Origin: an uncultured Alphaproteobacteria bacterium
Lineage (GTDB): Bacteria; Pseudomonadota; Alphaproteobacteria; RF32; CAG-239
DNA length: 64,000 nt
Direction of reading: 5' to 3'
NCBI GenBank assembly: GCA_934254925.1
Contig: CAKQMD010000002.1
Coordinates: 17,841-81,840, forward strand
In this document: positions 1-64,000 of the stretch, piece by piece
Numbering within the stretch: the stretch's first letter is position 1
How the letters are laid out: each line of letters starts with the position of its first letter
Position numbers and translations under genes: made by a program
The notes under the pieces: generated by a model
Databases searched by the model: none
Told to the model about the DNA's origin: nothing
Seen by the model: only the letters and a program-made list of their open reading frames with translations

Positions 1-829
1 AGGCAAATTTAAGAAAGACAAAGCATGATTTCGGGAAAGAGTATCGTTATTAGCAAGTGCATACTTCAATTCCCTTTCCACCAAATAATCTGTCAAACGG
101 GTTAGCTGCCTAGCTTGAGTGTAACCAATACCATAGTCTTCAGTCAAAATTTCCTTTTTGGTACGTAATTCAGTTAACACTTTATCTAAGTTTGCTGTAT
201 TGCGTTGCTTCTTTTCATTGTCATTTGCAGCTTCCAAGTCGGTGCGCTTACCCATGCGGGTTACAATTTTACGGATCTCATTGCCTAACTGTACCTCTCC
301 TTTGAGCCAAAGATAACCGTATTCTTGGGCACGTTTTAAGAAATACGTTCTGGTCTCAGGCGGTAGAATTTTTCTCTTTGCTAAAGCTCCGGCTGTTGAA
401 GCGTGCCCCTGACTAACCGTAATAAACTTAGTTAAATCCGTTAAATCTGTAGGTATGGATACTGACTTGCTGTTTCCAGAACACAGCTCCGCCAATTCTT
501 TTTTGGAGATGTGAGTTTTTTTAGCAACTTCGTTAATATCAATATAAACTTGAGGGAGACTGTTTTCTTCATCAATAGCATTTTCAACGACAGCAGGACA
601 CCCAAAATTTGCAGGTCCCGGATAATCACCGCCGTTATCATCACCGTTATTATCGTTTTGAGCTTGTTGTTTTCTGAATACATCTGCCCGGTCAAGCATT
701 GTTTCAAGTACACTGCTTTGACCCCGTGTCTCTGTTACTTCACTATATCCAGCCTGAAAATCTGCACCGGATGCGTTTTGTAAAATTTCACCGTTTTGGT
801 TGGCTACGGTTTTTAATTTTTCTTTTGCC
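1..829 (-). CDS. Hypothetical protein, partial (the N-terminal ~276 aa lie in the window and the C-terminus lies beyond the window start)
   Basis: An open frame runs from ATG (complement of 827-829) to position 1 with no stop. It translates as MAKEKLKTVANQNGEILQNASGADFQAGYSEVTETRGQ.... It is absent from the ORF track because it is incomplete. The region appears AT-rich (~40% GC) against ~50% elsewhere. Confidence 0.45.
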
Positions 830-977
830 ATATTTTTTTATCCTTTCCTTATGGCGTTATACCTTCCCAGCTATTTTAGCCTTCGCTTGATATCTCAGCT
901 TTTTTGCTGATAAGAAAAGAATAAAAGGAAAAAGAAATTTATGTAAAAACACTCAAAATGACGGTTTTTGTTTGTAA

Positions 978-2192
978 CTATTTGTTTTTGCGATTTTTAT
1001 AGCGACTTATTCTCTTAATCTCAGGAAGTTCAGCTAAGTATTCCAAATCAGGTATATAATATTGAGGAGCCTGAGGGGAATATTCAATATGGCTACAACT
1101 TCTCCAGTTTTTCATCAATTCGCTTGTTTCGCCAATATGTGAGTAAAACGCCTTTTGACGTATGTTTAATATGGCTAAGGCTGTTTGACGATTACACCAA
1201 TTAATGTATCCTTTTTTTTCGTAATTAACGTCAGAATGAGGTTTTAAAATTTTATAATAATATTGTTTTAGGCACTCATTGGTGGCACTTATACTATAAT
1301 ATGATTGAAGTACCGTTTTATGTGGATAACTTTTTTTGTATTTTTCTAATAAATTAATACCAGATGTTTCAGAAATATTGAAAATTTCAGCCAAGTTACG
1401 TATGGTTAAAGTATATTCAGGATCATCATATCTAAGGGCTAAATCAGTTTTAACAGCAATTTCCATGGGACGATTTCCTGTAACCTCATGAACTATATCA
1501 TAATTTTTAGGTTCTTTTGCAGGATTTTGAGTTCTTACTAAATTTATAAACGTATTACTTCGATAATCATATTGTGTTGATCTTGTTTGAGTATACAAAA
1601 AGTTGCAATAATGGACTAAAGCCGTTTTTTCTAACTTAGCGCTTTGGTAAGGGTATATAATATGTAATGCAGCGTCATATACGGACGAAATCTTTATATG
1701 ATTTTCAACAATAATTTTTTCTATTTTACTTAAAAAGTTTTGGATTTCTTCAGAGAAAGGATGTATTGACTGTCTATCTCTTTTATAACAAAACGAATTA
1801 AACAGTTGAACATAATCACGAAGATTTTCAAAACTAACCGAATCAATCTGAAAATCACCTTCATAACAATAAAAATATAATTTTACAGTCTGGTTATTAT
1901 TTAAGTGTCTTGATGTATTTATAGCTTCGAAAATTCGCGAAAAATAATCCAACGCATGCCATATTGTTACTCTATCTATATAATATTCTTTATTAGATAA
2001 TTCATAGGATTTGATAAGCAACGGCATTAAATTTTCAGCTAAAAAGCCCAAATAGTTATTGTTAAAATGAAAATTTTCTTGAACAAAATTTTTCTTACAA
2101 AGAGTTATTATCCGACGAATATAAGTATCAATGGTACTGTCTTTACGATTTTCGGATAACCATTTTCTAAAATTTTCTTCCAAGCCAATCAT
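978..2192 (-). CDS. Hypothetical 404-aa protein, N/Y/K-rich, in an AT-rich island
   Basis: Long intact ORF in the clearly lowest-GC stretch of the window. I recognise no conserved motif. It is followed by about 460 bp of AT-rich non-coding DNA up to tRNA-Gln. Confidence 0.55.
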   Translation of the reverse strand: MIGLEENFRKWLSENRKDSTIDTYIRRIITLCKKNFVQENFHFNNNYLGFLAENLMPLLIKSYELSNKEYYIDRVTIWHALDYFSRIFEAINTSRHLNNNQTVKLYFYCYEGDFQIDSVSFENLRDYVQLFNSFCYKRDRQSIHPFSEEIQNFLSKIEKIIVENHIKISSVYDAALHIIYPYQSAKLEKTALVHYCNFLYTQTRSTQYDYRSNTFINLVRTQNPAKEPKNYDIVHEVTGNRPMEIAVKTDLALRYDDPEYTLTIRNLAEIFNISETSGINLLEKYKKSYPHKTVLQSYYSISATNECLKQYYYKILKPHSDVNYEKKGYINWCNRQTALAILNIRQKAFYSHIGETSELMKNWRSCSHIEYSPQAPQYYIPDLEYLAELPEIKRISRYKNRKNK

Positions 2193-2658
2193 AAAAAAAC
2201 TCCTAATTTTATCTTATATTATCAAGATTTAAGAAAACGTAAAGCCCAAAATATATAAGAATAACCTTTGACTTAGCTATATCATAGGTTGTAAAAACAT
2301 AGCCTACTAAAAAAGGCTGGAGTCATTTTCTATCTCACGCGTTATAAGGGCTAGTTAAAAAATGGCTTTTTTTGAAGAGATGTTGTTTAAGCAGAAAAAA
2401 ATTTAAGAGCAAAAATAAATCATCGTCAACGTCAAAAACTTTTATTTTAGGCAGGCTTCAAATCCGGCTTTGGATAAATGATAATCCCAAAAGGCTATGA
2501 AAGAATGCCTTTAGTTAACTTATTGAAAAATAAGAAAAGTCATAAAAAGTAGTCCGAAGATGATTCATATTTAAGCCTGTAATGATATAAATTTTCGGAC
2601 TCGGTTAAGTTGTTGATTTATAAAGAAAAAATCGCCATTTCTGACGATTTTTGAACTG

Positions 2659-2733
2659 TGGCTGGGGTGGCTGGATTCGAACCAACGAATGACGATACCA
2701 AAAACCGTTGCCTTACCACTTGGCGACACCCCA
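2659..2733 (-). tRNA. tRNA-Gln (anticodon UUG)
   Basis: The reverse complement reads TGGGGTGTCGCCAAGTGGTAAGGCAACGGTTTTTGGTATCGTCATTCGTTGGTTCGAATCCAGCCACCCCAGCCA. It has a U1:A72 acceptor stem and anticodon loop TTTTGGT, and is near-identical in layout to E. coli tRNA-Gln. CCA is encoded. Confidence 0.85.
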
Positions 2734-2922
2734 AATAAAGTTGCCGTTTTTATCAACTTAATGATCGGAACCGGCAATCCGGCAGCGACCTTCGAAAAAT
2801 CTCTCCAGCAGCCGCAGTAAGTCTAACCGAACGGGCAAGCGTTGTTTAGAATTACGTTTGTGGTCATATATCTATGACAGTTTTTTGCTTTTGGCAAGAG
2901 TTTTTTTTAGTTCGTTCATAAT

Positions 2923-3783
2923 TTACTTGGTTAAAAGCTTTTTCTTTTCTTCTTTTCCCTTTAGAATATCCAGATCTCTTTCCGTTGCGATTTTGTGCAA
3001 TATGGTTTTGACGACGGTATCGATTTGTTTGCCTTCGCTATAATCTGCGGGGAGGGCAAAATTGACCCGGTTGTCGCTTAAGAGTTTGATGGCAGTTTTT
3101 TTGTGTCGGCTTTTGGGTTTGTAAACGGCAATGGCATGGCCGTTACGTTCTTTAGTCAGTTTCATGGAGGGGATGTCGGTCATGCCGTCACCGAAATAGA
3201 TCATGCGGGTGAAAGGGATGGGGCGTTCGTCATCGGGGGTGAATTCGTTAACGGCACGATCGTCGAGTTTTCCCAGACCTTTGTTGATTTTCGAAAGGTA
3301 TTGGGTTTTGGTGGTATAATTGACAATCCTTGCCGGCCAGATGGGGCAGCCGCCTTCGTTATAAGCGTAAGAGCAGGCGAAAACGTCTTTGAAGTAGCGG
3401 CGGATGGAGCTGCCTTCGATGATGGCTTCTATGCCGGCGGAGATGATGTAATGCTCAATGTCCAGTTCAAGGGTTTTGCCGTATTGGTTAATGCGGTCAA
3501 ACCATTCTTCCACGCCGGCGTAGTATTCTATGTTTTGACCAATTTGCCGCAAGCTTTCCCGTGTTAGGCAGATGCCTTTTTCCTCTGCCATTTTCTTAAT
3601 ATAATACATGGTTCCGGTGATTTGGTCCACTTGATTTTCCAGGGCCCAGGCATTGGCTTTGCGCCAGAAGGTTTTGGGTTTCATGCCGAATTCGGGAATG
3701 AGGGCATAGTCTTGCATATAGGTGGTACTGAGGGTTTCGTCAAAGTCATAAATAAAGGCGACTTTTGTCGGTTTTAAGACCAT
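2923..3783 (-). CDS. HAD-superfamily hydrolase
   Basis: An N-terminal FIYDFDETL (DxDxT) motif I lies in a 286-aa ORF. A GDGMTD motif follows later in the sequence. Confidence 0.7.
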   Translation of the reverse strand: MVLKPTKVAFIYDFDETLSTTYMQDYALIPEFGMKPKTFWRKANAWALENQVDQITGTMYYIKKMAEEKGICLTRESLRQIGQNIEYYAGVEEWFDRINQYGKTLELDIEHYIISAGIEAIIEGSSIRRYFKDVFACSYAYNEGGCPIWPARIVNYTTKTQYLSKINKGLGKLDDRAVNEFTPDDERPIPFTRMIYFGDGMTDIPSMKLTKERNGHAIAVYKPKSRHKKTAIKLLSDNRVNFALPADYSEGKQIDTVVKTILHKIATERDLDILKGKEEKKKLLTK

Positions 3784-3872
3784 TGTTGATTATCTCCACT
3801 TGCTTTTTAAGAATAAACATTATAAAAGGGATTAGTTAAGATTTGTTATATTTTCAAAGAGGATGAATTAAA

Positions 3873-5234
3873 ATGGTTGCAAAAACGATGGATCAGTTGG
3901 TGGCGCTGTGCAAACGCCGGGGGTTTATCTTTCAAAACTCGGATATTTACGGCGGTTTGCAGGGTGTTTATGACTACGGTCCCTTGGGTGTGGAGTTGAA
4001 AAACAATTTGAAACAGGCCTGGTGGCGCTCGATGGTTTATGAACGCGACGATGTGGAAGGCTTGGATGCTGCCATTTTGACCAATCAGAAGGTTTTACAT
4101 TATTCCGGACATGAAGACACTTTTTCCGACCCGATGACGGATTGTCGCAAGTGCAAAGGGCGTTTTCGGGCCGATCATATTAAAGACGGCAAATGTCCCA
4201 ACTGCGGGTCGACCGATTTGACCGAACCGCGGCCGTTCAACCTGATGTTTAAAACTGCCATCGGGCCGGTCGACGATGGTTCTTCTTTCGGATATCTGCG
4301 TCCGGAAACGGCTCAGGCGATCTTTACACAGTTTAAGAACGTGGTGGATGCCACGTCACGCAAGCTGCCTTTCGGTATTGCCCAAATCGGAAAATCTTTC
4401 CGCAATGAGATTACGCCACGCAATTTTATTTTCCGGGTGCGGGAATTTGAACAAGCCGAGCTTGAGTATTTCGTGATGCCCGGTGAAGACGAGAAATGGC
4501 ATGAACTTTGGAAAGATGAGCGCGTTAAATGGTGGGAAGAGCAAGGCCTGAAACGGGAAAACATCAATATTTATACCACACCGAAGGAGGACTTGGCACA
4601 TTATGCCAAGGCTTGTTACGATATCGAATATCGTTTTCCGCACGGTATGGAGGAGTTGGAGGGAATTGCCAATCGTACGGATTATGATTTGGGTAATCAT
4701 ACCAAGGCTCAGGAAGAAATGGGTCTGACTTCGCATTGCCATGAAAACAAAGAATCAACGCAGAAACTTTGCATTATGACGGATGACAATAAATGGGTGA
4801 TTCCTTTTGTGATTGAACCGTCCATGGGGGTTGACCGCGGCGTTTTGGCCGTTATGACAGAGGCTTATGAGGAAGAAGACCTCGGCGGCGGAAACAGCCG
4901 CGTGGTGCTTAAACTGAAAAAGCACTTGGCACCAATCAAGGTGGCCGTGATTCCTCTGAAGAAGAATAATGAGCAGATTATGGCCAAATGTCATGAAATT
5001 AAGAAAAACCTGCTTAAGCTCGGAATTGGACGCGTGGCTTTGGAAAATACCGGAAACATCGGCAAGGCCTATCGTCGCCATGATGAGATCGGGACACCGA
5101 TTTGCATTACCGTTGATTTTGAGACGATTGAGCAACAGCCGGAATCCGTAACCATCCGCGACCGTGACACGATGGAACAGCATCGGGTTAATGTGGCAGA
5201 TCTGCCGGCTTATCTCCGCGACTATTTTGCTTAA
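3873..5234 (+). CDS. glyQS: Glycine--tRNA ligase, dimeric alpha2 type
   Basis: The 453-aa ORF carries class-II aaRS motifs ([25 protein letters not shown]) and a C-terminal anticodon-binding domain typical of alpha2-type GlyRS. Confidence 0.88.
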
Positions 5235-5249
5235 GCTTTGTCTGTAAAG

Positions 5250-5279
5250 AAAAAGCCGGGAAGTTTCCGGCTTTTTTTG
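5250..5279. terminator. Bidirectional rho-independent terminator between convergent glyQS and the VirD4 operon
   Basis: AAAAAGCCGGGAAGTTTCCGGCTTTTTTT: a GC stem flanked by A-run and T-run. Confidence 0.6.
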
Positions 5280-5311
5280 ATGCGAAAGGGGACTGATGCG
5301 AAATGAGGCTT

Positions 5312-5755
5312 TTAGGACAGGCGTGACAATTTGACGAATTCCTGCAACAATTCGGCAAAGGCGGAAACTTCCAGTCGGCGTCGCAGGTTGATGCGGTCTA
5401 TCAGAGCATAAGAATTGTCTTCGGCATGGTAAATGATGACGCTTTCGGAGGTTCGGCCGAGAATCAGGCGGGAACGGAAAAAGTCGTAGCGTTTGTAGGG
5501 CTTGTTCATTGAGACGAGGTCAGGAAAAGTATAGTCTCCGCTGGTTCTTAAATGCGGCTGACATGAGAAAAGTTCAATGCCGTCAAAGCTGAGGCCGTCG
5601 GAGAGACCGAGAAAGGCGGCATAGGCGTCGGGGATCGGCGGCGAATCGTTTTGGCAAAGGGTTTTACTGCAGTTTTTCAGATCTTGCGCGGCGGCGGGAG
5701 CGAAAGAGACACAGCCGGGTTGGGATTTGAATTTGGCAAGCAGTTTATCAATCAT
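5312..5755 (-). CDS. SUKH-1 (SMI1/KNR4)-like immunity-type protein
   Basis: The ~147-aa protein carries the motif PIPDAYAAFLGLSDGLSFDG (cf. the LPxDYxxFLxxxNGG of SMI1/KNR4). Its C-terminal ...LGRTSESVIIYHAEDNSYALID...SAFAELLQEF resembles the SUKH C-terminal core. The in-frame ATG at 5753-5755 overlaps the last codon of the upstream gene (ATGATTGA), so that is the likely start rather than the TTG at 5773. Confidence 0.5.
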   Translation of the reverse strand: MIDKLLAKFKSQPGCVSFAPAAAQDLKNCSKTLCQNDSPPIPDAYAAFLGLSDGLSFDGIELFSCQPHLRTSGDYTFPDLVSMNKPYKRYDFFRSRLILGRTSESVIIYHAEDNSYALIDRINLRRRLEVSAFAELLQEFVKLSRLS

Positions 5756-6335
5756 GATAAATTTTTCCTTCAAACCAGGGAATGTAGATCAGGTAACGGT
5801 TTTTCAAAAAGCCGCTTTCAATCTGAAGGTCAAAAAGATGATGGAGGCGGGCATGGACAGGATGGGTTTTGACCAAAGAAAAATTGTCGGGTTCCAGACT
5901 GCCGCCGAAATCAAACGGAATCTTCAGATGAGTATTGAAATTTTCGGGGGCATAGCCTTGTTTGAGCTGGTGAATGGCCATATTGTCAAGTCCGAGGCTT
6001 AAGCAGGCTTCGGTTTCCTCGTAGGCTAGGCGTTTGAGGAAAACGGCGCGGGCTTTGATGTATTCCTCAAAACTGCGTTCCATCTCCGGCCAGGTTTGCG
6101 GCGTATAGTCACGGAGCCGTAGCGTGATGTCTTTGAGGCGGTATTCGGCAATTTTTTGCTGCAGGAGAGCCTGCATCTCTTCCGGGTGGGGAATATTTTC
6201 TCCGTCTTGCCATCTGGTTTCCAAGGGCTTATGTCGCCGGCGCAGGTCCTCATAGGCTCGGAGAAGGGACGTCGGCTGCCGGGGAGCGGTCGAAGAAGAG
6301 GGCGATTGCCGACGATTTTTAGTCCAGTCCCACAT
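5748..6335 (-). CDS. Putative toxin-like protein with an HNH/betabeta-alpha-Me-like motif
   Basis: The 195-aa ORF starts 16 nt after the VirD4 stop with a GGAAG RBS. Its C-terminal stretch AIHQLKQGY...FDFGGSLEPDNFSLVKTHPVHARLHH matches the GG-x-DN-x-H-x3-H spacing of HNH nucleases (the colicin DNase and AHH/SHH toxin families). The overlapping downstream SUKH-like gene fits a toxin-immunity pair. Confidence 0.4.
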   Translation of the reverse strand: MWDWTKNRRQSPSSSTAPRQPTSLLRAYEDLRRRHKPLETRWQDGENIPHPEEMQALLQQKIAEYRLKDITLRLRDYTPQTWPEMERSFEEYIKARAVFLKRLAYEETEACLSLGLDNMAIHQLKQGYAPENFNTHLKIPFDFGGSLEPDNFSLVKTHPVHARLHHLFDLQIESGFLKNRYLIYIPWFEGKIYHD

Positions 6336-6350
6336 TTGGTCGCTTCCGTT

Positions 6351-8576
6351 TTATGAATCCGCCGGCGGCGGCGTTTCTTCCAATTCCTCGTCAGTAAATT
6401 CGGAATCGTCAAAATCTTCCTCAGGGTCGTATTCAATGCCGAGTTTGGCCAGCATGTCGTCATTAATGTCTTCGCGCTGGGCGACGATCCAATCCGGAAC
6501 GTAGGGGGCCGGCGGCAACTTGGCTTGAGCTTTCATTTTGGGGTCAAGATACCAGCGGGGCGAATCGGCCATAATCGGGCGATCGATAAAGCCTTGCATC
6601 AGGACGACTTGCTTAAGCATGGGCAGGCTGAGGAGCTGCGTGGCGCTGATGACGGAAGTCCCCTGCAATTGGTAAGTGACGTTTTTGGCAAAAGGATTGG
6701 CTGATTTGCTCATGCCTTCGCTCTTGGAATATGAGTTGGTTTGTACGGTTTTGTTGCCGATCATTTTTGAGAAGCGTTGAGCCGTCACCTCGTTGTTTTG
6801 GGAGAGGATGACCTTGCTGGCGGTGGTGGAAATGACGGTTTCAAGATCGTCTTTGCCGTATTTTCCCGAGATTTGTCCCAAGTCTTGTCCGATTAGCAGA
6901 TAGGAGACCTTTTGTCCACGTCCGACGGCGGGGCCGTTGATGACGGCGGTCAGCTTGGGCATGGTGGGGAACTCGTCCAAAACAAACAAAGCCGCATAGG
7001 GACCCATTTTGCCGTCCGTTTTATGAACGGAATTCGGGGTATTGGCAATGAGGTAGTTGGACATCAGGTCAATAAACGTTCCGGAGATGACCGACAAGGC
7101 CTTGGCGTCTACCTGGTTGATGGAAAGATAAACGGAGATAGGCTTCCATTCGCCGGTGATGGGGTCTTTCATGCCGCGGAGATCTTTAAAGGCGATGTCT
7201 GAGAAGCTGGTGCGCGCCACGACGGCGGAGTTTTTGAAAATCCCGATGCCGGAAAAAGCGGTGGACAAGACGGAACCGCGTTCTTTGTCGGGCATGGAGC
7301 TCAATTGGCTAAGCTCAACCACACAGCGCTGGGAATAGCCGAATTTGCGGGCTTCGGCGATGGCTTCCTCCAAAAGGTCGCGCATGGGGTCTGCCATGGC
7401 GGCCATTTGGTCGCCTTCTTCCAAACGGCGTTTGATGTCTTGCGATTGCTTGATCTGGGCTTCGGTGATCCATTCCAGAATCATGGCGATGCAGGCTTCG
7501 CGGCCGATCCATTTTTCCGGCAAGAGGGACCAGGTGCCGATGGGCAGGTAGTTGTCGATGGTCAGCGTGCCGTTGCGTAGGTCTTGAACGGCTCTGGCGG
7601 CCATGGGATCATGCATTTCAAGGTAATACCCTTCCAAGACCTTTTTGTCTTCTTCATCAAGTTTGCCTTCATAGACGCGGCCGATGAAATAGTCGTTGGC
7701 GCGGGCTTTTTCGCATTTGAAGGCGATGAAATGGATGAAGCCGGTCAGAGCGGCACGTCCGGTTTTGGACCAGTGCGGATCGGCGCCGCCTTTGGGATCT
7801 TCCACCAAAACGTTGGTCATGGAGTCAATATACATGTCGCGTTCCGGTCCGGGATCGGGGATTGCGTTGGGAGAAAGCGGGTTCCAGCTGGGATAGTAAA
7901 TCCCCTCGGCCGGGTTGTCTTCCGCGCCCCAGTTGATGACAAAGACCGGACCGACTTTGGCACGGGCGCCGGTGGTATTGTAGCACAGTTCGGGCTTGGG
8001 GTCGTTGACGATGATGCTGAGCTTGGGGGAATTGAAGATCGTTGGGATCACGATGCCGGCGGTTTTACCTGTTCCCGGAGGGGCGCAACACAAGGTGGAC
8101 AGGGTTTCGTTCATCATCAGCAGGTGGCCTTTGAAGCGGCCGAGAACAATGCAGAAACCTTCCAGCAGCTTCATTTTCTTAATGTCTTTCAGCGTGGCAA
8201 TGCGGCCGGCGCCGTGAATGTTGGATTGGAAGCGGTAGGGATTGGTGACAACGCCGACCAGCAAGCCGAGAGGAAGGCTAAGGAACGGCAGAATCGGCAG
8301 CCAAAGACTGAGGGAGAAGGGGCCGTTGTAGTTGTGGAGTTGTCCGAACCAATGCCAATAGCGGGAGAACAGATATCCGGGATCGGACAGAACAATGCCT
8401 AAAAAGCGCGAGACGCTTTGCAGCGACTGCTGCGAAAAGCCGGCACCGACCAAAAAGCCCAAAGGCAGGGCAATGACGGCAAGAAAGATCGTGACAAGCA
8501 GAGTTATGATTACGGTTAGGGCGACCCAACGGACTGCGCTGTTATATTCTTCCCATTCTTCACCGGTTTTAGCCAT
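6351..8576 (-). CDS. virD4: Type IV secretion coupling protein (VirD4/TraG/TraD family ATPase)
   Basis: The 741-aa ORF has N-terminal TM helices, Walker A LCCAPPGTGKTAG, a Walker B-like FVLDEFPTM, and an acidic C-terminal tail EYDPEEDFDDSEFTDEELEE. Confidence 0.85.
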   Translation of the reverse strand: MAKTGEEWEEYNSAVRWVALTVIITLLVTIFLAVIALPLGFLVGAGFSQQSLQSVSRFLGIVLSDPGYLFSRYWHWFGQLHNYNGPFSLSLWLPILPFLSLPLGLLVGVVTNPYRFQSNIHGAGRIATLKDIKKMKLLEGFCIVLGRFKGHLLMMNETLSTLCCAPPGTGKTAGIVIPTIFNSPKLSIIVNDPKPELCYNTTGARAKVGPVFVINWGAEDNPAEGIYYPSWNPLSPNAIPDPGPERDMYIDSMTNVLVEDPKGGADPHWSKTGRAALTGFIHFIAFKCEKARANDYFIGRVYEGKLDEEDKKVLEGYYLEMHDPMAARAVQDLRNGTLTIDNYLPIGTWSLLPEKWIGREACIAMILEWITEAQIKQSQDIKRRLEEGDQMAAMADPMRDLLEEAIAEARKFGYSQRCVVELSQLSSMPDKERGSVLSTAFSGIGIFKNSAVVARTSFSDIAFKDLRGMKDPITGEWKPISVYLSINQVDAKALSVISGTFIDLMSNYLIANTPNSVHKTDGKMGPYAALFVLDEFPTMPKLTAVINGPAVGRGQKVSYLLIGQDLGQISGKYGKDDLETVISTTASKVILSQNNEVTAQRFSKMIGNKTVQTNSYSKSEGMSKSANPFAKNVTYQLQGTSVISATQLLSLPMLKQVVLMQGFIDRPIMADSPRWYLDPKMKAQAKLPPAPYVPDWIVAQREDINDDMLAKLGIEYDPEEDFDDSEFTDEELEETPPPADS

Positions 8577-8590
8577 TTTTCATACTTCCT

Positions 8591-9877
8591 TTAAGCAATG
8601 CTGCGAATGATTTTCTTGATCTTTTCCAAAGTTTCTCGTCCGGCCTTGTTTTCGGCTTCATCCAGAGTCTTTGAGAACAAGTTTAATTCCTTCGGCGTTC
8701 CCCTGTCAATCCTGCAGACGGAAATATTCATGTCATTCCAGATGTCGAACATGTCTTCGGCATTGATGATGTTGCCGATCTGGATAATGACATAGGCTTT
8801 TATTTCCAAGGGAATGTCGGCTTCCGTCAGCTTTTCGGCCAGGGCATTGCGGGCGATATCGATTTTGCGGACCGGGGAAATGCGGTGCGAGCTTTCGGAA
8901 AACCACAAGGGTTCCTCATCGTTGAAGCGTTCTTCGTCGGCCAGCCAATCTCCCGGCTCTTTGTCATTGAGGCACAAGACGATTTCTCGGTCGGAAACCG
9001 CGACAAAATCGATCAGGATGTTTTTGACGGTGATGGCGCTGATGATATCATAGCCTTTTTGACGGATGACTTCATAAGTGGAATTGGAGGTTCTGCCGCC
9101 GGAATGGGCAAGCGGTGCCGCCGATATTGCGCTTGAGGCGGAAGCTGCCGGTTGTTGCTGGTTGCGGCGATTGTTGCCATTGTTACGGTTGCGATTGTTT
9201 TTGTTATTGGTTCGGCGTCCGGCAGGGGGAGCGTAGGGTTCGGGCAATGGGGGCGTCGGCGCCGTTTTTTCTTCTTCTTTTTCATCAAACATGTCGATGT
9301 TGAAGTCAAAGTCGTCGTCCTCGTTGTCAAACTGGAACAAGGAGTGGTCAAAAGTTGCCGGTTTGGTTTCCGTTACCGTCGGTGCGGTCAGAATCGGTGC
9401 TTGCGGAATAGGTTGGGGAGCTGGGCGTGCCGGCGAATCGTTATAAACGTTTTCGTTGATTGGCGGCCGGATGCTGCGCGGACGAATTTCTTTATAGGAC
9501 TTTTTCTTCTTGATCCCTTTGGAACCGGCGGTGCGGGTGATGATTTTTACCGGGCGGGCAAAGAAATGATTGAAGATCTTGAGCGGCAGAATAAAAAGAT
9601 CAGAGAAAATCCGGTTCCACTGAATCAGACTCAGCGCCGCCCAGCCAGTCAGCCAGAGCGGGATGAAAGTCAGAATGATGAGTACAAAAGCCCATTCCTT
9701 GGTGTCTTCAATAACCCAATTGGCGTCCCAGACTTCCCAGGCATGGTGCCAATGTGAGGGGCGGAAGATGTCAAAACGCCAGTTGCGCAGCAAAATGACT
9801 CTGATCCCTTCCAGAAAGAAGATGCTCCAGCAGATTCCGACGACAAAAATACGTATCAAAATCAATAAGGGTTTCAA
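8591..9877 (-). CDS. Membrane-anchored protein with a P/N/R/Q-rich low-complexity linker and a C-terminal globular domain (possibly PD-(D/E)xK/NERD-like)
   Basis: TTG start with a GGAG RBS. The N-terminal ~100 aa hold 2 TM helices with W-rich loops and are paralogous to the 164-aa product of the next gene. The linker reads PAPQPIPQAP...NNKNNRNRNNGNNRRNQQQ. The C-terminal ...ILIDFVAVSDREIVLCLNDKEPGDW... is reminiscent of nuclease-related domains; that assignment is tentative. Confidence 0.65.
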   Translation of the reverse strand: MKPLLILIRIFVVGICWSIFFLEGIRVILLRNWRFDIFRPSHWHHAWEVWDANWVIEDTKEWAFVLIILTFIPLWLTGWAALSLIQWNRIFSDLFILPLKIFNHFFARPVKIITRTAGSKGIKKKKSYKEIRPRSIRPPINENVYNDSPARPAPQPIPQAPILTAPTVTETKPATFDHSLFQFDNEDDDFDFNIDMFDEKEEEKTAPTPPLPEPYAPPAGRRTNNKNNRNRNNGNNRRNQQQPAASASSAISAAPLAHSGGRTSNSTYEVIRQKGYDIISAITVKNILIDFVAVSDREIVLCLNDKEPGDWLADEERFNDEEPLWFSESSHRISPVRKIDIARNALAEKLTEADIPLEIKAYVIIQIGNIINAEDMFDIWNDMNISVCRIDRGTPKELNLFSKTLDEAENKAGRETLEKIKKIIRSIA

Positions 9878-9936
9878 AGTCTTGTTTTCTCCGCATAATC
9901 TTTTTTATCCTAGGATAATCCAGATTGGTTAATAAG

Positions 9937-10431
9937 TTATGATTTCTTGTTGTAGTCTTCCAATTTATTTAGGACCGCCGAGCGGATGGAGCTGCTTTCT
10001 TGCGGTGCTTCCGGTTTGATGGCGGCGATTTCTTTTTTTATGTCTTCAATGACGGCGGCCATGCTGCGGGTATTGCGCAGCAGGATCCTTTTGGAACCAT
10101 GGCCGTATTTACGAATGATGTAGCGGTTGTAAATTTGGAAAGGCCATAAAAAGATCTCCAGATAATCGACCCGATTGAGGCGTCGCCAGCCCCAAAACCA
10201 AAATATGACCACAAGCAGCAGCGTGATGAAAAACCAATAATCCGGCGCCGCTTTGATGACGCCGTTGTTGTTCCAAAAATCGCTGATTTTCTGCCAATCC
10301 GCAGGAGACATGAGATTAAAATGCCATAGGTAATAGACGATGATGGAGGCCGCGAACAAATAAACGGCGCTCCACAGACTGCCGATTAAGAGAAAACGGA
10401 AGAATTTCAACAATTTTTTCAGCATGGTCAA
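9937..10431 (-). CDS. Small 2-TM membrane protein, paralogous to the N-terminus of the 8591-9877 product
   Basis: 164 aa. The pattern W..F...W...W..VI...WF-TM2-GW..L aligns with residues ~20-95 of the 428-aa protein. Its start overlaps the stop of the upstream gene (ATGA). Confidence 0.6.
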   Translation of the reverse strand: MTMLKKLLKFFRFLLIGSLWSAVYLFAASIIVYYLWHFNLMSPADWQKISDFWNNNGVIKAAPDYWFFITLLLVVIFWFWGWRRLNRVDYLEIFLWPFQIYNRYIIRKYGHGSKRILLRNTRSMAAVIEDIKKEIAAIKPEAPQESSSIRSAVLNKLEDYNKKS

Positions 10432-12575
10432 TTCGTGTTGGTTCGTTTATTCATAATTTTTTGAGCAATCTGGGTATATTTTTGAAGTTGGGGATTGGAT
10501 ACATTTCCGATCTTGCCTTCCATAACAGCGTTAGCCTCTTCTTTTGTCAGTTTATTCTTATCATTTTCTCCTGTCTGTCCATTCGTCTCATTTTGAACAT
10601 GCTCGTTTATTTCCTCCTTGCCAATTCCCATTCTTTGCAATGCCTTATTTAATCTGTCGCGTGCTTCCTTATTGCTTTTTTGCTGTCCAGTTATCACATC
10701 AATCTCCATGTTAATATTGCGGAGTTCCTTATTGAGTTTGTTCATTTTGTCAGGGGCTGCCATAAGAGCGTCTCTGATACCTTCTTTTTCCTCCTCTCGG
10801 GATGTTTCTTGCTTTTTTTTCTGATCTGCGGTCTGTTGTTCTTCTCTTTGTTCTTCTTCCTGACGGTCACGGTTTTTTTGTTCTTCGTTACCGTATTTTT
10901 TTAGGATGCCTTCCGCTTCCTTCAAGGCTTCGTTTCTTTCGGGAGTACCTTCCGGTTTGAATTTTTTGTTTTCTATCTGCGTTTGGACGGTTTCGGATGC
11001 TCTTGCCGCCGCATTTTGAAGTTGCTCTTCTTGTGCTTGAAAACGTTTTTGTGCTTCTTGGTCGAGAATATATTTTTCGAGCATAAATTGGGTTATTGTC
11101 TCATTGTTAATACCCTGATCTCTCAAGTCTTTCTCCGCCGGGGAGAGTTTGTCCAGATCTTCGTCGGGAACGTTTTCAAGTATTGATTTAAACTCTGATA
11201 CGGCTTCCAATATTTCTTCTCTTTGTTCTTTATTGCCGGGATTGGTTTCATCGTTGCCGGCATCAAGTATAAAAGAGATCTCTTTTGTGATCTTTTCCTC
11301 TTCCTCCTCGTTCAAGGAAATTTTTGCAAGGATTGTTAGTTTTTCGTTGCTGATTTCTTTGTTGATTTCTTTGCGCAGGTTGGCATGGTATTCTACAATG
11401 GAATGTTGAACCTCCTGATATACTTCATCATACAGGCTTGCTGTATTTTCGCCTTTGAAATAGTCAGGATTGTTCATCTGTTTGTCCATCATTTGGGCAA
11501 AGGTGAGTTGGTGCGTCAAGACTTCAAGGGCTTGCCCTTTTTGCAGCGTTTGGAAAATTTGGTTTACGGAAGGGGCATATTCACCTGTTGACTGCGGATA
11601 TTGGGCTTTGATGGCCTCATCATAATCTCGATAAACATATTGTTTGCCGCTGAGGTATAGTTCCGCCTCATAAAGATAGGCCGCTCGGTCGTTTTCTTTC
11701 AATTCTGTCAAATGGTTCGTATTATCATATTGCTTATACCAAGTGTCGGGGGTGTTGGCCGCTTCGGTCAAAATGGCCGCTTGAATATACGGCGGGACGT
11801 CTGTGTCCTTAATTTTCCCGTCTTTTAAGTTTTGTAAAAAGGTTTTAAAACCGCCGTTTTCTTCATTTTGGATCTTTTGCAGGATCTTATCCACATCGTA
11901 ACCGCCATATTGGTTCATATGGGCATTAATAATCGTATTAAGGGGAATATCTCTATTGTTTTTTATGGCGGTTAAAAGCTTTTTATTCAGGCCGCGTTGT
12001 CTTTCATAGAATCGTCTGATGTTGCCGCAAGAGGTTACTTTTTCAGCACGGTCATGTACGTTCTCGTCTATCAGGCAGAGTGTTTCATAACCTTCCAAGG
12101 TACGCAGGGATTGTTGCTGTTGATTAGCATTCGTTCTTTTGGTCTTTATTTCCTCACGAACGTCTTTGATCAGGCTCCAGGTATCTTTGCCGACGGCTCT
12201 GCCGGCTTTGTAGAGCAGGCCTCCGGCATATCCAAAGATTTCATCGCCGGCTTTGTTTAATCCGGCCAGGAAGATTTCCTTGAACAGAAAATCGGTAATA
12301 TCGCCTTCTTTGATTTCAAACTTGCCCTTTTCAGGATCATAAATGTCTGCCTCATTACCGCCGTAGCTGATAGTCGGCTTTTTCGTGTCGTTGGCGTTAG
12401 CTTCTTGTCTACTTTCTTGCGTTTCTTCGCCTGGTAAGGTGAAGTTTGTGAAATCAGGTAACTTTTCCCCGGTTGTGAGGGTTGGGGCTGGGGAGGCGGA
12501 GGTTTGATTAACTTGTAGTTTTTTTTCTGTTAGCTCTCTGATGGCATTTGCTGTGCTGGTGTTTGCTGTGCTCAT
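10428..12575 (-). CDS. Large acidic, E/K/Q-rich coiled-coil-type protein (715 aa), effector-like
   Basis: ATG with an AAGGTG RBS. The protein is soluble with long charged low-complexity stretches (EEQREEQQTADQKKKQETSREEEKE) and no recognisable catalytic motif. Its GC appears lower (~40%) than that of the flanking virD4. Confidence 0.65.
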   Translation of the reverse strand: MSTANTSTANAIRELTEKKLQVNQTSASPAPTLTTGEKLPDFTNFTLPGEETQESRQEANANDTKKPTISYGGNEADIYDPEKGKFEIKEGDITDFLFKEIFLAGLNKAGDEIFGYAGGLLYKAGRAVGKDTWSLIKDVREEIKTKRTNANQQQQSLRTLEGYETLCLIDENVHDRAEKVTSCGNIRRFYERQRGLNKKLLTAIKNNRDIPLNTIINAHMNQYGGYDVDKILQKIQNEENGGFKTFLQNLKDGKIKDTDVPPYIQAAILTEAANTPDTWYKQYDNTNHLTELKENDRAAYLYEAELYLSGKQYVYRDYDEAIKAQYPQSTGEYAPSVNQIFQTLQKGQALEVLTHQLTFAQMMDKQMNNPDYFKGENTASLYDEVYQEVQHSIVEYHANLRKEINKEISNEKLTILAKISLNEEEEEKITKEISFILDAGNDETNPGNKEQREEILEAVSEFKSILENVPDEDLDKLSPAEKDLRDQGINNETITQFMLEKYILDQEAQKRFQAQEEQLQNAAARASETVQTQIENKKFKPEGTPERNEALKEAEGILKKYGNEEQKNRDRQEEEQREEQQTADQKKKQETSREEEKEGIRDALMAAPDKMNKLNKELRNINMEIDVITGQQKSNKEARDRLNKALQRMGIGKEEINEHVQNETNGQTGENDKNKLTKEEANAVMEGKIGNVSNPQLQKYTQIAQKIMNKRTNTN

Positions 12576-12655
12576 GGTATCACCTTGGCGTTAATCTTTT
12601 AATCTGTTGTAATTTTAGCATTAAAGTTTCTTTTTGTCTATATTTTTTTCTAAAA

Positions 12656-13609
12656 TTAAATTTTTAATTTTTTGATGAATTCACCGATTTCCTTGTTGAT
12701 GCGGATACCGTCTTCAGGTTTGCTTTTGATCAGCCCGAACAGGCGCGGCGGAATTTTGGAAACGTCTATCGGTGCATAGGTTGCGGGGTTGGAGATCAAT
12801 ATTTTATAAGCGCCGTCGGCGTCTTTCTGTGCGGTTTTGAAATAGTTGGTCACCAAGCGTTCGGCGTCAATCGGGAAGTTTTTGGCGGCGATGGCGGCAA
12901 TGAACTTTTGCATCTTTTCCTTGCGTTTTTGGTGTTCTTCGTAAATCCTTTTTTCGATTCGGTGCTTGCGAGCCTTAGCTTTGCGCATATTGTAGGCGAG
13001 TTCGCAGCCTTCGATCTCAATTAAGACTTCGACATAAGAGATCAGGGCCAGCTGCAGGGTTTCATCAGTGGTTTTTTCGGCAAATTCGAGGATTTCCTCG
13101 TCTTTAGCTGAGGCGTTTAAGGATTTTAAGCGTTGAGCATGACAGGCGATCATGATATCCCAGCCGCTGAGGACGTCGGTGGTAAAAAATTTACCGATCT
13201 TGGGTTTGTAACGGAGATAAAGCATCTCAGGCTTTATCAGAAATTCCGGCATGTTTAGGTTGTTTTCTCGGCCCATTTTTCGTACGGTGTCGGAAAAATT
13301 GCGGTAAGCGTCGTAAAGGGCGCGCTCTTCCTCGTATAAATTGTTGACGACGGCGTTTTCTTCCTCCGAGAGAGATAGCTGTGTCGGAGAAGGTTTGTCG
13401 TTGTGCTTGGCCTCTTTCAGGTCTTCTTGGCGCTCTTCGATGTCTGCCAGTTCCTGATTGATAAATTCATTCAGCAGATTTTCAAAGTCGTCGTTGTCGG
13501 TGTCTCTTTTGATGTCTATCCCGCTGATTTCGTTATTGATGACTTCACTGTCAATGTCGCCGATAAGGTCTTCAATGTTGGGAGTGGAGAGTTTTGACGG
13601 TTCAGCCAT
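12656..13609 (-). CDS. Acidic hypothetical protein (317 aa)
   Basis: ATG with an AAGGAGG RBS, 11 nt downstream of the stop of gene 13621-13905. The N-terminus is D/E-rich. No recognised domain. Confidence 0.6.
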   Translation of the reverse strand: MAEPSKLSTPNIEDLIGDIDSEVINNEISGIDIKRDTDNDDFENLLNEFINQELADIEERQEDLKEAKHNDKPSPTQLSLSEEENAVVNNLYEEERALYDAYRNFSDTVRKMGRENNLNMPEFLIKPEMLYLRYKPKIGKFFTTDVLSGWDIMIACHAQRLKSLNASAKDEEILEFAEKTTDETLQLALISYVEVLIEIEGCELAYNMRKAKARKHRIEKRIYEEHQKRKEKMQKFIAAIAAKNFPIDAERLVTNYFKTAQKDADGAYKILISNPATYAPIDVSKIPPRLFGLIKSKPEDGIRINKEIGEFIKKLKI

Positions 13610-13620
13610 AAGCGCCTCCT

Positions 13621-13905
13621 TTAATGCAGTTGAACGGTTGAAAGCCTTTTGGCGGTTTGCGGATCATAGATGATAATTCGGTCCTCAAGTCCGCCGTCGC
13701 GTACCAGCAGGTAAAGCAAGCCGTCCTGCAGGCGGAATTGGTAAATGTTGCTGCCCAACGGTTCTCCGAGGCGACTGACTTCCGGCATGGGAGCCGACGG
13801 GGTTTGGGCACGGCGATACAGCGTGTGGAGAAGCAAAATGCTGCCGGCAATTAGTAAAAAAGTGATGACAAAGACCAGGTTTTTTATCAGTTTCAATTTG
13901 TCCAT
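13621..13905 (-). CDS. Small signal-anchored protein (94 aa), first gene of the VirD4 operon
   Basis: An N-terminal TM helix (LVFVITFLLIAGSILLL) is followed by a short beta-rich domain. The stop lies 11 nt before the next gene's RBS. It is divergent from rluD across a 71-bp intergenic region. Confidence 0.45.
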   Translation of the reverse strand: MDKLKLIKNLVFVITFLLIAGSILLLHTLYRRAQTPSAPMPEVSRLGEPLGSNIYQFRLQDGLLYLLVRDGGLEDRIIIYDPQTAKRLSTVQLH

Positions 13906-13976
13906 TCCAGGCTTCCTCTTGCAAAATTGCGATTAACGTGTATTGTAATATAAATTTAGGAGAACCGCAATCAAAT

Positions 13977-14948
13977 ATGACTGATAATATACTTACAACA
14001 GAATTGGTTAATAAACAATATAACGGTTGGCGCGTCGACAAGTTTTTGAGTCGGAGTTTTCCCGAGTTGTCGCGGACGCAAATTCAGCGTCTGATCAACA
14101 ATGGTTGTTTGACCAGCGACGAAAACACTGTTGCCGACAGCGCTTATAAGGTCAAAATCGGGGAGGTGTTTCAACTGCTGATTCCCGAACCGGAAGACGC
14201 CGACCCGCAGCCGGAAAATATTGCACTGGATATCGTCTATGAAGACGAGGATTTGATTGTGGTGAACAAGCCGGCCGGCATGACTGTGCATCCGGCACCG
14301 GGGTCTCCCAGCGGCACGTTGGTGAATGCGCTGCTGTTTCACTGCAAGGACAAGTTGTCGGGAATCGGCGGCGTCAAACGTCCGGGAATCGTGCATCGGA
14401 TCGACAAAGAAACTTCCGGGCTTTTGGTGGCGGCCAAAAACGACCTGACGCACCGCGGTTTATGTGCGCAGTTTGCCGAACATTCAATTGAGAGGACCTA
14501 TTGGGCAATGGTTTTTAATGTGCCGAATCCGTCGGAAGGGAGAATCGAAGGAGACATCGGCCGCAGTCCCTATGATCGGAAAAAAATGGCCGTTGTTCAT
14601 AAAAACGGCAAGCCGGCGGTGACGCATTATCGGGTTTTGCAGAGTTACCATCAGGCGGCATCTTTGGTGCAGTGTCGGCTTGAAACCGGTAGAACGCACC
14701 AGATTCGGGTGCATATGAGCCATAACGGCTGGCATTTGATCGGGGATCAGCTGTATGTGAAGTCACGCAAGATTTGTGACAAAAACCTGGCGGCGGAGGC
14801 CGTCGAGTATATCAATCATTTTCCGCGGCAGGCCTTGCATGCCAAGACTTTGGGCTTTATTCATCCGCAAAGCGGCGCGTTTTTGCAGTTTGATTCCGAT
14901 CTGCCAGAAGATCTGAAAATCCTGCAGGCCAAGCTGGAAGCTCTGTAA
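13977..14948 (+). CDS. rluD: 23S rRNA pseudouridine synthase RluD (RluA family, S4 domain)
   Basis: An S4-like N-terminus (WRVDKFLS) and the RluA catalytic motif HRIDKETSGLLV are present. The ATG at 13977 with AGGAG 13 nt upstream is preferred over the GTG at 13938 in the ORF track. Confidence 0.85.
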   Translation: MTDNILTTELVNKQYNGWRVDKFLSRSFPELSRTQIQRLINNGCLTSDENTVADSAYKVKIGEVFQLLIPEPEDADPQPENIALDIVYEDEDLIVVNKPAGMTVHPAPGSPSGTLVNALLFHCKDKLSGIGGVKRPGIVHRIDKETSGLLVAAKNDLTHRGLCAQFAEHSIERTYWAMVFNVPNPSEGRIEGDIGRSPYDRKKMAVVHKNGKPAVTHYRVLQSYHQAASLVQCRLETGRTHQIRVHMSHNGWHLIGDQLYVKSRKICDKNLAAEAVEYINHFPRQALHAKTLGFIHPQSGAFLQFDSDLPEDLKILQAKLEAL

Positions 14949-14988
14949 AGCGACAAGTAGAACTAAAGTCTATGTTGATAAAATTTGT

Positions 14989-15015
14989 AATTGGAGTAGG
15001 GTGAACGCTCCAATT
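14989..15015 (+). promoter_or_regulatory. Perfect 8-bp inverted repeat (AATTGGAG-N11-CTCCAATT) in the rpoH 5' leader, abutting the Shine-Dalgarno
   Basis: Seen directly in the sequence. The hairpin ends 2 nt before AAAGGAGAG, and the ATG is at 15030. Confidence 0.35.
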
Positions 15016-15029
15016 AAAGGAGAGTCGTT

Positions 15030-15911
15030 ATGGAAAATTCGCTTGGAATTAACGGACTTGACTTTTCTCCTGAAATTAACTTGGTTAGGTATCTGCAGTC
15101 GATTCGGAAATTTCCCATTTTGACTTTGGAAAAAGAATATGAACTGGCTGTGGAATATCAGAAAACAAAAAATCCGCAATTAGCTCATCAGTTGATTAAC
15201 TCGCACCTGCGTTTGGTGGTGAAGGTCGTCTCTAAGTATAAGGGATACGGTTTGCCGATTTCCGAAATGATTTCGGAAGGCAATATCGGTCTGCTTTATG
15301 CCGTGGAGAAATTCGATCCTGACAAGGGATTCCGCTTCTCGACCTACGCGATGTGGTGGATTAAAGCCTCGGTTCAAAAGTATATCCTTAATTCCTGGTC
15401 TTTGGTTAAGATCGGCACGACGGCCGCTCAGAAAAAGCTGTTCTTTAATCTGCGCAAGATTAAAAACAAGCTGAATTTGATGGATGACCGTGAGATGTCA
15501 AGCAAGATTATCAGCGGGATCGCCAAGTCTTTGGACGTCAGTGTCCAAGACGTGACGGAAATGAATACCCGGCTGAAGTCGCATGACGGATCCCTCAACG
15601 TGATGATCGACACCGGGTCGGACAACGGGAGCGAGTGGATGGATTTTATTTCAGACAACAAACCCAATCAGGAAGAAGTCCTGGCTTATTCCGAAACGAT
15701 GTCTTACCGTAAGCGGTTGTTCAATGAGGCTTTGGGCTGTTTGAACAAGCGTGAAAAGGATATTTTGTTCAAGCGGCGTCTGGTGGAAAAATCCGTGACA
15801 TTGGACGATTTGAGCAAAACTTATGCAATTTCTAAAGAAAGGGTACGGCAGATTGAATTGAATTCGATTAAGAAAATCAAGAAATCAATCGGTCTTAACA
15901 CTTTGAACTAG
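15030..15911 (+). CDS. rpoH: RNA polymerase sigma-32 heat-shock factor
   Basis: The ORF is 293 aa. It contains the RpoH box (AQKKLFFNLRK) and sigma-70 regions 2 and 4. Confidence 0.9.
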   Translation: MENSLGINGLDFSPEINLVRYLQSIRKFPILTLEKEYELAVEYQKTKNPQLAHQLINSHLRLVVKVVSKYKGYGLPISEMISEGNIGLLYAVEKFDPDKGFRFSTYAMWWIKASVQKYILNSWSLVKIGTTAAQKKLFFNLRKIKNKLNLMDDREMSSKIISGIAKSLDVSVQDVTEMNTRLKSHDGSLNVMIDTGSDNGSEWMDFISDNKPNQEEVLAYSETMSYRKRLFNEALGCLNKREKDILFKRRLVEKSVTLDDLSKTYAISKERVRQIELNSIKKIKKSIGLNTLN

Positions 15912-15935
15912 GTTTAATTACATATAAAAAAACGC

Positions 15936-15966
15936 CCGCTTGAAGAAAACGGGCGTTTTTTACGGT
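15936..15966. terminator. Bidirectional terminator between rpoH and the convergent membrane-protein gene
   Basis: AAAAAAACGCCCGCTTGAAGAAAACGGGCGTTTTTTAC. Confidence 0.6.
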
Positions 15967-16466
15967 TATTTTTCAGACGGAGGAGTGATCAGGTCGCTTC
16001 CCCAGCCTTCGGCCAGCTTTTCCAGGCGGTTGTCTATCGTTTTCAGGCGTTTTTGCGTGGAAAGCTTGTAGAGAAAAATAAACAAATTGGGAACCTCATA
16101 GTACACGATCAGGCCGATGGCGGCAGAGCCCAGCATAATGATGAGGTTGAAGATGTTGCCGAGAATGTAAAAGGCTTCATGGATGCTGAAGTTGCTCAAA
16201 ACGTTCATGAAATAGATGAAGACACCGGCCAGGTTGAAGCAGCCGACAACCAGAAGTTTGGATGAATTTTTGGGATCGGTGATCAGCAAGGTTATTGTCG
16301 GCAGCAGTCCGATCATCAGGATCAAAACGGCGGGCAAAGTCGTCAACATCAATAAAAACAAAGCAAAAAACAGCATTGTCTTTTGAGTGATTGACAATCG
16401 GCGAAAAGCCGAAGCCAGACGGTTGTTATCTCCTTTTTTTCTGATTTTCTTCATTTCAGCACCCAA
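15966..16466 (-). CDS. Integral membrane protein (3-4 TM), co-transcribed with the kinase-like gene
   Basis: 166 aa with hydrophobic helices. Its start overlaps the end of the upstream kinase-like gene (16451-16466). Confidence 0.5.
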   Translation of the reverse strand: MGAEMKKIRKKGDNNRLASAFRRLSITQKTMLFFALFLLMLTTLPAVLILMIGLLPTITLLITDPKNSSKLLVVGCFNLAGVFIYFMNVLSNFSIHEAFYILGNIFNLIIMLGSAAIGLIVYYEVPNLFIFLYKLSTQKRLKTIDNRLEKLAEGWGSDLITPPSEK

Positions 16467-18484
16467 TGGATAACGTTAAGGATGAACGAACTGATCATGG
16501 TTAAGACGGCCAGAACGCCGGCAAATTTCAGCGCCAATTCGGTGGCTTCTTCGTCAAGTTTGTCGCCGCCGGTGATAATTCTGGTTTTCTCATGCAGCAG
16601 AGATTTAGCCAGAGCAGCCGCTTCCGTGTATTCGGCGCGGTCTTTTTGCCTTGCTTCCTCATTTTCAAGAATATCGCAAAAGTCGATGATTTTACCGCTT
16701 TTGGCGCGCTGGATGATCTCACGTTCAAGATGTTTTTGATATTTGAGGTTATGGTAGCTTTTGATTACCGGTTTTGAGACGCTGATCAGCCACTGACAGA
16801 GATTGAAAAGCTGCAACGGGCCGTATTTGTTTTGCATGTTGGCGTAAAGGCGTATGATGGCGCTGATGCGAATGTCGTCACGGGCGGCGTTAAGATCGGT
16901 GATGATGCCGTCGATTTTTTTGCCCATTTTGCAACGCAGATAGGCGATGATGTTGCGGTCGTAAGGGGGCGTTTCTTGTTTTTTCAGGGCGTAAGCGTTG
17001 TCCAGCGCCTTGAGGACTTTGGGCGCGGAAGTGACAAAATCGTTGCCGATCAAGGGGCTGATACAGGGTAGGTCTTCGTCGAAGTCATACATAATGCGGT
17101 CGATGCCGTATCCCATGTCCTTGCGGTTGATGTAAATGCGAAATTCCGCGGCATTGGTCGGTGCACGAAGGTTTTCTTGTTCCTGATACCAGTTTTTGAT
17201 GATGTCGGATGAAAACAGTGCATGAAAGTCATCCAGGTTTTTGTGTTGTTTTTGTGCATAAAAGATGGCTTTGGGGGCTCCATTGGGAAAAATGCAGGTG
17301 TTGTTGTAGCGAATGGGCAGACTGGGGGCAATCAGGACACAGATCTGCGGTACAAGCATTTCCTCTTTTATTTCTTCAGATTTGATCAGGCGTTCAATTT
17401 TGCTGATGAGTTTGTCGTTGTCAAGAGAGCTTTTGGCCCATTCCAGGATCTTGCCGGACTTGATGATCTCCAGTGCTTCTTTTTGATTGGTCATTAAGGC
17501 GTAGGCAACGTTACGGCTGTTGTAGTATTTTTCTCCGTTGACGATGAGGGCTTTGGGCGAGCGCTCACTCGGCGCCGGATTGGAAAAGCTGTTGGCTTTT
17601 CCTTCCAGAAAGTTGTAAATTTGGATGTAATTCCAGCGTTGAGCCGGATCGTCGTTGACCATGCCTTTAAAAAGGTTAACATAAGCGTTGGGAATTCGCT
17701 CTTCATTCGTGAGGGTTAGATAGCTGCCTTTTTTGAGTTTTAAGCGCAAAACCTCCGGTAAGGAAAGCTCTTTGAGCAGTTCTTTGCGGGTAATCAGACA
17801 AAGGGCGGTTACGCCGACGGCGTAAATATCGTCCTGATCCGTGCCGCTGCCGCGGCCTTCGGGATCAGACATCAGGCTTTCCATGGTTTCAAAGGCCGGC
17901 GGCTGATGAAAAGCGGGGAAAGAGGCGGCGCAATCCCCGACGATGATTTCATGGCGCATACGATCGCGGTAAAAGAGGTTATCCAAGCGGATGGAACGGT
18001 GCGTGATGGAATAACCTTTCAAGGCCTCGGCGGCGGAGATCATTGAGATAATCGCCGATTTAAGTTTGTCGGCATTAGCGGCGTAGTCGATGTCGTTTTC
18101 TGTAAAATCTATCACTTTACCGCCGAGAGGCGTTTGATAGATCAGTGCTTGGTTGCGGGAATTTTGCTTGGGATAGTCGATGATGCCGTACTCGACCATT
18201 TTCATCAAATTCGGGTTGTCAATGGATTTCAGATAAGGCAAAATGGCGTTGCGCGGCGATGTCTCGTTGCTGCAGACAAGAGCGAAAAGCTCGCGTTTGG
18301 CGTCTACCTTGTCATTGACTTTATAGGCAACGGCGCCGTTCATGTCCAAATGCGGCAAAGGAACGTCAAAGTTGATCTCATAACGCTCTTTTAACAAAAA
18401 TAAAGAAGAATTGGCCGGGGTTTGGCTTTTTTTCGGCGTTTCCGGCTTTGGTGCTTCTTCTGTCTGTTTTTCTTCATCAGCCAT
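16451..18484 (-). CDS. Eukaryotic-like Ser/Thr protein kinase-fold protein (probable pseudokinase) with a C-terminal transmembrane anchor
   Basis: The N-terminal ~300 aa show a kinase catalytic-loop-like HRSIRLDNLFY (HRD changed to HRS), a DFG-like VGDCAAS, and a subdomain IX-like DIYAVGVTALCLITRK. No glycine-rich loop is evident. A long C-terminal region follows, ending in a terminal TM helix LAVLTMISSFILNVIHWVLK. Confidence 0.55.
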   Translation of the reverse strand: MADEEKQTEEAPKPETPKKSQTPANSSLFLLKERYEINFDVPLPHLDMNGAVAYKVNDKVDAKRELFALVCSNETSPRNAILPYLKSIDNPNLMKMVEYGIIDYPKQNSRNQALIYQTPLGGKVIDFTENDIDYAANADKLKSAIISMISAAEALKGYSITHRSIRLDNLFYRDRMRHEIIVGDCAASFPAFHQPPAFETMESLMSDPEGRGSGTDQDDIYAVGVTALCLITRKELLKELSLPEVLRLKLKKGSYLTLTNEERIPNAYVNLFKGMVNDDPAQRWNYIQIYNFLEGKANSFSNPAPSERSPKALIVNGEKYYNSRNVAYALMTNQKEALEIIKSGKILEWAKSSLDNDKLISKIERLIKSEEIKEEMLVPQICVLIAPSLPIRYNNTCIFPNGAPKAIFYAQKQHKNLDDFHALFSSDIIKNWYQEQENLRAPTNAAEFRIYINRKDMGYGIDRIMYDFDEDLPCISPLIGNDFVTSAPKVLKALDNAYALKKQETPPYDRNIIAYLRCKMGKKIDGIITDLNAARDDIRISAIIRLYANMQNKYGPLQLFNLCQWLISVSKPVIKSYHNLKYQKHLEREIIQRAKSGKIIDFCDILENEEARQKDRAEYTEAAALAKSLLHEKTRIITGGDKLDEEATELALKFAGVLAVLTMISSFILNVIHWVLK

Positions 18485-18645
18485 TTTTTAGAATTCTCTC
18501 TGTCCGTTGCTTTCTATTTTCAGCTTATCATAGTCAAATATCGTTAACAAAGCGCAAATATTTTGCCAAAAATTAAAAAATGGTGCAAAAGCGGGGAAAT
18601 GGTTGAGTTTAAAAAAAAATGACTTAGTATATATCAATGTGACAT

Positions 18646-19803
18646 ATGAGAGATGATTTTAAGATTATGGCGCAAGAAACGACTTATATCGACGAAGCTG
18701 TTCATCTTCAGGATTCTTTGGAAGACCTGAACGGTGCCGTTCGGCCTCAGCATCCGGAAACGGCTTTGCTGGCAGAGGCCGAAAAATATCATGCCGGCCG
18801 TGACGAACTGGAAAAGCCGGACGCGGCAACGGATCTCTTGTCTGCGACGGACGCTGCCATTGCGGAGCAGCGGAAAGAAGAGGCCGGGAAAGCTTTCTGG
18901 AAAGAGATTGACGTGAGCTTGGCCGATATTATTGAGCGGCTTTTTGAGAAGTCTTTGCGTCCGATCGTGCTGATCCGCGATGATCGGGTGGAATATATCA
19001 ATGACACGATGGCCAATGTTTTGCGGCTTTCCTCAAAGGGCGAGGCCTTGGGGGAAACTTTTCTTAAGTTTGTTGCAGAAGAGGATTGGAACCTGTTGGC
19101 GGAAAACATCGGCGCGATGCTGACGGAAAACCGCAGCGTGGCCGTGCGCCTGAAATCTGCCGGGGACAAGTTGTATCCGACGCATTTGGAGGCGCTTTAT
19201 ATTGCCGACAGTCAGCATTTTTCGTTTATTTTGATCGGTGACAGTATCCATGTGCGGGAAGAAGAACCTTCGCCGCGGGCGCCTGTCGGCGGCGTTGCCT
19301 GCCTGTTTGACCCCCAAACCGGGCTGCCGAACTTTTATTTGTTTGAGGATCGCCTGCAAATGGCGGTCAATGCCGAAAATTATAAGGATATTCGGTTGAA
19401 CAAGAATATTATTGCGGTGATGGGAATTTCCATTGACAATCTGGAAGATTTTCGGAAACTGGGGCTGGAAAACTTCGTGATGAAGCGTTTGGCGGCGACT
19501 TTGGCGGCGACCATTAAGAAAAGCTATACGGCGGCGGCCGGATTGAAAATTCAGTTCTGGGTAATGATCAATGACGTGAACACCCTGCATGACTTGGAAG
19601 TGGAAGTCGAAAAAATCAAGGCTGTTTTTGACGAAGGCGTCAGGGACAATTTTACCATTCATGCTTTGCATACCAGCATTGGAGTCAGCGTTTTTCCCAA
19701 TCCGGCCAAATCGGCCAAAAAGCTGATGCAGCAGGCCATTTACGCCACGGTGGCGGCGCAAAAGGCCGGTGGCAACAAGCTGATCTATTATCGTGATCAA
19801 TAA
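18646..19803 (+). CDS. PAS-domain protein with a degenerate GGDEF-like domain
   Basis: The C-terminal half reads DPQTGLPNFYLFEDRL...GISIDNLEDF...IGVSVFP, the layout of a diguanylate cyclase. No intact GG(D/E)EF signature is visible. Confidence 0.6.
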   Translation: MRDDFKIMAQETTYIDEAVHLQDSLEDLNGAVRPQHPETALLAEAEKYHAGRDELEKPDAATDLLSATDAAIAEQRKEEAGKAFWKEIDVSLADIIERLFEKSLRPIVLIRDDRVEYINDTMANVLRLSSKGEALGETFLKFVAEEDWNLLAENIGAMLTENRSVAVRLKSAGDKLYPTHLEALYIADSQHFSFILIGDSIHVREEEPSPRAPVGGVACLFDPQTGLPNFYLFEDRLQMAVNAENYKDIRLNKNIIAVMGISIDNLEDFRKLGLENFVMKRLAATLAATIKKSYTAAAGLKIQFWVMINDVNTLHDLEVEVEKIKAVFDEGVRDNFTIHALHTSIGVSVFPNPAKSAKKLMQQAIYATVAAQKAGGNKLIYYRDQ

Positions 19804-20528
19804 AATTCCTTAAATAGTTCGCCCTGCTGATCTTGTTCGAGTTCGGCGATGGCCTCTTTAACCAAAGGAACGGTGACAGCCCTTTTTAGTGCCAGAGAAA
19901 TGCGGTCGATGGCGGCTACCAGACGGCGGGCATAGGCAAAAGAACGTTGCATGTTGGCCAGGATATAAGAAATGATTTCCGGCGAGGGCAGAATTTGACG
20001 ATCGGCAAACAGTTTGATCAACAGAGCCGAAAGCAGCTCATCGTCCGGGGCTTTGATTTCCAGGGACGGAACGATGTTCAGGCGCGATCGTAAGTCGGGC
20101 AGGGTCAGCGGCAGTCTGGCCGGCGCTTCGTTTGAGGTAAACAGAATGTTTCCGCCTTCGTTGCGATACAGGTTATAAAGATGGAACATGGCCTCCTGGT
20201 CAAAAGGACGATGCAGGTTTTCAACGATCAGGCAACGGTTTTGGGCAAAAAGGTCGTGGATATCTTCCAAGCGCAGACGCGAAGCTTGAACCAGCGGCAG
20301 GCGATACGGATCATGGGTGATGCGGGCGACGTTTCCGGCAAAGACATGAGCCAGGTGGGTTTTGCCGCATCCTTCCGAGCCATAAATGCAAACGGCGAAA
20401 AACGGCCAGTCCGGCCAACGGTCTATCATTTGCACGGCTTCGACGTTGCAGGGCGCAACCAAGTAGTCGTCCTTGCCAAAGCAAGGATGATTGGGAAAAT
20501 CCAAAGCCAGTTGTCTTGTTTTGCTCAT
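19797..20528 (-). CDS. hdaA: DnaA-related replication regulator HdaA
   Basis: 243 aa. It starts MSKTRQLALDFP and carries an AAA+ Walker A GSEGCGKTHL. Confidence 0.8.
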   Translation of the reverse strand: MSKTRQLALDFPNHPCFGKDDYLVAPCNVEAVQMIDRWPDWPFFAVCIYGSEGCGKTHLAHVFAGNVARITHDPYRLPLVQASRLRLEDIHDLFAQNRCLIVENLHRPFDQEAMFHLYNLYRNEGGNILFTSNEAPARLPLTLPDLRSRLNIVPSLEIKAPDDELLSALLIKLFADRQILPSPEIISYILANMQRSFAYARRLVAAIDRISLALKRAVTVPLVKEAIAELEQDQQGELFKEFY

Positions 20529-20545
20529 GAGGGCCCCTTTGTTCT

Positions 20546-23197
20546 TCAGTCTTTATTTAAGACATCAAAGACGCGGGATGTCAAGTCGCCAAGGCTGAAA
20601 GGTTTGGTGATAAATTCAAAATCGGCGGCGTTTTTCAATTCCTGGCGGACCATTTCTTCCGAATATCCCGAGGCCAAAATGACCTTAACGGCGGGCAAAA
20701 GCTCTTTGACGCGGGCGATAAGTTCGGCTCCGCTGATTCCCGGCATAACCATATCGGTGATCAAAAGATCAAATTTTAGGTCTTGTTCCAGATGTTTCAA
20801 AGCGTTTTCTCCGGAGTTGCAGGCGACGACATCATAGCCTTTTTTCTTGAGGGCTCGGACAGCGAAGGTGCGGACGGAGTCTTCGTCTTCAACAAACAAA
20901 ATGCGGGTTTGCGAAGGATCTTTACCGTTTTTGGCCGGGGTGCGGTCGATGGTGGACAAGTTGAGGCCGAAAATGAGTTTTTCACTTACGGCCGTCGGCG
21001 CCTTGATTTTTTCCTGAACCGAGAGAATCGGCGTTCCGTCTTGGTTGGTGACGACTTCTTTTTCCGGATGCGGAGCGGCGGCTTCGTCAATATTGGAGTC
21101 AAAGCGCGGTAGATATACCGAAAAAGTGGTGCCGACGCCAACGGTCGAATCGACTTTTATAAAGCCTTCGGTCTGGCGAACGATGCCGTAAACCATGGCC
21201 AGGCCAAGTCCTGTTCCCGATCCGACAACGTTTTGTTTGGTGGAGAAGAATGGATCGAAAATGCGAATCAGGTTTTCCGCAGGAATGCCGCAGCCGGTAT
21301 CGGTAACGTCAATGACGACGAATTCTCCCGGTTTGACGACATCGTCGCCGAAGCGGTAGTTTTCACTCAAAACGTCTACTCGGGTTGAAATGGTTAAGGT
21401 GCCGCTGCCTTCCATGGCGTCTTTGGCGTTGACGGCCAGGTTTATGATGACCTGTGAAAACTGAACTGGATCGACTTTGATATATCCTAAATCTTTGCCG
21501 TGGCGGAATTTCAGCGTAATCTGTTCGCCCAGAATGCGCTTGAGCATATGGCTGAGTTCGGCAAAGTTTTCGGTAATATCGATTAATTTGGGCTTGAGCG
21601 GTTGTTTGCGGGAGAAGGCCAGCAGTTGGCGTACAAGGCCGGCGGCACGGTTGGCGTTTTGCTTGATTTGGATCAGGTCGGCAAAGGAGGGGTCGCCGAC
21701 GCCGTGACGTTGCAACAGCAAGTCACAGAAGCCGATCATGGCGGTCAGAAGATTGTTGAAGTCATGGGCGACGCCGCCGGCCAGTTGGCCGACTGCCTGC
21801 ATTTTTTGGGCTTGGGCAAATTGTTGTTCCAAAGACTTTTGGCGCGTGGCGTCAATCAGATACAAGACCATGCCGTCGATGTTAGAGGCGTCGGCGGCAT
21901 AAAATTTTTGCATGGGGCTGATGTAAATCGCTGCCACTTTTTCGCCGTTTTCTCCGCTGAGGTGGACTTCCAAATGTTGGGTAGTTTGACGTTCGGCGTT
22001 GATATTGGCAAAGTCGTTTTTCAAGGAAACGCTGTCTTCGGCCTTTATGCAATTAAAGATCGGACGGTTGAACAGTTTGTCGCGAGGCAGGCCCAGAAAA
22101 GTACAGGCCGAGGCATTGGCGTCTTTGATCAACCCTTCGGTGTCGGTAAAGACGATGCCGACGGGCGCGTTGTTGAACAGCCAGCTGATTTGGTCGCAGG
22201 AGTGATCCAGTTTCTGTTGCAGCTCCTTTTCCGAAGGAAGGCCGGTAATGACGACGCCGCGCGTTTTGAGTTCATCGTCTTCGCGGAAGCTCTGTTGAAA
22301 GACGTAGGCTTCAATGCTGTCGTGGGCGGCGTTTTTGAAATGAAGCTCCCCTTGCCATAAGGAGTGGCGCGGCGGCAAAGGTGTGTTGTTGCTTAACAGG
22401 CTGCCGAGGCTGCGGCCCAAGACTTCTTCGTGCGAGAGGCCGAGAAGTTCGGAGAAGGCGTTGTTGGCATATTCGAGGGTATAGTCTTTGGCGGCGATAT
22501 ACAGTCCGGCGGGGAGGTGATCCATAAAATCATGCAGGGATTTGTGCTCTTGGCGAAAGAGCTGTTCCATGTTCTTTTGTGCGGTGATGTTGTCTGCTGA
22601 CCAAAACAGGTATGTGTCCTTTTTGATGGCGCGGATTGAGAAGGGGCCTTCAAAAATGTCCGTCTTTTTTAGAAAAATCGGTTGTACCGAGATTTCAAAC
22701 CATTCTTCGTCGTTGAAGATTTTACTGTCGTCTCGGCGCAAGATCAGCGACAGTTGTACGGTTTCTCGACTAAGGTTGCTGCAGGCGGTCTGAAGCCGGT
22801 AAAAGGCGGCTTTGTTGGCGGAGGAATCGGCCAAATGTTCCTCCAGAAACCCCAGAATCGGCAGTCCTTTGAACAAATCTCGCGCCGGGTCGTTTTCCAA
22901 AACGGGGTGTCCGGCAGAATTGTCGATGCGCTTGATTTTGAAGTCGTTGCGGATGATCTCGTTGGCAAAACCGCCGTAGCTAATCGCCTGTTCTCCGGCA
23001 TCCAGCGTTTTGATCGTCAGGCTGAGGCAGATTGTGGTCATGATGACCGTGGCTCCTATCAGCGGCAGAAAATAGGCCGGATAAAACAAGAACAACATGA
23101 TGATCACCGTGAGCACAACCAGGGCATAGGCCAGGGAGACCAGGCGTTTTTGCAAAAGCTTATCCGGACGTTTATTGTTTTTTGAGCTGCATAACAT
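20546..23197 (-). CDS. Hybrid sensor histidine kinase (TM-PAS-HisKA-HATPase-REC), CckA-like
   Basis: An H-box VAHDFNNLLTAMIGFCDLL, an HATPase G-box DTGCGIP, and a C-terminal receiver domain (ILFVEDEDSVR...D...K) are present. Confidence 0.8.
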   Translation of the reverse strand: MLCSSKNNKRPDKLLQKRLVSLAYALVVLTVIIMLFLFYPAYFLPLIGATVIMTTICLSLTIKTLDAGEQAISYGGFANEIIRNDFKIKRIDNSAGHPVLENDPARDLFKGLPILGFLEEHLADSSANKAAFYRLQTACSNLSRETVQLSLILRRDDSKIFNDEEWFEISVQPIFLKKTDIFEGPFSIRAIKKDTYLFWSADNITAQKNMEQLFRQEHKSLHDFMDHLPAGLYIAAKDYTLEYANNAFSELLGLSHEEVLGRSLGSLLSNNTPLPPRHSLWQGELHFKNAAHDSIEAYVFQQSFREDDELKTRGVVITGLPSEKELQQKLDHSCDQISWLFNNAPVGIVFTDTEGLIKDANASACTFLGLPRDKLFNRPIFNCIKAEDSVSLKNDFANINAERQTTQHLEVHLSGENGEKVAAIYISPMQKFYAADASNIDGMVLYLIDATRQKSLEQQFAQAQKMQAVGQLAGGVAHDFNNLLTAMIGFCDLLLQRHGVGDPSFADLIQIKQNANRAAGLVRQLLAFSRKQPLKPKLIDITENFAELSHMLKRILGEQITLKFRHGKDLGYIKVDPVQFSQVIINLAVNAKDAMEGSGTLTISTRVDVLSENYRFGDDVVKPGEFVVIDVTDTGCGIPAENLIRIFDPFFSTKQNVVGSGTGLGLAMVYGIVRQTEGFIKVDSTVGVGTTFSVYLPRFDSNIDEAAAPHPEKEVVTNQDGTPILSVQEKIKAPTAVSEKLIFGLNLSTIDRTPAKNGKDPSQTRILFVEDEDSVRTFAVRALKKKGYDVVACNSGENALKHLEQDLKFDLLITDMVMPGISGAELIARVKELLPAVKVILASGYSEEMVRQELKNAADFEFITKPFSLGDLTSRVFDVLNKD

Positions 23198-24242
23198 AAC
23201 GAATTACCTCGGCAACGGCTTTAAAGTGTTCTTCCGGAATCATTTGATCCAGTTCGGTGGATGCAAACAGGGCACGGGCCAAAGGCGGATTTTCGACAAC
23301 GGGGACTTCGTTTTCTTCGGCGATTTCCCTAATTCTCAGAGCTACGTTGTCCAAACCTTTGGCGACGACGATCGGCGCATCCATTTTTTCCATTTTATAT
23401 TCCAGGGCGACGGCATAGTGCGTCGGGTTGACGACGACGACGTCGGCACGGGGAACGGCTTCCATCATACGGTGGCGGGCCCTTTCCATGCGAATCTGCC
23501 GGATCCTTGACTTTACCAGCGGATCTCCTTCCATTTGCTTATATTCGTCCTTGACTTCTTGGCGGGTCATCCGCAGTTTTTTCAAGTGGGAATATTTCTG
23601 GTAGGCGAAGTCTCCCAAAGCAATAATCAGGATCGCAATCACCACGGTGAAAACTAAGAGTATCACAATTTGGTGAATAAATCTTAAAATTGCCATAACT
23701 TCCATGGAAGGCAGAAGATTGACCTTTGAAAGATAGGGTTTGATAACCAGAATGGCGACAAAAGTGATGGCGGCAATTTTGATGATGCCTTTAAGGCTTT
23801 CGACGATTTTTTTCATGTTGATAAAATTGGGCAATTGGGCAAAGACGTTCAGTTTGTTCCAATTGGGTTCCAACTTTTTGGGAGCGAAAACAAAGCCGGT
23901 TTGTGCCACGCTGGCGAAGATGCCGAGCAACATGAAGACGGCAAAGGGAATCGCCAGAATCTTGAATAGGCCGAGGGCGGTATGAATCAGCAACAGCTGA
24001 AGATGTTTGGGATCCGTCGGAATGGAATCGGGGGCTTCAATGAATTTGACGGAGAGCATGTAAAACCATTTTCCCATCAGCGGGACGGCCAGCCAAATGA
24101 CAAACAGCATGCCGACGAGCATGATAAAGCTTTTGGCATCCTGCGAGATGGCAATGTCGCCTTCCTCTTTGGCTTTGGAGATTTTTCGTTCCGAAGGTTC
24201 TTCGGTTTTTGAGGATTCGTCTTCGTCTTCCGGTGCGACCAT
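23172..24242 (-). CDS. flhB: Flagellar export apparatus protein FlhB
   Basis: 356 aa. The autocleavage region ..VVVNPTHYAVAL.. (NPTH) is present. Confidence 0.9.
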   Translation of the reverse strand: MVAPEDEDESSKTEEPSERKISKAKEEGDIAISQDAKSFIMLVGMLFVIWLAVPLMGKWFYMLSVKFIEAPDSIPTDPKHLQLLLIHTALGLFKILAIPFAVFMLLGIFASVAQTGFVFAPKKLEPNWNKLNVFAQLPNFINMKKIVESLKGIIKIAAITFVAILVIKPYLSKVNLLPSMEVMAILRFIHQIVILLVFTVVIAILIIALGDFAYQKYSHLKKLRMTRQEVKDEYKQMEGDPLVKSRIRQIRMERARHRMMEAVPRADVVVVNPTHYAVALEYKMEKMDAPIVVAKGLDNVALRIREIAEENEVPVVENPPLARALFASTELDQMIPEEHFKAVAEVIRYVMQLKKQ

Positions 24243-24246
24243 GGCT

Positions 24247-25011
24247 TTACCTCAACAGTTGCTGCAGGCCGCTTTCATAGTACTGCATAAACCAGAGCAG
24301 CATCATCGGGCAGACCAACATCAATAGGCCGAGGCCAAGGTAGATCTGCAGCGGCAGGGACAAGAAAAAAATGTTCAGCTGGGGCATCAGGCGCGAAACC
24401 AAACCCATGCCGACGTAAAAGACAATCGTGAAAGAGATGAACGGCGATCCGATTTTAAACCCCATGATGAAGCTTTGGTTCAGTTTGTCGCTTAAATGAT
24501 TGGCAAAATCGCCGAGGGGGAGTGTTTCTCCGGCGGGGAACAGGCGATAACTGTCAACCAGGGCGCTCAGCATCAGGTGGTGAAGATCCGTCATGAAGAT
24601 CAGCGTCAGGGCAATAATGCTTAAAAAAGTTTCCATGATCATGGATTGGGACTGAAAGTTGGGGTCAAAAATCTGGGCATTGGCAAAACCGATCGCCTGG
24701 CCGGCAAAGTTGCCCGCCAAAGCCAAAGCCGTGTATAAAAACTGCATCATAATGCCGAGAAAAACGCCGACGGTTATTTCTGAGAGAATGAACAAAAACA
24801 GTCGCGCCGTTTCCGTTGGTGGGGACGGCAGCTCGGGGCCGATAACCGGCATCAGAATAAAGCAGAGCGCCAAGGCGATCGAAAGGCGCAGCCTCATGTT
24901 GACATATGAGGTCATAAAACCCGGCATCAGCATAAAAGCGCTTCCCAGCCTCAGAAACAATGCCAGAAAACGATAAATTTCAAAATTCAGGAGCTCGGTC
25001 ATCTTCCTCAA
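24247..25011 (-). CDS. fliR: Flagellar export apparatus protein FliR
   Basis: A 254-aa polytopic membrane protein lying between fliQ and flhB. Confidence 0.85.
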   Translation of the reverse strand: MRKMTELLNFEIYRFLALFLRLGSAFMLMPGFMTSYVNMRLRLSIALALCFILMPVIGPELPSPPTETARLFLFILSEITVGVFLGIMMQFLYTALALAGNFAGQAIGFANAQIFDPNFQSQSMIMETFLSIIALTLIFMTDLHHLMLSALVDSYRLFPAGETLPLGDFANHLSDKLNQSFIMGFKIGSPFISFTIVFYVGMGLVSRLMPQLNIFFLSLPLQIYLGLGLLMLVCPMMLLWFMQYYESGLQQLLR

Positions 25012-25274
25012 CCTCCGGAGGCGATTTTGTCAAACAGGCCTTGGGTCAGAATGGTCATTTGGTTGAGCATGAAGGGAAACAAAATGATGATGGTGGCAAA
25101 AACGGCGAGAATCTTTGGCACAAAAGCGAGAGTCATTTCCTGAATTTGCGTCAAAGCCTGGAAAATACCAACGATCAGACCGATCAGCAAGGCGACGATC
25201 AAAATCGGGCTGACAACTTTGATCAGCGTGAAAATAGCCTCGCGGGCAATATCCAAAACTTCAACTTCATTCAT
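25008..25274 (-). CDS. fliQ: Flagellar export apparatus protein FliQ
   Basis: An 88-aa 2-TM protein. Its stop overlaps the fliR start. Confidence 0.88.
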   Translation of the reverse strand: MNEVEVLDIAREAIFTLIKVVSPILIVALLIGLIVGIFQALTQIQEMTLAFVPKILAVFATIIILFPFMLNQMTILTQGLFDKIASGG

Positions 25275-25284
25275 GTTTCATATC

Positions 25285-26403
25285 CTATTCCAACGGGGTT
25301 TGCCGTTCAAAATATTCATGGTTGTTCAATCCGGTGAGAAAAGCCCCGTCAAAGCCGATGGCGACAATATCACGGAAAAAACGGCTGATGATTTTTTTCC
25401 ATTCTTCGTGCCAATAGCGGGTGATGACTTGATTTTCCTCTACAAAGGAAAGTCGGCTGAGCCAGTCCGGATGGCCGATTTCCCAGTCGTTTTGCCAATA
25501 ATAGTCGCGGTCGGAGGCTTCGCTGACGTTAAGTTCGGCGATGATCAGCCTTTTGGTGCCGTTTTTCTTGAACTTGAGGCTGTTGACTTCTTCCGCGGTG
25601 TAGGGCGTGTTCCGATGAAAAAGCGGCGGTATGACGATAATGTCAAAATTGGAGTTGCGGATATCGCGAATGAACTCGTCTTTGCTGCCGTAGGCGGAAT
25701 CGTCAATCAGGAAGGCAATATTGGCTGTGTCCCCGATTTGAAAGACGTTGCGGGCATTTTCGTTAATGACCGGTTGATAGCGCAGGTTGTTGAAGGCTCT
25801 TTTTTTGTTGACGAAACCGTAAAGAAGCGTTTTTTCTCCGACGGATTCTTGGATGGCTTCGTCAAAAGCCTCTTCCGAAGAACATTCGTCGACTGATATG
25901 ACGGGGATTCCCTGTTTTTTGAGGATTTCTTCTTGTGGCTGTCCTTGGCAAAACAGGTTGTTGAGCACAACGGCGTCAAGGTTTTTCAGATAATTGCGGG
26001 TGCTGCTGTCCATCAGGGATGAGGACAAAGGCATCTTTTGTTTGAGGCGAAGCAAAAAACTGGGGTCTTTGGCCTGGGTACCAAAGCGCTTAGCCTCATT
26101 GTACCCTTGAAGATGATATTCCCATAATCCCTTCAGAAGAAGTTTGCGGCCTTCATGGACAATTATCTTAAAATCCGGATTGCGCGCTTTGGCATATTCG
26201 GCCAACATGGTTATATTGTTGCGCATTTGTTCGCGATAGTTGACGATATACTCGGGCGGTTCGTCCAGATTGAGGATTTGCTCTTCGATGGTCAGCGGGT
26301 TGGCCTGATCAAAACCGTATAATCCGGCAACAGCGTCCCGGCAGCAGGCCAGGACGCCGACAGCGGCGGTTATGAGCAAGGCAGATTTCCTAAGTGATGA
26401 CAT
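25285..26403 (-). CDS. Secreted TIM-barrel glycosidase-like protein (GH114 / spherulin-4-like?)
   Basis: The ORF has a signal peptide. The motifs DYYWQNDWEIGHPDW and AIGFDGAFLTGL resemble the GH114-type fold. The assignment is uncertain. Confidence 0.4.
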   Translation of the reverse strand: MSSLRKSALLITAAVGVLACCRDAVAGLYGFDQANPLTIEEQILNLDEPPEYIVNYREQMRNNITMLAEYAKARNPDFKIIVHEGRKLLLKGLWEYHLQGYNEAKRFGTQAKDPSFLLRLKQKMPLSSSLMDSSTRNYLKNLDAVVLNNLFCQGQPQEEILKKQGIPVISVDECSSEEAFDEAIQESVGEKTLLYGFVNKKRAFNNLRYQPVINENARNVFQIGDTANIAFLIDDSAYGSKDEFIRDIRNSNFDIIVIPPLFHRNTPYTAEEVNSLKFKKNGTKRLIIAELNVSEASDRDYYWQNDWEIGHPDWLSRLSFVEENQVITRYWHEEWKKIISRFFRDIVAIGFDGAFLTGLNNHEYFERQTPLE

Positions 26404-28009
26404 CGGCGTGTTTTTTCCCCGTGCGCGTTTCGATCTCGGCGATCTCCGTAGCGATTTCCAGAATTTCTTCTAACATTTCCCGCGGATTTTCATTCAGCTC
26501 CCGCGTCGAATAATATTCCAGATAGACGCGAAGTGTGGCGCCGCTGGAGCCGGTTCCGGACAGGCGGTAGACAATGCGCGAGCCGTTGGCAAATTTGATG
26601 ATCAGGCCGTTTTGCGTCGAGCTGCCGTCAACCGGATCATGATAAACGAAGGGCTTAGCTTCCGTTACTTCGTAATCTTCATAGTGGTTGTGTTCCAACT
26701 GCGGCAAGCGTTGTTCAAGGTCGGTCATCAGCTTGTCGGCAACTTCGGTGTCAATTCCTTCGAAGTCAAAGCGCATATAATAGCTGCGGCCGTATTTTTG
26801 CCAATGTTCGCGGGTGATCTGTTCGACCGATTTTCCGGTGACGGCAATGATGTTCAGCCAGAACAAAACCGCCCAGATGCCGTCTTTTTCCCGAATATGG
26901 CTGGAGCCGGTACCAAAGCTTTCTTCCCCGCAGAAGGTGATTCTTTGGGAATCCATCAGGTTGACAAAATATTTCCAGCCCGTCGGAACTTCGTAATAGC
27001 CGATTTTGTGAGCTTGAGCCACCCGGCTGACCGCGGTGGAGGTGGCGGCGGATTTGGCGACGCCGTAGATGCCGTCCTTGTAGGCCGGAATCAGCATGTA
27101 GTTGTCCGTCAGAATCGCCAGACTGTCACTCGGTGTAACGAAAAACTTTTTACCCAGAATCATGTTGCGGTCGCCGTCGCCGTCGTTGGCTGCACCAAAA
27201 TCGGGCGCTTGGCTGCCAAACATCAGATCAACTAGTTCCTTGGCGTAAACCAAGTTGGGATCGGGGTGCAGGCCGCCGAAGTCTGGCAGTGGTTTGGCAT
27301 TCATGACCGATCCGCGGGGAGCGCCGAGGATTTCTTCGAAAATCTTCAGAGCATAAGGTCCGGTTACCGCGTTCATGGCGTCAAAACGCATGGTGAAACC
27401 TTGAGCAAACAGCTTTTTGATGGCTTCAAAGTCAAAGATCGATTGCATCATGTCTACATAATCTTTGACGGGATCAATCACCTCGATTTCCATATCGCCG
27501 AGTTTTTGAGTTCCGAGACGGTCCAAACGAACGTCTTCGGCTTCGTAAATTTTGTATTCGCTGATTTTTAAGGTATTGTCATAAATTTTGGCACTGATTT
27601 CGCTGGAGCATTGACCACCGGTTTCCGTCGCGTATTTGATGCCGAAGTCGCCGTCAATGCCGCCGGGATTGTGCGAGGCGGAGAGCACCAGCCCGCCGTC
27701 CAAGTGATTTTTGAGAATGATATGCGAGCCGGCCGGGGTAGACACGAAACCGTTTTGGCCGACAATCAGCTTAGCCACGCCGTTGGCTGCGGCCAGCTTG
27801 ATGATTTTTTGAATGGCAACGTCGTTGTAAAAACGTCCGTCACCACCGACGAGAAAGACTTTTCCTCTGAGATCGCCGATGGTATTGAATATGCTTTGTA
27901 CGAAGTTTTCGACATAATTGGGCTGCATGACCACTTTAGACTTGCGGCGCAGGCCGGCTGTTCCCATTTTTTGGTCTTGGTAGGGGGACGTCCGTACGGT
28001 TTTGATCAT
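26390..28009 (-). CDS. pgm: Phosphoglucomutase (alpha-D-glucose phosphate-specific)
   Basis: 539 aa. The active-site loop SASHNPGG and the sugar-binding GEESFG are present. Confidence 0.9.
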   Translation of the reverse strand: MIKTVRTSPYQDQKMGTAGLRRKSKVVMQPNYVENFVQSIFNTIGDLRGKVFLVGGDGRFYNDVAIQKIIKLAAANGVAKLIVGQNGFVSTPAGSHIILKNHLDGGLVLSASHNPGGIDGDFGIKYATETGGQCSSEISAKIYDNTLKISEYKIYEAEDVRLDRLGTQKLGDMEIEVIDPVKDYVDMMQSIFDFEAIKKLFAQGFTMRFDAMNAVTGPYALKIFEEILGAPRGSVMNAKPLPDFGGLHPDPNLVYAKELVDLMFGSQAPDFGAANDGDGDRNMILGKKFFVTPSDSLAILTDNYMLIPAYKDGIYGVAKSAATSTAVSRVAQAHKIGYYEVPTGWKYFVNLMDSQRITFCGEESFGTGSSHIREKDGIWAVLFWLNIIAVTGKSVEQITREHWQKYGRSYYMRFDFEGIDTEVADKLMTDLEQRLPQLEHNHYEDYEVTEAKPFVYHDPVDGSSTQNGLIIKFANGSRIVYRLSGTGSSGATLRVYLEYYSTRELNENPREMLEEILEIATEIAEIETRTGKKHADVIT

Positions 28010-28090
28010 AATTTCTCCTATCGATACGTAAGGTTATCAATATCGGAGAGTCTAGCACTTATATCGGAAAAAACAAGAGCGATCTCCGAC

Positions 28091-28900
28091 TTATTCCGGG
28101 GAAATAAATTCGGCGAGTTTTTTTATTTCGCGTTTGGCTGCAAGGTGGGAAATATTCATTTTCAGGCGCAGAGGGTCGCGGTTCATGTCGAGGACGGTCA
28201 GGCCTTCCAAAAACAGTTCTTTGTATATGACCCGGTCGCGCATGCCTTCGCAGTATCTGAAGCCGTAAAGACGTGCCAGCCTTTCCAGATATTTGTTGAC
28301 TAACTGCTTGTTTTTGGAGTTGTAGGAGGAGATCTTGTTGCCGGCGACGATCCAGTTCAGATAGGCTTTGCCGCGTGCCGCCAAAAATTTTTTTGTGTCC
28401 CAGATAAAATTGGCGTAATGTCCGGGATTTTTGATTTTTTCATCTTCAAAATTTATGTCGGCCAGAACATTGAGGTCAATTAGGCTGTCGGTTACCGGCG
28501 TAATGACGGTATCGGCATATTTATGGGCTTCCTCAAAAAGATAGTTTTTGGTACCTGGCGTATCAATGATAACGGCGTCCACGTTCAATGAAAGCTCGTA
28601 AATCTGCGCTGCCAGTTTTTCACGATCCAGGTTGGTCAGGTAAGGATTTGTTTCCGGCGAAAAACGGTAATGCAGGGGAATCGGAAGTTCAATGCCGCGT
28701 TTTTCACAAAATTTTCTGCGATTGTCTATGTATTTTGACAAGGTCCCCTGGCGGCCGTCAAGATCCATTGTGGCGACTTTAAATCCCTCGTCGAGCAGTT
28801 TGATGGCCAAATGCATTGAAATCGTCGATTTTCCGGTGCCGCCTTTTTCGTTGCTGACAACAATGATATGTGCTTTGCGGGGAGTTGAGTTTTCTGTCAT
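28091..28900 (-). CDS. ParA/MinD-family P-loop ATPase
   Basis: The deviant Walker A VSNEKGGTGKSTIS lies in a 269-aa ORF. Confidence 0.75.
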   Translation of the reverse strand: MTENSTPRKAHIIVVSNEKGGTGKSTISMHLAIKLLDEGFKVATMDLDGRQGTLSKYIDNRRKFCEKRGIELPIPLHYRFSPETNPYLTNLDREKLAAQIYELSLNVDAVIIDTPGTKNYLFEEAHKYADTVITPVTDSLIDLNVLADINFEDEKIKNPGHYANFIWDTKKFLAARGKAYLNWIVAGNKISSYNSKNKQLVNKYLERLARLYGFRYCEGMRDRVIYKELFLEGLTVLDMNRDPLRLKMNISHLAAKREIKKLAEFISPE

Positions 28901-30111
28901 TCGCGGTTAGCCAGTAAGAGTTCTTGGTTTGCATTGGCAACAACTATACAGGACTTGTTGTCTTTTTTCAAGCGATTGCAAGCCTTGTTTGCCTCGTCTT
29001 TATCAAATCCGCTTAATTTGGAGCGGTAAATGACTGCGGCGCCGCTTTGAATCGGTTCAATGTCAATTTGCTTATGCGCATATTGCCGGTGAATTTCTTT
29101 TTTTATTTCCTGTGCATAATGGCGGGCTTTGGCGTAATTGGAAAAAGCGCCGACCTGAATGCTCCAGGAGTTTTCAAGCGTTTGTTCCTGTTGGTCTGTT
29201 TCTGCTGTCGAAGCCGCGGCAACTTCAACCGCGTCTTCCTTGTCATTAGGCACTTTGGCATAAATGTTCGGGGTCGTCATTTGGGTGTTTAAAGCCAGTT
29301 TGGCGAGGCCCTGATTCATCATGCCGGCGACTTTTTTGTCGCGGTTTTTGATGCTGTTATGTCCCATGGTGACGGCAATGACCCTTTGTCCATTGCGGGT
29401 TGCCGAGGTCATAATATTGTATCCGGAAGCCGCCGTATAGCCGGTTTTCATGCCGTCAGCGCCTTCAAAGGTTTTCAGCAAATGATTATGCGTGTAAATG
29501 GTTTTGCCTTTGTAAGTGAATTTTTTGGTGGCAAAAAGTTTGTAATATTGCGGAAAATGGTGATACATGGCGGCACCGAGGAGAGCCATGTCGCGGGCCG
29601 TGGTTTTTTGAGCTTTGTTGGGCAGGCCGGAGGCGTTTTTGAAGGTGGTATTTTTCATACCGAGTTCGTGAGCCACTTTGGTCATGGTTTTGGCAAAGTT
29701 GGCTTCGCTGTAGCCGAGGCCTTCGGCAAGGACGGTGGCGCAATCGTTGGCGGATTTGACAATGACAGCCATGACGGCGTCGCGTACCGAAATTTTTTCT
29801 CCCGGACGCAGCCCCAATTTGGAAGGAGAACGGTTGGCCGCAGTGCGGGAAACGGGGAGCAGGTCGTCAAATTTGATCAAACCTTTTTCAATGGCATCAA
29901 AAGTAATGTAAAGAGTCATCACTTTGGTTAGGGAGGCCGGGTATCTCAGTGTATCTGCCGCGGAGGAGGCCAAAATCTCGCCGGAATTGGCGTCGATCAT
30001 GATTGAAGAAACCGAGGCTTTGGCCGGCACGGCATACAAAAATACCGCCATCAGCGGGATGAGAAGGGATTTTCCGGCATCACGAAGCGATTTGCTAAAT
30101 TCTTTATACAT
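28897..30111 (-). CDS. D-alanyl-D-alanine carboxypeptidase (S11) with a C-terminal SPOR domain
   Basis: The SxxK (ASLTK), SGN and KTG motifs are present, with a C-terminal SWSIQVGAFSNYAKARHYAQE SPOR-like repeat. Confidence 0.85.
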   Translation of the reverse strand: MYKEFSKSLRDAGKSLLIPLMAVFLYAVPAKASVSSIMIDANSGEILASSAADTLRYPASLTKVMTLYITFDAIEKGLIKFDDLLPVSRTAANRSPSKLGLRPGEKISVRDAVMAVIVKSANDCATVLAEGLGYSEANFAKTMTKVAHELGMKNTTFKNASGLPNKAQKTTARDMALLGAAMYHHFPQYYKLFATKKFTYKGKTIYTHNHLLKTFEGADGMKTGYTAASGYNIMTSATRNGQRVIAVTMGHNSIKNRDKKVAGMMNQGLAKLALNTQMTTPNIYAKVPNDKEDAVEVAAASTAETDQQEQTLENSWSIQVGAFSNYAKARHYAQEIKKEIHRQYAHKQIDIEPIQSGAAVIYRSKLSGFDKDEANKACNRLKKDNKSCIVVANANQELLLANRE

Positions 30112-30324
30112 TTTCTTTGCTCTATTTCATGAAATTCATATATGCTTATGACGAGTTTAGGCGAAAATAGCAAATAAAGTGTTAATTTTTCCCTATCGGT
30201 TTTATAATAAATTAGTTTTATGCAGTGGAGCGGCGAAAAAACGGAAAAGCAAAAAAAGAACGGGTAAGATGATAAATTTAGCTTGACTTATTGGCGGATT
30301 GTTTGTAAATAGGGGAAAGTTGAC

Positions 30325-30402
30325 GGCGGATGTAGCTCAGTTGGTTAGAGCGCTGGTTTGTGGTACCAGATGTCGTGAGTTCGAATCTCATCATCCGCCC
30401 CA
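30325..30402 (+). tRNA. tRNA-His (anticodon GUG)
   Basis: G-1:C73 with acceptor GGCGGAT/CATCCGC and anticodon loop TTGTGGT. CCA is encoded. Confidence 0.85.
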
Positions 30403-30630
30403 TTAAAAAGGCCCCTCGCGAGAGGGGCTTTTTTAATGGTAAGGCGGTGATAGAGATTTGAACTCACAGAAGTGAGTTCGACAACAAGCGGCAGGCGGAC
30501 GGGAGGACGCCGGTGCCTTGCAGCTGCGCAGGTGCGGCGAAGCCAATCGAATTAATCCGCCCCATTAAAAAGGCCCCTCGCGAGAGGGGCTTTTTTAATG
30601 GTAAGGCGGTGACAGAGATTTGAACTCACT
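30392..30630. repeat. Two tandem copies (~75 bp each, ~160 bp apart) of a palindromic unit
   Basis: Each unit consists of the tRNA-His 3' end, the terminator, and an inverted degenerate tRNA-His 3'-end fragment. Copy 1 is at 30392-30466 and copy 2 at 30552-30626, differing by one or two bases (GTGATAGAG versus GTGACAGAG). Confidence 0.7.
30404..30436 (+). terminator. Rho-independent terminator after tRNA-His
   Basis: AAAAAGGCCCCTCGCGAGAGGGGCTTTTTTAA. Confidence 0.6.
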
Positions 30631-30744
30631 GGCTAAAGTTATCCAAAGGCAGAGGTTGAACTTTGGTTATATTCGTTCTTGGGGATTGACATTTTGCTTA
30701 ATCTGCTTTGATATCACACTATAAAAAAGACTCTGCAAGAAGAG

Positions 30745-32316
30745 GTGGAAATGTACAAAAGAGTTGTTGTCTCAAGTCTTATTGCCGTTTTGGCCGTCGG
30801 TGCCGCCGCATGGCTGATATGGGAAAAGGTCACCGTTCAAAATGAATTGAACGAAGCACAGACCGTGCCGGGGGAGGTTTTTTCCTTTGAGGCCTTGACG
30901 CAAAAAGCCCGTTTGTTGTCTCAAGCCGGGTATGTCAAGCCCGCGGACAATCTGCCTGAAGCGCTTAAAAATCTGAGTTATGACCAGCATCGGGATATCC
31001 GTTTCGTGCGCGAGAATGGTCCGTGGTATAAGCAGAAGTTGCCGTTTGAAGTGCAATTTTTTCATCTTGGTTCCATTTTTCAGATGTCGGTTCCGATTAA
31101 TGAGATTGTTGACGGCAAGGTACGGCCGATCCGTTATGCACCGCTCTTTTTCGACTATGGCAAGAACAATTTGAAAACAGACGATTTCAGAAGCATCGGC
31201 TATGCCGGTTTTCGTCTGCATGCGCCGCTGAATACGGTTGCCTATTATGACGAGTTGGTTTCTTTTTTGGGGGCCAGTTACTTCCGGGCCTTAGGACGCC
31301 ATGAGAAATATGGTCTTTCGGCCAGGGGACTGGCGATTGACACGGCGGTGCAGACCGGGGAGGAATTTCCCGTTTTTAAGGAATTTTGGATTGAAAAGCC
31401 GAAGCGGCGTACGCAGAGGGTCAATGTTTATGCCCTGTTGGACAGTCCGAGCGTTGCCGGAGCGTATCACTTTCGCATTAAGCCGGGGGATTTTACGACC
31501 ATGGAAGTCGAGGCGGTTTTGTTTCCGCGCAAGGCGATTAACAAATTGGGTGTGGCGCCGCTGACTTCAATGTTTTTGTTTGGCGAAAACAACAAATATC
31601 GTTTTGACGACCATCGTCCCGAAGTTCATGACAGCGACGGCCTGTTGGTTTGGAACGGGCAGGGTGAATGGCTGTGGCGGCCTTTGGACAATTCCAAATA
31701 TCTGCGCATCAGCTCTTTTGTCGACAATCATCCCAAAGGGTTCGGGCTGATGCAGCGTGATCAGAATCCGGAACATTATATGGATTTTGAGGCTATGTAC
31801 GAGCAACGGCCGAGCGTGTGGGTAGAGCCGATGGGTGATTGGGGAAAGGGTGTCGTGCAGCTGGTGGAGATTCCTTCTCTGCAAGAGATTCATGACAATA
31901 TCGTGGCTTATTGGATTCCCAAGCAGCCGATTGAGGCCGGAAAAGAATATCGCTTTAAATATAAGCTTTATTGGGGCGGAGACGTGCCGATGCCCCGCGA
32001 CGTGGCGCAGGTTAACGCGACTTATACGGGAATCGGCGGTGTTTCGGGCATGTTGGAAAGCAACAAGCGCAAATTTGTCATCGACTTTACTGGCAAAGGT
32101 TTGCGCGAAGCTTTTGAAAAAGGCGAGATTTCTCCGGAAGTCTCCGTCAGCGAAGGAACGGTGACCGGCGTGCATATGATGTATAATCCTTTGTCCAAAG
32201 GGGTGATCGTTTATGTTGACTTCAAGCCAAACGGTAAGACTTCGGAGATCAGGATTTCCCTTAAAAAGAACGGACAAAACGTTTCGGAGGTATGGAGTTA
32301 TCAATGGCTGCCTTAA
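30745..32316 (+). CDS. opgG: Periplasmic glucan biosynthesis protein OpgG (MdoG)
   Basis: 523 aa with a signal peptide. The MdoG-family length and sequence are present (e.g. DFRSIGYAGFR). Confidence 0.85.
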   Translation: MEMYKRVVVSSLIAVLAVGAAAWLIWEKVTVQNELNEAQTVPGEVFSFEALTQKARLLSQAGYVKPADNLPEALKNLSYDQHRDIRFVRENGPWYKQKLPFEVQFFHLGSIFQMSVPINEIVDGKVRPIRYAPLFFDYGKNNLKTDDFRSIGYAGFRLHAPLNTVAYYDELVSFLGASYFRALGRHEKYGLSARGLAIDTAVQTGEEFPVFKEFWIEKPKRRTQRVNVYALLDSPSVAGAYHFRIKPGDFTTMEVEAVLFPRKAINKLGVAPLTSMFLFGENNKYRFDDHRPEVHDSDGLLVWNGQGEWLWRPLDNSKYLRISSFVDNHPKGFGLMQRDQNPEHYMDFEAMYEQRPSVWVEPMGDWGKGVVQLVEIPSLQEIHDNIVAYWIPKQPIEAGKEYRFKYKLYWGGDVPMPRDVAQVNATYTGIGGVSGMLESNKRKFVIDFTGKGLREAFEKGEISPEVSVSEGTVTGVHMMYNPLSKGVIVYVDFKPNGKTSEIRISLKKNGQNVSEVWSYQWLP

Positions 32317-32759
32317 GGATCCGCAGTGCCGCCGACATCGTCGGGGCTTATCTTCAAACCATGGGATATGAAAAACAGCAGACGGTGTCGGCTTTTGAGC
32401 AATTGCTCTCCTGCCGCGGTGCCTTTGCCGAAGGGGATGACGTCGTCGCGCTTTTGGATGATTTGGTTTTCAAGGCGGCGCAGAAGGTCTTTCGCGGTTA
32501 CGGTGCCGATAGAATCGGCAAGATTGCCTTGTTCAAATACTGTTTTTGCCGGGCGAAGGCGGCCGAAAAGTTTGGACCCGACGCTTGGTGCGGCAGCGAG
32601 CCGACGACGGCGTTGAAAGAAGTGCTGCAAAAAGAGACCGTGTTTGTGGCGCCGCCTTACAGTTTGTCGCATATGCAACCGCAAAAAATCGAATCTCCCG
32701 CTCCGGGACGTTGTTTGGGCAAATTGTTCCATCCGCATCAGAAGGTACTGAAAAAATGA
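32304..32759 (+). CDS. Hypothetical protein encoded between opgG and opgH
   Basis: The ATG at 32304 has GGAGG 12 nt upstream and overlaps the opgG 3' end in another frame. Its TGA overlaps the opgH ATG (ATGA at 32756-32759). The product is non-repetitive, ~151 aa. Confidence 0.45.
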   Translation: MAALRIRSAADIVGAYLQTMGYEKQQTVSAFEQLLSCRGAFAEGDDVVALLDDLVFKAAQKVFRGYGADRIGKIALFKYCFCRAKAAEKFGPDAWCGSEPTTALKEVLQKETVFVAPPYSLSHMQPQKIESPAPGRCLGKLFHPHQKVLKK

Positions 32760-34801
32760 AAGATATTTTGATCAACCAAGAACGGGTGCGTCGTCGGCGC
32801 TTTAAGGTCTTCGGTCTGGTTCTGCTTTCCACGTTGTTGGCCTGCCTCAAATGGATTTCCGTGATTCCCACGGATTCAACCTGGCTGACAAAAACGCTGA
32901 TGATTGTGTTGTTTATGCTTACGTTTGCCTGGATTGCCCTGTTTTTCTGGTCCAGCGTCTTTGGTTTTTTTGAGCTGATGGGGCGGCGAAAGGTTCCCGG
33001 AATCCGCTGGCCGGCGGAAAACAGGCCCTTAAAAAGCCGTACAGCGGTTTTGATGCCGGTTTATAACGAAGAGCCGCAAAGCGTTTTTGCCAATCTGCTG
33101 GCCATGGGGCAAGATTTGGCGGCCACAGGCGAAGGGCGCGCTTTTGACTTTTTTGTTCTGAGTGATACCACGGATCCCAAGATGTGGGTCGAGGAAGAAA
33201 GAATTTGGGCGGAAGCCAAACGCCTGATGGCGCCCGAGATCAACCTTTATTATCGGAGACGGCCGAAGAATACAGCGCGCAAGAGCGGCAATATTGAGGA
33301 TTTTTGCAACAAATGGGGCAGCCAATACGATTTTATGGTGGTGCTTGACGCCGACAGTCTGATGAACGGTAAAACCGTGGTGACGATGAGCCGACTGATG
33401 GAAGCCAATCCGACGGCGGGTATTATTCAAGCGCCGCCGATGTGCATTAATCGGCATTCCTGGTTTGCGCGGGTGCAGCAATTTGCCGGTAAGGTCTACG
33501 GACCGATTGTTTCTGCCGGGCTGGCCTATTGGCAGGTGGGTGACAGCAATTATTGGGGGCATAACGCCATTATTCGGGTAAAAGCTTTCATGGAATGCTG
33601 CGGATTGCCGGTTTTGAAGGGACGGGCGCCTTTCGGCGGGCATATTCTGAGCCATGATTTTGTAGAAGCGGCTTTGATTCGTCGCGGCGGATGGAACGCT
33701 TGGCTGTTGCCGGAGCTGAAGGGGAGTTATGAGGAATGCCCGCCGACGATGATTGATTTTGCCATGCGCGACCGCCGTTGGTGCCAAGGCAATATGCAGC
33801 ATATGAAAATCTTGGTTTCCAAAGGGTTGCATCCGGTGAGCCGCGTGCATTTTGTCATTGGGATCATGTCTTATCTTTCCTCGCCGTTGTGGTTGAGTTT
33901 TCTGTTGGTCGGGCTGATGATTGCTTTGGGGCGAGAGTTTTTCCCGCCGGTTTATTTTCCCGAAGCGCGGACCTTGTTTCCGACTTGGCCGATTTTTGAC
34001 AAGATCGGGACGATCGCTTTGTTTGCCATCTCCATGTTTATGTTGTTTTTCCCCAAGTTTTTGGGGTTGATCGTTTATTTGCGGCAGCATAAGGACAAGA
34101 GGCTGATCGGCGGCAGCTGGGGCGCTTTTAAAAGCGTGTTGACCGAGATTGTTTTCAGCGCTTTGATTGCGCCGATTATGATGATGTTTCAAAGTAAGTT
34201 CGTTTTTGACATTTTTGCAGGGAACGACGTCGGATGGAAAACGCAGCATCGCGGCGACGACGCGACGCCTTGGACGGAAGCCCTGCGACGCCATATCTGG
34301 CATATGGGCTTGGGTGTGGCGACGATGGTCATCGTTTGGCTGTATGCCCGCGAGTTGTTTTGGTGGATGTTGCCGATTACCGTCGGGCTGATCTTGTCGG
34401 TGCCGCTTTCGGTGTTTTCTTCTTATGAATCGCTCGGTTTGTGGGCCAAACGGCGGAATTTGTTCGTTATTTCGGAAGAGATCGAAGAACCGGAAATTCT
34501 GACGTCTGCCAAGCGTTTTGCCGCGGTGTTGAAACAGAAAAAGGCTGTTGCCGCAGGTGTCAGTCTGCTGGTTAAGGATGCGGCTTTGCTGCATCTGCAT
34601 TTGGTGATGTTGCCGTTGAACGGCCCGGCGCCGGATTTTCCTCGTGAGGTGAGCGATGCCGCGCAGATCAAACTTGACAATTTTATCCATTACGGTCGGG
34701 AAATGGCGTTGACAAAAGAAGAAGAGTTGGCCCTTTTGTATCTTCCGCAGGCTTTGGAAGAGGCAAGCATCGCCTATTATCTAGAGCTTGAGGCTTTGTA
34801 G
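32756..34801 (+). CDS. opgH: Glucans biosynthesis glucosyltransferase OpgH (MdoH, GT2)
   Basis: The ORF shows GT2 motifs (VLDADS, QxxRW-like RDRRWCQGN) and multi-TM flanks. The real start is taken as MKDILINQ at 32756 rather than the upstream ORF-track extension. Confidence 0.85.
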   Translation: MKDILINQERVRRRRFKVFGLVLLSTLLACLKWISVIPTDSTWLTKTLMIVLFMLTFAWIALFFWSSVFGFFELMGRRKVPGIRWPAENRPLKSRTAVLMPVYNEEPQSVFANLLAMGQDLAATGEGRAFDFFVLSDTTDPKMWVEEERIWAEAKRLMAPEINLYYRRRPKNTARKSGNIEDFCNKWGSQYDFMVVLDADSLMNGKTVVTMSRLMEANPTAGIIQAPPMCINRHSWFARVQQFAGKVYGPIVSAGLAYWQVGDSNYWGHNAIIRVKAFMECCGLPVLKGRAPFGGHILSHDFVEAALIRRGGWNAWLLPELKGSYEECPPTMIDFAMRDRRWCQGNMQHMKILVSKGLHPVSRVHFVIGIMSYLSSPLWLSFLLVGLMIALGREFFPPVYFPEARTLFPTWPIFDKIGTIALFAISMFMLFFPKFLGLIVYLRQHKDKRLIGGSWGAFKSVLTEIVFSALIAPIMMMFQSKFVFDIFAGNDVGWKTQHRGDDATPWTEALRRHIWHMGLGVATMVIVWLYARELFWWMLPITVGLILSVPLSVFSSYESLGLWAKRRNLFVISEEIEEPEILTSAKRFAAVLKQKKAVAAGVSLLVKDAALLHLHLVMLPLNGPAPDFPREVSDAAQIKLDNFIHYGREMALTKEEELALLYLPQALEEASIAYYLELEAL

Positions 34802-35170
34802 CGCCTGAATAAAAGGACGATCCGCCGGCGGAAAGTCGTATTGATCAAGTTCGGCGGGTGAAACCCAGCGGCATTGTTCGTGGGCGTGCAGTGTCAGTTG
34901 CGGTTGTTCTTTCAATCTTACAAAATAGGCGTGGAGTTCAATGGTGCCGAAATCATAGTCAAAAGAAGAGGTCATGAAGGCTTCTCCGATTTTGCAGTCA
35001 AGCTCCAGCTCCTCGCGAAGCTCGCGTTTGAGGCATTGGGGCAGGGTTTCGCCGGATTCAAGTTTTCCGCCGGGGAATTCCCAAGCCAGCGGAAGCGATT
35101 TGCCGCGAGGTCGTTGGCAGATGAGGATCCGATGATTGCAAATGATAACGGCGGCAGTTACGACTGTCAT
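34781..35170 (-). CDS. NUDIX hydrolase (MutT-like)
   Basis: The Nudix box GGKLESGETLPQCLKRELREELEL is present. Confidence 0.8.
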   Translation of the reverse strand: MTVVTAAVIICNHRILICQRPRGKSLPLAWEFPGGKLESGETLPQCLKRELREELELDCKIGEAFMTSSFDYDFGTIELHAYFVRLKEQPQLTLHAHEQCRWVSPAELDQYDFPPADRPFIQALQSLKL

Positions 35171-35277
35171 GATAATCTCCTTAAAAAACTGCTTTTGAAG
35201 GGCAGCTTAGCGCATTGATTTTTTTGAAACAAGATTTATAATCACCAAAGTGGACAACTCAACGGACGAGGTGAAAA

Positions 35278-35766
35278 ATGCAAAAATTTTGGGGAATATT
35301 AATCGGTTTCGTTTTTTGGGGAACGGCGGGTGTTCTGCAGGCACAGGAAAACGCCGAAACTTTGCCGGCGCCCACGGCGGATGCTGTCGTGGTTCAGGGG
35401 GAAAACAGTTACGGCTATATGAACAAGAAGGCCAGGCAACAGGCGGAAAAACGCACAGTCCTGGAAAGGGAAGCGGCGGAAGCCGATACGAGAATCCGGC
35501 GAGAAGCCATTGCCAAGGCTCAGGCAAGGCAAGCGGAGTTAGAAGCCCAACAGGCGGAAAAAGCGGCCAATCCGTCGCGCATTCGCCAGAAAGCCCTTGA
35601 GCGGGCAAAGGAACGCGACGCCGAAAGGCAAAAGCTTTTGGACGAGAAGGAGCAAAACGTGTCGCGTTTTACCAAAAAAGCGCAAGAGCGGGCAAAAGAG
35701 CGCGAGAGAAAAATGCAGGAGAAGATTCAGCGCCGTGAGGAACGTCGGCGTCGCAACCGACGTTAA
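35278..35766 (+). CDS. Secreted, highly charged (R/E/A/K/Q) helical protein
   Basis: A signal peptide MQKFWGILIGFVFWGTAGVLQA is followed by a repetitive charged sequence. Confidence 0.5.
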   Translation: MQKFWGILIGFVFWGTAGVLQAQENAETLPAPTADAVVVQGENSYGYMNKKARQQAEKRTVLEREAAEADTRIRREAIAKAQARQAELEAQQAEKAANPSRIRQKALERAKERDAERQKLLDEKEQNVSRFTKKAQERAKERERKMQEKIQRREERRRRNRR

Positions 35767-36506
35767 AAAGGTTCGAACAGTCCTTTGGCATCACGCAGAA
35801 TTGCTGAGGCAGCGGGCGTGTGGGTGCCGTCGCTTTCATGTACAATCAGTCCCGGGTGCAGACGCAACGGCGCTTTAGAGTCTTTTCGGGCACGGATCAA
35901 AATCCTTTTGGCGGGCTGTCCAGCTTTGGAAAACATCGGAACGAGGGTGACGTCTCCCAAGCGTCCGTGCAAAACGCCGAGAATTTCCGTCAAGGCTTCG
36001 CAGCGGTTGATCATATAAAAATATCCGCGCGGTTGCAGCATCTTAATCATAAATTCAAGCCAACCGGAGAGACCTTCGCCGTGGTGATTATGGGCCAGCG
36101 CTTTTCCCGGGTTGGGCGAGGGGAGGTCGTGTTCGGCATAAGGCGGATTGGAGATGACGCGGTCAAAGCTGCAGGGCGGCAGGCGGGTGTCGGCAATGTC
36201 CGCGTTAATGAATTTCAGGCGCTCAAATCCGTTGGCTGCGGCGCTCAGATTGGACAATTCCGCCAGGCGGGACTGTACTTCAATGCCGGTGATTTCCGGC
36301 GTCTGTTCGCGAAAGCGGGCGGCCAGGCACAAGGCGACGGCACCTGTTCCCGATCCGACATCAAGAATCTTTTCTCCCTTTTTCACGCCGTCGACCAGCG
36401 CAGCCAGAAAGACGGCATCGGTAGAGGCACGATAGCCGTTTGTGGGTTGATAAAATTCTATGCGGCGGTTCAAAAGATAATCCCGACGAGAGTCCTTGTC
36501 ATGCAT
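35763..36506 (-). CDS. SAM-dependent N6-adenine methyltransferase, TrmN6/YfiC-like
   Basis: DVGSGTGAVALCLA (motif I) and NPPY (motif IV) are present. Confidence 0.7.
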   Translation of the reverse strand: MHDKDSRRDYLLNRRIEFYQPTNGYRASTDAVFLAALVDGVKKGEKILDVGSGTGAVALCLAARFREQTPEITGIEVQSRLAELSNLSAAANGFERLKFINADIADTRLPPCSFDRVISNPPYAEHDLPSPNPGKALAHNHHGEGLSGWLEFMIKMLQPRGYFYMINRCEALTEILGVLHGRLGDVTLVPMFSKAGQPAKRILIRARKDSKAPLRLHPGLIVHESDGTHTPAASAILRDAKGLFEPF

Positions 36507-36583
36507 AAGTCATACCTTTTTATTGCAATATCTAAGATTTCTGCCTAATATAGCTTATTATTTTGCTGAAAGGAAGAAAAATA

Positions 36584-37398
36584 TGAAAACTTTGATTGTC
36601 ATTCCCGCGCGTTATGCTTCGACGCGTTTTCCAGGAAAGCCGCTGGTAAAGATCGCCGGTAAGGAAATGCTGCTTCGGGTTTGGGAAAACGCCTGCCGCG
36701 CCGCGGAAAGATTTGAGGGCTGTGAGGCTGTGGTGGCGACCGATGACGAACGGATTATGGCTTTTTGCCGAGAAAAAGGTATTCGCGCGGTGATGACTTC
36801 CGTCGACTGTCTGACCGGAACCGACCGGGTGGTTGAGGCTGCGGCGGCCATGCCGGAGGTGCCGGAGTTCGTCGTTAATTTGCAGGGGGACAATCCTTTG
36901 TGTCCTCATTGGTTTGTGGAGGCGGTCATTGCCGCTTATTATGAAAACGATCGGGTTGATACGGTGACGCCGGTGGTCAATCTGTCATGGAAAGAACTGG
37001 ACAAACTGCGCGAGAACAAGCTTAAGACGCCTTTCAGCGGCACGACGGCGGTTTTTGGCGCCGATGGCAACGCCTTTTATTTTTCCAAAAACATCATTCC
37101 GGCTATTCGCAAAGAAGACAAAAGACGAGAAGAAGGTGCCTTTTCTCCGGTGTATCGTCAGGTGGGACTTTATGGTTATCGTTATGACATTTTGCGCAAA
37201 ATCACCGCCTTACCAGAAGGTTTTTATGAAAAACTTGAAGGTTTGGAGCAGCTGCGCTGGATTGAGAACGGCATTAAGGTCAAATGCGTGAAAGTCGATT
37301 ATCGCAGCTATGTCAAAATGGCCTCAATGTCGGGGGTCGACTCTCCCGAGGACGTGGCGCGGGCCGAAGCGGTTTTGGCCGAATACGGCGAATTTTAA
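36584..37398 (+). CDS. kdsB: 3-deoxy-manno-octulosonate cytidylyltransferase (CMP-KDO synthetase)
   Basis: The N-terminus reads MKTLIVIPARYASTRFPGKPL. An in-frame ATG at 36584 is preferred over the longer ORF-track start. Confidence 0.85.
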
Positions 37399-37412
37399 GA
37401 GGAGAAGGCAAA

Positions 37413-38120
37413 GTGACAACCAGATTGATCATTGTTCGGCACGGAAATACGTTTGCCGCGGGAGAAACGCCGCGCCGCGTCGGCGGCAGGACGGATCTGC
37501 CTTTGGTGGAAACGGAACGGGGGACTAACGTTGGAAAATATCTGCTGCTTAAAGGTTGGCGACCGGATGCGGTTTTTTCCTCACCTCTGAAAAGGACAAT
37601 GGAAACGGCGGCATTGGCGATGAAGGCCATGGGGCTGTCTCTGCCGATCTTGGAGGAAAGTTCCTTCCGCGAGGTTGATTACGGTCCGGACGAAAATAAA
37701 ACGGAAGAAGAAGTCAAGGCGCGTTTGGGACGGCTTTATCTGGAAAAAGAAGGTAAAACCGTTTCCGATCCCGAGGAAGTTCAGGCCCGTGGCGAGGCGG
37801 TGTTGAAAGAATGGGATCAAAATGCGGTTGTTCCGTCGGGGTGGAAAGTTTCCGTCGAAGGGCTGATTGAAACCTGGAAGGATTTTGCGGCAAAAATTGA
37901 AAAGGATTATAAAAATAAAACGGTTTTGGCGGTTTCCAGCAATGGAGTCATTCGTTTTGCGCCTTATCTGACCGGTGATTTTGCAAAGTTTTGCCAAAAC
38001 TTTGATATCAAGGTGCCGACCGGCGGGGTCTGTGTTTTGGAAAAAGAGGACGATGCGGCGGTTTGGACCTGTGCAGAATGGGGCGTTAAGCCGAAAAAGA
38101 TTCTTGAGTCTTTGTCTTGA
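37413..38120 (+). CDS. Histidine phosphatase (phosphoglycerate mutase) family protein
   Basis: GTG start with GGAGAAGG upstream. The N-terminus is RLIIVRHGNT (catalytic RHG). Confidence 0.6.
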   Translation: MTTRLIIVRHGNTFAAGETPRRVGGRTDLPLVETERGTNVGKYLLLKGWRPDAVFSSPLKRTMETAALAMKAMGLSLPILEESSFREVDYGPDENKTEEEVKARLGRLYLEKEGKTVSDPEEVQARGEAVLKEWDQNAVVPSGWKVSVEGLIETWKDFAAKIEKDYKNKTVLAVSSNGVIRFAPYLTGDFAKFCQNFDIKVPTGGVCVLEKEDDAAVWTCAEWGVKPKKILESLS

Positions 38121-38124
38121 GGCA

Positions 38125-39072
38125 TTATTCTTTATGAGCCGCGCGGCGGATGCGATCGTTGATGGCTAAGCCCAGGCCGGTTTCGGGAATGGGGGACATG
38201 GCCAGGCTTTTGACGCCGGCAAGTTCGTCGGCACGCCGCATATAAGCAAAGAGGTTGGCTGCCGCTTCCTGCAAGTCTCCTTTGGGGCTGAGGTTGAGGT
38301 CGGCGTCTTTGACGCGGCCAAAGCCGATCAGAAACTCTTTTTCCTGTTTATAGAGGGCGTTGATGCGCAGCGAATGTGCCGGTGCGTAGTGTTTCAGCAA
38401 TTGTCCGGGAGCGCTCGGAAGATTGGGGTTTCCGTGGGAGATGATGATCTTTTCGTTGAGAAAATCCTCCAACTCTTCCAGGCTGACGCCGCCGGCGCGC
38501 AGCATGACGACATTGGGACCGGTGACGTCGATGATGGTTGATTCGACGCCGACTCGGCAAGGGCCGCCATCGAGGATAATCTTGACCTTTTCGCCGAGGC
38601 TGTCATAAACATGACGGGCCGTTGTCGGGCTGATGCTTTTGAATTTGTTGGCCGAAGGGGCGACGATCGGGACGCCGCTTTTTTTGATAAGAGCCTGGGC
38701 GACCGGATGTGCCGGCATGCGTACGGCGATTTTGGGTAAGCCGGAACAGGCAAGATCCAGCGATGGGTTATGATCGCTTCGTTCCAGAACGAAAGTCAAC
38801 GGGCCGGGCCAAAATTTGCGGGCCAAGGAAAGAACGCGGCTGTCCGTCCGGGCATATTGAGGCAAAAAATCGGGATCGGCAATATGGGAGATGAGCGGAT
38901 CAAAAGACGGGCGTTCCTTGGCGGCAAAGATGGCGGCAACGGCCGCCGCGTTATAAGCGTCGGCTCCGAGGCCGTAGACCGTCTCGGTGGGAAAAGCGAC
39001 AAGTTCGCCGGATTTGATGGCTGATGCGGCCAATTCAAGGCTGGCGGCATCGGCAGGGTATATCGTCTGCAT
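38125..39072 (-). CDS. L-threonylcarbamoyladenylate synthase (Sua5/YrdC/TsaC family, with Sua5 C-domain)
   Basis: A YrdC-like N-terminus (...PTETVYGLGADA...) lies in a 315-aa ORF. Confidence 0.85.
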   Translation of the reverse strand: MQTIYPADAASLELAASAIKSGELVAFPTETVYGLGADAYNAAAVAAIFAAKERPSFDPLISHIADPDFLPQYARTDSRVLSLARKFWPGPLTFVLERSDHNPSLDLACSGLPKIAVRMPAHPVAQALIKKSGVPIVAPSANKFKSISPTTARHVYDSLGEKVKIILDGGPCRVGVESTIIDVTGPNVVMLRAGGVSLEELEDFLNEKIIISHGNPNLPSAPGQLLKHYAPAHSLRINALYKQEKEFLIGFGRVKDADLNLSPKGDLQEAAANLFAYMRRADELAGVKSLAMSPIPETGLGLAINDRIRRAAHKE

Positions 39073-39232
39073 TTTGATCCTGATTTTATGGTTAACGGTT
39101 ACTCATTTAGCACTTTTGGGGGCGGAAAGTCAATCTTTTCTTCAAGACTTAAAAAAAATCCGTTTTTTTTATAAAAAATTATCCTTTTCTGACTTATGTT
39201 TAGAATAAATAGATAAAGGAAAGGAGAATCGG

Positions 39233-40621
39233 ATGCTTGAAATTATTTTTACGGAAGACAAGAAAGCAACGGCAGACGTCGAAGTGGTTTTGGTTCCTGA
39301 AAAAAACAAACCGGAGTTTGTTACCACTTATGACAAGAAACAGAAAAAGCTGCTGGCTTATATCGGCGACAAGTTGGACGTCGTCTGCTTGCAGAAACTC
39401 GGCGGCAAATTGGCCAAGGAACTGTTTTATGATCAGTCGGCAATCATTCGCGTGGAGAAAATAAAAGGACTGAAGCTCAATGAGGGGGAAATTGCCCAGA
39501 ATATTGCCTTTGGATTGGAGCTCGGTGCTTATCGCTTTGATAAGTATTTTACCAAGAAAAAGCAGGATGAGTTTCCGAATTTAGACAAGATCATTCTGAC
39601 GGTGAAAAGTGCCGGAAAGGTGATGGAAGCGTATCGGCATTTTGCCGCGCTCGGCAATGCGGTGCGTTATGCGCGGGATTTGTGCAACGAACCGGCCAAT
39701 CATCTGACGCCGGAACTTTTTGCCAATGATATCAAACGGTTGGAATATCTGGGGTTGGAAGTGGATATTCTGGATCGCAAGATGATGGAAGAAAAGGAGT
39801 TTAACCTGGCTTTGGCCGTGGCGCGGGGATCTGACAAAGAGCCTCGGGTCGCCGTGATCAAATGGCGGGGAAAACCCAAGAGCAAGGGCTATCAGTTCGG
39901 TTTGGTCGGCAAAGGCGTGACTTTTGATTCCGGCGGAATTTCTCTTAAGCCCTCAAACGGCATGTGGGAAATGAAAGGCGACATGACCGGTGCCGCGGTT
40001 ATGGTTGCCAGCATGAAGGCTTTGGCTTTGCAGAAACTTCCGGTAAATGCCGTGGCGGTTGTCGGCTTGGTTGAAAATATGCCTGACGGCGGCGCGACAA
40101 AGCCGGGAGACGTCATCACTTCCATGTCGGGACAAACGGTGGAAGTGATTGACACCGATGCCGAAGGCCGTTTGGTCTTGGGTGATTGCCTGTGGTATAT
40201 TCAGCAGGAGTTCGGGGTTAAAACGCTGATAGACGCCGCGACTCTGACCGGAGCAACCATGCGGGCCTTGGGCAACGTTTATGCCGGAATTTTTGCCAAT
40301 GACGATCAGTTGTGCCAAAAGTTGGTCGCGGCGGGAGATCTTGTCGAAGAGCGCTTGTGGCGTCTGCCTTTGAACGAGACTTATGACAAATGGATTAATT
40401 CGGAAATTGCCGATATTCGCAATTTGTCGACAGTTCCCAATGCCGGAGGATCGACAGCGGCCTGCTTTTTGCAGCGTTTTGTGCAGCCGGGCGTGGCTTG
40501 GGCGCATTTGGACATTGCCGGCGTTGACCGCGAGGACAAGGGAACGCCTTTGGTGCCGAAAGGGCCGACGGCGTTTGGCATTCGCCTGCTGAACAAATTT
40601 GTGCATGAGACTTATTTGTAA
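39233..40621 (+). CDS. pepA: Leucyl aminopeptidase (M17)
   Basis: NTDAEGRLVL and other M17 metal-ligand motifs are present. Confidence 0.9.
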   Translation: MLEIIFTEDKKATADVEVVLVPEKNKPEFVTTYDKKQKKLLAYIGDKLDVVCLQKLGGKLAKELFYDQSAIIRVEKIKGLKLNEGEIAQNIAFGLELGAYRFDKYFTKKKQDEFPNLDKIILTVKSAGKVMEAYRHFAALGNAVRYARDLCNEPANHLTPELFANDIKRLEYLGLEVDILDRKMMEEKEFNLALAVARGSDKEPRVAVIKWRGKPKSKGYQFGLVGKGVTFDSGGISLKPSNGMWEMKGDMTGAAVMVASMKALALQKLPVNAVAVVGLVENMPDGGATKPGDVITSMSGQTVEVIDTDAEGRLVLGDCLWYIQQEFGVKTLIDAATLTGATMRALGNVYAGIFANDDQLCQKLVAAGDLVEERLWRLPLNETYDKWINSEIADIRNLSTVPNAGGSTAACFLQRFVQPGVAWAHLDIAGVDREDKGTPLVPKGPTAFGIRLLNKFVHETYL

Positions 40622-40625
40622 ACGC

Positions 40626-40656
40626 TAAAAAGCCGGGAATGTTCCCGGCTTTTTTC
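40626..40656. terminator. Bidirectional terminator
   Basis: AAAAAGCCGGGAATGTTCCCGGCTTTTTTC. This is near-identical in design to the terminator at 5250-5279. Confidence 0.6.
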
Positions 40657-41371
40657 ATTTTGAGCCCATAATGACTCGCAGCGGAGGAATCTCTCTGTCC
40701 AAATGCAGAAAATAGCCGCTGTCGGGATCGTCTTTCAGCTCCCAGATTTGGTTGTTTACACGGACTTTTTCTCCGACGTTTAACGCTTCCCAATTGATGT
40801 CGTTAAAATCATGGCGTTCAAAGAAACAAGCGTCGTGGGGAAACATGTTCCACAGGGTAAAGGTGTTTTCGGAAGTCTGGACACGCCACATCAGGGTTAG
40901 AACTTTTTGCGGTTTGGCCACCGGGGTGACTTTTACCGCGTAGGCCTTCAGGATTTCTATTTGATGTATCTTGGCCAGGCCGAAAACGTCTTCTTCAAGG
41001 GTGATGGCATACAGCCCTTTGATAACCATTCCGAGGGCAGGATCTTTTACCAGCTTGAACGGGACGCCGTTTCTTAAGAACAGTTTGTTGGGCATAATCT
41101 GAACGGGATCTTGGGTAAGAACCGCTTCCGGCGCAAGGTAGTCCGTTTCTTCGGCTTTAAAAGCCGCCAAAAAATGGAAATTATTGTCCGAATCGCAAAC
41201 GGACCAATAAATGTCGCGCTGATGATTAATTTCCAGTAAATATAATTCGACAAACCGACTAGAGAATTTGCCTGCAAAGTGGTTTGACGCTTCCAACGAC
41301 GAAGGAAACAAACAAGTCTCGTCCAGGGGCAGAAGATATTGTTCCGGAATGCTCTGAGAAGAAAGTTTCAT
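40655..41371 (-). CDS. Hypothetical cytoplasmic protein (238 aa)
   Basis: Intact ORF with no recognised motif. Confidence 0.5.
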   Translation of the reverse strand: MKLSSQSIPEQYLLPLDETCLFPSSLEASNHFAGKFSSRFVELYLLEINHQRDIYWSVCDSDNNFHFLAAFKAEETDYLAPEAVLTQDPVQIMPNKLFLRNGVPFKLVKDPALGMVIKGLYAITLEEDVFGLAKIHQIEILKAYAVKVTPVAKPQKVLTLMWRVQTSENTFTLWNMFPHDACFFERHDFNDINWEALNVGEKVRVNNQIWELKDDPDSGYFLHLDREIPPLRVIMGSK

Positions 41372-41529
41372 AATGATATATATTTTAAGGTTTGTAATAT
41401 TAATAATATTGTTATGGGGATAGTTTAATGTATGTTGTCTAAATTTGTCAATCGTTTTTGAGGGAGGCGGTTCATTTTGGAAATAAAAAACCCCGGGATG
41501 ACAATGTCATGCCGGGGAAATTGTTTTTT

Positions 41530-42123
41530 TTACGGTAAATTGCAAAAGACGGGTTTTCCCTTTTCTGTTGCCATGAACCAATTGCTTCCGTTCATTCTGA
41601 ATTCGTCATTCAGGTGAAGCTCTTTTAATTCATGTTGGCGAGGATTGTATTTGATCTCCTTTTGCAAAACATGAATCATTATTTTTTTGTGGCCGGAAGA
41701 GGCGACAAAAACGGCGTTAACGGCTTCTTGGTTATTTTTGTCAAGAAGTAGTGCCGGTTTGAACACCAGTCCCGGGAATATTTCTTCCGCGATGAATTGA
41801 TTGATGACTTTCGTTACCGGAGTGATCCAGTGGCGAGTCGACGCTTTGTCGGTGTAATAGCGCCAAACTGCGTTTTTGTGGATGAAATAGGTGTTGCATT
41901 CTATTTCTTTCCATTTTTTGCCACAGGTTTCGGCAGGGATTAAATGTTCTTTGTCGAAACATATTTTAGTGCTTTTCCCGTCAAAGATGATCCAACCGAA
42001 CTCGTCGTCAGTCGTCAAAACCAAACGCGGATATTTTACTGATGTGGTTTTTCGTCTTTCTTTTTTTACAAGGCTTTTAACAAAGGCGTAAAACCCTTCT
42101 CTGTTGTTATAAGTGTTACACAT
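41530..42123 (-). CDS. Hypothetical protein (197 aa)
   Basis: Intact ORF. A terminator hairpin lies immediately downstream (41486-41528). No recognised motif. Confidence 0.5.
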   Translation of the reverse strand: MCNTYNNREGFYAFVKSLVKKERRKTTSVKYPRLVLTTDDEFGWIIFDGKSTKICFDKEHLIPAETCGKKWKEIECNTYFIHKNAVWRYYTDKASTRHWITPVTKVINQFIAEEIFPGLVFKPALLLDKNNQEAVNAVFVASSGHKKIMIHVLQKEIKYNPRQHELKELHLNDEFRMNGSNWFMATEKGKPVFCNLP

Positions 42124-42267
42124 AATAGGATGATTTAAAAATTAATAATAAGGTTAATTGACAAAATTTATAGCATATTCTGTCAATAAGGGCAAGCAAA
42201 AAATGATCTTTTTTCAAAGAAAATAAAAAAAGCCCTTGAAAAAGGGCTTGGAGTAAGGGATTGGAGC

Positions 42268-42705
42268 TTATTCTTTTTCCACAGGCTTACCGAAAAGCAG
42301 GTACATGTTTTTGGTTATGCCGCGGGAGATCTTGTCGGCGTTGTTGTTGATACGCTCTTCGCGGAATGCGTTTTCTCCGTTGCTGTTGGCCGTGTAGATT
42401 GTTTTTTGGTCTTGTTCCATCATGCGTTGGAGTCTGTGGTGATCTTGCTTGGCATAATATTCGCAATATTTCTCAAAATAGTAAGCCAGATGTTTGACGT
42501 CTTCGACTTTTCCGGCTTGTTTATGCGCCTCAATCTTAACCAGAGCTTTTTCAATGACGGCGCGGCGCTCAGCCCCGTTTAAGCGCGCAAAAGCGCTGTC
42601 CTTTCGGGGTTCTCCGCGACGAACATAGTCCTGGTGGTACAATTGGCCGGAACGTGGCGTTGAGGATGTTGTTTTTTCTTTTTTATTATTCATAATCAGT
42701 CTCAA
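42268..42705 (-). CDS. Hypothetical basic protein (145 aa)
   Basis: Intact ORF, lysine/arginine-rich. Confidence 0.45.
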   Translation of the reverse strand: MRLIMNNKKEKTTSSTPRSGQLYHQDYVRRGEPRKDSAFARLNGAERRAVIEKALVKIEAHKQAGKVEDVKHLAYYFEKYCEYYAKQDHHRLQRMMEQDQKTIYTANSNGENAFREERINNNADKISRGITKNMYLLFGKPVEKE

Positions 42706-42834
42706 ATTGGTTGTTAGGGTTTATTAATGAGCTGATTTTGCCTTTTTCGCGTTTCTTTGTCAAAGAAAGTTGCGAGTAATTAACAGAAATTTTTATTTGC
42801 GGGTATTTTTGTCGACAAATGATATGGGGCATAA

Positions 42835-42900
42835 AAAAACTCCCCGTCTCCCGCTGCGTCTTTTGACGGAACAAACAACGGGGACGGGGAGTTTAAGGTC
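42835..42900 (-). terminator. Rho-independent terminator downstream of PFOR
   Basis: The minus strand reads CTCCCCGTCCCCG...CGGGAGACGGGGAG followed by TTTTTTT. Confidence 0.55.
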
Positions 42901-42911
42901 AGAGAAGAGGC

Positions 42912-45900
42912 TTATTCGGCCGTTTTGAATTCAGCCATATGCTCTAACAGAGACCGTTTTTCGTTAACGTTTTCCTGAGCCTTATTCAACAAGGTTTCAT
43001 AACGCTCGGGGTTCATTTTGTTAACAACCTGGAAGCGGGTTTCATTCGCCATATAGTCAGCCAGCGGCTTACTCGGCGCTTTGGAATCCAGCATCAGGGG
43101 CGCCTTGCCTTCCTTGATGTTTTCCGGGTTGTAACGATACAGCGGCCAAGAACCGGATTCGACGGCCGACTTCTGGTGATCCAGACCGTCTGCCAGGTTG
43201 AAGCCCTGGGCAATACAGTGCGAGTATGCAATGATGATGGACGGGCCGTCAAAGGCTTCCGCTTCATTCATGGCTTTGATCACCTGAGTGTCGTTGGCGC
43301 CGAAAGCAACCTGAGCGACATAGACGTTGCCGTAAGACATGGCAATCATGCCGAGGTCTTTTTTCGGCAGAGCCTTACCGGCCGTGGCAAACTTGGCCGA
43401 AGCGCCCATCGGGGTCGCTTTGGACTGCTGACCGCCGGTGTTGGAATAAACGCCGGTATCCATGACCAGGATATTGATGTTTTTGCCGCTGGCAATCGCG
43501 TGATCCAACCCACCGAAGCCAATATCATAGGCCCAGCCGTCACCGCCGAGGATCCAAACCGATTTTTTGATCAGGTAATCGGCCAGTTTGTCGAGGTGTT
43601 TGGCTTCCGGCGTGTTGATTGCGGCCAGTTTGTCACGCAAGGCTTTGACATTGGCACGTTGATCGTCAATCTCAATATCGGTGTTTTGCGGATTGTTCAA
43701 AATCTTGTCCGTCAGGTCAGCGCCGATTTGTTCTTTGAGGCCCGTCAACAGGGTCTTGGCAAAATGAGTCTGCTGATCAATGGAGAATCTCATGCCCAGG
43801 CCGAATTCGGCGTTGTCTTCAAACAAAGAGTTGGCCCAAGCCGGTCCGTGGCCTTTTTCATCCTTGGCATAAGGCGTGGTCGGCAGGTTGCCGGAGTAAA
43901 TGGAGGAACAACCCGTTGCGTTGGCCACAACCATGCGGTCGCCGAAGAGCTGGGTCAACAGTTTGACGTAAGGTGTTTCACCGCAGCCGGCGCAAGCACC
44001 GGAGAATTCGAACAACGGCTGAATCATCTGCGTGGTCTTCGGCAATTTCTTCTCTACCTCGGTCCGTTTGACATAGGGGAGGGTTTCAAAGAATTTCCAA
44101 TTGGCGACTTCGGCTTCCAGATGATTTTCGATGTGGTCCATGTTGATGGCTTTCTTCGAAGGATCAGCCTTGTTTTTGGCCGGGCAGGCCGAGGTGCAGA
44201 TGCCGCAACCGGTGCAGTCTTCAGGAGAAATTTGCAGAATGAATTTCTTGCCAGCGAATTCCTTGCCTTTATAGTCTGCCGATTTCAAGCTTGCCGGAGC
44301 GTTTTTCAATTCTTCTTCCGAAGCGACTTTCATACGGATGACGCCGTGCGGGCAGACCAAAGAACATTTGCCGCACTGGATGCAGGTTTCGGGATCCCAG
44401 ACCGGGATTTCTGTTGCGATGCAGCGTTTTTCGTATTGGGTGGTGCCAGTCGGCCAGGTGCCGTCTACGACTTTTTCAAATGCCGAAACCGGGAGCTCGT
44501 TGCCGCGGTCGGCGATGATCTCGCCGGTCAGTTTTTTGACAAATTCGGGCGCATCGGCCGGAACAGGAGGCAGACGATGGAATTTAGAGGTGACCTGGGT
44601 TGGGTATTCGACCTTGTGCAGATGCGCCAAGGAAGCGTCCACAGCCTGGAAGTTCTTTTGAACGACGGCGTCGCCTTTTTTGCTGTAGGTTTTCTTGATG
44701 GCGTTTTTGATCTGAGCGATTGCTTCTTCTTTGGGCAAAATATTGGAAATTGCAAAGAAGCAGGTCTGCATCACAGTGTTGATGCGCTGACCCATACCGG
44801 TTTCGCGGGCGACTTCTACGGCATTGATGGTGTAGAAGTTAAGTTTTTTGCCGATGATTTCTTCCTGAACTTCAATCGGCAGGTGATCCCAGACTTCCTC
44901 GGCCTTGAAAGGGGCGTTGAGCAGGAAGGTGGCGCCGGGTTTGGCGATCTTTAAGATATCGACCTTGTTCATGAAGGGGAACTGGTGGCAGGCCACGAAG
45001 TCGGCTTTGTTGATGAGATAAGCCGATTTGATCGGGTTATCCGAAAAACGCAGGTGCGACGTGGTCATTGAGCCGGATTTGCGGGAATCGTAAACGAAAT
45101 AGCCCTGGCCATATTTTCCGGCGTCTTCGGCAATGATCTTGATGGAGTTCTTATTGGCGCCGACCGTTCCGTCTGCTCCCAGGCCGTAAAAGACCGCGCG
45201 AACGACGTCTTTGGGTTCGGTGTCGATCGAATCGTCAAAGGGCAGGGACGTGTGGTTGACGTCGTCGTTAATGCCCACGGAGAAACCGTTGATCGGTTTG
45301 GCGGAAGCTGCGTTGTCGAAGACGGCTTTGACCATTCCCGGAGTGAACTCCTTGGAAGACAAACCGTAGCGGCCGCCGTAAATCTTGGGCATGTTGGCGA
45401 TTTCGCCTTTGGCAAAGGCCTGGGTTAAGGTGGCGACAACATCCAAATACAAGGGTTCGCCGGTGGAACCGGATTCTTTGGTACGATCCAGAACGGAAAC
45501 GACTTTGGCCGTTTTGGGCAGCGCTTTTAAGAAAGACTTCTCGGGGAAAGGACGATACAGGTGAACTTTGACCACGCCGAGTTTTGCTCCTTGAGCGTTC
45601 AAATAGGTAATGGCTTCTTCAACCGTTTCGGCGCCAGACCCCATGATGACGATCACTTGCTCGGCATCCGGAGCTCCAAAGTAGTCGACAACGTGATATT
45701 GGCGGCCGGAGATCTTGGCAAACTTATCCATTTCTTCCTGGACGATGCCTTCGACTTTGGCATAGAAGGGGTTGGAGGCTTCGCGACCCTGGAAGAAGAC
45801 GTCGGGGTTCTGAGCGGTGCCGCGGATAACCGGCGCTTCAGGACGCAGAGCGTTTTTGGCGTTGAACTGGTAATCGACGCCTTCAAGCATGGCGCGCAGA

Positions 45901-46472
45901 TCATCGTCAGAAAGCAGTTTGATCTTTTTGATTTCGTGCGAGGTGCGGAAACCGTCGAAGAAATGCATGAAAGGAACGCGAGAACGCAGCGTCGAGGTTT
46001 GGGCAATCGCCGCCATGTCATGCGCTTCCTGAACCGAATTGGAACACAGCATGGCAAAACCGGTCTGGCGACAGCTCATAACGTCCGTATGATCGCCAAA
46101 AATCGACAGGGCATGATAAGCCAGCGAACGGGCGGCGACATGCATGACGAAAGGCGACAATTCGCCGGCGATTTTGTACATGTTCGGAATCATCAGGAGC
46201 AAACCTTGCGAGGCGGTGAAGGTCGTGGTCAGCGAACCGGCCTGAATCGAACCGTGGCAGGCGCCGGCGGCACCGGCTTCCGACTGCATTTCCTGGACTT
46301 CGGGAATAACGCCCCAAATGTTTTTTTGTTTGGCTGCAGACCACGCATCGGCCCATTCGCCCATCGGGGAAGACGGAGTGATCGGGTAAATAACGCAGAC
46401 TTCGTTCATGCGGTGGGCAACGGAAGCAGCAGCTTCGTTACCGTCCATCATTTTCATTTTTACTTCTGACAT
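42912..46472 (-). CDS. nifJ: Pyruvate:ferredoxin (flavodoxin) oxidoreductase, single-polypeptide NifJ/PFOR type
   Basis: 1186 aa. Two 4Fe-4S ferredoxin motifs (CIQCGKCSLVCP, CTGCGICTSACP) and a TPP-binding C-terminal domain (GGDGW) are present. Confidence 0.9.
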   Translation of the reverse strand: MSEVKMKMMDGNEAAASVAHRMNEVCVIYPITPSSPMGEWADAWSAAKQKNIWGVIPEVQEMQSEAGAAGACHGSIQAGSLTTTFTASQGLLLMIPNMYKIAGELSPFVMHVAARSLAYHALSIFGDHTDVMSCRQTGFAMLCSNSVQEAHDMAAIAQTSTLRSRVPFMHFFDGFRTSHEIKKIKLLSDDDLRAMLEGVDYQFNAKNALRPEAPVIRGTAQNPDVFFQGREASNPFYAKVEGIVQEEMDKFAKISGRQYHVVDYFGAPDAEQVIVIMGSGAETVEEAITYLNAQGAKLGVVKVHLYRPFPEKSFLKALPKTAKVVSVLDRTKESGSTGEPLYLDVVATLTQAFAKGEIANMPKIYGGRYGLSSKEFTPGMVKAVFDNAASAKPINGFSVGINDDVNHTSLPFDDSIDTEPKDVVRAVFYGLGADGTVGANKNSIKIIAEDAGKYGQGYFVYDSRKSGSMTTSHLRFSDNPIKSAYLINKADFVACHQFPFMNKVDILKIAKPGATFLLNAPFKAEEVWDHLPIEVQEEIIGKKLNFYTINAVEVARETGMGQRINTVMQTCFFAISNILPKEEAIAQIKNAIKKTYSKKGDAVVQKNFQAVDASLAHLHKVEYPTQVTSKFHRLPPVPADAPEFVKKLTGEIIADRGNELPVSAFEKVVDGTWPTGTTQYEKRCIATEIPVWDPETCIQCGKCSLVCPHGVIRMKVASEEELKNAPASLKSADYKGKEFAGKKFILQISPEDCTGCGICTSACPAKNKADPSKKAINMDHIENHLEAEVANWKFFETLPYVKRTEVEKKLPKTTQMIQPLFEFSGACAGCGETPYVKLLTQLFGDRMVVANATGCSSIYSGNLPTTPYAKDEKGHGPAWANSLFEDNAEFGLGMRFSIDQQTHFAKTLLTGLKEQIGADLTDKILNNPQNTDIEIDDQRANVKALRDKLAAINTPEAKHLDKLADYLIKKSVWILGGDGWAYDIGFGGLDHAIASGKNINILVMDTGVYSNTGGQQSKATPMGASAKFATAGKALPKKDLGMIAMSYGNVYVAQVAFGANDTQVIKAMNEAEAFDGPSIIIAYSHCIAQGFNLADGLDHQKSAVESGSWPLYRYNPENIKEGKAPLMLDSKAPSKPLADYMANETRFQVVNKMNPERYETLLNKAQENVNEKRSLLEHMAEFKTAE

Positions 46473-46745
46473 ATTTGATCCTTAAAAGTAAAAGTTAACA
46501 CAAAAAAAGCCTCAAGATCAGACGGTTTTATGCCTGATCTGCCGGCTTTTGACATTTAATAGAATCTTTTATGCGCGTTTTATAACATAGAAAAATTTTA
46601 AAGACCAGTGAAAAATGAGGTTATTATCCGCATAAATTCAGCAGCAGTTTTTCGAAAGATGTGCAGGAATTTTTTTTGCGGTTGATGTTTGGGAAGAGTT
46701 TTTTTATAGTGCAGACATTGATGATGTTTTCAAAGGAGACAGAAG

Positions 46746-47057
46746 ATGAACAAATTATCTGCCGTATTGATCGCTGTCGGTATTTTGGCCGGTTGCAGCG
46801 AGCTTTCGACTTTGGTGCCGAGCAGCGACAAAACGCCGCTGACAACGCAGGGACAGCTTAATTCCTGTATGTTGACCGAAGCAAACGATCGTTTGCAGGC
46901 CGGAACGTTGTTTACTTCCGGTCTGGGAATCAGGGAAACGGCTAAAGATATTGCCGGAGTCTGCATAAAAAAATTGGCTTTGCAGAAGGCCGGGTTGGAT
47001 ACGCAAGCCGTGACGCAGGCAACGAATATTCTGAACTCGCTGAAAGCGGCGCAATAG
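46746..47057 (+). CDS. Small lipoprotein
   Basis: A signal peptide with the lipobox ILAGC lies in a 103-aa ORF. Confidence 0.5.
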   Translation: MNKLSAVLIAVGILAGCSELSTLVPSSDKTPLTTQGQLNSCMLTEANDRLQAGTLFTSGLGIRETAKDIAGVCIKKLALQKAGLDTQAVTQATNILNSLKAAQ

Positions 47058-47138
47058 GCGGGCAAGGCAAAGCCCCCGCCTGCAAGACGGGGCTTTTGGG
47101 GTTTTAAAGTTCCAGTCGACAACCGTCGGCAGCGGCCG

Positions 47139-47971
47139 TCAATTGAACTTTTTTCCAAGCGGCAACACATAGCGTTGGGCAATGTGGCCGTAAGGAAAGT
47201 TCTTGACGATTACTTTGTCTGGATACCTGTGTGCAAATTCATCAAGGTAAAAGTTTATATCTTCCTTTGAATTTGTTTGGGTAAAAGCGCCGAAAACAAT
47301 GCCTTTTACCTGAGAAAAGCCTTTTTGTAAAGACAGTTGCGTCAGCATTCTGTCAATGCGGGCAGGGCTTTCTCCCACATCTTCCAGCATTAAAACGGAA
47401 TTTTTAAGTTTCGGCATGTAGGGTGTTCCCGTCAGTGAGCAAAAGCTCGTCAGGTTGCCGCCCAAAAGCCTTCCTTCCGTTTTCCCGATACCAGACTTTC
47501 TCCGCCCGTACAGCTTTGCCTTTGGTTTGCCAAGCAGTTATACAAAGACGATAAGACGATCGGGGCGATTTCTCGGTAACGGGAGTAATCGTATTTGAAA
47601 ACAAATCCCGTCGGGCAAATTATGTTTTTGACTTTAGCCAGCAGACCGTTTTGCAAAGCGGTCGTGTCGCTGAAGCCGAAAACCAATTTGGGATTTTGAC
47701 GAATGATTGCAAAATCTAAGTACTCCAAAAGTTGGAGAGATCCCAGCCCTCCCTGCGCTTCAACAAGAGCGACAGTTTGTTTGTCTTCAAAAGCTTTCAT
47801 TACTTGCGCGGCGCGTTCTTGTGCCGTGGCGGCATAATGACCGTGAGATGATCCCGGTCCGCAGGTTTCCACATGATAGATCTTGGGTAATCTGCCGACT
47901 GCCAAACCAATGTCTACAAGAGCCTTTTCAGATACTCTGGAGGCACTTTCGATGATTTTTATTGTTTCCAT
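47139..47971 (-). pseudogene. ldcA: LD-carboxypeptidase (peptidase S66) disrupted by a frameshift near 47450-47465
   Basis: The N-terminal ORF (47450-47971) carries the nucleophile motif GFSDTTAL. The C-terminal ORF (47139-47465) carries the catalytic PYGH region. The two halves lie in different frames and overlap by 16 nt. Confidence 0.55.
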
Positions 47972-48145
47972 AATATATTTTTTTTAATAATTTGCAAAAT
48001 TATACAAAACTACCTTCATAATATAACATTATTCCGGCGTTTTGTCAAAAACAATTGTCAATGATTGATGACGGCAAAAAACGGTGGACGATGAAAATTT
48101 TTCTTGATTTATTTTCAGTTTCGTTTATGTTCAAACTGCTTTCAG

Positions 48146-48219
48146 GCGAGTATAGTTCAATGGTAGAACGTGAGCTTCCCAAGCTTAGGATGCGGGTTCG
48201 ATTCCCGTTACTCGCTCCA
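48146..48219 (+). tRNA. tRNA-Gly (anticodon CCC)
   Basis: GCGAGTATAGTTCAATGGTAGAACGTGAGCTTCCCAAGCTTAGGATGCGGGTTCGATTCCCGTTACTCGCTCCA, with anticodon loop TTCCCAA. Confidence 0.85.
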
Positions 48220-48280
48220 TTCCCGGGGGCTGATGGGGCGAGGTGAAATGTCGCCGTGTTGCGGATTTTCCTTTCGGGCA

Positions 48281-49093
48281 ATGACTTCAAGGTGGAAACA
48301 TAAGGTGAAAATAGGCATTTTTGATTCGGGATTGGGCGGTCTGGTGATTACCAAAGCCTGTATTAACGCCTTGCCGGTCTATGACTATGTTTATTTCGGC
48401 GATACGCGGAATCTTCCTTACGGTGAAAAGACTTCCGGACAAATTTTGGCCTATAGCCTGGAGGCCATGCGCTATCTGATTTCTCAACAATGTTCCCTGA
48501 TCATTATCGCTTGCAATACGGCAACTTCCATTGCTCTGCGTTATATTCAGCAGCGTTTTATTCCCGCTTATGCGCCGGAGGTGAAAGTTTTGGGGGTGGT
48601 GATTCCGACGGTGGAAACGGCTATTGACAGCGGGGAAAAGAAAATCGGCGTTGCGGCGACCCGGGCAACGGTGCGTTCGGGAATTTATGCCACGGAGCTG
48701 CATAAGCTTAATCCCGAGGTGTGGGTAAAAGAGGTGGCGACGCCCGAGCTGGTGCCGGCGATTGAGCATAACGATTTTGCTGCGGCGGAAGAAATCGTCT
48801 TGCGTTATTTGCCGCAGTTTGCCGAAGCGGAGAGCGTGATTCTCGGGTGTACGCATTATCCTTTGGTCAAGCATCTTTTTCGGCGTTATCTGCCGGCTAC
48901 GGTCAAGGTGGTGTCGCAAGATGAATTGATGGGCGCTAAATTGGCGGATTATCTGCGGCGGCATTCGGAAATCGAGACGAGACTGAGCCGCGGTGCGCGG
49001 TATCGTTTTGTCGTCAGCAGTTTGAACGAACATTACCGTCAAGTGGCGGCGACGCTGTTTGCCGATATTCCGATCGAGGAAATTTCTGCTTGA
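48281..49093 (+). CDS. murI: Glutamate racemase
   Basis: KIGIFDSGLGGL is present, along with the two catalytic Cys regions (IACNTAT and a GCTHYP-like motif). The start is ambiguous between ATG 48281 and GTG 48305. The ORF-track start overlaps tRNA-Gly and is rejected. Confidence 0.8.
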   Translation: MTSRWKHKVKIGIFDSGLGGLVITKACINALPVYDYVYFGDTRNLPYGEKTSGQILAYSLEAMRYLISQQCSLIIIACNTATSIALRYIQQRFIPAYAPEVKVLGVVIPTVETAIDSGEKKIGVAATRATVRSGIYATELHKLNPEVWVKEVATPELVPAIEHNDFAAAEEIVLRYLPQFAEAESVILGCTHYPLVKHLFRRYLPATVKVVSQDELMGAKLADYLRRHSEIETRLSRGARYRFVVSSLNEHYRQVAATLFADIPIEEISA

Positions 49094-49188
49094 GATTGAC
49101 AGTTGGGCAAAATTCTTTTATGGTCAAACGGAAAATAAAACTATTAAGTTTTGAATTATTATAACAATCATCAATTTATTTAACGGAT

Positions 49189-49770
49189 ATGACGCATATG
49201 AAAAAAGAGTTTTACGTCTTTCGCCATGGTGAAACCGACTTGAACAAAATGAAGTGTTGGCAAGGATCGGGCATGGATTATGACCTGAACGCGACGGGCA
49301 TTGCGCAAGGCGAGGCTCTGGCAGACAAGCTTGCTGGTAGAGGCCTGGAGATTATTTATTCTTCGCCGCTGAAAAGGGCGCTGCATACGGCGGAGATCGT
49401 CGGTGCGGCTTTGGAAATTCCTGTTGTTGTCGAAAACGATCTGCGCGAGTGTCATTACGGTATGGCGGAAGGACGTTCTCTCAGCGAATTTCCAGACTAT
49501 TTGACGGCTTGGCAAGATCCCTGCAACATGGAAGTCGCTATTCCCGGAGGAGAGAAAAAAGGCGAGGCTTTGCAAAGGGTTTTGCGGGTTTTCGATCATC
49601 TGCTGACAGAGCCTTCCCGGATTATGGGCGTTGCCATTCATCGCGGGACGATGCTCAACTTGTTGTGGTATTATCATTTTGATTTTGAAGGAATTAATTT
49701 GCCCAACTGCGCGGTTTTTCATCTGATTCACGATGAAGAGGGCTGGCGGATTGAAGGGAGCTTATTCTGA
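49189..49770 (+). CDS. Histidine phosphatase family protein (GpmB-like)
   Basis: The N-terminus reads VFRHGETDLN. Confidence 0.7.
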   Translation: MTHMKKEFYVFRHGETDLNKMKCWQGSGMDYDLNATGIAQGEALADKLAGRGLEIIYSSPLKRALHTAEIVGAALEIPVVVENDLRECHYGMAEGRSLSEFPDYLTAWQDPCNMEVAIPGGEKKGEALQRVLRVFDHLLTEPSRIMGVAIHRGTMLNLLWYYHFDFEGINLPNCAVFHLIHDEEGWRIEGSLF

Positions 49771-49772
49771 AT

Positions 49773-49806
49773 TAAAAAAACGGCCGATAAATATCGGTCG
49801 TTTTTT
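49773..49806. terminator. Bidirectional terminator
   Basis: AAAAAAACGGCCGATAAATATCGGTCGTTTTTTTG. Confidence 0.55.
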
Positions 49807-49808
49807 TG

Positions 49809-51086
49809 TTATAAAATCCTTTCCCCGTTTAACCAGATCCAGACGCTGAACGGCGCTACGGCGGCCGTCAGTCGTCCGTGAGTGAATTGGAATTCGTGTT
49901 CGTTGATATTGACGGCAACCAGGGCTTCCTGTTGTTCCAGACGACGACTGAACAACAAAAAAGTGTTGGTCAGGACCAGTTCCTGATAGCTGCCTCGGCT
50001 CAAAAGCCGGGAATGAGACCTGCGGATTTCTCCCAAACGGCGTATATTCCGGGTCAGAGCGGTCTCTTCTTGAAGTGATAAAGGAGGACGGAGAGACCAG
50101 TCGCCATCGCTTTTTTTTCCTTTTATGCCCCATTCGCTGCCGTAATAAAGCGAGGGGATTCCGGGCATGGCATATAATAAACCGTATAAAAGCGGCAAGT
50201 GGCGAGAGTTTTTGAGTAAAGAGGCAATGCGGCTGACGTCATGGTTGTCAAGAAAATTGTAGAGGACCTTGTTTTCATAGAGGCCGTGCGGGTCAGTTCC
50301 GAACTGACGCTTCAGAGAATGGGCGATTTCATAAAGATTATAAGTGTTGCAGCTGGAATACAGACCTTTGAAACATTCGTAATTGGTGGCCGAATCCGCC
50401 ATTTGGGGATTCATGATTTTGTTGTAGTTGCCGTGGATGATTTCTCCCAGAAGCCAGAAGTCTGCCTTCAGACCGTCGCAATGGCGGCGGAGTTCCTGCA
50501 GGAAAAGGGGATTAAGGCAATAAGCGACGTCCAGGCGCAGGCCGTCTATTCCAAAGTCGTTAATCCACATGGTTACCGCGGAGAAAAGGTATTCTCTGAC
50601 GGCCGGATTGTTCAAGTTAAGTTGGATTAAATCGTCACAGCCTTCCCAGGCATAATAGGCCAAGCCGTCGCCGAAGGTGTTATCGGCGTTGAAATTGATG
50701 TCAAACCAATCTTTATAAGCGGAAGCTTCGCGTTTTTGCAAAACGTCCTTAAAAGCCCAGAAATCTCTTCCGACATGGTTGAAAACGCCGTCGATAACGA
50801 TTTTGAAGCCGCTTTGGTGCAGGGCGGCGGCTAGGGATTTGAAATCGTCGTTCGTGCCGAGGCGGCGGTCGATTTTGAAATAGTCCGCAGTATCGTATCC
50901 GTGTGCCGTAGATTCAAACAAAGGGCCGAAAAATATGGTGTTGCAGTTCAGGCTTTGCCAATGAGGGATCCAATTATGCAGACAGGCCAATCGAGAAACG
51001 GGAGCGGCCGAAAAGTCATTGGCATGCGGTGCGCCGCAAAGGCCTAACGGGTACAAATGATAAATGACGGCCTGATCGCTCCACAT
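49809..51086 (-). CDS. Glycoside hydrolase family 13 (alpha-amylase family) enzyme
   Basis: GH13 conserved regions are present: IDGVFNHVG, DGLRLDVA, EIIH and FLDNHD. Confidence 0.75.
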   Translation of the reverse strand: MWSDQAVIYHLYPLGLCGAPHANDFSAAPVSRLACLHNWIPHWQSLNCNTIFFGPLFESTAHGYDTADYFKIDRRLGTNDDFKSLAAALHQSGFKIVIDGVFNHVGRDFWAFKDVLQKREASAYKDWFDINFNADNTFGDGLAYYAWEGCDDLIQLNLNNPAVREYLFSAVTMWINDFGIDGLRLDVAYCLNPLFLQELRRHCDGLKADFWLLGEIIHGNYNKIMNPQMADSATNYECFKGLYSSCNTYNLYEIAHSLKRQFGTDPHGLYENKVLYNFLDNHDVSRIASLLKNSRHLPLLYGLLYAMPGIPSLYYGSEWGIKGKKSDGDWSLRPPLSLQEETALTRNIRRLGEIRRSHSRLLSRGSYQELVLTNTFLLFSRRLEQQEALVAVNINEHEFQFTHGRLTAAVAPFSVWIWLNGERIL

Positions 51087-51110
51087 GAATTGGTCTCCGG
51101 CTGACGGTGA

Positions 51111-51770
51111 TTATTGATTGAAATTGGGTTCAATATGGATCACGACACGGCGGTTTTTATAACGGTTTTGCGGGATCGGTTCACCAAAGGGATCTCGGTT
51201 GGGATATTTGGGCGAGATGTCGTAAAGGCCGGTTGCCTTCAGACGGACCCTGGCAATGCCGCGGTCTTCCAAAAATCTGGCGATGGTTGCTGCTCGGGCA
51301 GAGGAGAGTTCCCAGTTAGACGGATATTGCGGACTGGAAAACTTTTCGTCGCTGGTGTGGCCTTCAATGCTGAAGTTGAAATTATTATAGCGTTCGGACT
51401 GCAGGGTGGCGGCAATTCTTTTGAGGGCGTTGACGGCTGCCGGCTTGAGGTCGGCGGATCCGTAGTCGAAGAGCATGTCGCCGCTTAATTCCAGAACGAC
51501 GCCTTGCGTATCGGAGCCGAGAGCGATCTGTTCGCCGATATTCATTGACTGGATGTCGTCTGCCAGTTCCAGCAGCATCATTTCAATCGGGCGGGTTACT
51601 TCTTTTTTCCCGAGGCCTTCGTTCATGCCGGCCTGAATTTGTTCAAATTTTGCCATGTCGGGTTTGGAAACCGAAAGCATCATGACAAAGAAACACAGCA
51701 ACAAGGTTACCATGTCGCCGTAGGTGGACATCCAATCTTCGTCAATTTTGTTTTCGCGTTTCTTTTTCAT
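51111..51770 (-). CDS. motB: Flagellar motor stator protein MotB
   Basis: A single TM is followed by an OmpA-like C-domain (NWELSSARA). Confidence 0.85.
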   Translation of the reverse strand: MKKKRENKIDEDWMSTYGDMVTLLLCFFVMMLSVSKPDMAKFEQIQAGMNEGLGKKEVTRPIEMMLLELADDIQSMNIGEQIALGSDTQGVVLELSGDMLFDYGSADLKPAAVNALKRIAATLQSERYNNFNFSIEGHTSDEKFSSPQYPSNWELSSARAATIARFLEDRGIARVRLKATGLYDISPKYPNRDPFGEPIPQNRYKNRRVVIHIEPNFNQ

Positions 51771-51789
51771 TTCGTCTATGTCGCTTTAA

Positions 51790-52611
51790 TCAGTTGTTCG
51801 GAGCCGTTGGGGTACCGTTCATGTCACGGTCGATCAGGAATTGCTCTTCAAGCTCGACAAAGGAGTTGATTTTGTCTTGGATGTAGCGCGGACTTTTGCG
51901 TTCCGCCAACAGGACGAGACCTTCAAGCTCCAAGTTGTTTTTGAACAAAGTCACATCATAGCGGGCGCCCATTTTGGTGGCTAAGGGAATAAAGATCAGG
52001 CGGGCCAGGATAATGCCGTAAAAGGTGGTGATCAAGGCTACGGCCATGGAAGGACCGATGGCAGTGGGGTCCGTTCCCATGTTGCTTAACATGATGACCA
52101 AGCCGATCAAGGTTCCGAGCATACCGAAAGCCGGAGAATCGCCGCCCATTTTTTTGAGGGCTTCGACGCGTTGGTTGTCTCGTTCTGACTGAGATTCCAG
52201 CATATGTCCAAGAATTTGGCGGATTTCTGCGCCGGTGTAGCCGGTAACCACCAGATCTACGCCATAGGCCAGAAAAGGATTTTCTCGACGCAGATCGTCG
52301 GTGACTTCGTTTTCAAGGCCTTGGAGGCCGTTTTTTTGCACAATATAGGCCCAGCGGACGATACGTCCGACCTCATCTTTAAGCGAGGCCGCCGAGTCCG
52401 TGTGATGCTTGAAAGAAGAAAAGATCAGGCGGACGGCGCCGTTGGCGATTTTTCCCTCAAAGGAAATGTAGAGAGCGGCAAATGTTCCGCCGATGACGAC
52501 GAACATACTGGGAACGTCAATAAAGGCCAAAGGATGATCGGTGGCGAACAAAATAGAACCGATGATCATCCCGAAACCGGTAATAAAAGCAATTAAAGTG
52601 CCAAACGACAT
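51790..52611 (-). CDS. motA: Flagellar motor stator protein MotA
   Basis: A MotA/TolQ/ExbB-family 4-TM protein lying directly upstream of motB. Confidence 0.85.
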   Translation of the reverse strand: MSFGTLIAFITGFGMIIGSILFATDHPLAFIDVPSMFVVIGGTFAALYISFEGKIANGAVRLIFSSFKHHTDSAASLKDEVGRIVRWAYIVQKNGLQGLENEVTDDLRRENPFLAYGVDLVVTGYTGAEIRQILGHMLESQSERDNQRVEALKKMGGDSPAFGMLGTLIGLVIMLSNMGTDPTAIGPSMAVALITTFYGIILARLIFIPLATKMGARYDVTLFKNNLELEGLVLLAERKSPRYIQDKINSFVELEEQFLIDRDMNGTPTAPNN

Positions 52612-52685
52612 TTTATCATTCCTTGAAAATTTTACCTACTTAAAACATATTATACTATGCGATAAGTTAAGTTTTTGCTAAGAAC

Positions 52686-53201
52686 TTACTTTTTGTTGGT
52701 TTTGACGTAGGCAACGGCGGCATGTTCCTCACAATAGGTTTGTCCGATTTTGATTTTTTTGCCGCAAAAATGGAAATTGTCGTCTTTGGGATCGCCGATG
52801 GGCCAACGGCAGGTATGATTGTCAAGATCCGTCAGCATGGTGAGGCCTGACGTGTTGCGGGGCGTTGCGCAGTCAGTGCCGGTGCGTTCGGGGGCCGCTT
52901 TTTTTAAAACCTCGGTTGACGTTTCTCGGGCAACGACGGTGGGGGCGACTTTTTTTTCTTCTTTCGGCGCCGGGGTCTTGCCGGTTTTGGGGGCCGTTGC
53001 TTTGGCAGGAGATTGGGGTTTCTTTTCCGCTTCTTCGTCTTTTTTCTTGATCGGCGAGGGGCGTCCCGACAGGCCGAGACGATGGACTTTGCCAACGATT
53101 GAATTTTTGGAAACATTGAGGCGTTTGCCGATTTCCCCGGTAGTGAGGCCTTCCTGCCACATTTGCTTTAACTGTTCAACCATTTCATCTGTCCAGGCCA
53201 T
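52686..53201 (-). CDS. gcrA: Cell-cycle master regulator GcrA
   Basis: The N-terminus is the canonical MAWTDEMVEQLKQMWQEGLTTGEIGKRLNVSKNSIVGKVHRLGL, and the C-terminus is CRWPIGDP...FHFCG. Confidence 0.88.
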   Translation of the reverse strand: MAWTDEMVEQLKQMWQEGLTTGEIGKRLNVSKNSIVGKVHRLGLSGRPSPIKKKDEEAEKKPQSPAKATAPKTGKTPAPKEEKKVAPTVVARETSTEVLKKAAPERTGTDCATPRNTSGLTMLTDLDNHTCRWPIGDPKDDNFHFCGKKIKIGQTYCEEHAAVAYVKTNKK

Positions 53202-53351
53202 GAGCTTTCTCCTTCAAGTCATTATAGAATATGAGAAAATATTAGGAGATTATTCTCCCCGAGTCTAGCTTAAAAGTTAAATTATCACTTCTTTTTTATT
53301 TTTTTATGGATTATATTAGAGGCATATTTAATTAAAAAAACGGAGAGCACG

Positions 53352-54788
53352 ATGAAAATGAAGCGATTGATGAGCGGAATGACGGCAATGCTTTTGTGCG
53401 GTTTTGTTTGTCCGGCGACGGCGGAAACGGTTGTCGATGCGGAACGCAACAGCGAAACGGCTTTGAGCATTTACAACGGGAATCTGGCATTGGTGAAAGA
53501 CCGGCGGTCGGTCGTCCTCGGCAAGGGAATGAACGAAGTGGCTTTTGCCGGCGTCGCTCGGGAGATTAAACCCGAGACGGCTATGATCAGCGCACCGGGA
53601 TTGACGCTTCGGGAGCAGACATACGATTATAATTTGTTGACGCCGGCGAATCTGCTGGAAGCGGCAGTGGGACAGGAAGTGAAGACGGTGATGACCAATC
53701 CGGCCAACGGGGAAAACATTTTCGGGCAGGCGAAGGTGATTTACAGCAATTACGGGTCTCCGGTTTTGCAGTTTGACTACGGAATTGAAAGCAATTTTCC
53801 CGGCCGTGTGGTTTTTGACAAGCTGCCGAGCGGCATGCGCGCCAAACCGACGCTGACGGTCAAGGCCGAAAGTACCGAAGCCGGCGAAAAGAAGGTCGAT
53901 CTTGCCTATCTGACAAACGGTATGAGTTGGAGAGCCGATTATGTTGCCGAACTCGGACAAAACGATCAGCTAGATTTGAATGCCATGATTACGATCAACA
54001 ACGAATCCGGCGCTGATTATAAAAATGCGCTGATTCAGGTTGTGGCCGGAGACGTGAATCAAAACGCCGGGCAACAAAACATTATGCCGCGGATGATGTT
54101 GGCAAAAGCTTCCGCGGGGGCGGCAGACATGGCGGCCGAAGCCGCGCCGCTGCAGCCGACGAGGGAAGCCGTTGCCGGCTATTATGTCTATACTTTGCCG
54201 TTCAAGACGGATCTGATGGACAGACAATCCAAACAAGTGAGCCTGCTGAGCCGAGAAAAAGTGAGCTTTCAGCGCGCTTATAAAATAGAATCGCCTTTTT
54301 ATTTCGGAATCGGTATCGGACAAAAAGAGTTTAAGAACCTGCATCCTGACATGCTGATCAAGCTGGTTAACGACGAGGCTTCGGGGTTGGGTGTGCCTCT
54401 GCCGCAAGGAATTATTCGCTTTTATGAAAATGACAGCAAAGGCAATATGCAGTTTGTCGGTGAAAGCGCCATTGCGCAAAAAGCGGCAGGAGAAAAGCTG
54501 GATCTTAAAATCGGGCGGGAATTTGACGTCAGCGCCAACGGCAAGGTCCTAAAGGTCAAAGAATTGTCTAAAGACATGTTTGAGGCGGAAGTTGAAGTGA
54601 GCTTGCGCAACGCCCGTTCCGAAGAGGTTGAAGTTAAGTTTGAACAACGGTTCAATCAAAATTGGGAAGTTTTGAGCGAAAATGTGCGGAGCGTCAGCCA
54701 AACGGCGGATAAGGTTGCCTGGATAGTTCCGGTGCCGGCTCAAGGCGAAAAAACGCTGACGTTTAACGTTCGGGTGACGCATAATTAA
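53352..54788 (+). CDS. Secreted DUF4139-family protein
   Basis: A signal peptide is present, with overall similarity to the conserved alphaproteobacterial DUF4139/DUF4140 family. Confidence 0.55.
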   Translation: MKMKRLMSGMTAMLLCGFVCPATAETVVDAERNSETALSIYNGNLALVKDRRSVVLGKGMNEVAFAGVAREIKPETAMISAPGLTLREQTYDYNLLTPANLLEAAVGQEVKTVMTNPANGENIFGQAKVIYSNYGSPVLQFDYGIESNFPGRVVFDKLPSGMRAKPTLTVKAESTEAGEKKVDLAYLTNGMSWRADYVAELGQNDQLDLNAMITINNESGADYKNALIQVVAGDVNQNAGQQNIMPRMMLAKASAGAADMAAEAAPLQPTREAVAGYYVYTLPFKTDLMDRQSKQVSLLSREKVSFQRAYKIESPFYFGIGIGQKEFKNLHPDMLIKLVNDEASGLGVPLPQGIIRFYENDSKGNMQFVGESAIAQKAAGEKLDLKIGREFDVSANGKVLKVKELSKDMFEAEVEVSLRNARSEEVEVKFEQRFNQNWEVLSENVRSVSQTADKVAWIVPVPAQGEKTLTFNVRVTHN

Positions 54789-56021
54789 ATGTTCGGACGG
54801 TGGACAATCTTGCTTGCTGCCGTTTGTCTGGGCGGCGCCGCGACGGTTGCGGATTACGGGTCGGCCTTTGAGGTTGACCTGAGTCGTCCGGTGCCGCGTA
54901 TTGACGAGTTGCGGCAAAAATACGGAACAGTTGCGGCGGATTATGATCCGCATTATGAGCATGTCTTTGAGATCGGCGACGTTTTTGACCGGGCTTTCTT
55001 GGCCGAGATCAAGAGCTACGGCAGTCGGGAAAAACGTTTGCCGACGGAAGACGAGGAAGCGATTTTGCAAATGTTGTCCCGGTTGCCGCGGCAATATTAC
55101 CAGTATGTGGGACCGATGCTACATCAAATTCCCGGGATGTCGGAAAAGGTTTTGAATCTGCCGGGTATCAAAGAGACAAAAAATAAGTTTCCCGAAAGGA
55201 TTGCTCCTCAGCTTGAAGGGATGGAAGGTTTGGAGTTTTTGTCGCCGCGGCTGTATTATGTCTTGATGCCTGAGGCTTGGCCGGGCAATGATATTGCCGC
55301 GGAGTTTCCCGATTATGAAAAGCCTCATCCCAAAGTGGTTTATGACAAGGATTTTTATCGACAGCTGCAACAATTGGTGCCGCCGGGAGTTGCCGCAGAG
55401 AAGGACGGTGAAGGAAAAAGCTTTAGTCGCAGCCGGCTGCGGACGGTGTCTCCCGACAAGGCTTCTTTGCTGACCTCGGCCGACGTTGAGGCTTTTATCC
55501 GCACACTTGATCCTGTGCAGGAGCTGGGGCGGCAAGGAGATAATCTTTACCTTTTGTCGTCGGCAATGATTTTGTTTGCGGCTTATGAACGCGACGAAGG
55601 TCGCGAGTTGCCGATCAGCGGGTTGAAGGATCTGGTCAATCCCTGTCAGCGGCTGGTGGAAAAGTTTCGGGTTATCGGCAAGGAACGGGAGTTGGCTTTG
55701 GCCGTTTCTTCCGAAGGTTTGACGCCCGAGGAGTGGGCCTATACCTGTGACAAGACTTTGAAGGCTTATCGGGCGGCCAAAGTGCCGCGCGAGGTGGTGG
55801 CGACGGTACGCGCCTATCAGCGGGGAGCCTATGACCGGAGCTCAGATGAGGCAACGCCCGAGGAGGCTGCCGTGCAAAACGCCGTCATGCAGGCGATGGT
55901 GAAAATGTACGAGGCGCCGCTCAATGATGTGTTGGAAGTGAAAAAAAACTATAAACAATTGCATGACAAGCTGCTGAAATATGATAACAAACTGGTTCTC
56001 ATGCCGGTCTCAGCCGATTGA
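54789..56021 (+). CDS. Secreted hypothetical protein (410 aa), translationally coupled to the DUF4139 gene
   Basis: The ATG lies immediately after the upstream TAA. A signal peptide MFGRWTILLAAVCLGGAATVA is present. Confidence 0.5.
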   Translation: MFGRWTILLAAVCLGGAATVADYGSAFEVDLSRPVPRIDELRQKYGTVAADYDPHYEHVFEIGDVFDRAFLAEIKSYGSREKRLPTEDEEAILQMLSRLPRQYYQYVGPMLHQIPGMSEKVLNLPGIKETKNKFPERIAPQLEGMEGLEFLSPRLYYVLMPEAWPGNDIAAEFPDYEKPHPKVVYDKDFYRQLQQLVPPGVAAEKDGEGKSFSRSRLRTVSPDKASLLTSADVEAFIRTLDPVQELGRQGDNLYLLSSAMILFAAYERDEGRELPISGLKDLVNPCQRLVEKFRVIGKERELALAVSSEGLTPEEWAYTCDKTLKAYRAAKVPREVVATVRAYQRGAYDRSSDEATPEEAAVQNAVMQAMVKMYEAPLNDVLEVKKNYKQLHDKLLKYDNKLVLMPVSAD

Positions 56022-56134
56022 AAATGCGTTTTTTTATAAAATTTTTATTGCAATTACCCGACAATCTGGTTATAAATAGCTCAGCTTGAAGCTGAGAGCA
56101 AAACAATAATTTATGAGATAAGGTATTTGAAAAA

Positions 56135-56623
56135 ATGGCACGTGTTACTGTTGAAGATTGCGTTGATAAAATCCCCAACCGTTATGAATTGTTGATGGTC
56201 GCCGCCCAGAGGGCAAAAGACATTGCCGCCGGCGCACCGTTGACGGTTGCCCGCGACAACGATAAAAATTCGGTGGTTGCTTTGCGCGAAATCGCCGATG
56301 AAACCGTCAGCATTGAAGAACTGCAGAAATCTTTGGTGATGGGGCTGCAAAAATATGTCGAGGTTGAGGAACCCGAAGAAGAAGAGCTTGAGATTATGGC
56401 GGCGGAAAAAGAATTGGCCGATTTGGACGAGCAGTTTGACGGTTTGCTTCTCGACTCGGAAATGAACGACGTGATGCAGATTCACGATGACGACGATGCC
56501 GACATTGAGCTGGAAACCGAAGCCGAAGGCGACGCCGACGCAGCTTTTGACGATGATGACCTCGGAATGGATGATTCTTTTGACCTCGGTTCCGATATCG
56601 ACGATGACATCGACGAAGAATAA
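56135..56623 (+). CDS. rpoZ: RNA polymerase omega subunit with an extended acidic C-terminal tail
   Basis: The N-terminus reads [31 protein letters not shown] ~60-aa D/E-rich tail follows. Confidence 0.85.
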
Positions 56624-56692
56624 GGTCGATTAAAAACACGGTCGGGCAGAAGAAACAGCGCTTTCGGCCGTCCGCCTGACGAAAATGTATGA

Positions 56693-58849
56693 TTGGGGCA
56701 TAGCCGGATGTTAAGACAGTATGAGCTTGTAGATCTTGTGAAATCTTATGATCCTGACGCAGACGAAGATGCGCTCAATAAGGCTTATGTCTTTGCCATG
56801 AAAAAACACGGGGCCCAGCTGCGGGCTTCCGGCGACCCTTATTATTCGCATCCGGTTGAAGTTGCCGGTATTTTAACGAAATTTAAGCTTGATTCGGCAT
56901 CGGTTGTGGCCGGTCTGTTGCATGACACGGTGGAAGACACCGACACTTCCGTGGAGGAAATCCGCGGTTTGTTCGGTGATCAGGTGGCACAGATTGTCGA
57001 CGGTTTGACCAAATTGGCGATGATTGAGCAGAAGTCGGTTAACAACAAGCAGGCAGAAAACTTTCGCAAATTGCTTTTGGCAATGTCAGAAGACATCAGG
57101 GTTTTGCTGATCAAACTGGCGGACAGGCTGCACAATATGCGGACGCTGCATTTTCTGCCGCCGGAGAAAAGGACGCGCATTGCCCGCGAGACCTTGGACA
57201 TTTATGCGCCGTTGGCCGAAAGAATCGGCATGCAGGAAGTCAAAAGCGAGCTGGAGGAAATCGCTTTTGCCGAGCTGCACAAGGAAGCCTACGAATCCAT
57301 TAAGGCACGTTTGAACTTCTTGCGCGAGCAGGGCAGCAACATTGTTCCGAAAATTATTTCTCAACTGCAGCAGGATATGGAGGAAAACGGCATTAAAGCG
57401 ACGGTTTCCGGCCGAGAGAAGACGCCTTATTCCATTTGGCGCAAAATGCAGCAGAAAAACGCCTCTTTTGAACAGCTTTCCGACATTATGGCCTTTCGCA
57501 TTTGCGTGGACGACGTGGCGGCCTGTTATCAGGCTTTGGGCGTGGTGCACAGCAAATATCACATGGTGCCCCGTCGTTTCAAAGACTATATTTCCACCCC
57601 AAAGCCCAATGGTTACAAATCTATTCACACCGGCGTGATCGGGCCGGAGAATACCCGTATTGAAATCCAGATCCGCACGCATGAAATGCATGAAGTCGCC
57701 GAAAAGGGCGTGGCGGCGCATTGGGCTTATAAACAAGGTGAAAAGGTGGTGGGAAAGAATTTCCGCTGGATCCGCGAATTGCTGGAAATTTTGGAACAGG
57801 CGCAAAATCCGGAAGAGTTTCTTGAGAATACAAAACTTGAAATGTATAACGACCAGGTCTTTTGCTTTACGCCGAAAGGGGACCTGATCGGCTTGCCGGT
57901 CAATTCGACGCCGGTCGATTTTGCTTATGCCGTTCATTCTTCGGTGGGCGACACTTGCGTCGGTGCCAAGATCAACGGTGAGATCCGTCCGTTGAGAACG
58001 GTGCTGCAAAACGGTGATCAAGTGGAGATTTTAACTTCCAAAGCTCAGCATCCTTCCACGGAGTGGGAGCGGTTCGTGGTGACGGGAAAGGCCAAAGCCG
58101 CCATTCGTCGTTATGTGCGGGCCTATAAGCGCGATCAGTTCATTATTTTGGGCGAACAAATCTTGGAGAGGATGTTCAAAGGAGAGAAGCTTGAGTTTTC
58201 CGAGAAGGCTTTGGTCAATGTTTTGCCCAATTTTGAAGCAGAATCGATTGATGACATTTATGCCAAAGTCGGTGAAGGAATCGTCAACGGTTGGGACGTG
58301 CTGAAAGCGGTGTATCCCGGCTATAAGCAGTCGAAGCTGGGAAAGGTGGTCAAGACGCTTAAGTCTTCACCGTTTAAGAGCAATAAGAAAGACAAAAATA
58401 AAGAACCGCTGAAGATCAAAGGGCTGATCCCCGGCATGGCTGTGCATTTCGCAGGCTGCTGTCATCCGCTGCCCGGTGACCGCATCGTGGGTATTGTTAC
58501 CACGGGCAAGGGGGTGGCCGTTCATACCATTGACTGCAAACTTTTGGAAAAATTTGCCGATGAACCGGAACGTTGGCTGGACATCGCTTGGGGGGATGAT
58601 ACCGAAGGGACAACGCATCTCGGCCGCCTGAAAGTGATGTTGGCCAATGAACCCGGCGCTTTGGGAGAACTTTCCAATCTGGTGGCGCGGCATAACGGCA
58701 ATATTGCCAATCTGAATATCGTTTATCGGACGGTCGGTTATTTTGAGATTCTCATCGACGTGGAAGTCAAAGACCTCAAGCATTTGACCGATATTATTGC
58801 GGCGCTCAAGGCGGCAAAGGTCGTATCTTACGTTTCTCGCTCCAATTAG
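56693..58849 (+). CDS. spoT: Bifunctional (p)ppGpp synthetase/hydrolase (RelA/SpoT homolog)
   Basis: An HD domain (HDTVEDT), a synthetase domain, and TGS and ACT C-terminal domains are present in a 718-aa ORF. Confidence 0.9.
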   Translation: MGHSRMLRQYELVDLVKSYDPDADEDALNKAYVFAMKKHGAQLRASGDPYYSHPVEVAGILTKFKLDSASVVAGLLHDTVEDTDTSVEEIRGLFGDQVAQIVDGLTKLAMIEQKSVNNKQAENFRKLLLAMSEDIRVLLIKLADRLHNMRTLHFLPPEKRTRIARETLDIYAPLAERIGMQEVKSELEEIAFAELHKEAYESIKARLNFLREQGSNIVPKIISQLQQDMEENGIKATVSGREKTPYSIWRKMQQKNASFEQLSDIMAFRICVDDVAACYQALGVVHSKYHMVPRRFKDYISTPKPNGYKSIHTGVIGPENTRIEIQIRTHEMHEVAEKGVAAHWAYKQGEKVVGKNFRWIRELLEILEQAQNPEEFLENTKLEMYNDQVFCFTPKGDLIGLPVNSTPVDFAYAVHSSVGDTCVGAKINGEIRPLRTVLQNGDQVEILTSKAQHPSTEWERFVVTGKAKAAIRRYVRAYKRDQFIILGEQILERMFKGEKLEFSEKALVNVLPNFEAESIDDIYAKVGEGIVNGWDVLKAVYPGYKQSKLGKVVKTLKSSPFKSNKKDKNKEPLKIKGLIPGMAVHFAGCCHPLPGDRIVGIVTTGKGVAVHTIDCKLLEKFADEPERWLDIAWGDDTEGTTHLGRLKVMLANEPGALGELSNLVARHNGNIANLNIVYRTVGYFEILIDVEVKDLKHLTDIIAALKAAKVVSYVSRSN

Positions 58850-58951
58850 ACGTTCATAAAAAGCTCCTTCATAAAACCGGTTAAGAGATTAGAAAGTGCT
58901 TGTCTTTTGTTTTTTCAGGCTTATTTCTTTTATTGTTGACGAGGAAATGAA

Positions 58952-59440
58952 ATGGAAAAAATCAAGCATTATTGGCAGTTCTTGCTGCAGAAACTGAAAG
59001 CCCTGAAAGGAACTCCTTATTCAATTGCGGCGGGAGCGGCCTGCGGGGTGGCGATTTCTTTTACGCCTTTTGTCGGTTTTCATCTGGTGCTTGCGGTGAT
59101 TACCGCCTGGATTATTCGCGGCAATGTTTTAGCAGCCGCCATTGGTACGGCGGCGGGAAACCCATGGACTTTTCCGTTTATTTGGCTTTCGGTGTTGTAT
59201 ACCGGGCGTTATTTGTCGGGGGCCGAAGCGGCACATGGCGTTCGGATTGATTTTCTGCATTTTTTCGACAAGGCTTTTCACGCATTGCTTGATTTTGACT
59301 TTTCCTTGTTTGTTACGGATATTTGGCCGATCCTGCAGCCGATGATGATTGGTTGTATACCATATTATATTTTAGCTTGGCTTCTCACATATTATCTGGT
59401 AAAAAAGGCGTTAGAGAAATTCGGTGGCAAAAAAAAGTAA
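58952..59440 (+). CDS. DUF2062 family membrane protein
   Basis: The 162-aa ORF shows the typical GxP-rich TM pattern of DUF2062. Confidence 0.55.
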   Translation: MEKIKHYWQFLLQKLKALKGTPYSIAAGAACGVAISFTPFVGFHLVLAVITAWIIRGNVLAAAIGTAAGNPWTFPFIWLSVLYTGRYLSGAEAAHGVRIDFLHFFDKAFHALLDFDFSLFVTDIWPILQPMMIGCIPYYILAWLLTYYLVKKALEKFGGKKK

Positions 59441-59453
59441 CGGAAGGGTGAAA

Positions 59454-59855
59454 ATGATTGTGGGGCTGGGCAATGATTTGGCCAATATAAAGAGAATCGA
59501 GGCAACGCTTGAACGTTTCGGCGAACGTTTTGTTCGCCGTTTGCTCTCGGAGGAGGAACAGCAGGAAATTCGGCGGAGGGAGAAGATTTCTTTTCGCGAA
59601 TATGCTTGTGCCGTGGCGAAGCGTTTTGCTGCCAAGGAGGCTTGCTCCAAGGCCTTGGGGACAGGAATCCGGCAAGGGACTTTTTGGCGCGACATGCAGC
59701 TGTTGCATCAACCGGGCGGCAAACCGGAACTGAAGCTCAGCGGCGGTGCTTTGCGTCATTTGCAGCGTCTGTGTCCGGGAAAGGCGAATCTTGTGCTGAC
59801 GCTGACGGATGATTATCCTTGGGCGCAAGCGGTGGTAATTATTGAAAGTTTGTAG
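59454..59855 (+). CDS. acpS: Holo-[acyl-carrier-protein] synthase
   Basis: The N-terminus reads MIVGLGNDLANIKRIE. The ATG at 59454 is preferred over the upstream start. Confidence 0.8.
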   Translation: MIVGLGNDLANIKRIEATLERFGERFVRRLLSEEEQQEIRRREKISFREYACAVAKRFAAKEACSKALGTGIRQGTFWRDMQLLHQPGGKPELKLSGGALRHLQRLCPGKANLVLTLTDDYPWAQAVVIIESL

Positions 59856-59925
59856 TTGAATTAATCAAAATAATGTATACTATGACAAAGGATTTTGAAA
59901 CTATTGCGATGAAAGAAGTGTACTG

Positions 59926-60654
59926 ATGGAGAAAGACGAGAGCATTTGGGATACCGTAAGGACAATTATTTATGCATTTTTGATTGCTTTTTTAATTCGT
60001 ACCTTTTGGGTGGAACCATTTAAAATCCCTTCCGGATCAATGTATCCGACGCTTTATGTCGGGGATTTTCTGTTCGTTTCCAAATATACCTACGGCTATT
60101 CCAAATATTCGATGCCGCTCAGCTTGCCGATTTTTGACGGACGCATTTGGGAAGACGCGCCGGAGCGCGGTGACGTGGTGGTTTTTAAATTTCCGCAAGA
60201 CAACAAGACGGATTTCATCAAAAGGGTTATCGGTATGCCCGGGGACAAGATTAAAATGGAGGAAGGACGGCTTTATATCAACGGCGAGGTTGTGCCGCGC
60301 GAGCAAATCGAAGATTTTGTCATGCGGGACAAGTTTGGCAATGCCGAACGTTATCGGCAGTATGTTGAGACACTTCCTAACGGCAAAAAACATCGTATTT
60401 TGGAGATTTCTGATCATGAAGCCAATGATAATATGCAGGAAGTGGAAATTCCCAAAGATAGTTATTTTGTGATGGGCGATAACCGCGACCGTTCGGCCGA
60501 CAGCCGCGTCAATGTCGGTTTTGTGCCGTCGGAAAACCTTATCGGCAAAGCCCGCTTCCTGTTTTTCTCGCATGATCCGGACGAACCGTGGTATAAACCT
60601 TGGGGTTGGCCCAAGAAAATTCGCTGGTCGCGTTTTTTTGAGACAATTTCTTAA
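59926..60654 (+). CDS. lepB: Signal peptidase I
   Basis: The S26 motifs GSMYPTL (Ser box), the Lys box region, and GDNRDRSADSR are present. Confidence 0.9.
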   Translation: MEKDESIWDTVRTIIYAFLIAFLIRTFWVEPFKIPSGSMYPTLYVGDFLFVSKYTYGYSKYSMPLSLPIFDGRIWEDAPERGDVVVFKFPQDNKTDFIKRVIGMPGDKIKMEEGRLYINGEVVPREQIEDFVMRDKFGNAERYRQYVETLPNGKKHRILEISDHEANDNMQEVEIPKDSYFVMGDNRDRSADSRVNVGFVPSENLIGKARFLFFSHDPDEPWYKPWGWPKKIRWSRFFETIS

Positions 60655-60685
60655 AAAAGGCATTTAGCCGATGCCGGAGTGACAA

Positions 60686-61348
60686 ATGGAACATATTATC
60701 AAAAATTTGGGGTATCATTTTAAAGACCGTTCGATTTTGACGAAGGCGTTGACGCACAGCAGCCATACCACCGATGTTACCCGTAATTATGAACGCTTGG
60801 AGTTTTTGGGTGATCGGGTTTTAGGGGTGGCGATTGCCTCACTGTTGTATCGGATTTTTCCCGAGGAACCGGAAGGGAGCCTTTCCCAGCGTTTTGTCGG
60901 TTTGGTCAACAAAGATACCGTGGCCATGGTGGCGCGACAGTTGAAGCTGGATCATGTGATGATTGTGGCCAATGAGGAAATTCGCTGCAACGAGAATGTG
61001 CTTTGTGACGTGTGTGAGGCGTTGATCGGTGCCATTTTTATCGACGGCGGTTGCGAAGAGGCGGTGAATTTTGTGAATTTGCATTGGCGGGATCTGATTG
61101 ACAAGAATATGGCTCCGCCGAAAGATCCGAAGTCTACGCTGCAGGAAATTGCCCATGTCAAGGGGTTCAACGCGCCGGTGTACAAGCTGTTGTCGCGAGA
61201 GGGAAGCGAACATGAGCCGATTTTTCATATTGCAGTTTCTTTAAACGGCGTCGAACCGGAGGTCGGGATCGGGCATAACAAGAAAATGGCCGAGTTTGAT
61301 GCGGCGACCAAAATGCTGAACAAGATCGGATTTGACTATGAAGGATAA
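60686..61348 (+). CDS. rnc: Ribonuclease III
   Basis: The signature ERLEFLGDRVL and a C-terminal dsRBD are present. Confidence 0.9.
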   Translation: MEHIIKNLGYHFKDRSILTKALTHSSHTTDVTRNYERLEFLGDRVLGVAIASLLYRIFPEEPEGSLSQRFVGLVNKDTVAMVARQLKLDHVMIVANEEIRCNENVLCDVCEALIGAIFIDGGCEEAVNFVNLHWRDLIDKNMAPPKDPKSTLQEIAHVKGFNAPVYKLLSREGSEHEPIFHIAVSLNGVEPEVGIGHNKKMAEFDAATKMLNKIGFDYEG

Positions 61349-62243
61349 TCAGCCGAGCAGATGCGGATTTGTTGCTTTAATCGGGGCGCCTAATGCCGGG
61401 AAATCTACCATAACCAACAACTTTGTCGGATCTAAGGTGTCCATCGTGTCGCCCAAGGTGCAAACAACGCGAACTTTGGTGCGCGGTATCGGCATTTATG
61501 AAAACACGCAGATTATTTTTGTAGACACGCCGGGAATTTTTAAGCCCAAAAGGCGTTTGGATCGCGCTATGGTGGCTTCGGCCTGGAACGGTGCCGGCGA
61601 TGCCGATATTGTGGTTTTGGTGGTGGATGCCAAACGCGGTTTTGACGATGAAACCCGTTCTATTGTCGCCCGTTTGAAGAAAAATAAAATCGAAGCGCTG
61701 TTGGTACTGAACAAAGTCGATTTGATCGTGAAGGAGAAGCTCTTGGGGCTCAGTGCGGAAATCAACGCCGCGGGGAACTTTAAAGAAACGTTCATGATCT
61801 CGGCTTTGACCGGACAAAACATTGACGACTTTTATCGTTATTTGGCGGAGCATCTGCCGGAAAGCCCTTGGTATTATCCCGAAGACCAGATCTCTGACAT
61901 GCCGTTGAAACTTTTGGCGGCGGAGATTGTGCGCGAGAAGCTGTTTTTGTTTTTACATCAGGAATTGCCTTATGCCTTGACTGTCGAACCGGAGCTTTGG
62001 GAGCGGCGTCAGGACGGTTCGGTGCGTGCGGAGCTTACGATTTATGTCGAGCGGGAAAGTCAAAAGGTCATCGTTTTGGGGCGCGGCGGTGGCATGATTA
62101 AAAAAATAGGTCAGGCGGCGCGGCAGGAGATTGAAGATTTGTTGGAGGAACGCGTTCACCTTTTCTTGTTTGTCAAAGTTCGGGAAAACTGGGGAGACGA
62201 CCCTGCCAGATACAGCTCCTGGGGACTTAACTTTAACGCTTAA
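61332..62243 (+). CDS. era: GTPase Era
   Basis: G1 GAPNAGKST, G3 DTPG and G4 NKVD are present, with a C-terminal KH domain. Confidence 0.9.
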   Translation: MTMKDNQPSRCGFVALIGAPNAGKSTITNNFVGSKVSIVSPKVQTTRTLVRGIGIYENTQIIFVDTPGIFKPKRRLDRAMVASAWNGAGDADIVVLVVDAKRGFDDETRSIVARLKKNKIEALLVLNKVDLIVKEKLLGLSAEINAAGNFKETFMISALTGQNIDDFYRYLAEHLPESPWYYPEDQISDMPLKLLAAEIVREKLFLFLHQELPYALTVEPELWERRQDGSVRAELTIYVERESQKVIVLGRGGGMIKKIGQAARQEIEDLLEERVHLFLFVKVRENWGDDPARYSSWGLNFNA

Positions 62244-62451
62244 GAGAAGAATTGTCGTTTTATGATAATAGTTTGGACAAAATGTAAAAAAAAGCTTGCG
62301 TGATTTAAATGCAGATGTTATAAAAAATAAATTTTTATCATGTATAAACAATATATTAATGTATCTTTTTTATCGTGTGTACAAATATTTTGATTATATG
62401 TTATTAGATATAACAGACTTAAAGGTATATTGATTTCTTTAAGAGGCATGT

Positions 62452-63579
62452 ATGGGGAATAATATTCCAATTTTAACATTACCGATTAAACCATCCTCTT
62501 ATGATAAAATAGGGATGTATTTAGCTCCTCTTTTTGCTAATTTTTTATCTAAAAAAGTAAATGGACAGTTTATTACATTTTTAAATTTATTAAATTCTTA
62601 TAAAGAACAAACAGAATATGTATCTCATCTTCTGAATAGATATAATGAGTTGGGAATAGCAGCTGATTGTATTTTAAGTGATGCTCAAATGAAAAATGTT
62701 TTGTTTGAGAAGATATATTCTCTAGCTCAACAATATCATATTTGTGCGGAGAAAAAAGAAATAGTGGTTTGTTCTTGTGGAAAGATAGATTGTTTAAAAG
62801 AGAGCTTGCAATCGCAAACAGGAAAAACCATTTATAAGAATAATGATGCTCCGATATGTCAATTTTGCCATGAAAGGTGTAAAATTATTGAAAAAGAAGT
62901 TCTTCTTTTTAAAGCTCCCCGATTTGATCTGAATAAATCTTTTTATTTTCCGACATTTTCAACAAAGGATTTTGTAGAGTTAAATTCTAAATTTCAGTAT
63001 AAGAAGATTTTAATTTCAAAACAACGAAATACAAATTTGCCATTTCAATATCAGGGAAAATTGTATAATCTAGATGTTGATTTTTTTTGGGCCAATTATA
63101 CAGCACTTTGGCCAGATAAGCAAAAAATAATCCTTGGAAGTCAACGTAGTATATATCCGTTGTTTTTGATTAATACATTGCAGAAACTTCATGATCCTGA
63201 ATGTGAGACTTTTTCGTTGCTTTTTCCTTATATTAAAAATAAATATAATGTTAATATTATGCAAGAACTTCGGTCGTTAGAAGATCGTAAAAAACAGGCT
63301 TTATATTTGTTGTATTCCGTAAAGTTTAAAGATAAAATATCTGTTTGGGATCCTAATGCATTGAATAATATTAAAAAACTTGATGAAAAAGATGTCGAAT
63401 ATATTTATCAAGTAATTCAACATACTCCTCAGATGTCAGAAGAAAAATCCTTTCGTGCAGAACTAATTGATGCAACTAATCAGCTGAATGTGCAGAAGAT
63501 AATTCAGGATATGAAAAGGGCTAAAAGTAAACTTCAAGTTTCTTCGTTTTTGCAAAATACCGGCAGTTGCCGCCGATAG
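62452..63579 (+). CDS. Hypothetical 375-aa protein with clustered Cys motifs, in an AT-rich island
   Basis: The region appears ~30% GC. The motifs CSCGKIDC...CQFCHERC suggest a Zn-binding module. No family is recognised. Confidence 0.5.
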   Translation: MGNNIPILTLPIKPSSYDKIGMYLAPLFANFLSKKVNGQFITFLNLLNSYKEQTEYVSHLLNRYNELGIAADCILSDAQMKNVLFEKIYSLAQQYHICAEKKEIVVCSCGKIDCLKESLQSQTGKTIYKNNDAPICQFCHERCKIIEKEVLLFKAPRFDLNKSFYFPTFSTKDFVELNSKFQYKKILISKQRNTNLPFQYQGKLYNLDVDFFWANYTALWPDKQKIILGSQRSIYPLFLINTLQKLHDPECETFSLLFPYIKNKYNVNIMQELRSLEDRKKQALYLLYSVKFKDKISVWDPNALNNIKKLDEKDVEYIYQVIQHTPQMSEEKSFRAELIDATNQLNVQKIIQDMKRAKSKLQVSSFLQNTGSCRR

Positions 63580-64000
63580 GCAATGTTAAAATGGGATTGG
63601 TATGGCCAAAGTCAAGTCCGTAGATGATTGGCAATTTTCCTAATTTAGGATTGTTATCAATGAATTTTTTTATTTTTTCTGCATTTATGCAAGACGATTT
63701 TTTAAAACGCCCGATTATAATTGCCTGTACGTCATTGAAAAAGGGCATTTGGGTTAATTGGGTCAGTTGTCGCTCAAAGAAGAAGTCCGGTCCGTTTCCT
63801 CCGTCCATTGTCCGTATATGGTCATCTTCTTCCAGCAATAAAACAATTTTTTCGGCTTGGGGGAAATATTGTGTTCCGCATAACAATGCAAAAGAGGACA
63901 GATTTCCACCGATTAATGTTCCGGCAAAGTCCTTGAGATTAAAATGCGACATATTTTCTTTTGGATAGTTTGTCAGCCATCTGTCATCACTCCAAGACTT
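63521..64000 (-). CDS. Peptidase S66 (LD-carboxypeptidase/MccF-like), C-terminal part; the N-terminus lies beyond the window end
   Basis: The C-terminal S66 region ...IIYGLDFGHTNPILTLPIG... includes the catalytic His. The ORF continues open to position 64000. Its 3' end overlaps the AT-rich gene by ~58 nt. Confidence 0.55.
   Translation of the reverse strand, partial: KSWSDDRWLTNYPKENMSHFNLKDFAGTLIGGNLSSFALLCGTQYFPQAEKIVLLLEEDDHIRTMDGGNGPDFFFERQLTQLTQMPFFNDVQAIIIGRFKKSSCINAEKIKKFIDNNPKLGKLPIIYGLDFGHTNPILTLPIGGNCRYFAKTKKLEVYF

Follow-up and report, generated by a model that had tools for sequence, protein, structure and literature searches.

A vertically inherited VirD4-type coupling protein operon of gut Alphaproteobacteria with candidate adaptors and a putative DNase–immunity pair

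The genes of the rvh type IV secretion system (T4SS) are dispersed and partly duplicated, and their inheritance is vertical (PMC2653234). Its RvhD4 protein binds the C-terminal tails of effectors, and free-living basal Rickettsiales have been proposed to use rvh against other microbes (PMC11077975). In the Dot/Icm system, the gene of the type IV coupling protein (T4CP) directly follows that of a membrane-anchored partner (dotM, then dotL) with a cytoplasmic domain aiding substrate recognition, and dedicated adaptors (DotL with DotM, DotN, IcmSW and LvgA) widen the substrate range. The bacteria-killing X-T4SS of Xanthomonadales and Bartonella VbhT/VbhA are VirD4-dependent systems in which toxin and immunity protein are encoded together, with presumed interbacterial antagonism. 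The pairing of a nuclease with a SUKH protein as toxin and immunity protein has been established by comparative genomics of polymorphic toxins.

Here we analyse a block of eight genes around a VirD4-type coupling protein, located in a 64,000-nt stretch of DNA (the window). The locus combines features of these systems. As in rvh, it is chromosomal and vertically inherited, and in its relatives the vir genes are split into islands among housekeeping genes. As in Dot/Icm, the T4CP gene comes directly after the gene of a membrane-anchored protein, and as in X-T4SS and VbhT/VbhA, a toxin-like and an immunity-type gene lie together. Major differences can also be observed. The virD4 gene of Rickettsiales stays joined to virB8-B11, whereas here it is detached and has its own operon; the partner families g428/g164, g317 and gX (below) are not described there; and the host belongs to a flagellated gut commensal lineage, unlike the obligate intracellular Rickettsiales. 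We lean towards the reading that a chromosomally dispersed, vertically inherited VirB/VirD4-type T4SS has in this block its island for the coupling protein and for substrate recruitment.

Layout and inheritance of the block

Eight co-directional ORFs occupy positions 5312-13905 on the minus strand, with sizes of 153, 195, 741, 428, 164, 715, 317 and 94 aa. In order of transcription they are:

g94: 13621..13905, minus strand, 94-aa signal-anchored DUF6476 protein; heads the block in the clade with 72-84% VirD4 identity
g317: 12656..13609, minus strand, acidic 317-aa cytoplasmic protein, pI 5.2
g715 (gX position): 10428..12575, minus strand, fast-evolving acidic protein
g164: 9937..10431, minus strand, two-TM, Trp-rich inner-membrane protein
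g428: 8591..9877, minus strand, membrane-anchored adaptor with a cytoplasmic restriction-endonuclease-like (NERD-like) domain
VirD4-type type IV coupling protein, 741 aa: 6351..8576, minus strand, matches Pfam families above cut-off
g195: 5748..6335, minus strand, HNH (beta-beta-alpha-Me) DNase-like protein, candidate effector toxin
g153: 5312..5755, minus strand, YrhA-family (SUKH/SMI1-KNR4-like) immunity-type protein
promoter-like site TTGATT-16-TATATT: 13947..13974, minus strand, from a consensus scan only

An earlier note on this DNA had described the block with the coordinates, sizes and direction found here. Its range of 0-60 nt for the gaps does not hold, since 80 nt separate g317 and g715. 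The remaining gaps are 11 nt (g94/g317), 59 nt (g164/g428), 14 nt (g428/VirD4) and 15 nt (VirD4/g195). At the g715/g164 junction the genes overlap in a TTGA or, if g164 begins at the likelier ATG at 10425 (162 aa), are 2 nt apart. The g195 and g153 genes overlap by 8 nt (ATGATTGA), indicating translational coupling; g153 likely starts at the ATG at 5755, which gives 147 aa. The promoter-like site, within the 5' region of the divergent rluD, precedes the g94 start by 42 nt and is a weak candidate for an operon promoter; such sites are only slightly more frequent in the region than in shuffled sequence (15 vs 8.8 +/- 3.1).

Relatives of VirD4 were found in 270 species genomes. We compared the loci of the best 80 of these, with +/-10 kb of sequence per genome; they belong to uncultured gut Alphaproteobacteria, a clade that we take to be the GTDB order RF32, and their VirD4 proteins are 77-84% identical. 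Records of the clade carry the names 'Azospirillum sp. CAG', 'Proteobacteria bacterium CAG:495' and 'Ca. Scatocola'. Beside rluD-rpoH, every locus with enough flank shows the same order, g94-g317-gX-g164-g428-VirD4. The ORFs are intact at all loci examined, and the VirD4 identity of about 80% across the 80 genomes is above the conservation of RpoH and RluD. An older core cassette is visible at 55-68% VirD4 identity and consists of a g428-like gene (one or two copies), VirD4, HNH and SUKH genes.

The earlier note had deduced horizontal assembly from a mosaic base composition. The mosaic itself is real, with a GC content of 0.54 for VirD4, 0.42 for g715 and 0.48 for the window, but the deduction conflicts with the comparison. 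VirD4 is GC-richer than its own locus in 80/80 genomes (median +5%), although genome GC spans 0.31 to 0.53; the offset follows host GC in every genome. Because synteny, VirD4 conservation and GC excess are found throughout the 80 genomes, the locus is clade-wide and vertically inherited, and by these comparisons the block is evidently an old gene island with no recent foreign insertion. Of the two flanks named earlier, glyQS and rluD-rpoH, the rluD-rpoH side is constant; glyS adjacency is confined to the source genome and its closest relatives, other loci lacking it.

A recently acquired module at glyQS/rluD-rpoH, be it an integrative, conjugative or mobilisable remnant or a defence island, would account for the gene-to-gene differences in GC, the varying glyS adjacency and the membership of VirD4 in a family typical of conjugative elements. 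The fixed position in 80 species, together with the VirD4 data above, effectively refutes it. Further evidence agrees: no direct repeats were reported and no tRNA gene flanks the block, a domain search detected no VirB, relaxase or integrase domain across the whole 64 kb, and none of the eight proteins matches a PADLOC anti-phage model. Among 72,556 plasmids, g428 has zero matches and the best VirD4 match is 34% identical. A conjugative or mobilisable element was rejected on this basis, in line with the earlier statement that the window holds no VirB or relaxase gene and that the locus is no conventional T4SS or conjugative locus. We consider recent acquisition very improbable. An "orphan" VirD4 between core genes with a GC shift can thus be an ancient resident, not an insertion.

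The coupling ATPase and VirB genes of its relatives

The 741-aa protein matches three Pfam families above their gathering scores (PF02534, 5.3e-57; PF12696, 2.5e-22; PF10412, 7e-18). Hydrophobic segments within residues 17-110 form its N-terminal TM region; it also contains an all-alpha domain, and its C-terminal tail is acidic. Walker A (PPGTGKT) and Walker B (VLDEF) are both intact. In a comparison with 20 relatives, the most distant at 25% identity, K171 never varies, and conservation reaches at least 90% at G170, T172 and D534. The tail carries a net charge of -10 across the last 20 residues in 79/80 orthologs. The initial assignment as a VirD4/TraG ATPase with intact Walker motifs and an acidic C-tail is therefore retained. 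The protein did not reach the NCBIfam VirD4/TraG/TraD equivalog cut-offs, the best scores being 145 bits (cut-off 250) and 123 bits (PRK13897, cut-off 728), and 10 representatives of the family likewise missed them. Against the PDB, the family profile matches Cag-beta best (8DOL, 5e-9), followed by TrwB (9e-4) and DotL (6SZ9, 4e-3). With DotL ranking below Cag-beta and no relatives of DotM, IcmS or IcmW found, a Dot/Icm coupling complex was rejected. The nearest cultured relative, 33% identical, is encoded on an Erythrobacter megaplasmid, where it ends a complete virB2-B11-D4 operon. By sequence, VirD4 is an intact, very divergent coupling ATPase of an unnamed subfamily.

The lack of VirB genes within 64 kb and the loss of HNH/SUKH from many lineages could suggest a decaying remnant, a coupling protein left without function after its T4SS was lost. 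This is contradicted by the conservation data: identity is 77-84% over 741 residues in 80 species, relatives as distant as 25-28% identity still share Walker A/B and many further residues without change, ORFs are intact at all loci and the partner genes are co-conserved. The predicted ATPase is under strong constraint, and degraded Walker motifs, which the earlier note had named as a possible outcome, were not found. We regard decay as the least probable of the explanations considered.

The earlier description of VirD4 as an orphan is challenged by its relatives. No VirB genes lie within +/-10 kb of VirD4 in the 80 close relatives. More distantly, locus L134 (VirD4 63% identical, same cassette) contains the series VirB8, VirB7-like, VirB8 and VirB9 on the cassette contig, 3.5-9 kb away. 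The two VirB8 genes match PF04335 (3e-21 and 2e-10), VirB9/CagX matches PF03524 (2e-12) and the VirB7-like protein is a lipoprotein. In L091 (VirD4 47% identical), a VirB11 gene (TIGR02788, 1e-44) is located 4.5 kb from VirD4. We also found 1352 VirB11 clusters, at 79-84% identity, on MAG contigs of gut or alphaproteobacterial origin, on which VirB11 stands alone amid housekeeping genes; in L093, a VirB7-like lipoprotein gene and a VirB8-like gene lie 7 kb from VirB11. VirD4, VirB11 and VirB7/8/9 thus form separate islands amid housekeeping genes in L091, L093, L099-L106 and L134. Locus tags and accession blocks gave no tie between the gut VirB11 clade and the VirD4-bearing MAGs, and VirB4, VirB6 and VirB10 were not seen in the examined sequence of any relative. 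The VirB genes in relatives indicate that the orphan status of VirD4 is probably only apparent. A VirB apparatus elsewhere was what the earlier note had named as evidence against its reading, and for relatives this evidence exists.

The L134 arrangement, with a duplicated VirB8 and a VirB7-like gene between the copies (B8-B7-B8-B9), resembles rvh. Of the duplications that characterize rvh (VirB4, VirB6, VirB8 and VirB9), that of VirB8 was seen in the limited sequence available, in L134. If the preferred reading is true, it defines a T4SS subtype in a widespread, unstudied gut lineage and extends the scattered, vertical architecture of rvh beyond the obligate intracellular Rickettsiales.

Adaptor-like membrane proteins and candidate substrates

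The g428 gene always immediately precedes VirD4. Its product has two TM helices, a disordered Pro/acidic/Asn-rich linker of about 150 aa and a cytoplasmic domain with a restriction-endonuclease-like alpha-beta-beta-beta-alpha-beta core. An invariant acidic loop (residues 305-338) forms a 30-residue insert between strand 3 and helix 2. The domain differs from NERD and other PD-(D/E)xK nucleases in this insert, in its Pfam NERD score (14.9 bits, below the cut-off of 22.1) and in having no evident canonical (D/E)xK triad; D290 and the adjacent D305-K306 are invariant instead. A search of the PDB with the g428 profile gave no DotM match, and to our knowledge DotM does not share, in its cytoplasmic part, the PD-(D/E)xK fold of the g428 domain.

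The g164 protein is a truncated paralog of the N-terminal module of g428. It aligns to residues 1-108 (blastp, 7e-14; hhalign, 98.7% probability, E 1.6e-16), ends in a short basic cytoplasmic tail and has no relative in the PDB. It is encoded in 78/80 loci, and lineages with 61-68% VirD4 identity carry a full-length second adaptor at its position. We suggest that g428 and g164 represent an undescribed family of coupling-protein partners, in which two-TM modules tether a restriction-endonuclease-fold domain; we know of no other obligate pairing of a NERD or PD-(D/E)xK-fold protein with a T4CP.

Three further proteins are encoded upstream. None of the partner proteins had been assigned to a known family in the earlier note, which is the case for most of them; g94 is the exception, as it belongs to DUF6476 (PF20082, 7.9e-8, above cut-off). 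The g94 gene is present in 71/80 loci, 9-11 nt upstream of g317; the cassettes of more distant lineages lack it. Any role of g94 would be inferred solely from charge, conservation pattern and position. The g317 gene is found in 73/80 loci at 43-56% identity, with homologs also in the lineages with 61-68% VirD4 identity. The C-terminal domain of its product is conserved, and so is the basic end of the chain (...GxFLKKLKV); 99% of orthologs have a net positive C-terminus. It has no Pfam or PDB relative, and a single-sequence AlphaFold model gave no usable fold (pLDDT 41). The gX position holds one large ORF in 72 loci, with a length of 437-755 aa among relatives. Homology is seen only through iterated search, which recovered 70 sequences, 86% of them with a net positive C-terminus. 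The g715 protein itself belongs to no Pfam family. It carries peptide repeats in its N-terminal part, a single hydrophobic motif that is conserved and a coiled-coil tail, with a mostly basic C-terminus. Charge, conservation pattern and position make g317 a candidate substrate or adaptor and g715 a candidate secreted substrate.

A putative DNase and its immunity-type neighbour

In g195, the motif residues H136, N151, H161 and H165 are invariant among 25 sequences, together with PEN and GG motifs, which bears out the HNH motif first noticed in the 195-aa protein. No Pfam HNH family was matched by any of the 25 members. In one weak PDB match, the family profile aligns the motif to the DNase domain of pyocin AP41 (E 0.047). 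The C-terminus is net positive in 85% of orthologs. The SUKH-like, immunity-type character of the last gene also stands: g153 passes the cut-off of NF038335, the NCBIfam YrhA family (4.1e-18, 65.7 bits, cut-off 55), which is presumably part of the SUKH superfamily. The sole PDB match of its family profile is 2ICG (E 0.048), and its ortholog in L134 matches Pfam SUKH_6 at 0.041.

The g195 gene occurs in 27/80 close relatives and is near-universal downstream of VirD4 in the lineages at 55-68% identity, always accompanied by g153. Where missing (about 60% of close relatives), the pair is cleanly absent and the rest of the operon is retained. The neighbourhood comparison suggested by the earlier note thus recovers the g94-to-VirD4 order as a conserved unit, with g195/g153 as its variable end. 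Because of the HNH motif, the YrhA/SUKH match and the polymorphism of the pair with clean loss, we read g195 as a candidate DNase-like effector toxin and g153 as its putative immunity protein, in keeping with the terminal toxin/immunity cassette proposed earlier.

Like colicin and pyocin HNH DNases, g195 has an H-N-H-H motif and a coupled downstream immunity-type gene. Unlike colicins, it has T, V or I for the first His of the HH pair, and unlike both colicins and polymorphic toxins it has no domain for delivery, whether for receptor binding or translocation or of the Rhs, CdiA or another type. The pair is a single conserved orthologous family throughout, in contrast to the swappable, variable cassettes of polymorphic HNH/SUKH cargo. 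It differs from X-T4SS and VbhT in that the toxin is small and has no obvious carrier domain, and in that the channel genes are not adjacent; on inspection, no XVIPCD or BID recognition domain was evident in the block.

A role in DNA handling would also agree with two nuclease-fold proteins beside an ATPase of the DNA-translocase type. VirD4 could be a DNA translocase of a T4SS-independent machine that exports, takes up or processes chromosomal DNA instead of delivering a protein toxin, with the g428 domain as a relaxase-like or DNA-anchoring nuclease and the HNH protein restrained by SUKH. MOBC relaxases are restriction-endonuclease-like, no classical relaxase is encoded nearby, and g428-VirD4-HNH-SUKH form one orthologous unit over deep divergence, which is more machine- than cargo-like. 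However, g428 has invariant residues other than an evident nuclease triad, the L134 cassette is linked to VirB channel genes, and the pairing of a nuclease and a SUKH-type protein is classic for toxin and immunity genes. In addition, VirD4 remains about 80% identical where HNH/SUKH have been lost cleanly, so the pair is not mechanistically essential. We therefore judge a DNA-centred machine unlikely.

A role in substrate recruitment or antagonism, as proposed in the earlier note, is still the best reading. The charge complementarity between the VirD4 tail (-10) and the basic C-termini of g317, gX and g195 supports substrate capture and provides testable candidates for the substrate choice of VirD4. 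A VirD4 hexamer would sit in the inner membrane with the g428 and g164 modules alongside, and its acidic tail and the tethered g428 domain would capture substrates with basic C-termini. The HNH DNase would be one of these, and the acidic g317 and hypervariable g715 are probable further ones. VirD4 would pass them to a VirB channel encoded in other islands (VirB11, VirB7/8/9 and others). The DNase would enter competing bacteria while the SUKH protein shields the producer, a possible interbacterial weapon in the gut microbiota.

Among the products of the block are partner proteins not described before and a putative DNase toxin with its antidote. A broader claim is possible but doubtful: abundant, uncultured Alphaproteobacteria of human and animal guts would carry a core, vertically inherited, rvh-like dispersed T4SS in which membrane-tethered g428/g164 nuclease-fold adaptors help to deliver a DNase and fast-evolving acidic proteins, a free-living counterpart and possibly an evolutionary relative of the Rickettsiales secretion system. 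In a stronger version, the tethered PD-(D/E)xK domain would be a new DNA-processing T4CP partner, analogous to a relaxase.

The window also contains the flagellar and motility genes fliQR, flhB and motAB. In distant relatives, an acidic-tailed VirD4 is found with a basic-tailed pentapeptide-repeat protein encoded directly upstream; a pentapeptide-repeat protein is among the interactors of RvhD4 (PMC2653234, PMC11077975).

The VirD4 block and its inheritance

Eight co-directional minus-strand genes fill positions 5312-13905, as the earlier note had described. All the ORFs were found (153, 195, 741, 428, 164, 715, 317 and 94 aa); they are named here by length, except for the 741-aa VirD4. Independent gene calls on public contigs with an identical VirD4 yield the same eight genes, and contigs of the gut MAGs GCA_964311575.1 and GCA_944392195.1 match the window. 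From g94 to g195, the intergenic gaps are 11, 80, ~0, 59, 14 and 15 nt. The g195 and g153 genes overlap by 8 nt (ATGATTGA), and at the junction of g715 and g164 the genes either overlap in TTGA or, likelier, are separated by 2 nt ahead of an ATG. Outside the block, the 64-kb window holds ordinary chromosomal genes (glyS, rluD, rpoH, fliQ/fliR/flhB, motAB, PFOR, mdoG, spoT, lepB, rnc, era), and a domain search finds no VirB, relaxase or integrase domains among them, in line with the reported lack of the first two.

A VirD4 scan with one genome per species gave 270 genomes with a VirD4 relative, and the best 80 of these 270 form the comparison set. Their VirD4 proteins are 77-84% identical, and all 80 are uncultured gut Alphaproteobacteria, with titles including 'Azospirillum sp. 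CAG', 'Proteobacteria bacterium CAG:495' and 'Ca. Scatocola'. NCBI places Ca. Scatocola in Rhodospirillales; we take the order of these bacteria to be RF32 in GTDB. At every locus with enough flank, rpoH-rluD is followed in the same order by g94-g317-gX-g164-g428-VirD4, where gX is the gene at the g715 position. The neighbourhood search thus recovers the g94-to-VirD4 block as a conserved unit beside rluD-rpoH.

Typical identity of proteins in relatives to the window protein
VirD4: ~80%
RpoH: ~75%
RluD: ~62%
g428: ~52%
g317: ~50%
g164: ~35%

The GC content of VirD4 exceeds that of its own locus in 80/80 genomes (median +5%) while locus GC spans 0.31-0.53, so the offset is a property of the gene and not a foreign signature. 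No match to g428 was found in 72,556 plasmids, no plasmid type IV coupling protein (T4CP) exceeds 34% identity to VirD4, and PADLOC returned nothing for any of the eight proteins. The proposal of a horizontally assembled accessory operon is therefore rejected: fixed synteny, strong conservation, GC tracking and the plasmid searches speak against it. The locus is old, vertically inherited and under strong constraint. Horizontal transfer and a decaying remnant, as two separate hypotheses, are both rejected on synteny, conservation and GC tracking, so that recent insertion and decay are each effectively excluded.

Two other features of the window lie outside the block. The first, a neighbour of tRNA-Gln (2659-2733), could stem from a small insertion of foreign DNA; the second, with its partner, is conserved beyond rpoH, as seen from the block, in ~50/80 relatives.

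978-2500: low-GC patch (0.27-0.32 vs the window mean of 0.48)
978-2192 (-): orphan 404-aa ORF inside the patch, with no Pfam match
15966-18484 (-): 677-aa Ser/Thr-kinase-like protein (Pkinase 2.6e-5, below cut-off; weak PADLOC match to MkoA), with hydrophobic C-terminal residues as a possible membrane anchor; overlaps a hydrophobic partner of 166 aa that probably spans the membrane

The coupling protein and its partners

The assignment of the 741-aa protein as a VirD4/TraG coupling ATPase is borne out by PF02534, PF12696 and PF10412, all above their cut-offs. Walker A and Walker B are intact, and the C-terminal tail is strongly acidic, with a net charge of -10. A search of PDB sequences with the single VirD4 sequence gave nothing significant; the family profile places Cag-beta closest among solved T4CPs. 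The nearest cultured relative, 33% identical, ends a complete virB2-virB11-virD4 operon on a megaplasmid of Erythrobacter aureus. An identity as DotL/DotM was dropped, as the VirD4 profile is nearest Cag-beta and the g428 profile has no PDB match. In one relative from a lineage with 64% VirD4 identity (L119), a 317-aa ORF at 8952-9905, placed between full-length VirD4 and the second adaptor, groups with the VirD4 family; it may reflect a partial duplication or an artefact of ORF calling.

The partners had been reported to match no recognised family. This stands for g428, g164, g317, g715 and g195; Pfam, NCBIfam and PADLOC recognise among the eight proteins VirD4, g94 (DUF6476, Pfam) and g153 (YrhA) alone. 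The AlphaFold model of g428, built with 59 orthologs, predicts two TM helices, a disordered linker of ~150 residues and, with confidence, an alpha/beta domain at the C-terminus. The two-TM module of g428 has a truncated paralog in g164 (blastp 7e-14; hhalign 98.7%), and in sister lineages a full-length second adaptor takes the position of g164. Family profiles of g317, g428 and g164 match nothing significant among PDB sequences, and a member-by-member Pfam scan of the g317 and g195 families gave noise only. No relative of g317 or g715 is detectable, and the single-sequence AlphaFold model of g317 is unusable (pLDDT 41). Both proteins are acidic overall, yet their C-termini are net positive in 99% (g317) and 86% (g715) of orthologs.

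gX is always one ORF of 437-755 aa, and its copies are connected only through iterated search. Its sole strongly conserved element is a hydrophobic motif, GD-I/F-I-D/E-Y/F-L/M...W/V-L-L/I-A/G, the remainder being hypervariable. Many orthologs among the 80 loci carry KETTVNE-like N-terminal tandem peptide repeats, which are not obvious in the window copy (10428-12575). In MAG SIG57, g317-gX-(g164 fragment) is present as a tandem duplicate (L039, 2766-8700) with two 533-aa gX copies; a single g317 sequence is listed there under two protein accessions.

The HNH/SUKH pair and deeper lineages

In g195, the motif H..N..H...H is invariant and aligns to the HNH DNase domain of pyocin AP41 (E 0.047); none of the Pfam HNH models detects g195. 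Its neighbour g153 scores above the NCBIfam YrhA-family cut-off, and its family profile matches only 2ICG in the PDB, presumably an SMI1/KNR4-type protein. Among loci of the clade with 72-84% VirD4 identity that have at least 3 kb downstream, the pair is present in 23/61. The others lack it cleanly, with nothing in its place. Such a pattern is more in keeping with toxin/immunity cargo that can be dispensed with than with a component essential to the mechanism.

With relatives of VirD4 as seeds, a metagenome scan added 80 further loci.

Gene content by VirD4 identity
55-68%: four-gene unit of g428-like (1 or 2 copies), VirD4, HNH and SUKH in almost all loci with flank
~61% and above: this unit plus g317-like proteins and a second adaptor
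72-84%: g94 and the rluD-rpoH neighbourhood, specific to this clade

At 37-47% identity, VirD4 relatives are solitary chromosomal genes amid housekeeping genes. In three independent distant lineages, a pentapeptide-repeat protein of 370-445 aa with a very basic C-terminus lies directly upstream of, or overlaps, the VirD4 homolog, which has an acidic tail too.

Pentapeptide-repeat proteins next to VirD4 (locus, coordinates)
L087: 8795-9907
L088: 8772-10001
L092: 8660-9997

They show no similarity to g428 or g164, and echo cREM-4 of Rickettsia, a pentapeptide-repeat interactor of the coupling protein RvhD4.

VirB genes in relatives and a proposed function

VirB11, VirB8, VirB9, VirB10, VirB4, VirB2 and VirB6 queries were run against 3.1 Mb of locus sequence, with matches in L091, L093-L106 and L134 only; the window and the ±10 kb around the block in each genome of the 72-84% clade contain none. 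The most telling of these is L134 (VirD4 63%, g428 47%, HNH and SUKH present): its contig has VirB genes at a distance of 3.5-9 kb from the cassette.

VirB-related genes of L134
VirB8 (PF04335, 2e-10)
VirB7-like lipoprotein
Second VirB8 (3e-21)
836-2359 (-): VirB9/CagX (PF03524, 2e-12), unusually long (507 aa), with a C-terminal SPOR peptidoglycan-binding domain (PF05036, 5.7e-5)
Bitopic protein, cut by the locus end

In L091 (VirD4 47%), VirB11 (TIGR02788, 1e-44) lies 4.5 kb from VirD4, both solitary amid cell-division and other housekeeping genes. These two relatives speak against the description of VirD4 as an orphan, and VirD4 is probably not truly one.

The locus encodes an intact, constrained T4CP whose obligate partner is a two-TM protein with a tethered nuclease-fold domain. 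The pairing of VirD4 with an HNH-like and a SUKH-like protein is ancestral, and VirB channel genes are present on the contig of a cassette-bearing relative. We propose that VirD4 and the g428/g164 modules would form an inner-membrane receptor, in which the acidic VirD4 tail and the tethered g428 domain would catch proteins whose C-termini are basic, namely the DNase and, probably, also g317 and hypervariable g715. The receptor would pass them on to a VirB channel whose genes lie on other islands, and the DNase would hit competitors while the SUKH protein guards the producer. We regard this model as a whole as moderately likely. In its main rival, the VirD4 translocase would belong to a DNA-handling machine and the two nuclease folds would process DNA for it. 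This we consider unlikely, since HNH/SUKH is often cleanly lost, the g428 active site is non-canonical and VirB genes are linked.

The Rickettsiales vir homolog (rvh) T4SS is marked by scattered islands, duplicated VirB8 and vertical inheritance (PMC2653234). Its coupling protein binds the C-terminal tails of effectors, and free-living basal Rickettsiales are proposed to turn rvh on other microbes (PMC11077975). Among the loci studied here, vir genes likewise lie on scattered islands, the VirD4 block is vertically inherited, and L134 has two VirB8 genes. The locus is not a categorically new VirD4-only machine. The type of system is already known, and the parts list, with g428/g164, g317 and gX lacking described relatives, is new. 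A literature search for T4SS in these gut Alphaproteobacteria yielded no paper. For specialists in T4SS and the gut microbiome the locus would be a useful lead, and confirmation of the adaptor family or of a tie to rvh evolution would make it more interesting.

At 79-84% identity, the L091 VirB11 has 1352 relatives at cluster level; most come from gut metagenomes and from MAGs that bear the label 'Alphaproteobacteria bacterium'. Gut VirB11 loci share no genes or tblastx similarity with the block loci. Locus-tag prefixes differ (VirB11 in SIG45 and SIG47; the block in SIG43, SIG57 and SIG59), protein-accession blocks of RGIG MAGs gave no VirB11-block match, and tetranucleotide similarity between gut VirB11 contigs and block genomes is ambiguous. 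L093 has, 7 kb from VirB11, a marginal VirB8 gene and one for a VirB7-like lipoprotein; this VirB8-like protein has a marginal Pfam score and no PDB match. On gut contigs, VirB11 is always solitary and adjoins a divergently transcribed, conserved 187-aa lipoprotein.

VirB11 with the 187-aa lipoprotein (locus, coordinates)
L093: 9361-10960
L099-L106: 9363-10963

Pig-gut and human-gut lineages share 85% identity in this lipoprotein, which may be a T4SS component not yet recognised.

What the first reader, a model, noticed from the sequence alone, without database searches (positions are those of the whole stretch)
15966..18484. Eukaryotic-like kinase-fold protein (HRD changed to HRS, likely pseudokinase) with a C-terminal tail anchor, co-transcribed with a polytopic membrane protein
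The N-terminal ~300 aa carry recognisable Hanks-type subdomains: a catalytic-loop-like HRSIRLDNLFY, a DFG-like GDC, and a DxWSxG-like DIYAVGVTALCLI. The catalytic Asp is substituted and no glycine-rich loop is visible. A ~350-aa unknown region follows, ending in a single terminal TM helix. The gene overlaps a downstream 166-aa multi-TM protein. Tail-anchored kinase-like proteins are unusual in alphaproteobacteria and could act as a signalling scaffold or an effector. The operon converges on rpoH across a shared terminator.
Basis: partly seen in the sequence, partly recalled or inferred. Interest (0 to 1): 0.55.

Follow-up and report, generated by a model that had tools for sequence, protein, structure and literature searches.

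The report
Membrane-anchored dead kinase with partner protein
This is a real two-gene unit that encodes a membrane-tethered, kinase-shaped protein lacking the residues needed for kinase chemistry, plus a small four-helix membrane partner. The pair belongs to a large family in Rhodospirillales-type and gut Alphaproteobacteria for which I found no description, and its function is unknown.

Summary
The ORF at 16451-18484(-) encodes a 677-aa protein. Residues about 28-300 are homologous to Hanks-type protein kinases: the family profile matches CDPK/CaMK structures at E 4e-12, and the AF2 model superposes on WNK3 and CaMKI at TM 0.74-0.77.

The β3 lysine is Ala, the HRD aspartate is Ser, and there is no glycine-rich loop. 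The catalytic-loop Asn and the DFG Asp (GDC) are kept. The same losses are seen across 146 family representatives, so this is a conserved pseudokinase and not a recent decay.

A confidently modelled about 300-aa helical domain follows. It has no Pfam, PDB-sequence or PDB/BFVD fold match. A stalk helix and a terminal TM helix (649-676) come after it.

The partner is 162 aa, not 166, with a predicted 4-TM topology. Its ATG overlaps the kinase-like gene's stop codon (ATGA). The partner start overlaps that stop in 79 of 79 related loci. The pair also stays together in Terasakiella, Magnetospira, Thalassobaculum and on Azospirillum chromids.

The family is common in these Alphaproteobacteria, with about 970 clusters (50% identity) at E<1e-30, and it shows none of the signs of an effector. 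It matches none of the seven described bacterial pseudokinase families.

The most likely function is a non-catalytic inner-membrane scaffold or sensor complex. That function is inferred and has not been tested.

The parts
16451..18484 (-). Gene for the 677-aa tail-anchored pseudokinase ('PK677')
   Evidence: ORF. An identical protein is in public MAGs. Full-length homologues of about 680 aa are listed.
17585..18403 (-). Hanks-type kinase-fold domain, aa ~28-300
   Evidence: The family profile matches PDB kinases at E 4.3e-12. Foldseek gives TM 0.74-0.77 to WNK3 and CaMKI. Pfam Pkinase is sub-threshold at 24.2 bits.
18272..18286 (-). β3 strand FALVC (aa 67-71): the ATP-binding Lys position is Ala68
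   Evidence: The HMM alignment to CDPK places A68 opposite the VAIK Lys. The position is Ala in 132 of 146 family representatives.
17978..18001 (-). Catalytic-loop remnant HRSIRLDN (aa 162-169): HRD Asp is Ser, loop Lys is Arg, Asn169 is kept
   Evidence: Read from the sequence. The family consensus is H-[RG]-[ASGN]-I-R-P-x-N. Asp occurs at this position in none of 146 and Asn169 in 144 of 146.
17930..17938 (-). DFG-equivalent GDC (aa 183-185)
   Evidence: Aligned to DFG. The family has G (144/146), then D (74) or E (65), then C (115). One divergent member has GPC.
16661..17563 (-). C-terminal helical domain of unknown fold, aa 308-608, with hallmark motif GYGxxRxxYxxxxxxPCxS (aa 458-476)
   Evidence: AF2 pLDDT is 88 when modelled alone. 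No PDB sequence hit. No fold match in PDB (best E 2.3) or BFVD (best E 0.35). No Pfam hit in 30 diverse members. Invariant residues are listed.
16571..16660 (-). Long juxtamembrane stalk helix, aa 609-638
   Evidence: DSSP on the AF2 model gives helix H609-638.
16457..16540 (-). Single C-terminal transmembrane helix (tail anchor), aa 649-676
   Evidence: This is the only Kyte-Doolittle segment above threshold. The AF2 model has a helix at 645-676. A hydrophobic C-terminus is kept in all aligned homologues.
16451..16454 (-). ATGA stop/start overlap between the two genes (translational coupling)
   Evidence: Read from the sequence. In 79 of 79 related loci the partner's first in-frame ATG overlaps the pseudokinase stop: 55 by 4 nt and 15 by 1 nt.
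15966..16454 (-). Gene for the 162-aa small membrane partner ('TM162'): basic N-tail, about 4 TM helices, C-terminal amphipathic helix ending in a conserved ...EEWG motif
   Evidence: ORF. Hydropathy and charge analysis. Homologues lie directly downstream in 79 of 80 gut-MAG loci. They are also downstream in Terasakiella, Magnetospira and Thalassobaculum, a soil or marine MAG and Azospirillum (hhalign probability 99.9%).
15926..15961 (.). Bidirectional intrinsic terminator shared with convergent rpoH (15030-15911 +)
   Evidence: A6-CGCCCG-11 nt loop-CGGGCG-T7, read. The + strand version is reported.
18485..18645 (.). 161-bp AT-rich divergent intergenic region upstream of the operon (presumed promoter region; no promoter demonstrated)
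   Evidence: Sequence. The consensus scan gives only weak sigma-70-like matches.
18646..19803 (+). Divergent neighbour: PAS plus degenerate-GGDEF protein (385 aa). It is a clade-specific companion, and whether it belongs to the unit is uncertain.
   Evidence: Pfam GGDEF at 35.6 bits plus PAS_8. It is the divergent upstream neighbour in 79 of 80 gut-MAG loci but absent from that position in distant members.

Best explanation
**What the genes encode**
- The two genes form a translationally coupled operon.
- The first product is a cytoplasm-facing protein tethered to the inner membrane by one C-terminal helix. It has a Hanks-type kinase fold without phosphotransfer residues, a roughly 300-aa helical domain with no match in any library searched, and a stalk helix.
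- The second product is a small protein predicted to have four TM helices with both ends in the cytoplasm.

**Shown**
- The fold and the homology to kinases.
- The loss of the β3 Lys, the HRD Asp, the αC Glu and the Gly-rich loop across the whole family.
- The terminal TM segment.
- The strict, overlapping adjacency of the two genes across lineages whose proteins are only 21-27% identical, and after relocation to a chromid.

**Inferred**
- The two proteins are made in fixed proportion and assemble through the tail anchor, stalk and partner helices into one inner-membrane complex.
- The kinase-like domain acts non-catalytically, as a scaffold, switch or ligand sensor.
- Its most conserved surface is the remodelled cleft and substrate groove: R78, H162, R166, N169, G-[D/E]-C, the Pro-rich activation segment PPGYDQP, E199 and the GRGxG loop. 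That surface would bind a partner protein or a phosphorylated ligand.
- The C-terminal domain would relay this binding event to or from the membrane partner.
- The cellular process served is unknown. The housekeeping synteny points to a core envelope or stress-related role and away from virulence or defence.
For: **Kinase homology and fold**
-.

**Catalytic residue census in 146 representatives**
- β3 Lys position: Ala in 132.
- HRD Asp position: A/S/G/N, with Asp in none.
- Loop Lys position: Arg in 129.
- Asn169: kept in 144.
- DFG Asp position: D in 74 and E in 65.
- The αC Glu position is hydrophobic, and R78 is present in 141.
- No conserved compensating Lys occurs in β1 or β2 (K32 in 31 of 146, K52 in 43 of 146).
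- One divergent member has GPC in place of DFG.

**Architecture**
- The same architecture is kept at 21-27% identity.

**Pairing of the two genes**
- 79 of 80 loci are adjacent.
- 79 of 79 have overlapping start and stop.
- The pair is retained in different contexts.

**Scale and novelty**
- The C-domain has no known relatives in the libraries searched.
- None of the seven described bacterial pseudokinase families has this motif set and architecture (PMC12599244; bioRxiv 10.1101/2025.01.12.632604).
Against: - No experiment or complex prediction was available, so the physical interaction of the two proteins is inferred from gene linkage only.
- The two metal-binding positions (Asn169 and Asp/Glu184) and several invariant arginines are retained. 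Such retention is what one sees in 'pseudokinases' later found to bind nucleotide or catalyse other chemistry (WNK, SelO, SidJ precedents, from general knowledge and PMC12599244).
- The AF2 models rest on shallow alignments of 23 and 17 sequences.
- Topology comes from a hydropathy scale, not a dedicated predictor.
- The fold libraries available (PDB and BFVD) exclude AlphaFold DB, so 'no known fold' for the C-domain is provisional.
Confidence: 0.65

Rival explanations
1. It is a cryptic enzyme. The kinase fold still binds a nucleotide in a non-canonical way and catalyses phosphorylation or another transfer (AMPylation or glutamylation type). The membrane partner would be its substrate, activator or docking site.
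For: - Asn169 is kept in 144 of 146 representatives, and an acidic residue sits at the DFG position in 139 of 146.
- H162, R166, R78, R211 and R34 are conserved and could hold phosphates.
- WNK kinases lack the β3 Lys, and WNK3 is the best structural match.
- The reviews note ATP-binding predictions for some bacterial pseudokinases lacking the Lys.
Against: - No conserved Lys anywhere in β1-β3 could substitute as it does in WNK.
- The Gly-rich loop is replaced by LDxPxAxAY.
- The DFG position drifts freely between D and E and is Pro in one member.
- The catalytic base is absent in all 146 representatives.
- The activation segment is a short, Pro-rich, invariant loop without conserved Ser or Thr.
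Confidence: 0.2
2. The pair is a membrane-associated regulator of the heat-shock sigma factor RpoH or of the envelope-stress response. On this reading its conserved position tail-to-tail with rpoH reflects function.
For: - rpoH is the convergent neighbour in 58 of 80 gut-MAG loci.
- It is also the neighbour in Terasakiella, Magnetospira, Thalassobaculum and a Methylocystaceae MAG, and is one gene removed in L084. This holds even though the pseudokinases are only about 25% identical.
- The two transcription units share a bidirectional terminator here.
Against: - Convergent genes are not co-transcribed.
- The whole block hisZ-purA-...-rpoH-rluD-DUF6476 is syntenic, so the linkage may be inertia.
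- About 20 of 80 gut loci and the Azospirillum chromid copies lack rpoH nearby.
- No sequence feature resembles an anti-sigma factor.
Confidence: 0.07
3. It is a horizontally acquired eukaryote-like kinase that serves as a secreted effector or as part of an anti-phage defence system.
For: - Weak hits to the kinase domains of the defence proteins MkoA (32 bits) and Mad6 (17.7-21 bits).
- The best sequence matches among solved structures are eukaryotic CDPK and CaMK.
Against: - The defence hits cover only the generic kinase domain and lie far below the family cut-offs (460 bits for MAD6).
- There is no phage hit.
- Plasmid hits are only 0.9-1.4 Mb Azospirillum chromids.
- The gene sits in deep vertical housekeeping synteny.
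- The protein has a C-terminal membrane anchor and no secretion signal.
- Identity to eukaryotic kinases is only 13-20%.
Confidence: 0.02

Closest known systems
Hanks-type bacterial Ser/Thr kinases (e.g. M. tuberculosis PknB; Pfam PF00069)
   Same: Homologous bilobal kinase fold. PknB 6i2p is among the fold hits at TM 0.68. The catalytic-loop His and Asn, the DFG acidic residue, APE-like E199, the subdomain IX Asp (D219) and the subdomain XI Arg (R283) are all retained.
   Different: The β3 Lys, αC Glu, HRD Asp and Gly-rich loop are all lost. There is no extracytoplasmic sensor domain: the TM helix is the last element of the protein. A cytoplasmic domain with no match in the libraries searched sits between the kinase fold and the membrane.
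Described bacterial pseudokinase families: ActPs1-3 (including the MviN/MurJ pseudokinase), GLW, CP1, DYD, DLHK (PMC12599244; bioRxiv 10.1101/2025.01.12.632604)
   Same: It is a conserved bacterial family with the Hanks fold and degraded catalytic motifs. [quoted passage not shown] Like MviN, a pseudokinase domain is attached to the membrane on the cytoplasmic side, presumably to recruit partners.
   Different: The motif set FAL-x-C / H-R-[AS]-I-R-P-x-N / G-[DE]-C matches none of them.
- GLW has GLW in place of HRD, poly-Leu in β3 and no DFG Asp.
- DLHK and CP1 lack TM segments and carry DNA2 or COG3899 domains.
- The ActPs and DYD families are from Actinobacteria or Firmicutes.
- The obligate small membrane partner and the C-domain are not described for any of them.
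YabT of Bacillus subtilis (Hanks kinase anchored by a C-terminal TM helix; PMC6333020 abstract)
   Same: A cytoplasmic kinase-fold domain anchored by a C-terminal TM helix, with no extracellular sensor domain.
   Different: YabT is an active, DNA-activated kinase. It has a short basic juxtamembrane region instead of a 300-aa helical domain, and I know of no dedicated membrane partner for it.
WNK kinases (eukaryotic 'with no lysine' kinases)
   Same: WNK3 gives the best structural superposition (TM 0.74-0.77). The β3 Lys is absent, and a Cys lies nearby on β3 (C71, present in 106 of 146 representatives).
   Different: WNKs keep the HRD Asp and the Gly-rich loop and supply the catalytic Lys from β2. 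No such conserved Lys exists here.

Membership tests
Protein kinase-like (Hanks/eukaryotic-type) superfamily | Bilobal kinase fold (N-lobe β-sheet plus αC; helical C-lobe) | tested here: met
   The AF2 model has pLDDT 85. Foldseek gives probability 1.0, TM 0.74-0.77 and rmsd 3.5 Å to WNK3 and CaMKI kinase domains.
Protein kinase-like (Hanks/eukaryotic-type) superfamily | Significant sequence-profile similarity to Pkinase | tested here: met
   The single sequence is below Pfam's gathering score (24.2 vs 31.7 bits). The family profile hits PDB kinases at E 4.3e-12, and 20 of 30 divergent members hit PF00069.
Catalytically competent Hanks-type kinase | β3 (VAIK) lysine | tested here: not met
   Ala68 here, and Ala in 132 of 146 family representatives.
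Catalytically competent Hanks-type kinase | HRD catalytic aspartate | tested here: not met
   Ser164 here. The family has A, S, G or N at this position and Asp in none of 146.
Catalytically competent Hanks-type kinase | DFG metal-binding aspartate | tested here: met
   Asp184 (GDC) here. The family has D in 74 and E in 65 of 146, and Pro in one divergent member.
Catalytically competent Hanks-type kinase | Glycine-rich loop GxGxxG and αC glutamate | tested here: not met
   The loop reads LDMNGAVAY (family LDxPxAxAY). The αC position that aligns with the Glu is hydrophobic, and R78 is conserved one turn earlier.
Pseudokinase (lacks at least one of β3 Lys, HRD Asp, DFG Asp; definition in PMC12599244) | At least one catalytic-triad residue missing within a kinase fold | tested here: met
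   Two of the three are missing, here and family-wide.
Pseudokinase (functional sense) | No phosphotransfer activity and no ATP binding | not testable with these tools
   This needs biochemistry or at least AF3 ligand modelling.
GLW bacterial pseudokinase family | GLW motif replacing HRD, poly-Leu/Trp in β3, DFG Asp lost | tested here: not met
   This protein has HRS (family HRA), FALVC and GDC. The GLW description comes from PMC12599244 and the bioRxiv atlas.
DLHK / CP1 bacterial pseudokinase families | No TM segment; linked DNA2 (DLHK) or COG3899 ATPase (CP1) domains | tested here: not met
   A terminal TM helix is present. No other Pfam domain occurs in 30 members.
WNK-type 'lysine-relocated' active kinases | Compensating catalytic Lys in β2 or the Gly loop, with the HRD Asp retained | tested here: not met
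   No conserved Lys in aa 30-57, and the HRD Asp is absent.
Tail-anchored membrane protein | Single TM helix within about 30 residues of the C-terminus, no N-terminal signal or TM, bulk of the protein cytoplasmic | tested here: met
   The only hydrophobic segment is aa 649-676 of 677. The AF2 model has a helix at 645-676. Actual membrane insertion was not tested.
Anti-phage defence kinases (MADS Mad6, Mokosh MkoA) | Full-length match to the family model, and defence-island context | tested here: not met
   NCBIfam MAD6 scores 21.4 bits against a 460-bit cut-off. PADLOC MkoA scores 32 bits over the kinase part only of a 1112-position model. The context is housekeeping genes.

The most novel reading that the evidence does not exclude
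The pseudokinase and its 4-TM partner form a previously unrecognised, vertically inherited inner-membrane regulatory complex of Rhodospirillales-type Alphaproteobacteria. On this reading it would be an eighth conserved bacterial pseudokinase family, carrying a new cytoplasmic domain fold. Its remodelled active-site cleft would sense a metabolite or phospho-ligand, or perform non-kinase chemistry. The output might act on the heat-shock sigma factor RpoH, whose gene it has faced tail-to-tail across deep evolutionary distance.
Probability: 0.12. Interest if true: 0.8.

Novelty: new variant of a known kind. Interest (0 to 1): 0.5.

Why it matters
Bacterial pseudokinases are a recently recognised class, and almost none has been studied experimentally. 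The current atlas lists seven families, with none specific to Alphaproteobacteria and none with this architecture.

This family is large and old. It sits in core-genome synteny, and it is always coupled to a dedicated small membrane protein, so it is likely to have a specific conserved cellular job.

It occurs in cultivable organisms (Azospirillum, Terasakiella, Magnetospira, Thalassobaculum), some of them genetically tractable. The function could therefore be tested directly by deletion, localisation and pull-down.

The roughly 300-aa C-terminal domain is confidently modelled but has no relative in Pfam, PDB or BFVD. It is a candidate new fold.

For the abundant but uncultured gut Alphaproteobacteria that carry this window, the pair is one of the few lineage-wide signalling-type proteins that has not been studied.

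Tried and rejected
**C-terminal domain identity**
- The profile against PDB sequences gave only a chance hit at E 0.84.
- Foldseek of a separate high-confidence model found nothing: best E 2.3 against PDB and 0.35 against BFVD.
- A Pfam scan of 30 divergent members found nothing besides Pkinase.

**Internal duplication of the C-domain**
- hhalign between thirds of the domain gave E 0.02-0.5, which is not significant.
- A thrice-recurring 'xxG[ED]xxxxSxxxxAxAL' hairpin-helix start is noted but unproven.

**Partner protein identity**
- No Pfam or NCBIfam family was found.
- The 360 homologues found (best 120 listed) are unnamed or called 'hypothetical'.

**Defence-system and mobile-element readings**
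- PADLOC and NCBIfam give only generic kinase-domain hits.
- The phage collection gave no hit.
- The plasmid collection gave only Azospirillum chromids.

**WNK-like rescue by a relocated lysine**
- Rejected from the residue census.

**Literature**
- Four searches found no paper on this family.
- Two recent surveys of bacterial pseudokinases do not describe it.
- Whether some members were binned into one of the 35 non-pseudokinase families of that atlas could not be checked.

**Most divergent locus (L085)**
- Its downstream 153-aa gene matches the partner profile only weakly (hhalign probability 23%).
- Universality of the partner at the family's outer edge is therefore not proven.

**Paralogues**
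- No paralogue exists elsewhere in the window.
Full report
**1. What is in the sequence**

The minus strand carries two overlapping ORFs: 16451-18484 (677 aa) and 15966-16466. The second ORF as listed starts at a TTG. Four codons further in there is an ATG (16454-16452) whose last two bases and the following A form the TGA stop of the upstream gene (…CTGAAATGAAGAAA…).

Public gene calls for the same genome (a metagenome-assembled genome, GCA_964311575.1) use this ATG and give a 162-aa product with a 4-nt overlap.

Downstream, an A6-CGCCCG-(11 nt)-CGGGCG-T7 hairpin at 15926-15961 separates the partner's stop codon (15966) from the stop of the convergent rpoH (15030-15911). It reads as an intrinsic terminator on both strands (the + strand version is).

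Upstream, a 161-bp AT-rich spacer separates the operon from a divergent PAS/GGDEF gene.

**2. The N-terminal third is a kinase fold, well beyond chance**

- Pfam Pkinase matches aa 85-289 at 24.2 bits (E 2.6e-5), below the 31.7-bit gathering score. Taken alone, that would be inconclusive.
- A profile built from 23 full-length homologues (alignment A1) hits solved protein kinases (CDPK, CaMK, BRSK2, MAPKAPK2 and others) at up to E 4.3e-12 over aa 55-330.
- 20 of 30 highly divergent family members hit PF00069 (best E 2.7e-11).
- The AlphaFold2 model of the whole protein is confident: mean pLDDT 85, pTM 0.79, with only aa 1-25 and 301-308 disordered.
- Foldseek against the PDB returns about 2,000 kinase domains at probability 1.0. 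These include WNK3 (TM 0.74-0.77, rmsd 3.5-3.6 Å), CaMKI (0.74), ULK1 (0.75) and M. tuberculosis PknB (0.68).

**3. It is a pseudokinase, and so is the whole family**

The HMM alignments and a 146-sequence family alignment give the following.

| Kinase element | This protein | Family (146 representatives) |
|---|---|---|
| β3 'VAIK' Lys | Ala68 | Ala in 132 |
| Gly-rich loop | LDMNGAVAY | LDxPxAxAY |
| αC Glu position | hydrophobic | hydrophobic; Arg78 one turn earlier in 141 |
| HRD Asp | Ser164 | A/S/G/N; Asp in none |
| Catalytic-loop Lys | Arg166 | Arg in 129 |
| Catalytic-loop Asn | Asn169 | kept in 144 |
| DFG | GDC | G (144) – D (74) or E (65) – C (115) |

- One divergent member has GPC at the DFG position.
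- No Lys is conserved in β1 or β2 that could substitute for the β3 Lys as in WNK kinases.
- The C-lobe landmarks are intact: APE-like E199, D219-x-Y-A-x-G, D278, R283-W284.
- The activation segment is a short, invariant, proline-rich loop (…PPGYDQP…), followed by a family-specific P-x-G-R-G-x-G motif.
- The pattern is strong conservation of a remodelled cleft and substrate groove, free drift at the metal-binding acidic position, and total absence of the catalytic base. I read this as a conserved non-catalytic binding surface, though residual nucleotide binding cannot be excluded.

**4. The rest of the protein**

- Residues 308-608 form an all-helical domain with two short β-hairpins. Modelled alone, it has pLDDT 88 and pTM 0.81.
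- It is the most conserved part of the protein, with 70% mean column identity in the gut clade.
- It carries the hallmark motif G458-Y-G-x-x-R463-x-x-Y466-…-P-C474-x-S476, which is invariant or nearly so down to 21% overall identity.
- It has no detectable relative in the libraries available:
  - no PDB sequence hit;
  - no PDB fold hit (best E 2.3);
  - no BFVD fold hit (best E 0.35);
  - no Pfam hit in 30 members.
- A test for internal duplication was negative.
- A long helix (609-638) leads to the only hydrophobic segment, aa 649-676, followed by a single Lys.
- With no N-terminal signal or TM segment, the protein is predicted to be tail-anchored with everything else in the cytoplasm.

**5. 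The partner**

- The 162-aa protein has a basic N-tail (9 K/R in 25 residues).
- It has three hydrophobic blocks. The first is 42 aa long with a central conserved G-x-x-P-T turn, so four TM helices are predicted.
- An amphipathic C-terminal helix ends in a conserved …L-x-E-E-W-G motif.
- The positive-inside rule puts both ends in the cytoplasm, the same side as the pseudokinase stalk.
- It has no Pfam or NCBIfam family. Its 360 detected homologues (best 120 listed) are unnamed or 'hypothetical'.

**6. Distribution and linkage**

- Close homologues (44-59% identity, about 680 aa) number more than 250 clusters. They come from animal- and human-gut Alphaproteobacteria MAGs, such as 'Proteobacteria bacterium CAG:495', Candidatus Scatocola and 'uncultured Azospirillum sp.'.
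- An exhaustive profile search of 1.84 billion representatives finds 970 clusters (50% identity) at E<1e-30. The best 150 are almost all full length.
- Named members include Terasakiella pusilla, Magnetospira thiophila, Thalassobaculum, Magnetovibrio and many Rhodospirillales or Rhodospirillaceae MAGs. They are annotated 'hypothetical protein', 'protein kinase family protein' or 'serine/threonine protein kinase'.
- Five Azospirillum species carry a copy on 0.9-1.4 Mb chromids.
- In 80 species-level genomes the partner gene lies directly downstream in 79; the 80th contig ends inside the gene.
- In all 79 the partner's first in-frame ATG overlaps the pseudokinase stop: 55 by 4 nt and 15 by 1 nt.
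- The pair persists in Terasakiella, Magnetospira, Thalassobaculum and a Methylocystaceae MAG, in the block hisZ-purA-[PK]-[TM]-<rpoH-<rluD.
- It persists in a divergent MAG where a TPR gene precedes it (partner homology probability 98.8%).
- It persists in Azospirillum ramasamyi in an unrelated context, between a sensor histidine kinase and a β-lactamase (partner homology probability 99.9%).
- At the outer edge of the family (L085) a 153-aa gene overlaps the stop in the same way, but it matches the partner profile only weakly.
- Linkage that survives relocation, together with the conserved start/stop overlap, is the main evidence that the two proteins work as one unit.

**7. How it most likely works**

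*Shown:* the kinase fold, the degraded catalytic apparatus, the terminal TM segment, the unmatched C-domain, and the obligate, translationally coupled membrane partner.

*Inferred:* the two proteins assemble in the inner membrane through the tail anchor or stalk and the partner's helices. The pseudokinase domain works as a scaffold, switch or ligand sensor through its conserved cleft and substrate groove.

The nearest functional analogy is the cytoplasmic pseudokinase domain of mycobacterial MviN/MurJ, which recruits a regulator (PMC12599244). Eukaryotic scaffolding pseudokinases are a second analogy.

I put about 0.65 on this reading and about 0.2 on a cryptic enzymatic activity. The second figure reflects the retained Asn169, the Asp/Glu184 and the several invariant Arg residues, which recall WNK, SelO and SidJ.

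A specific link to RpoH is suggested only by deeply conserved tail-to-tail adjacency (58 of 80 gut loci plus the distant chromosomal contexts). It is weakened by block synteny and by copies that lack rpoH nearby (about 0.07).

An effector or defence role is essentially excluded.

**8. Comparison with what is known**

The protein belongs to the Hanks-type kinase superfamily by homology and fold. By the usual definition it is a pseudokinase.

It does not fit any of the seven bacterial pseudokinase families in the current atlas and review: ActPs1-3, GLW, CP1, DYD and DLHK.

- GLW is the nearest in taxonomy and in having a C-terminal TM segment. However, it has GLW in place of HRD, poly-Leu in β3 and no DFG Asp.
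- That atlas was seeded with PF00069 matches. Many members of this family fall below Pfam's threshold, so it may simply have been missed. I could not check the atlas's supplementary assignments.
- YabT of B. subtilis shares the C-terminal anchoring but is an active kinase without the extra domain.

**9. Verdict**

Three corrections apply:

- the family is common, not unusual, in these Alphaproteobacteria;
- the effector idea fails;
- the partner is 162 aa.

The finding is a new variant of a known kind: a large, uncharacterised pseudokinase family with a domain that has no match in the libraries searched and a dedicated membrane partner. It is of moderate interest and is directly testable in cultured relatives.

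Noticed in passing
window 18646-19803 (+): This is a 385-aa PAS + GGDEF protein whose GGDEF signature appears degenerate (…AAAGLKIQFWV… where RxGGDEF is expected), so it is probably not an active diguanylate cyclase. It is the divergent upstream neighbour of the pseudokinase operon in 79 of 80 gut-MAG loci. In Terasakiella, Magnetospira and Thalassobaculum that position is taken by hisZ-purA, and in Azospirillum by a sensor histidine kinase.
   Followed up: partly
window 12656-13609 (-) and 13621-13905 (-): A 317-aa acidic protein with no Pfam or NCBIfam family sits next to a 94-aa DUF6476 protein. The two are conserved together beyond rluD in about 59-60 of 80 related loci. In distant relatives, a small unannotated gene followed by a JAB/Prok-JAB gene lies just beyond rluD in that position.
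   Followed up: no
window 19797-23197 (-): HdaA (243 aa) and a CckA-like hybrid histidine kinase (883 aa) lie immediately beyond the GGDEF gene in this genome. Neither is found there in the 80 related genomes: 0 and 3 weak hits respectively. The upstream synteny is therefore lineage-specific.
   Followed up: no
window 16661-17563 (-), aa 315-333, 398-415, 479-497 of the pseudokinase: There are three weakly similar 'xxG[ED]xxxxSxxxxAxAL' hairpin-plus-helix starts inside the C-terminal domain, which hints at an ancient triplication. The hhalign E-values of 0.02-0.5 are not significant.
   Followed up: partly
L087 (Azospirillum ramasamyi plasmid NZ_CP029830.1, 730436-744331): Azospirillum species carry the pseudokinase + partner pair on 0.9-1.4 Mb chromids in a context unrelated to rpoH. 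Whether a second chromosomal copy next to rpoH exists was not checked.
   Followed up: partly
window 16451-18484 (-), Cys71, Cys185, Cys382, Cys474, Cys518: Several cysteines in this cytoplasmic protein are strongly conserved. C71 lies on β3 (106 of 146), C185 at DFG+1 (115 of 146), and C474 is invariant in all alignments. A redox or metal site is conceivable, but I could not examine it without model coordinates.
   Followed up: no
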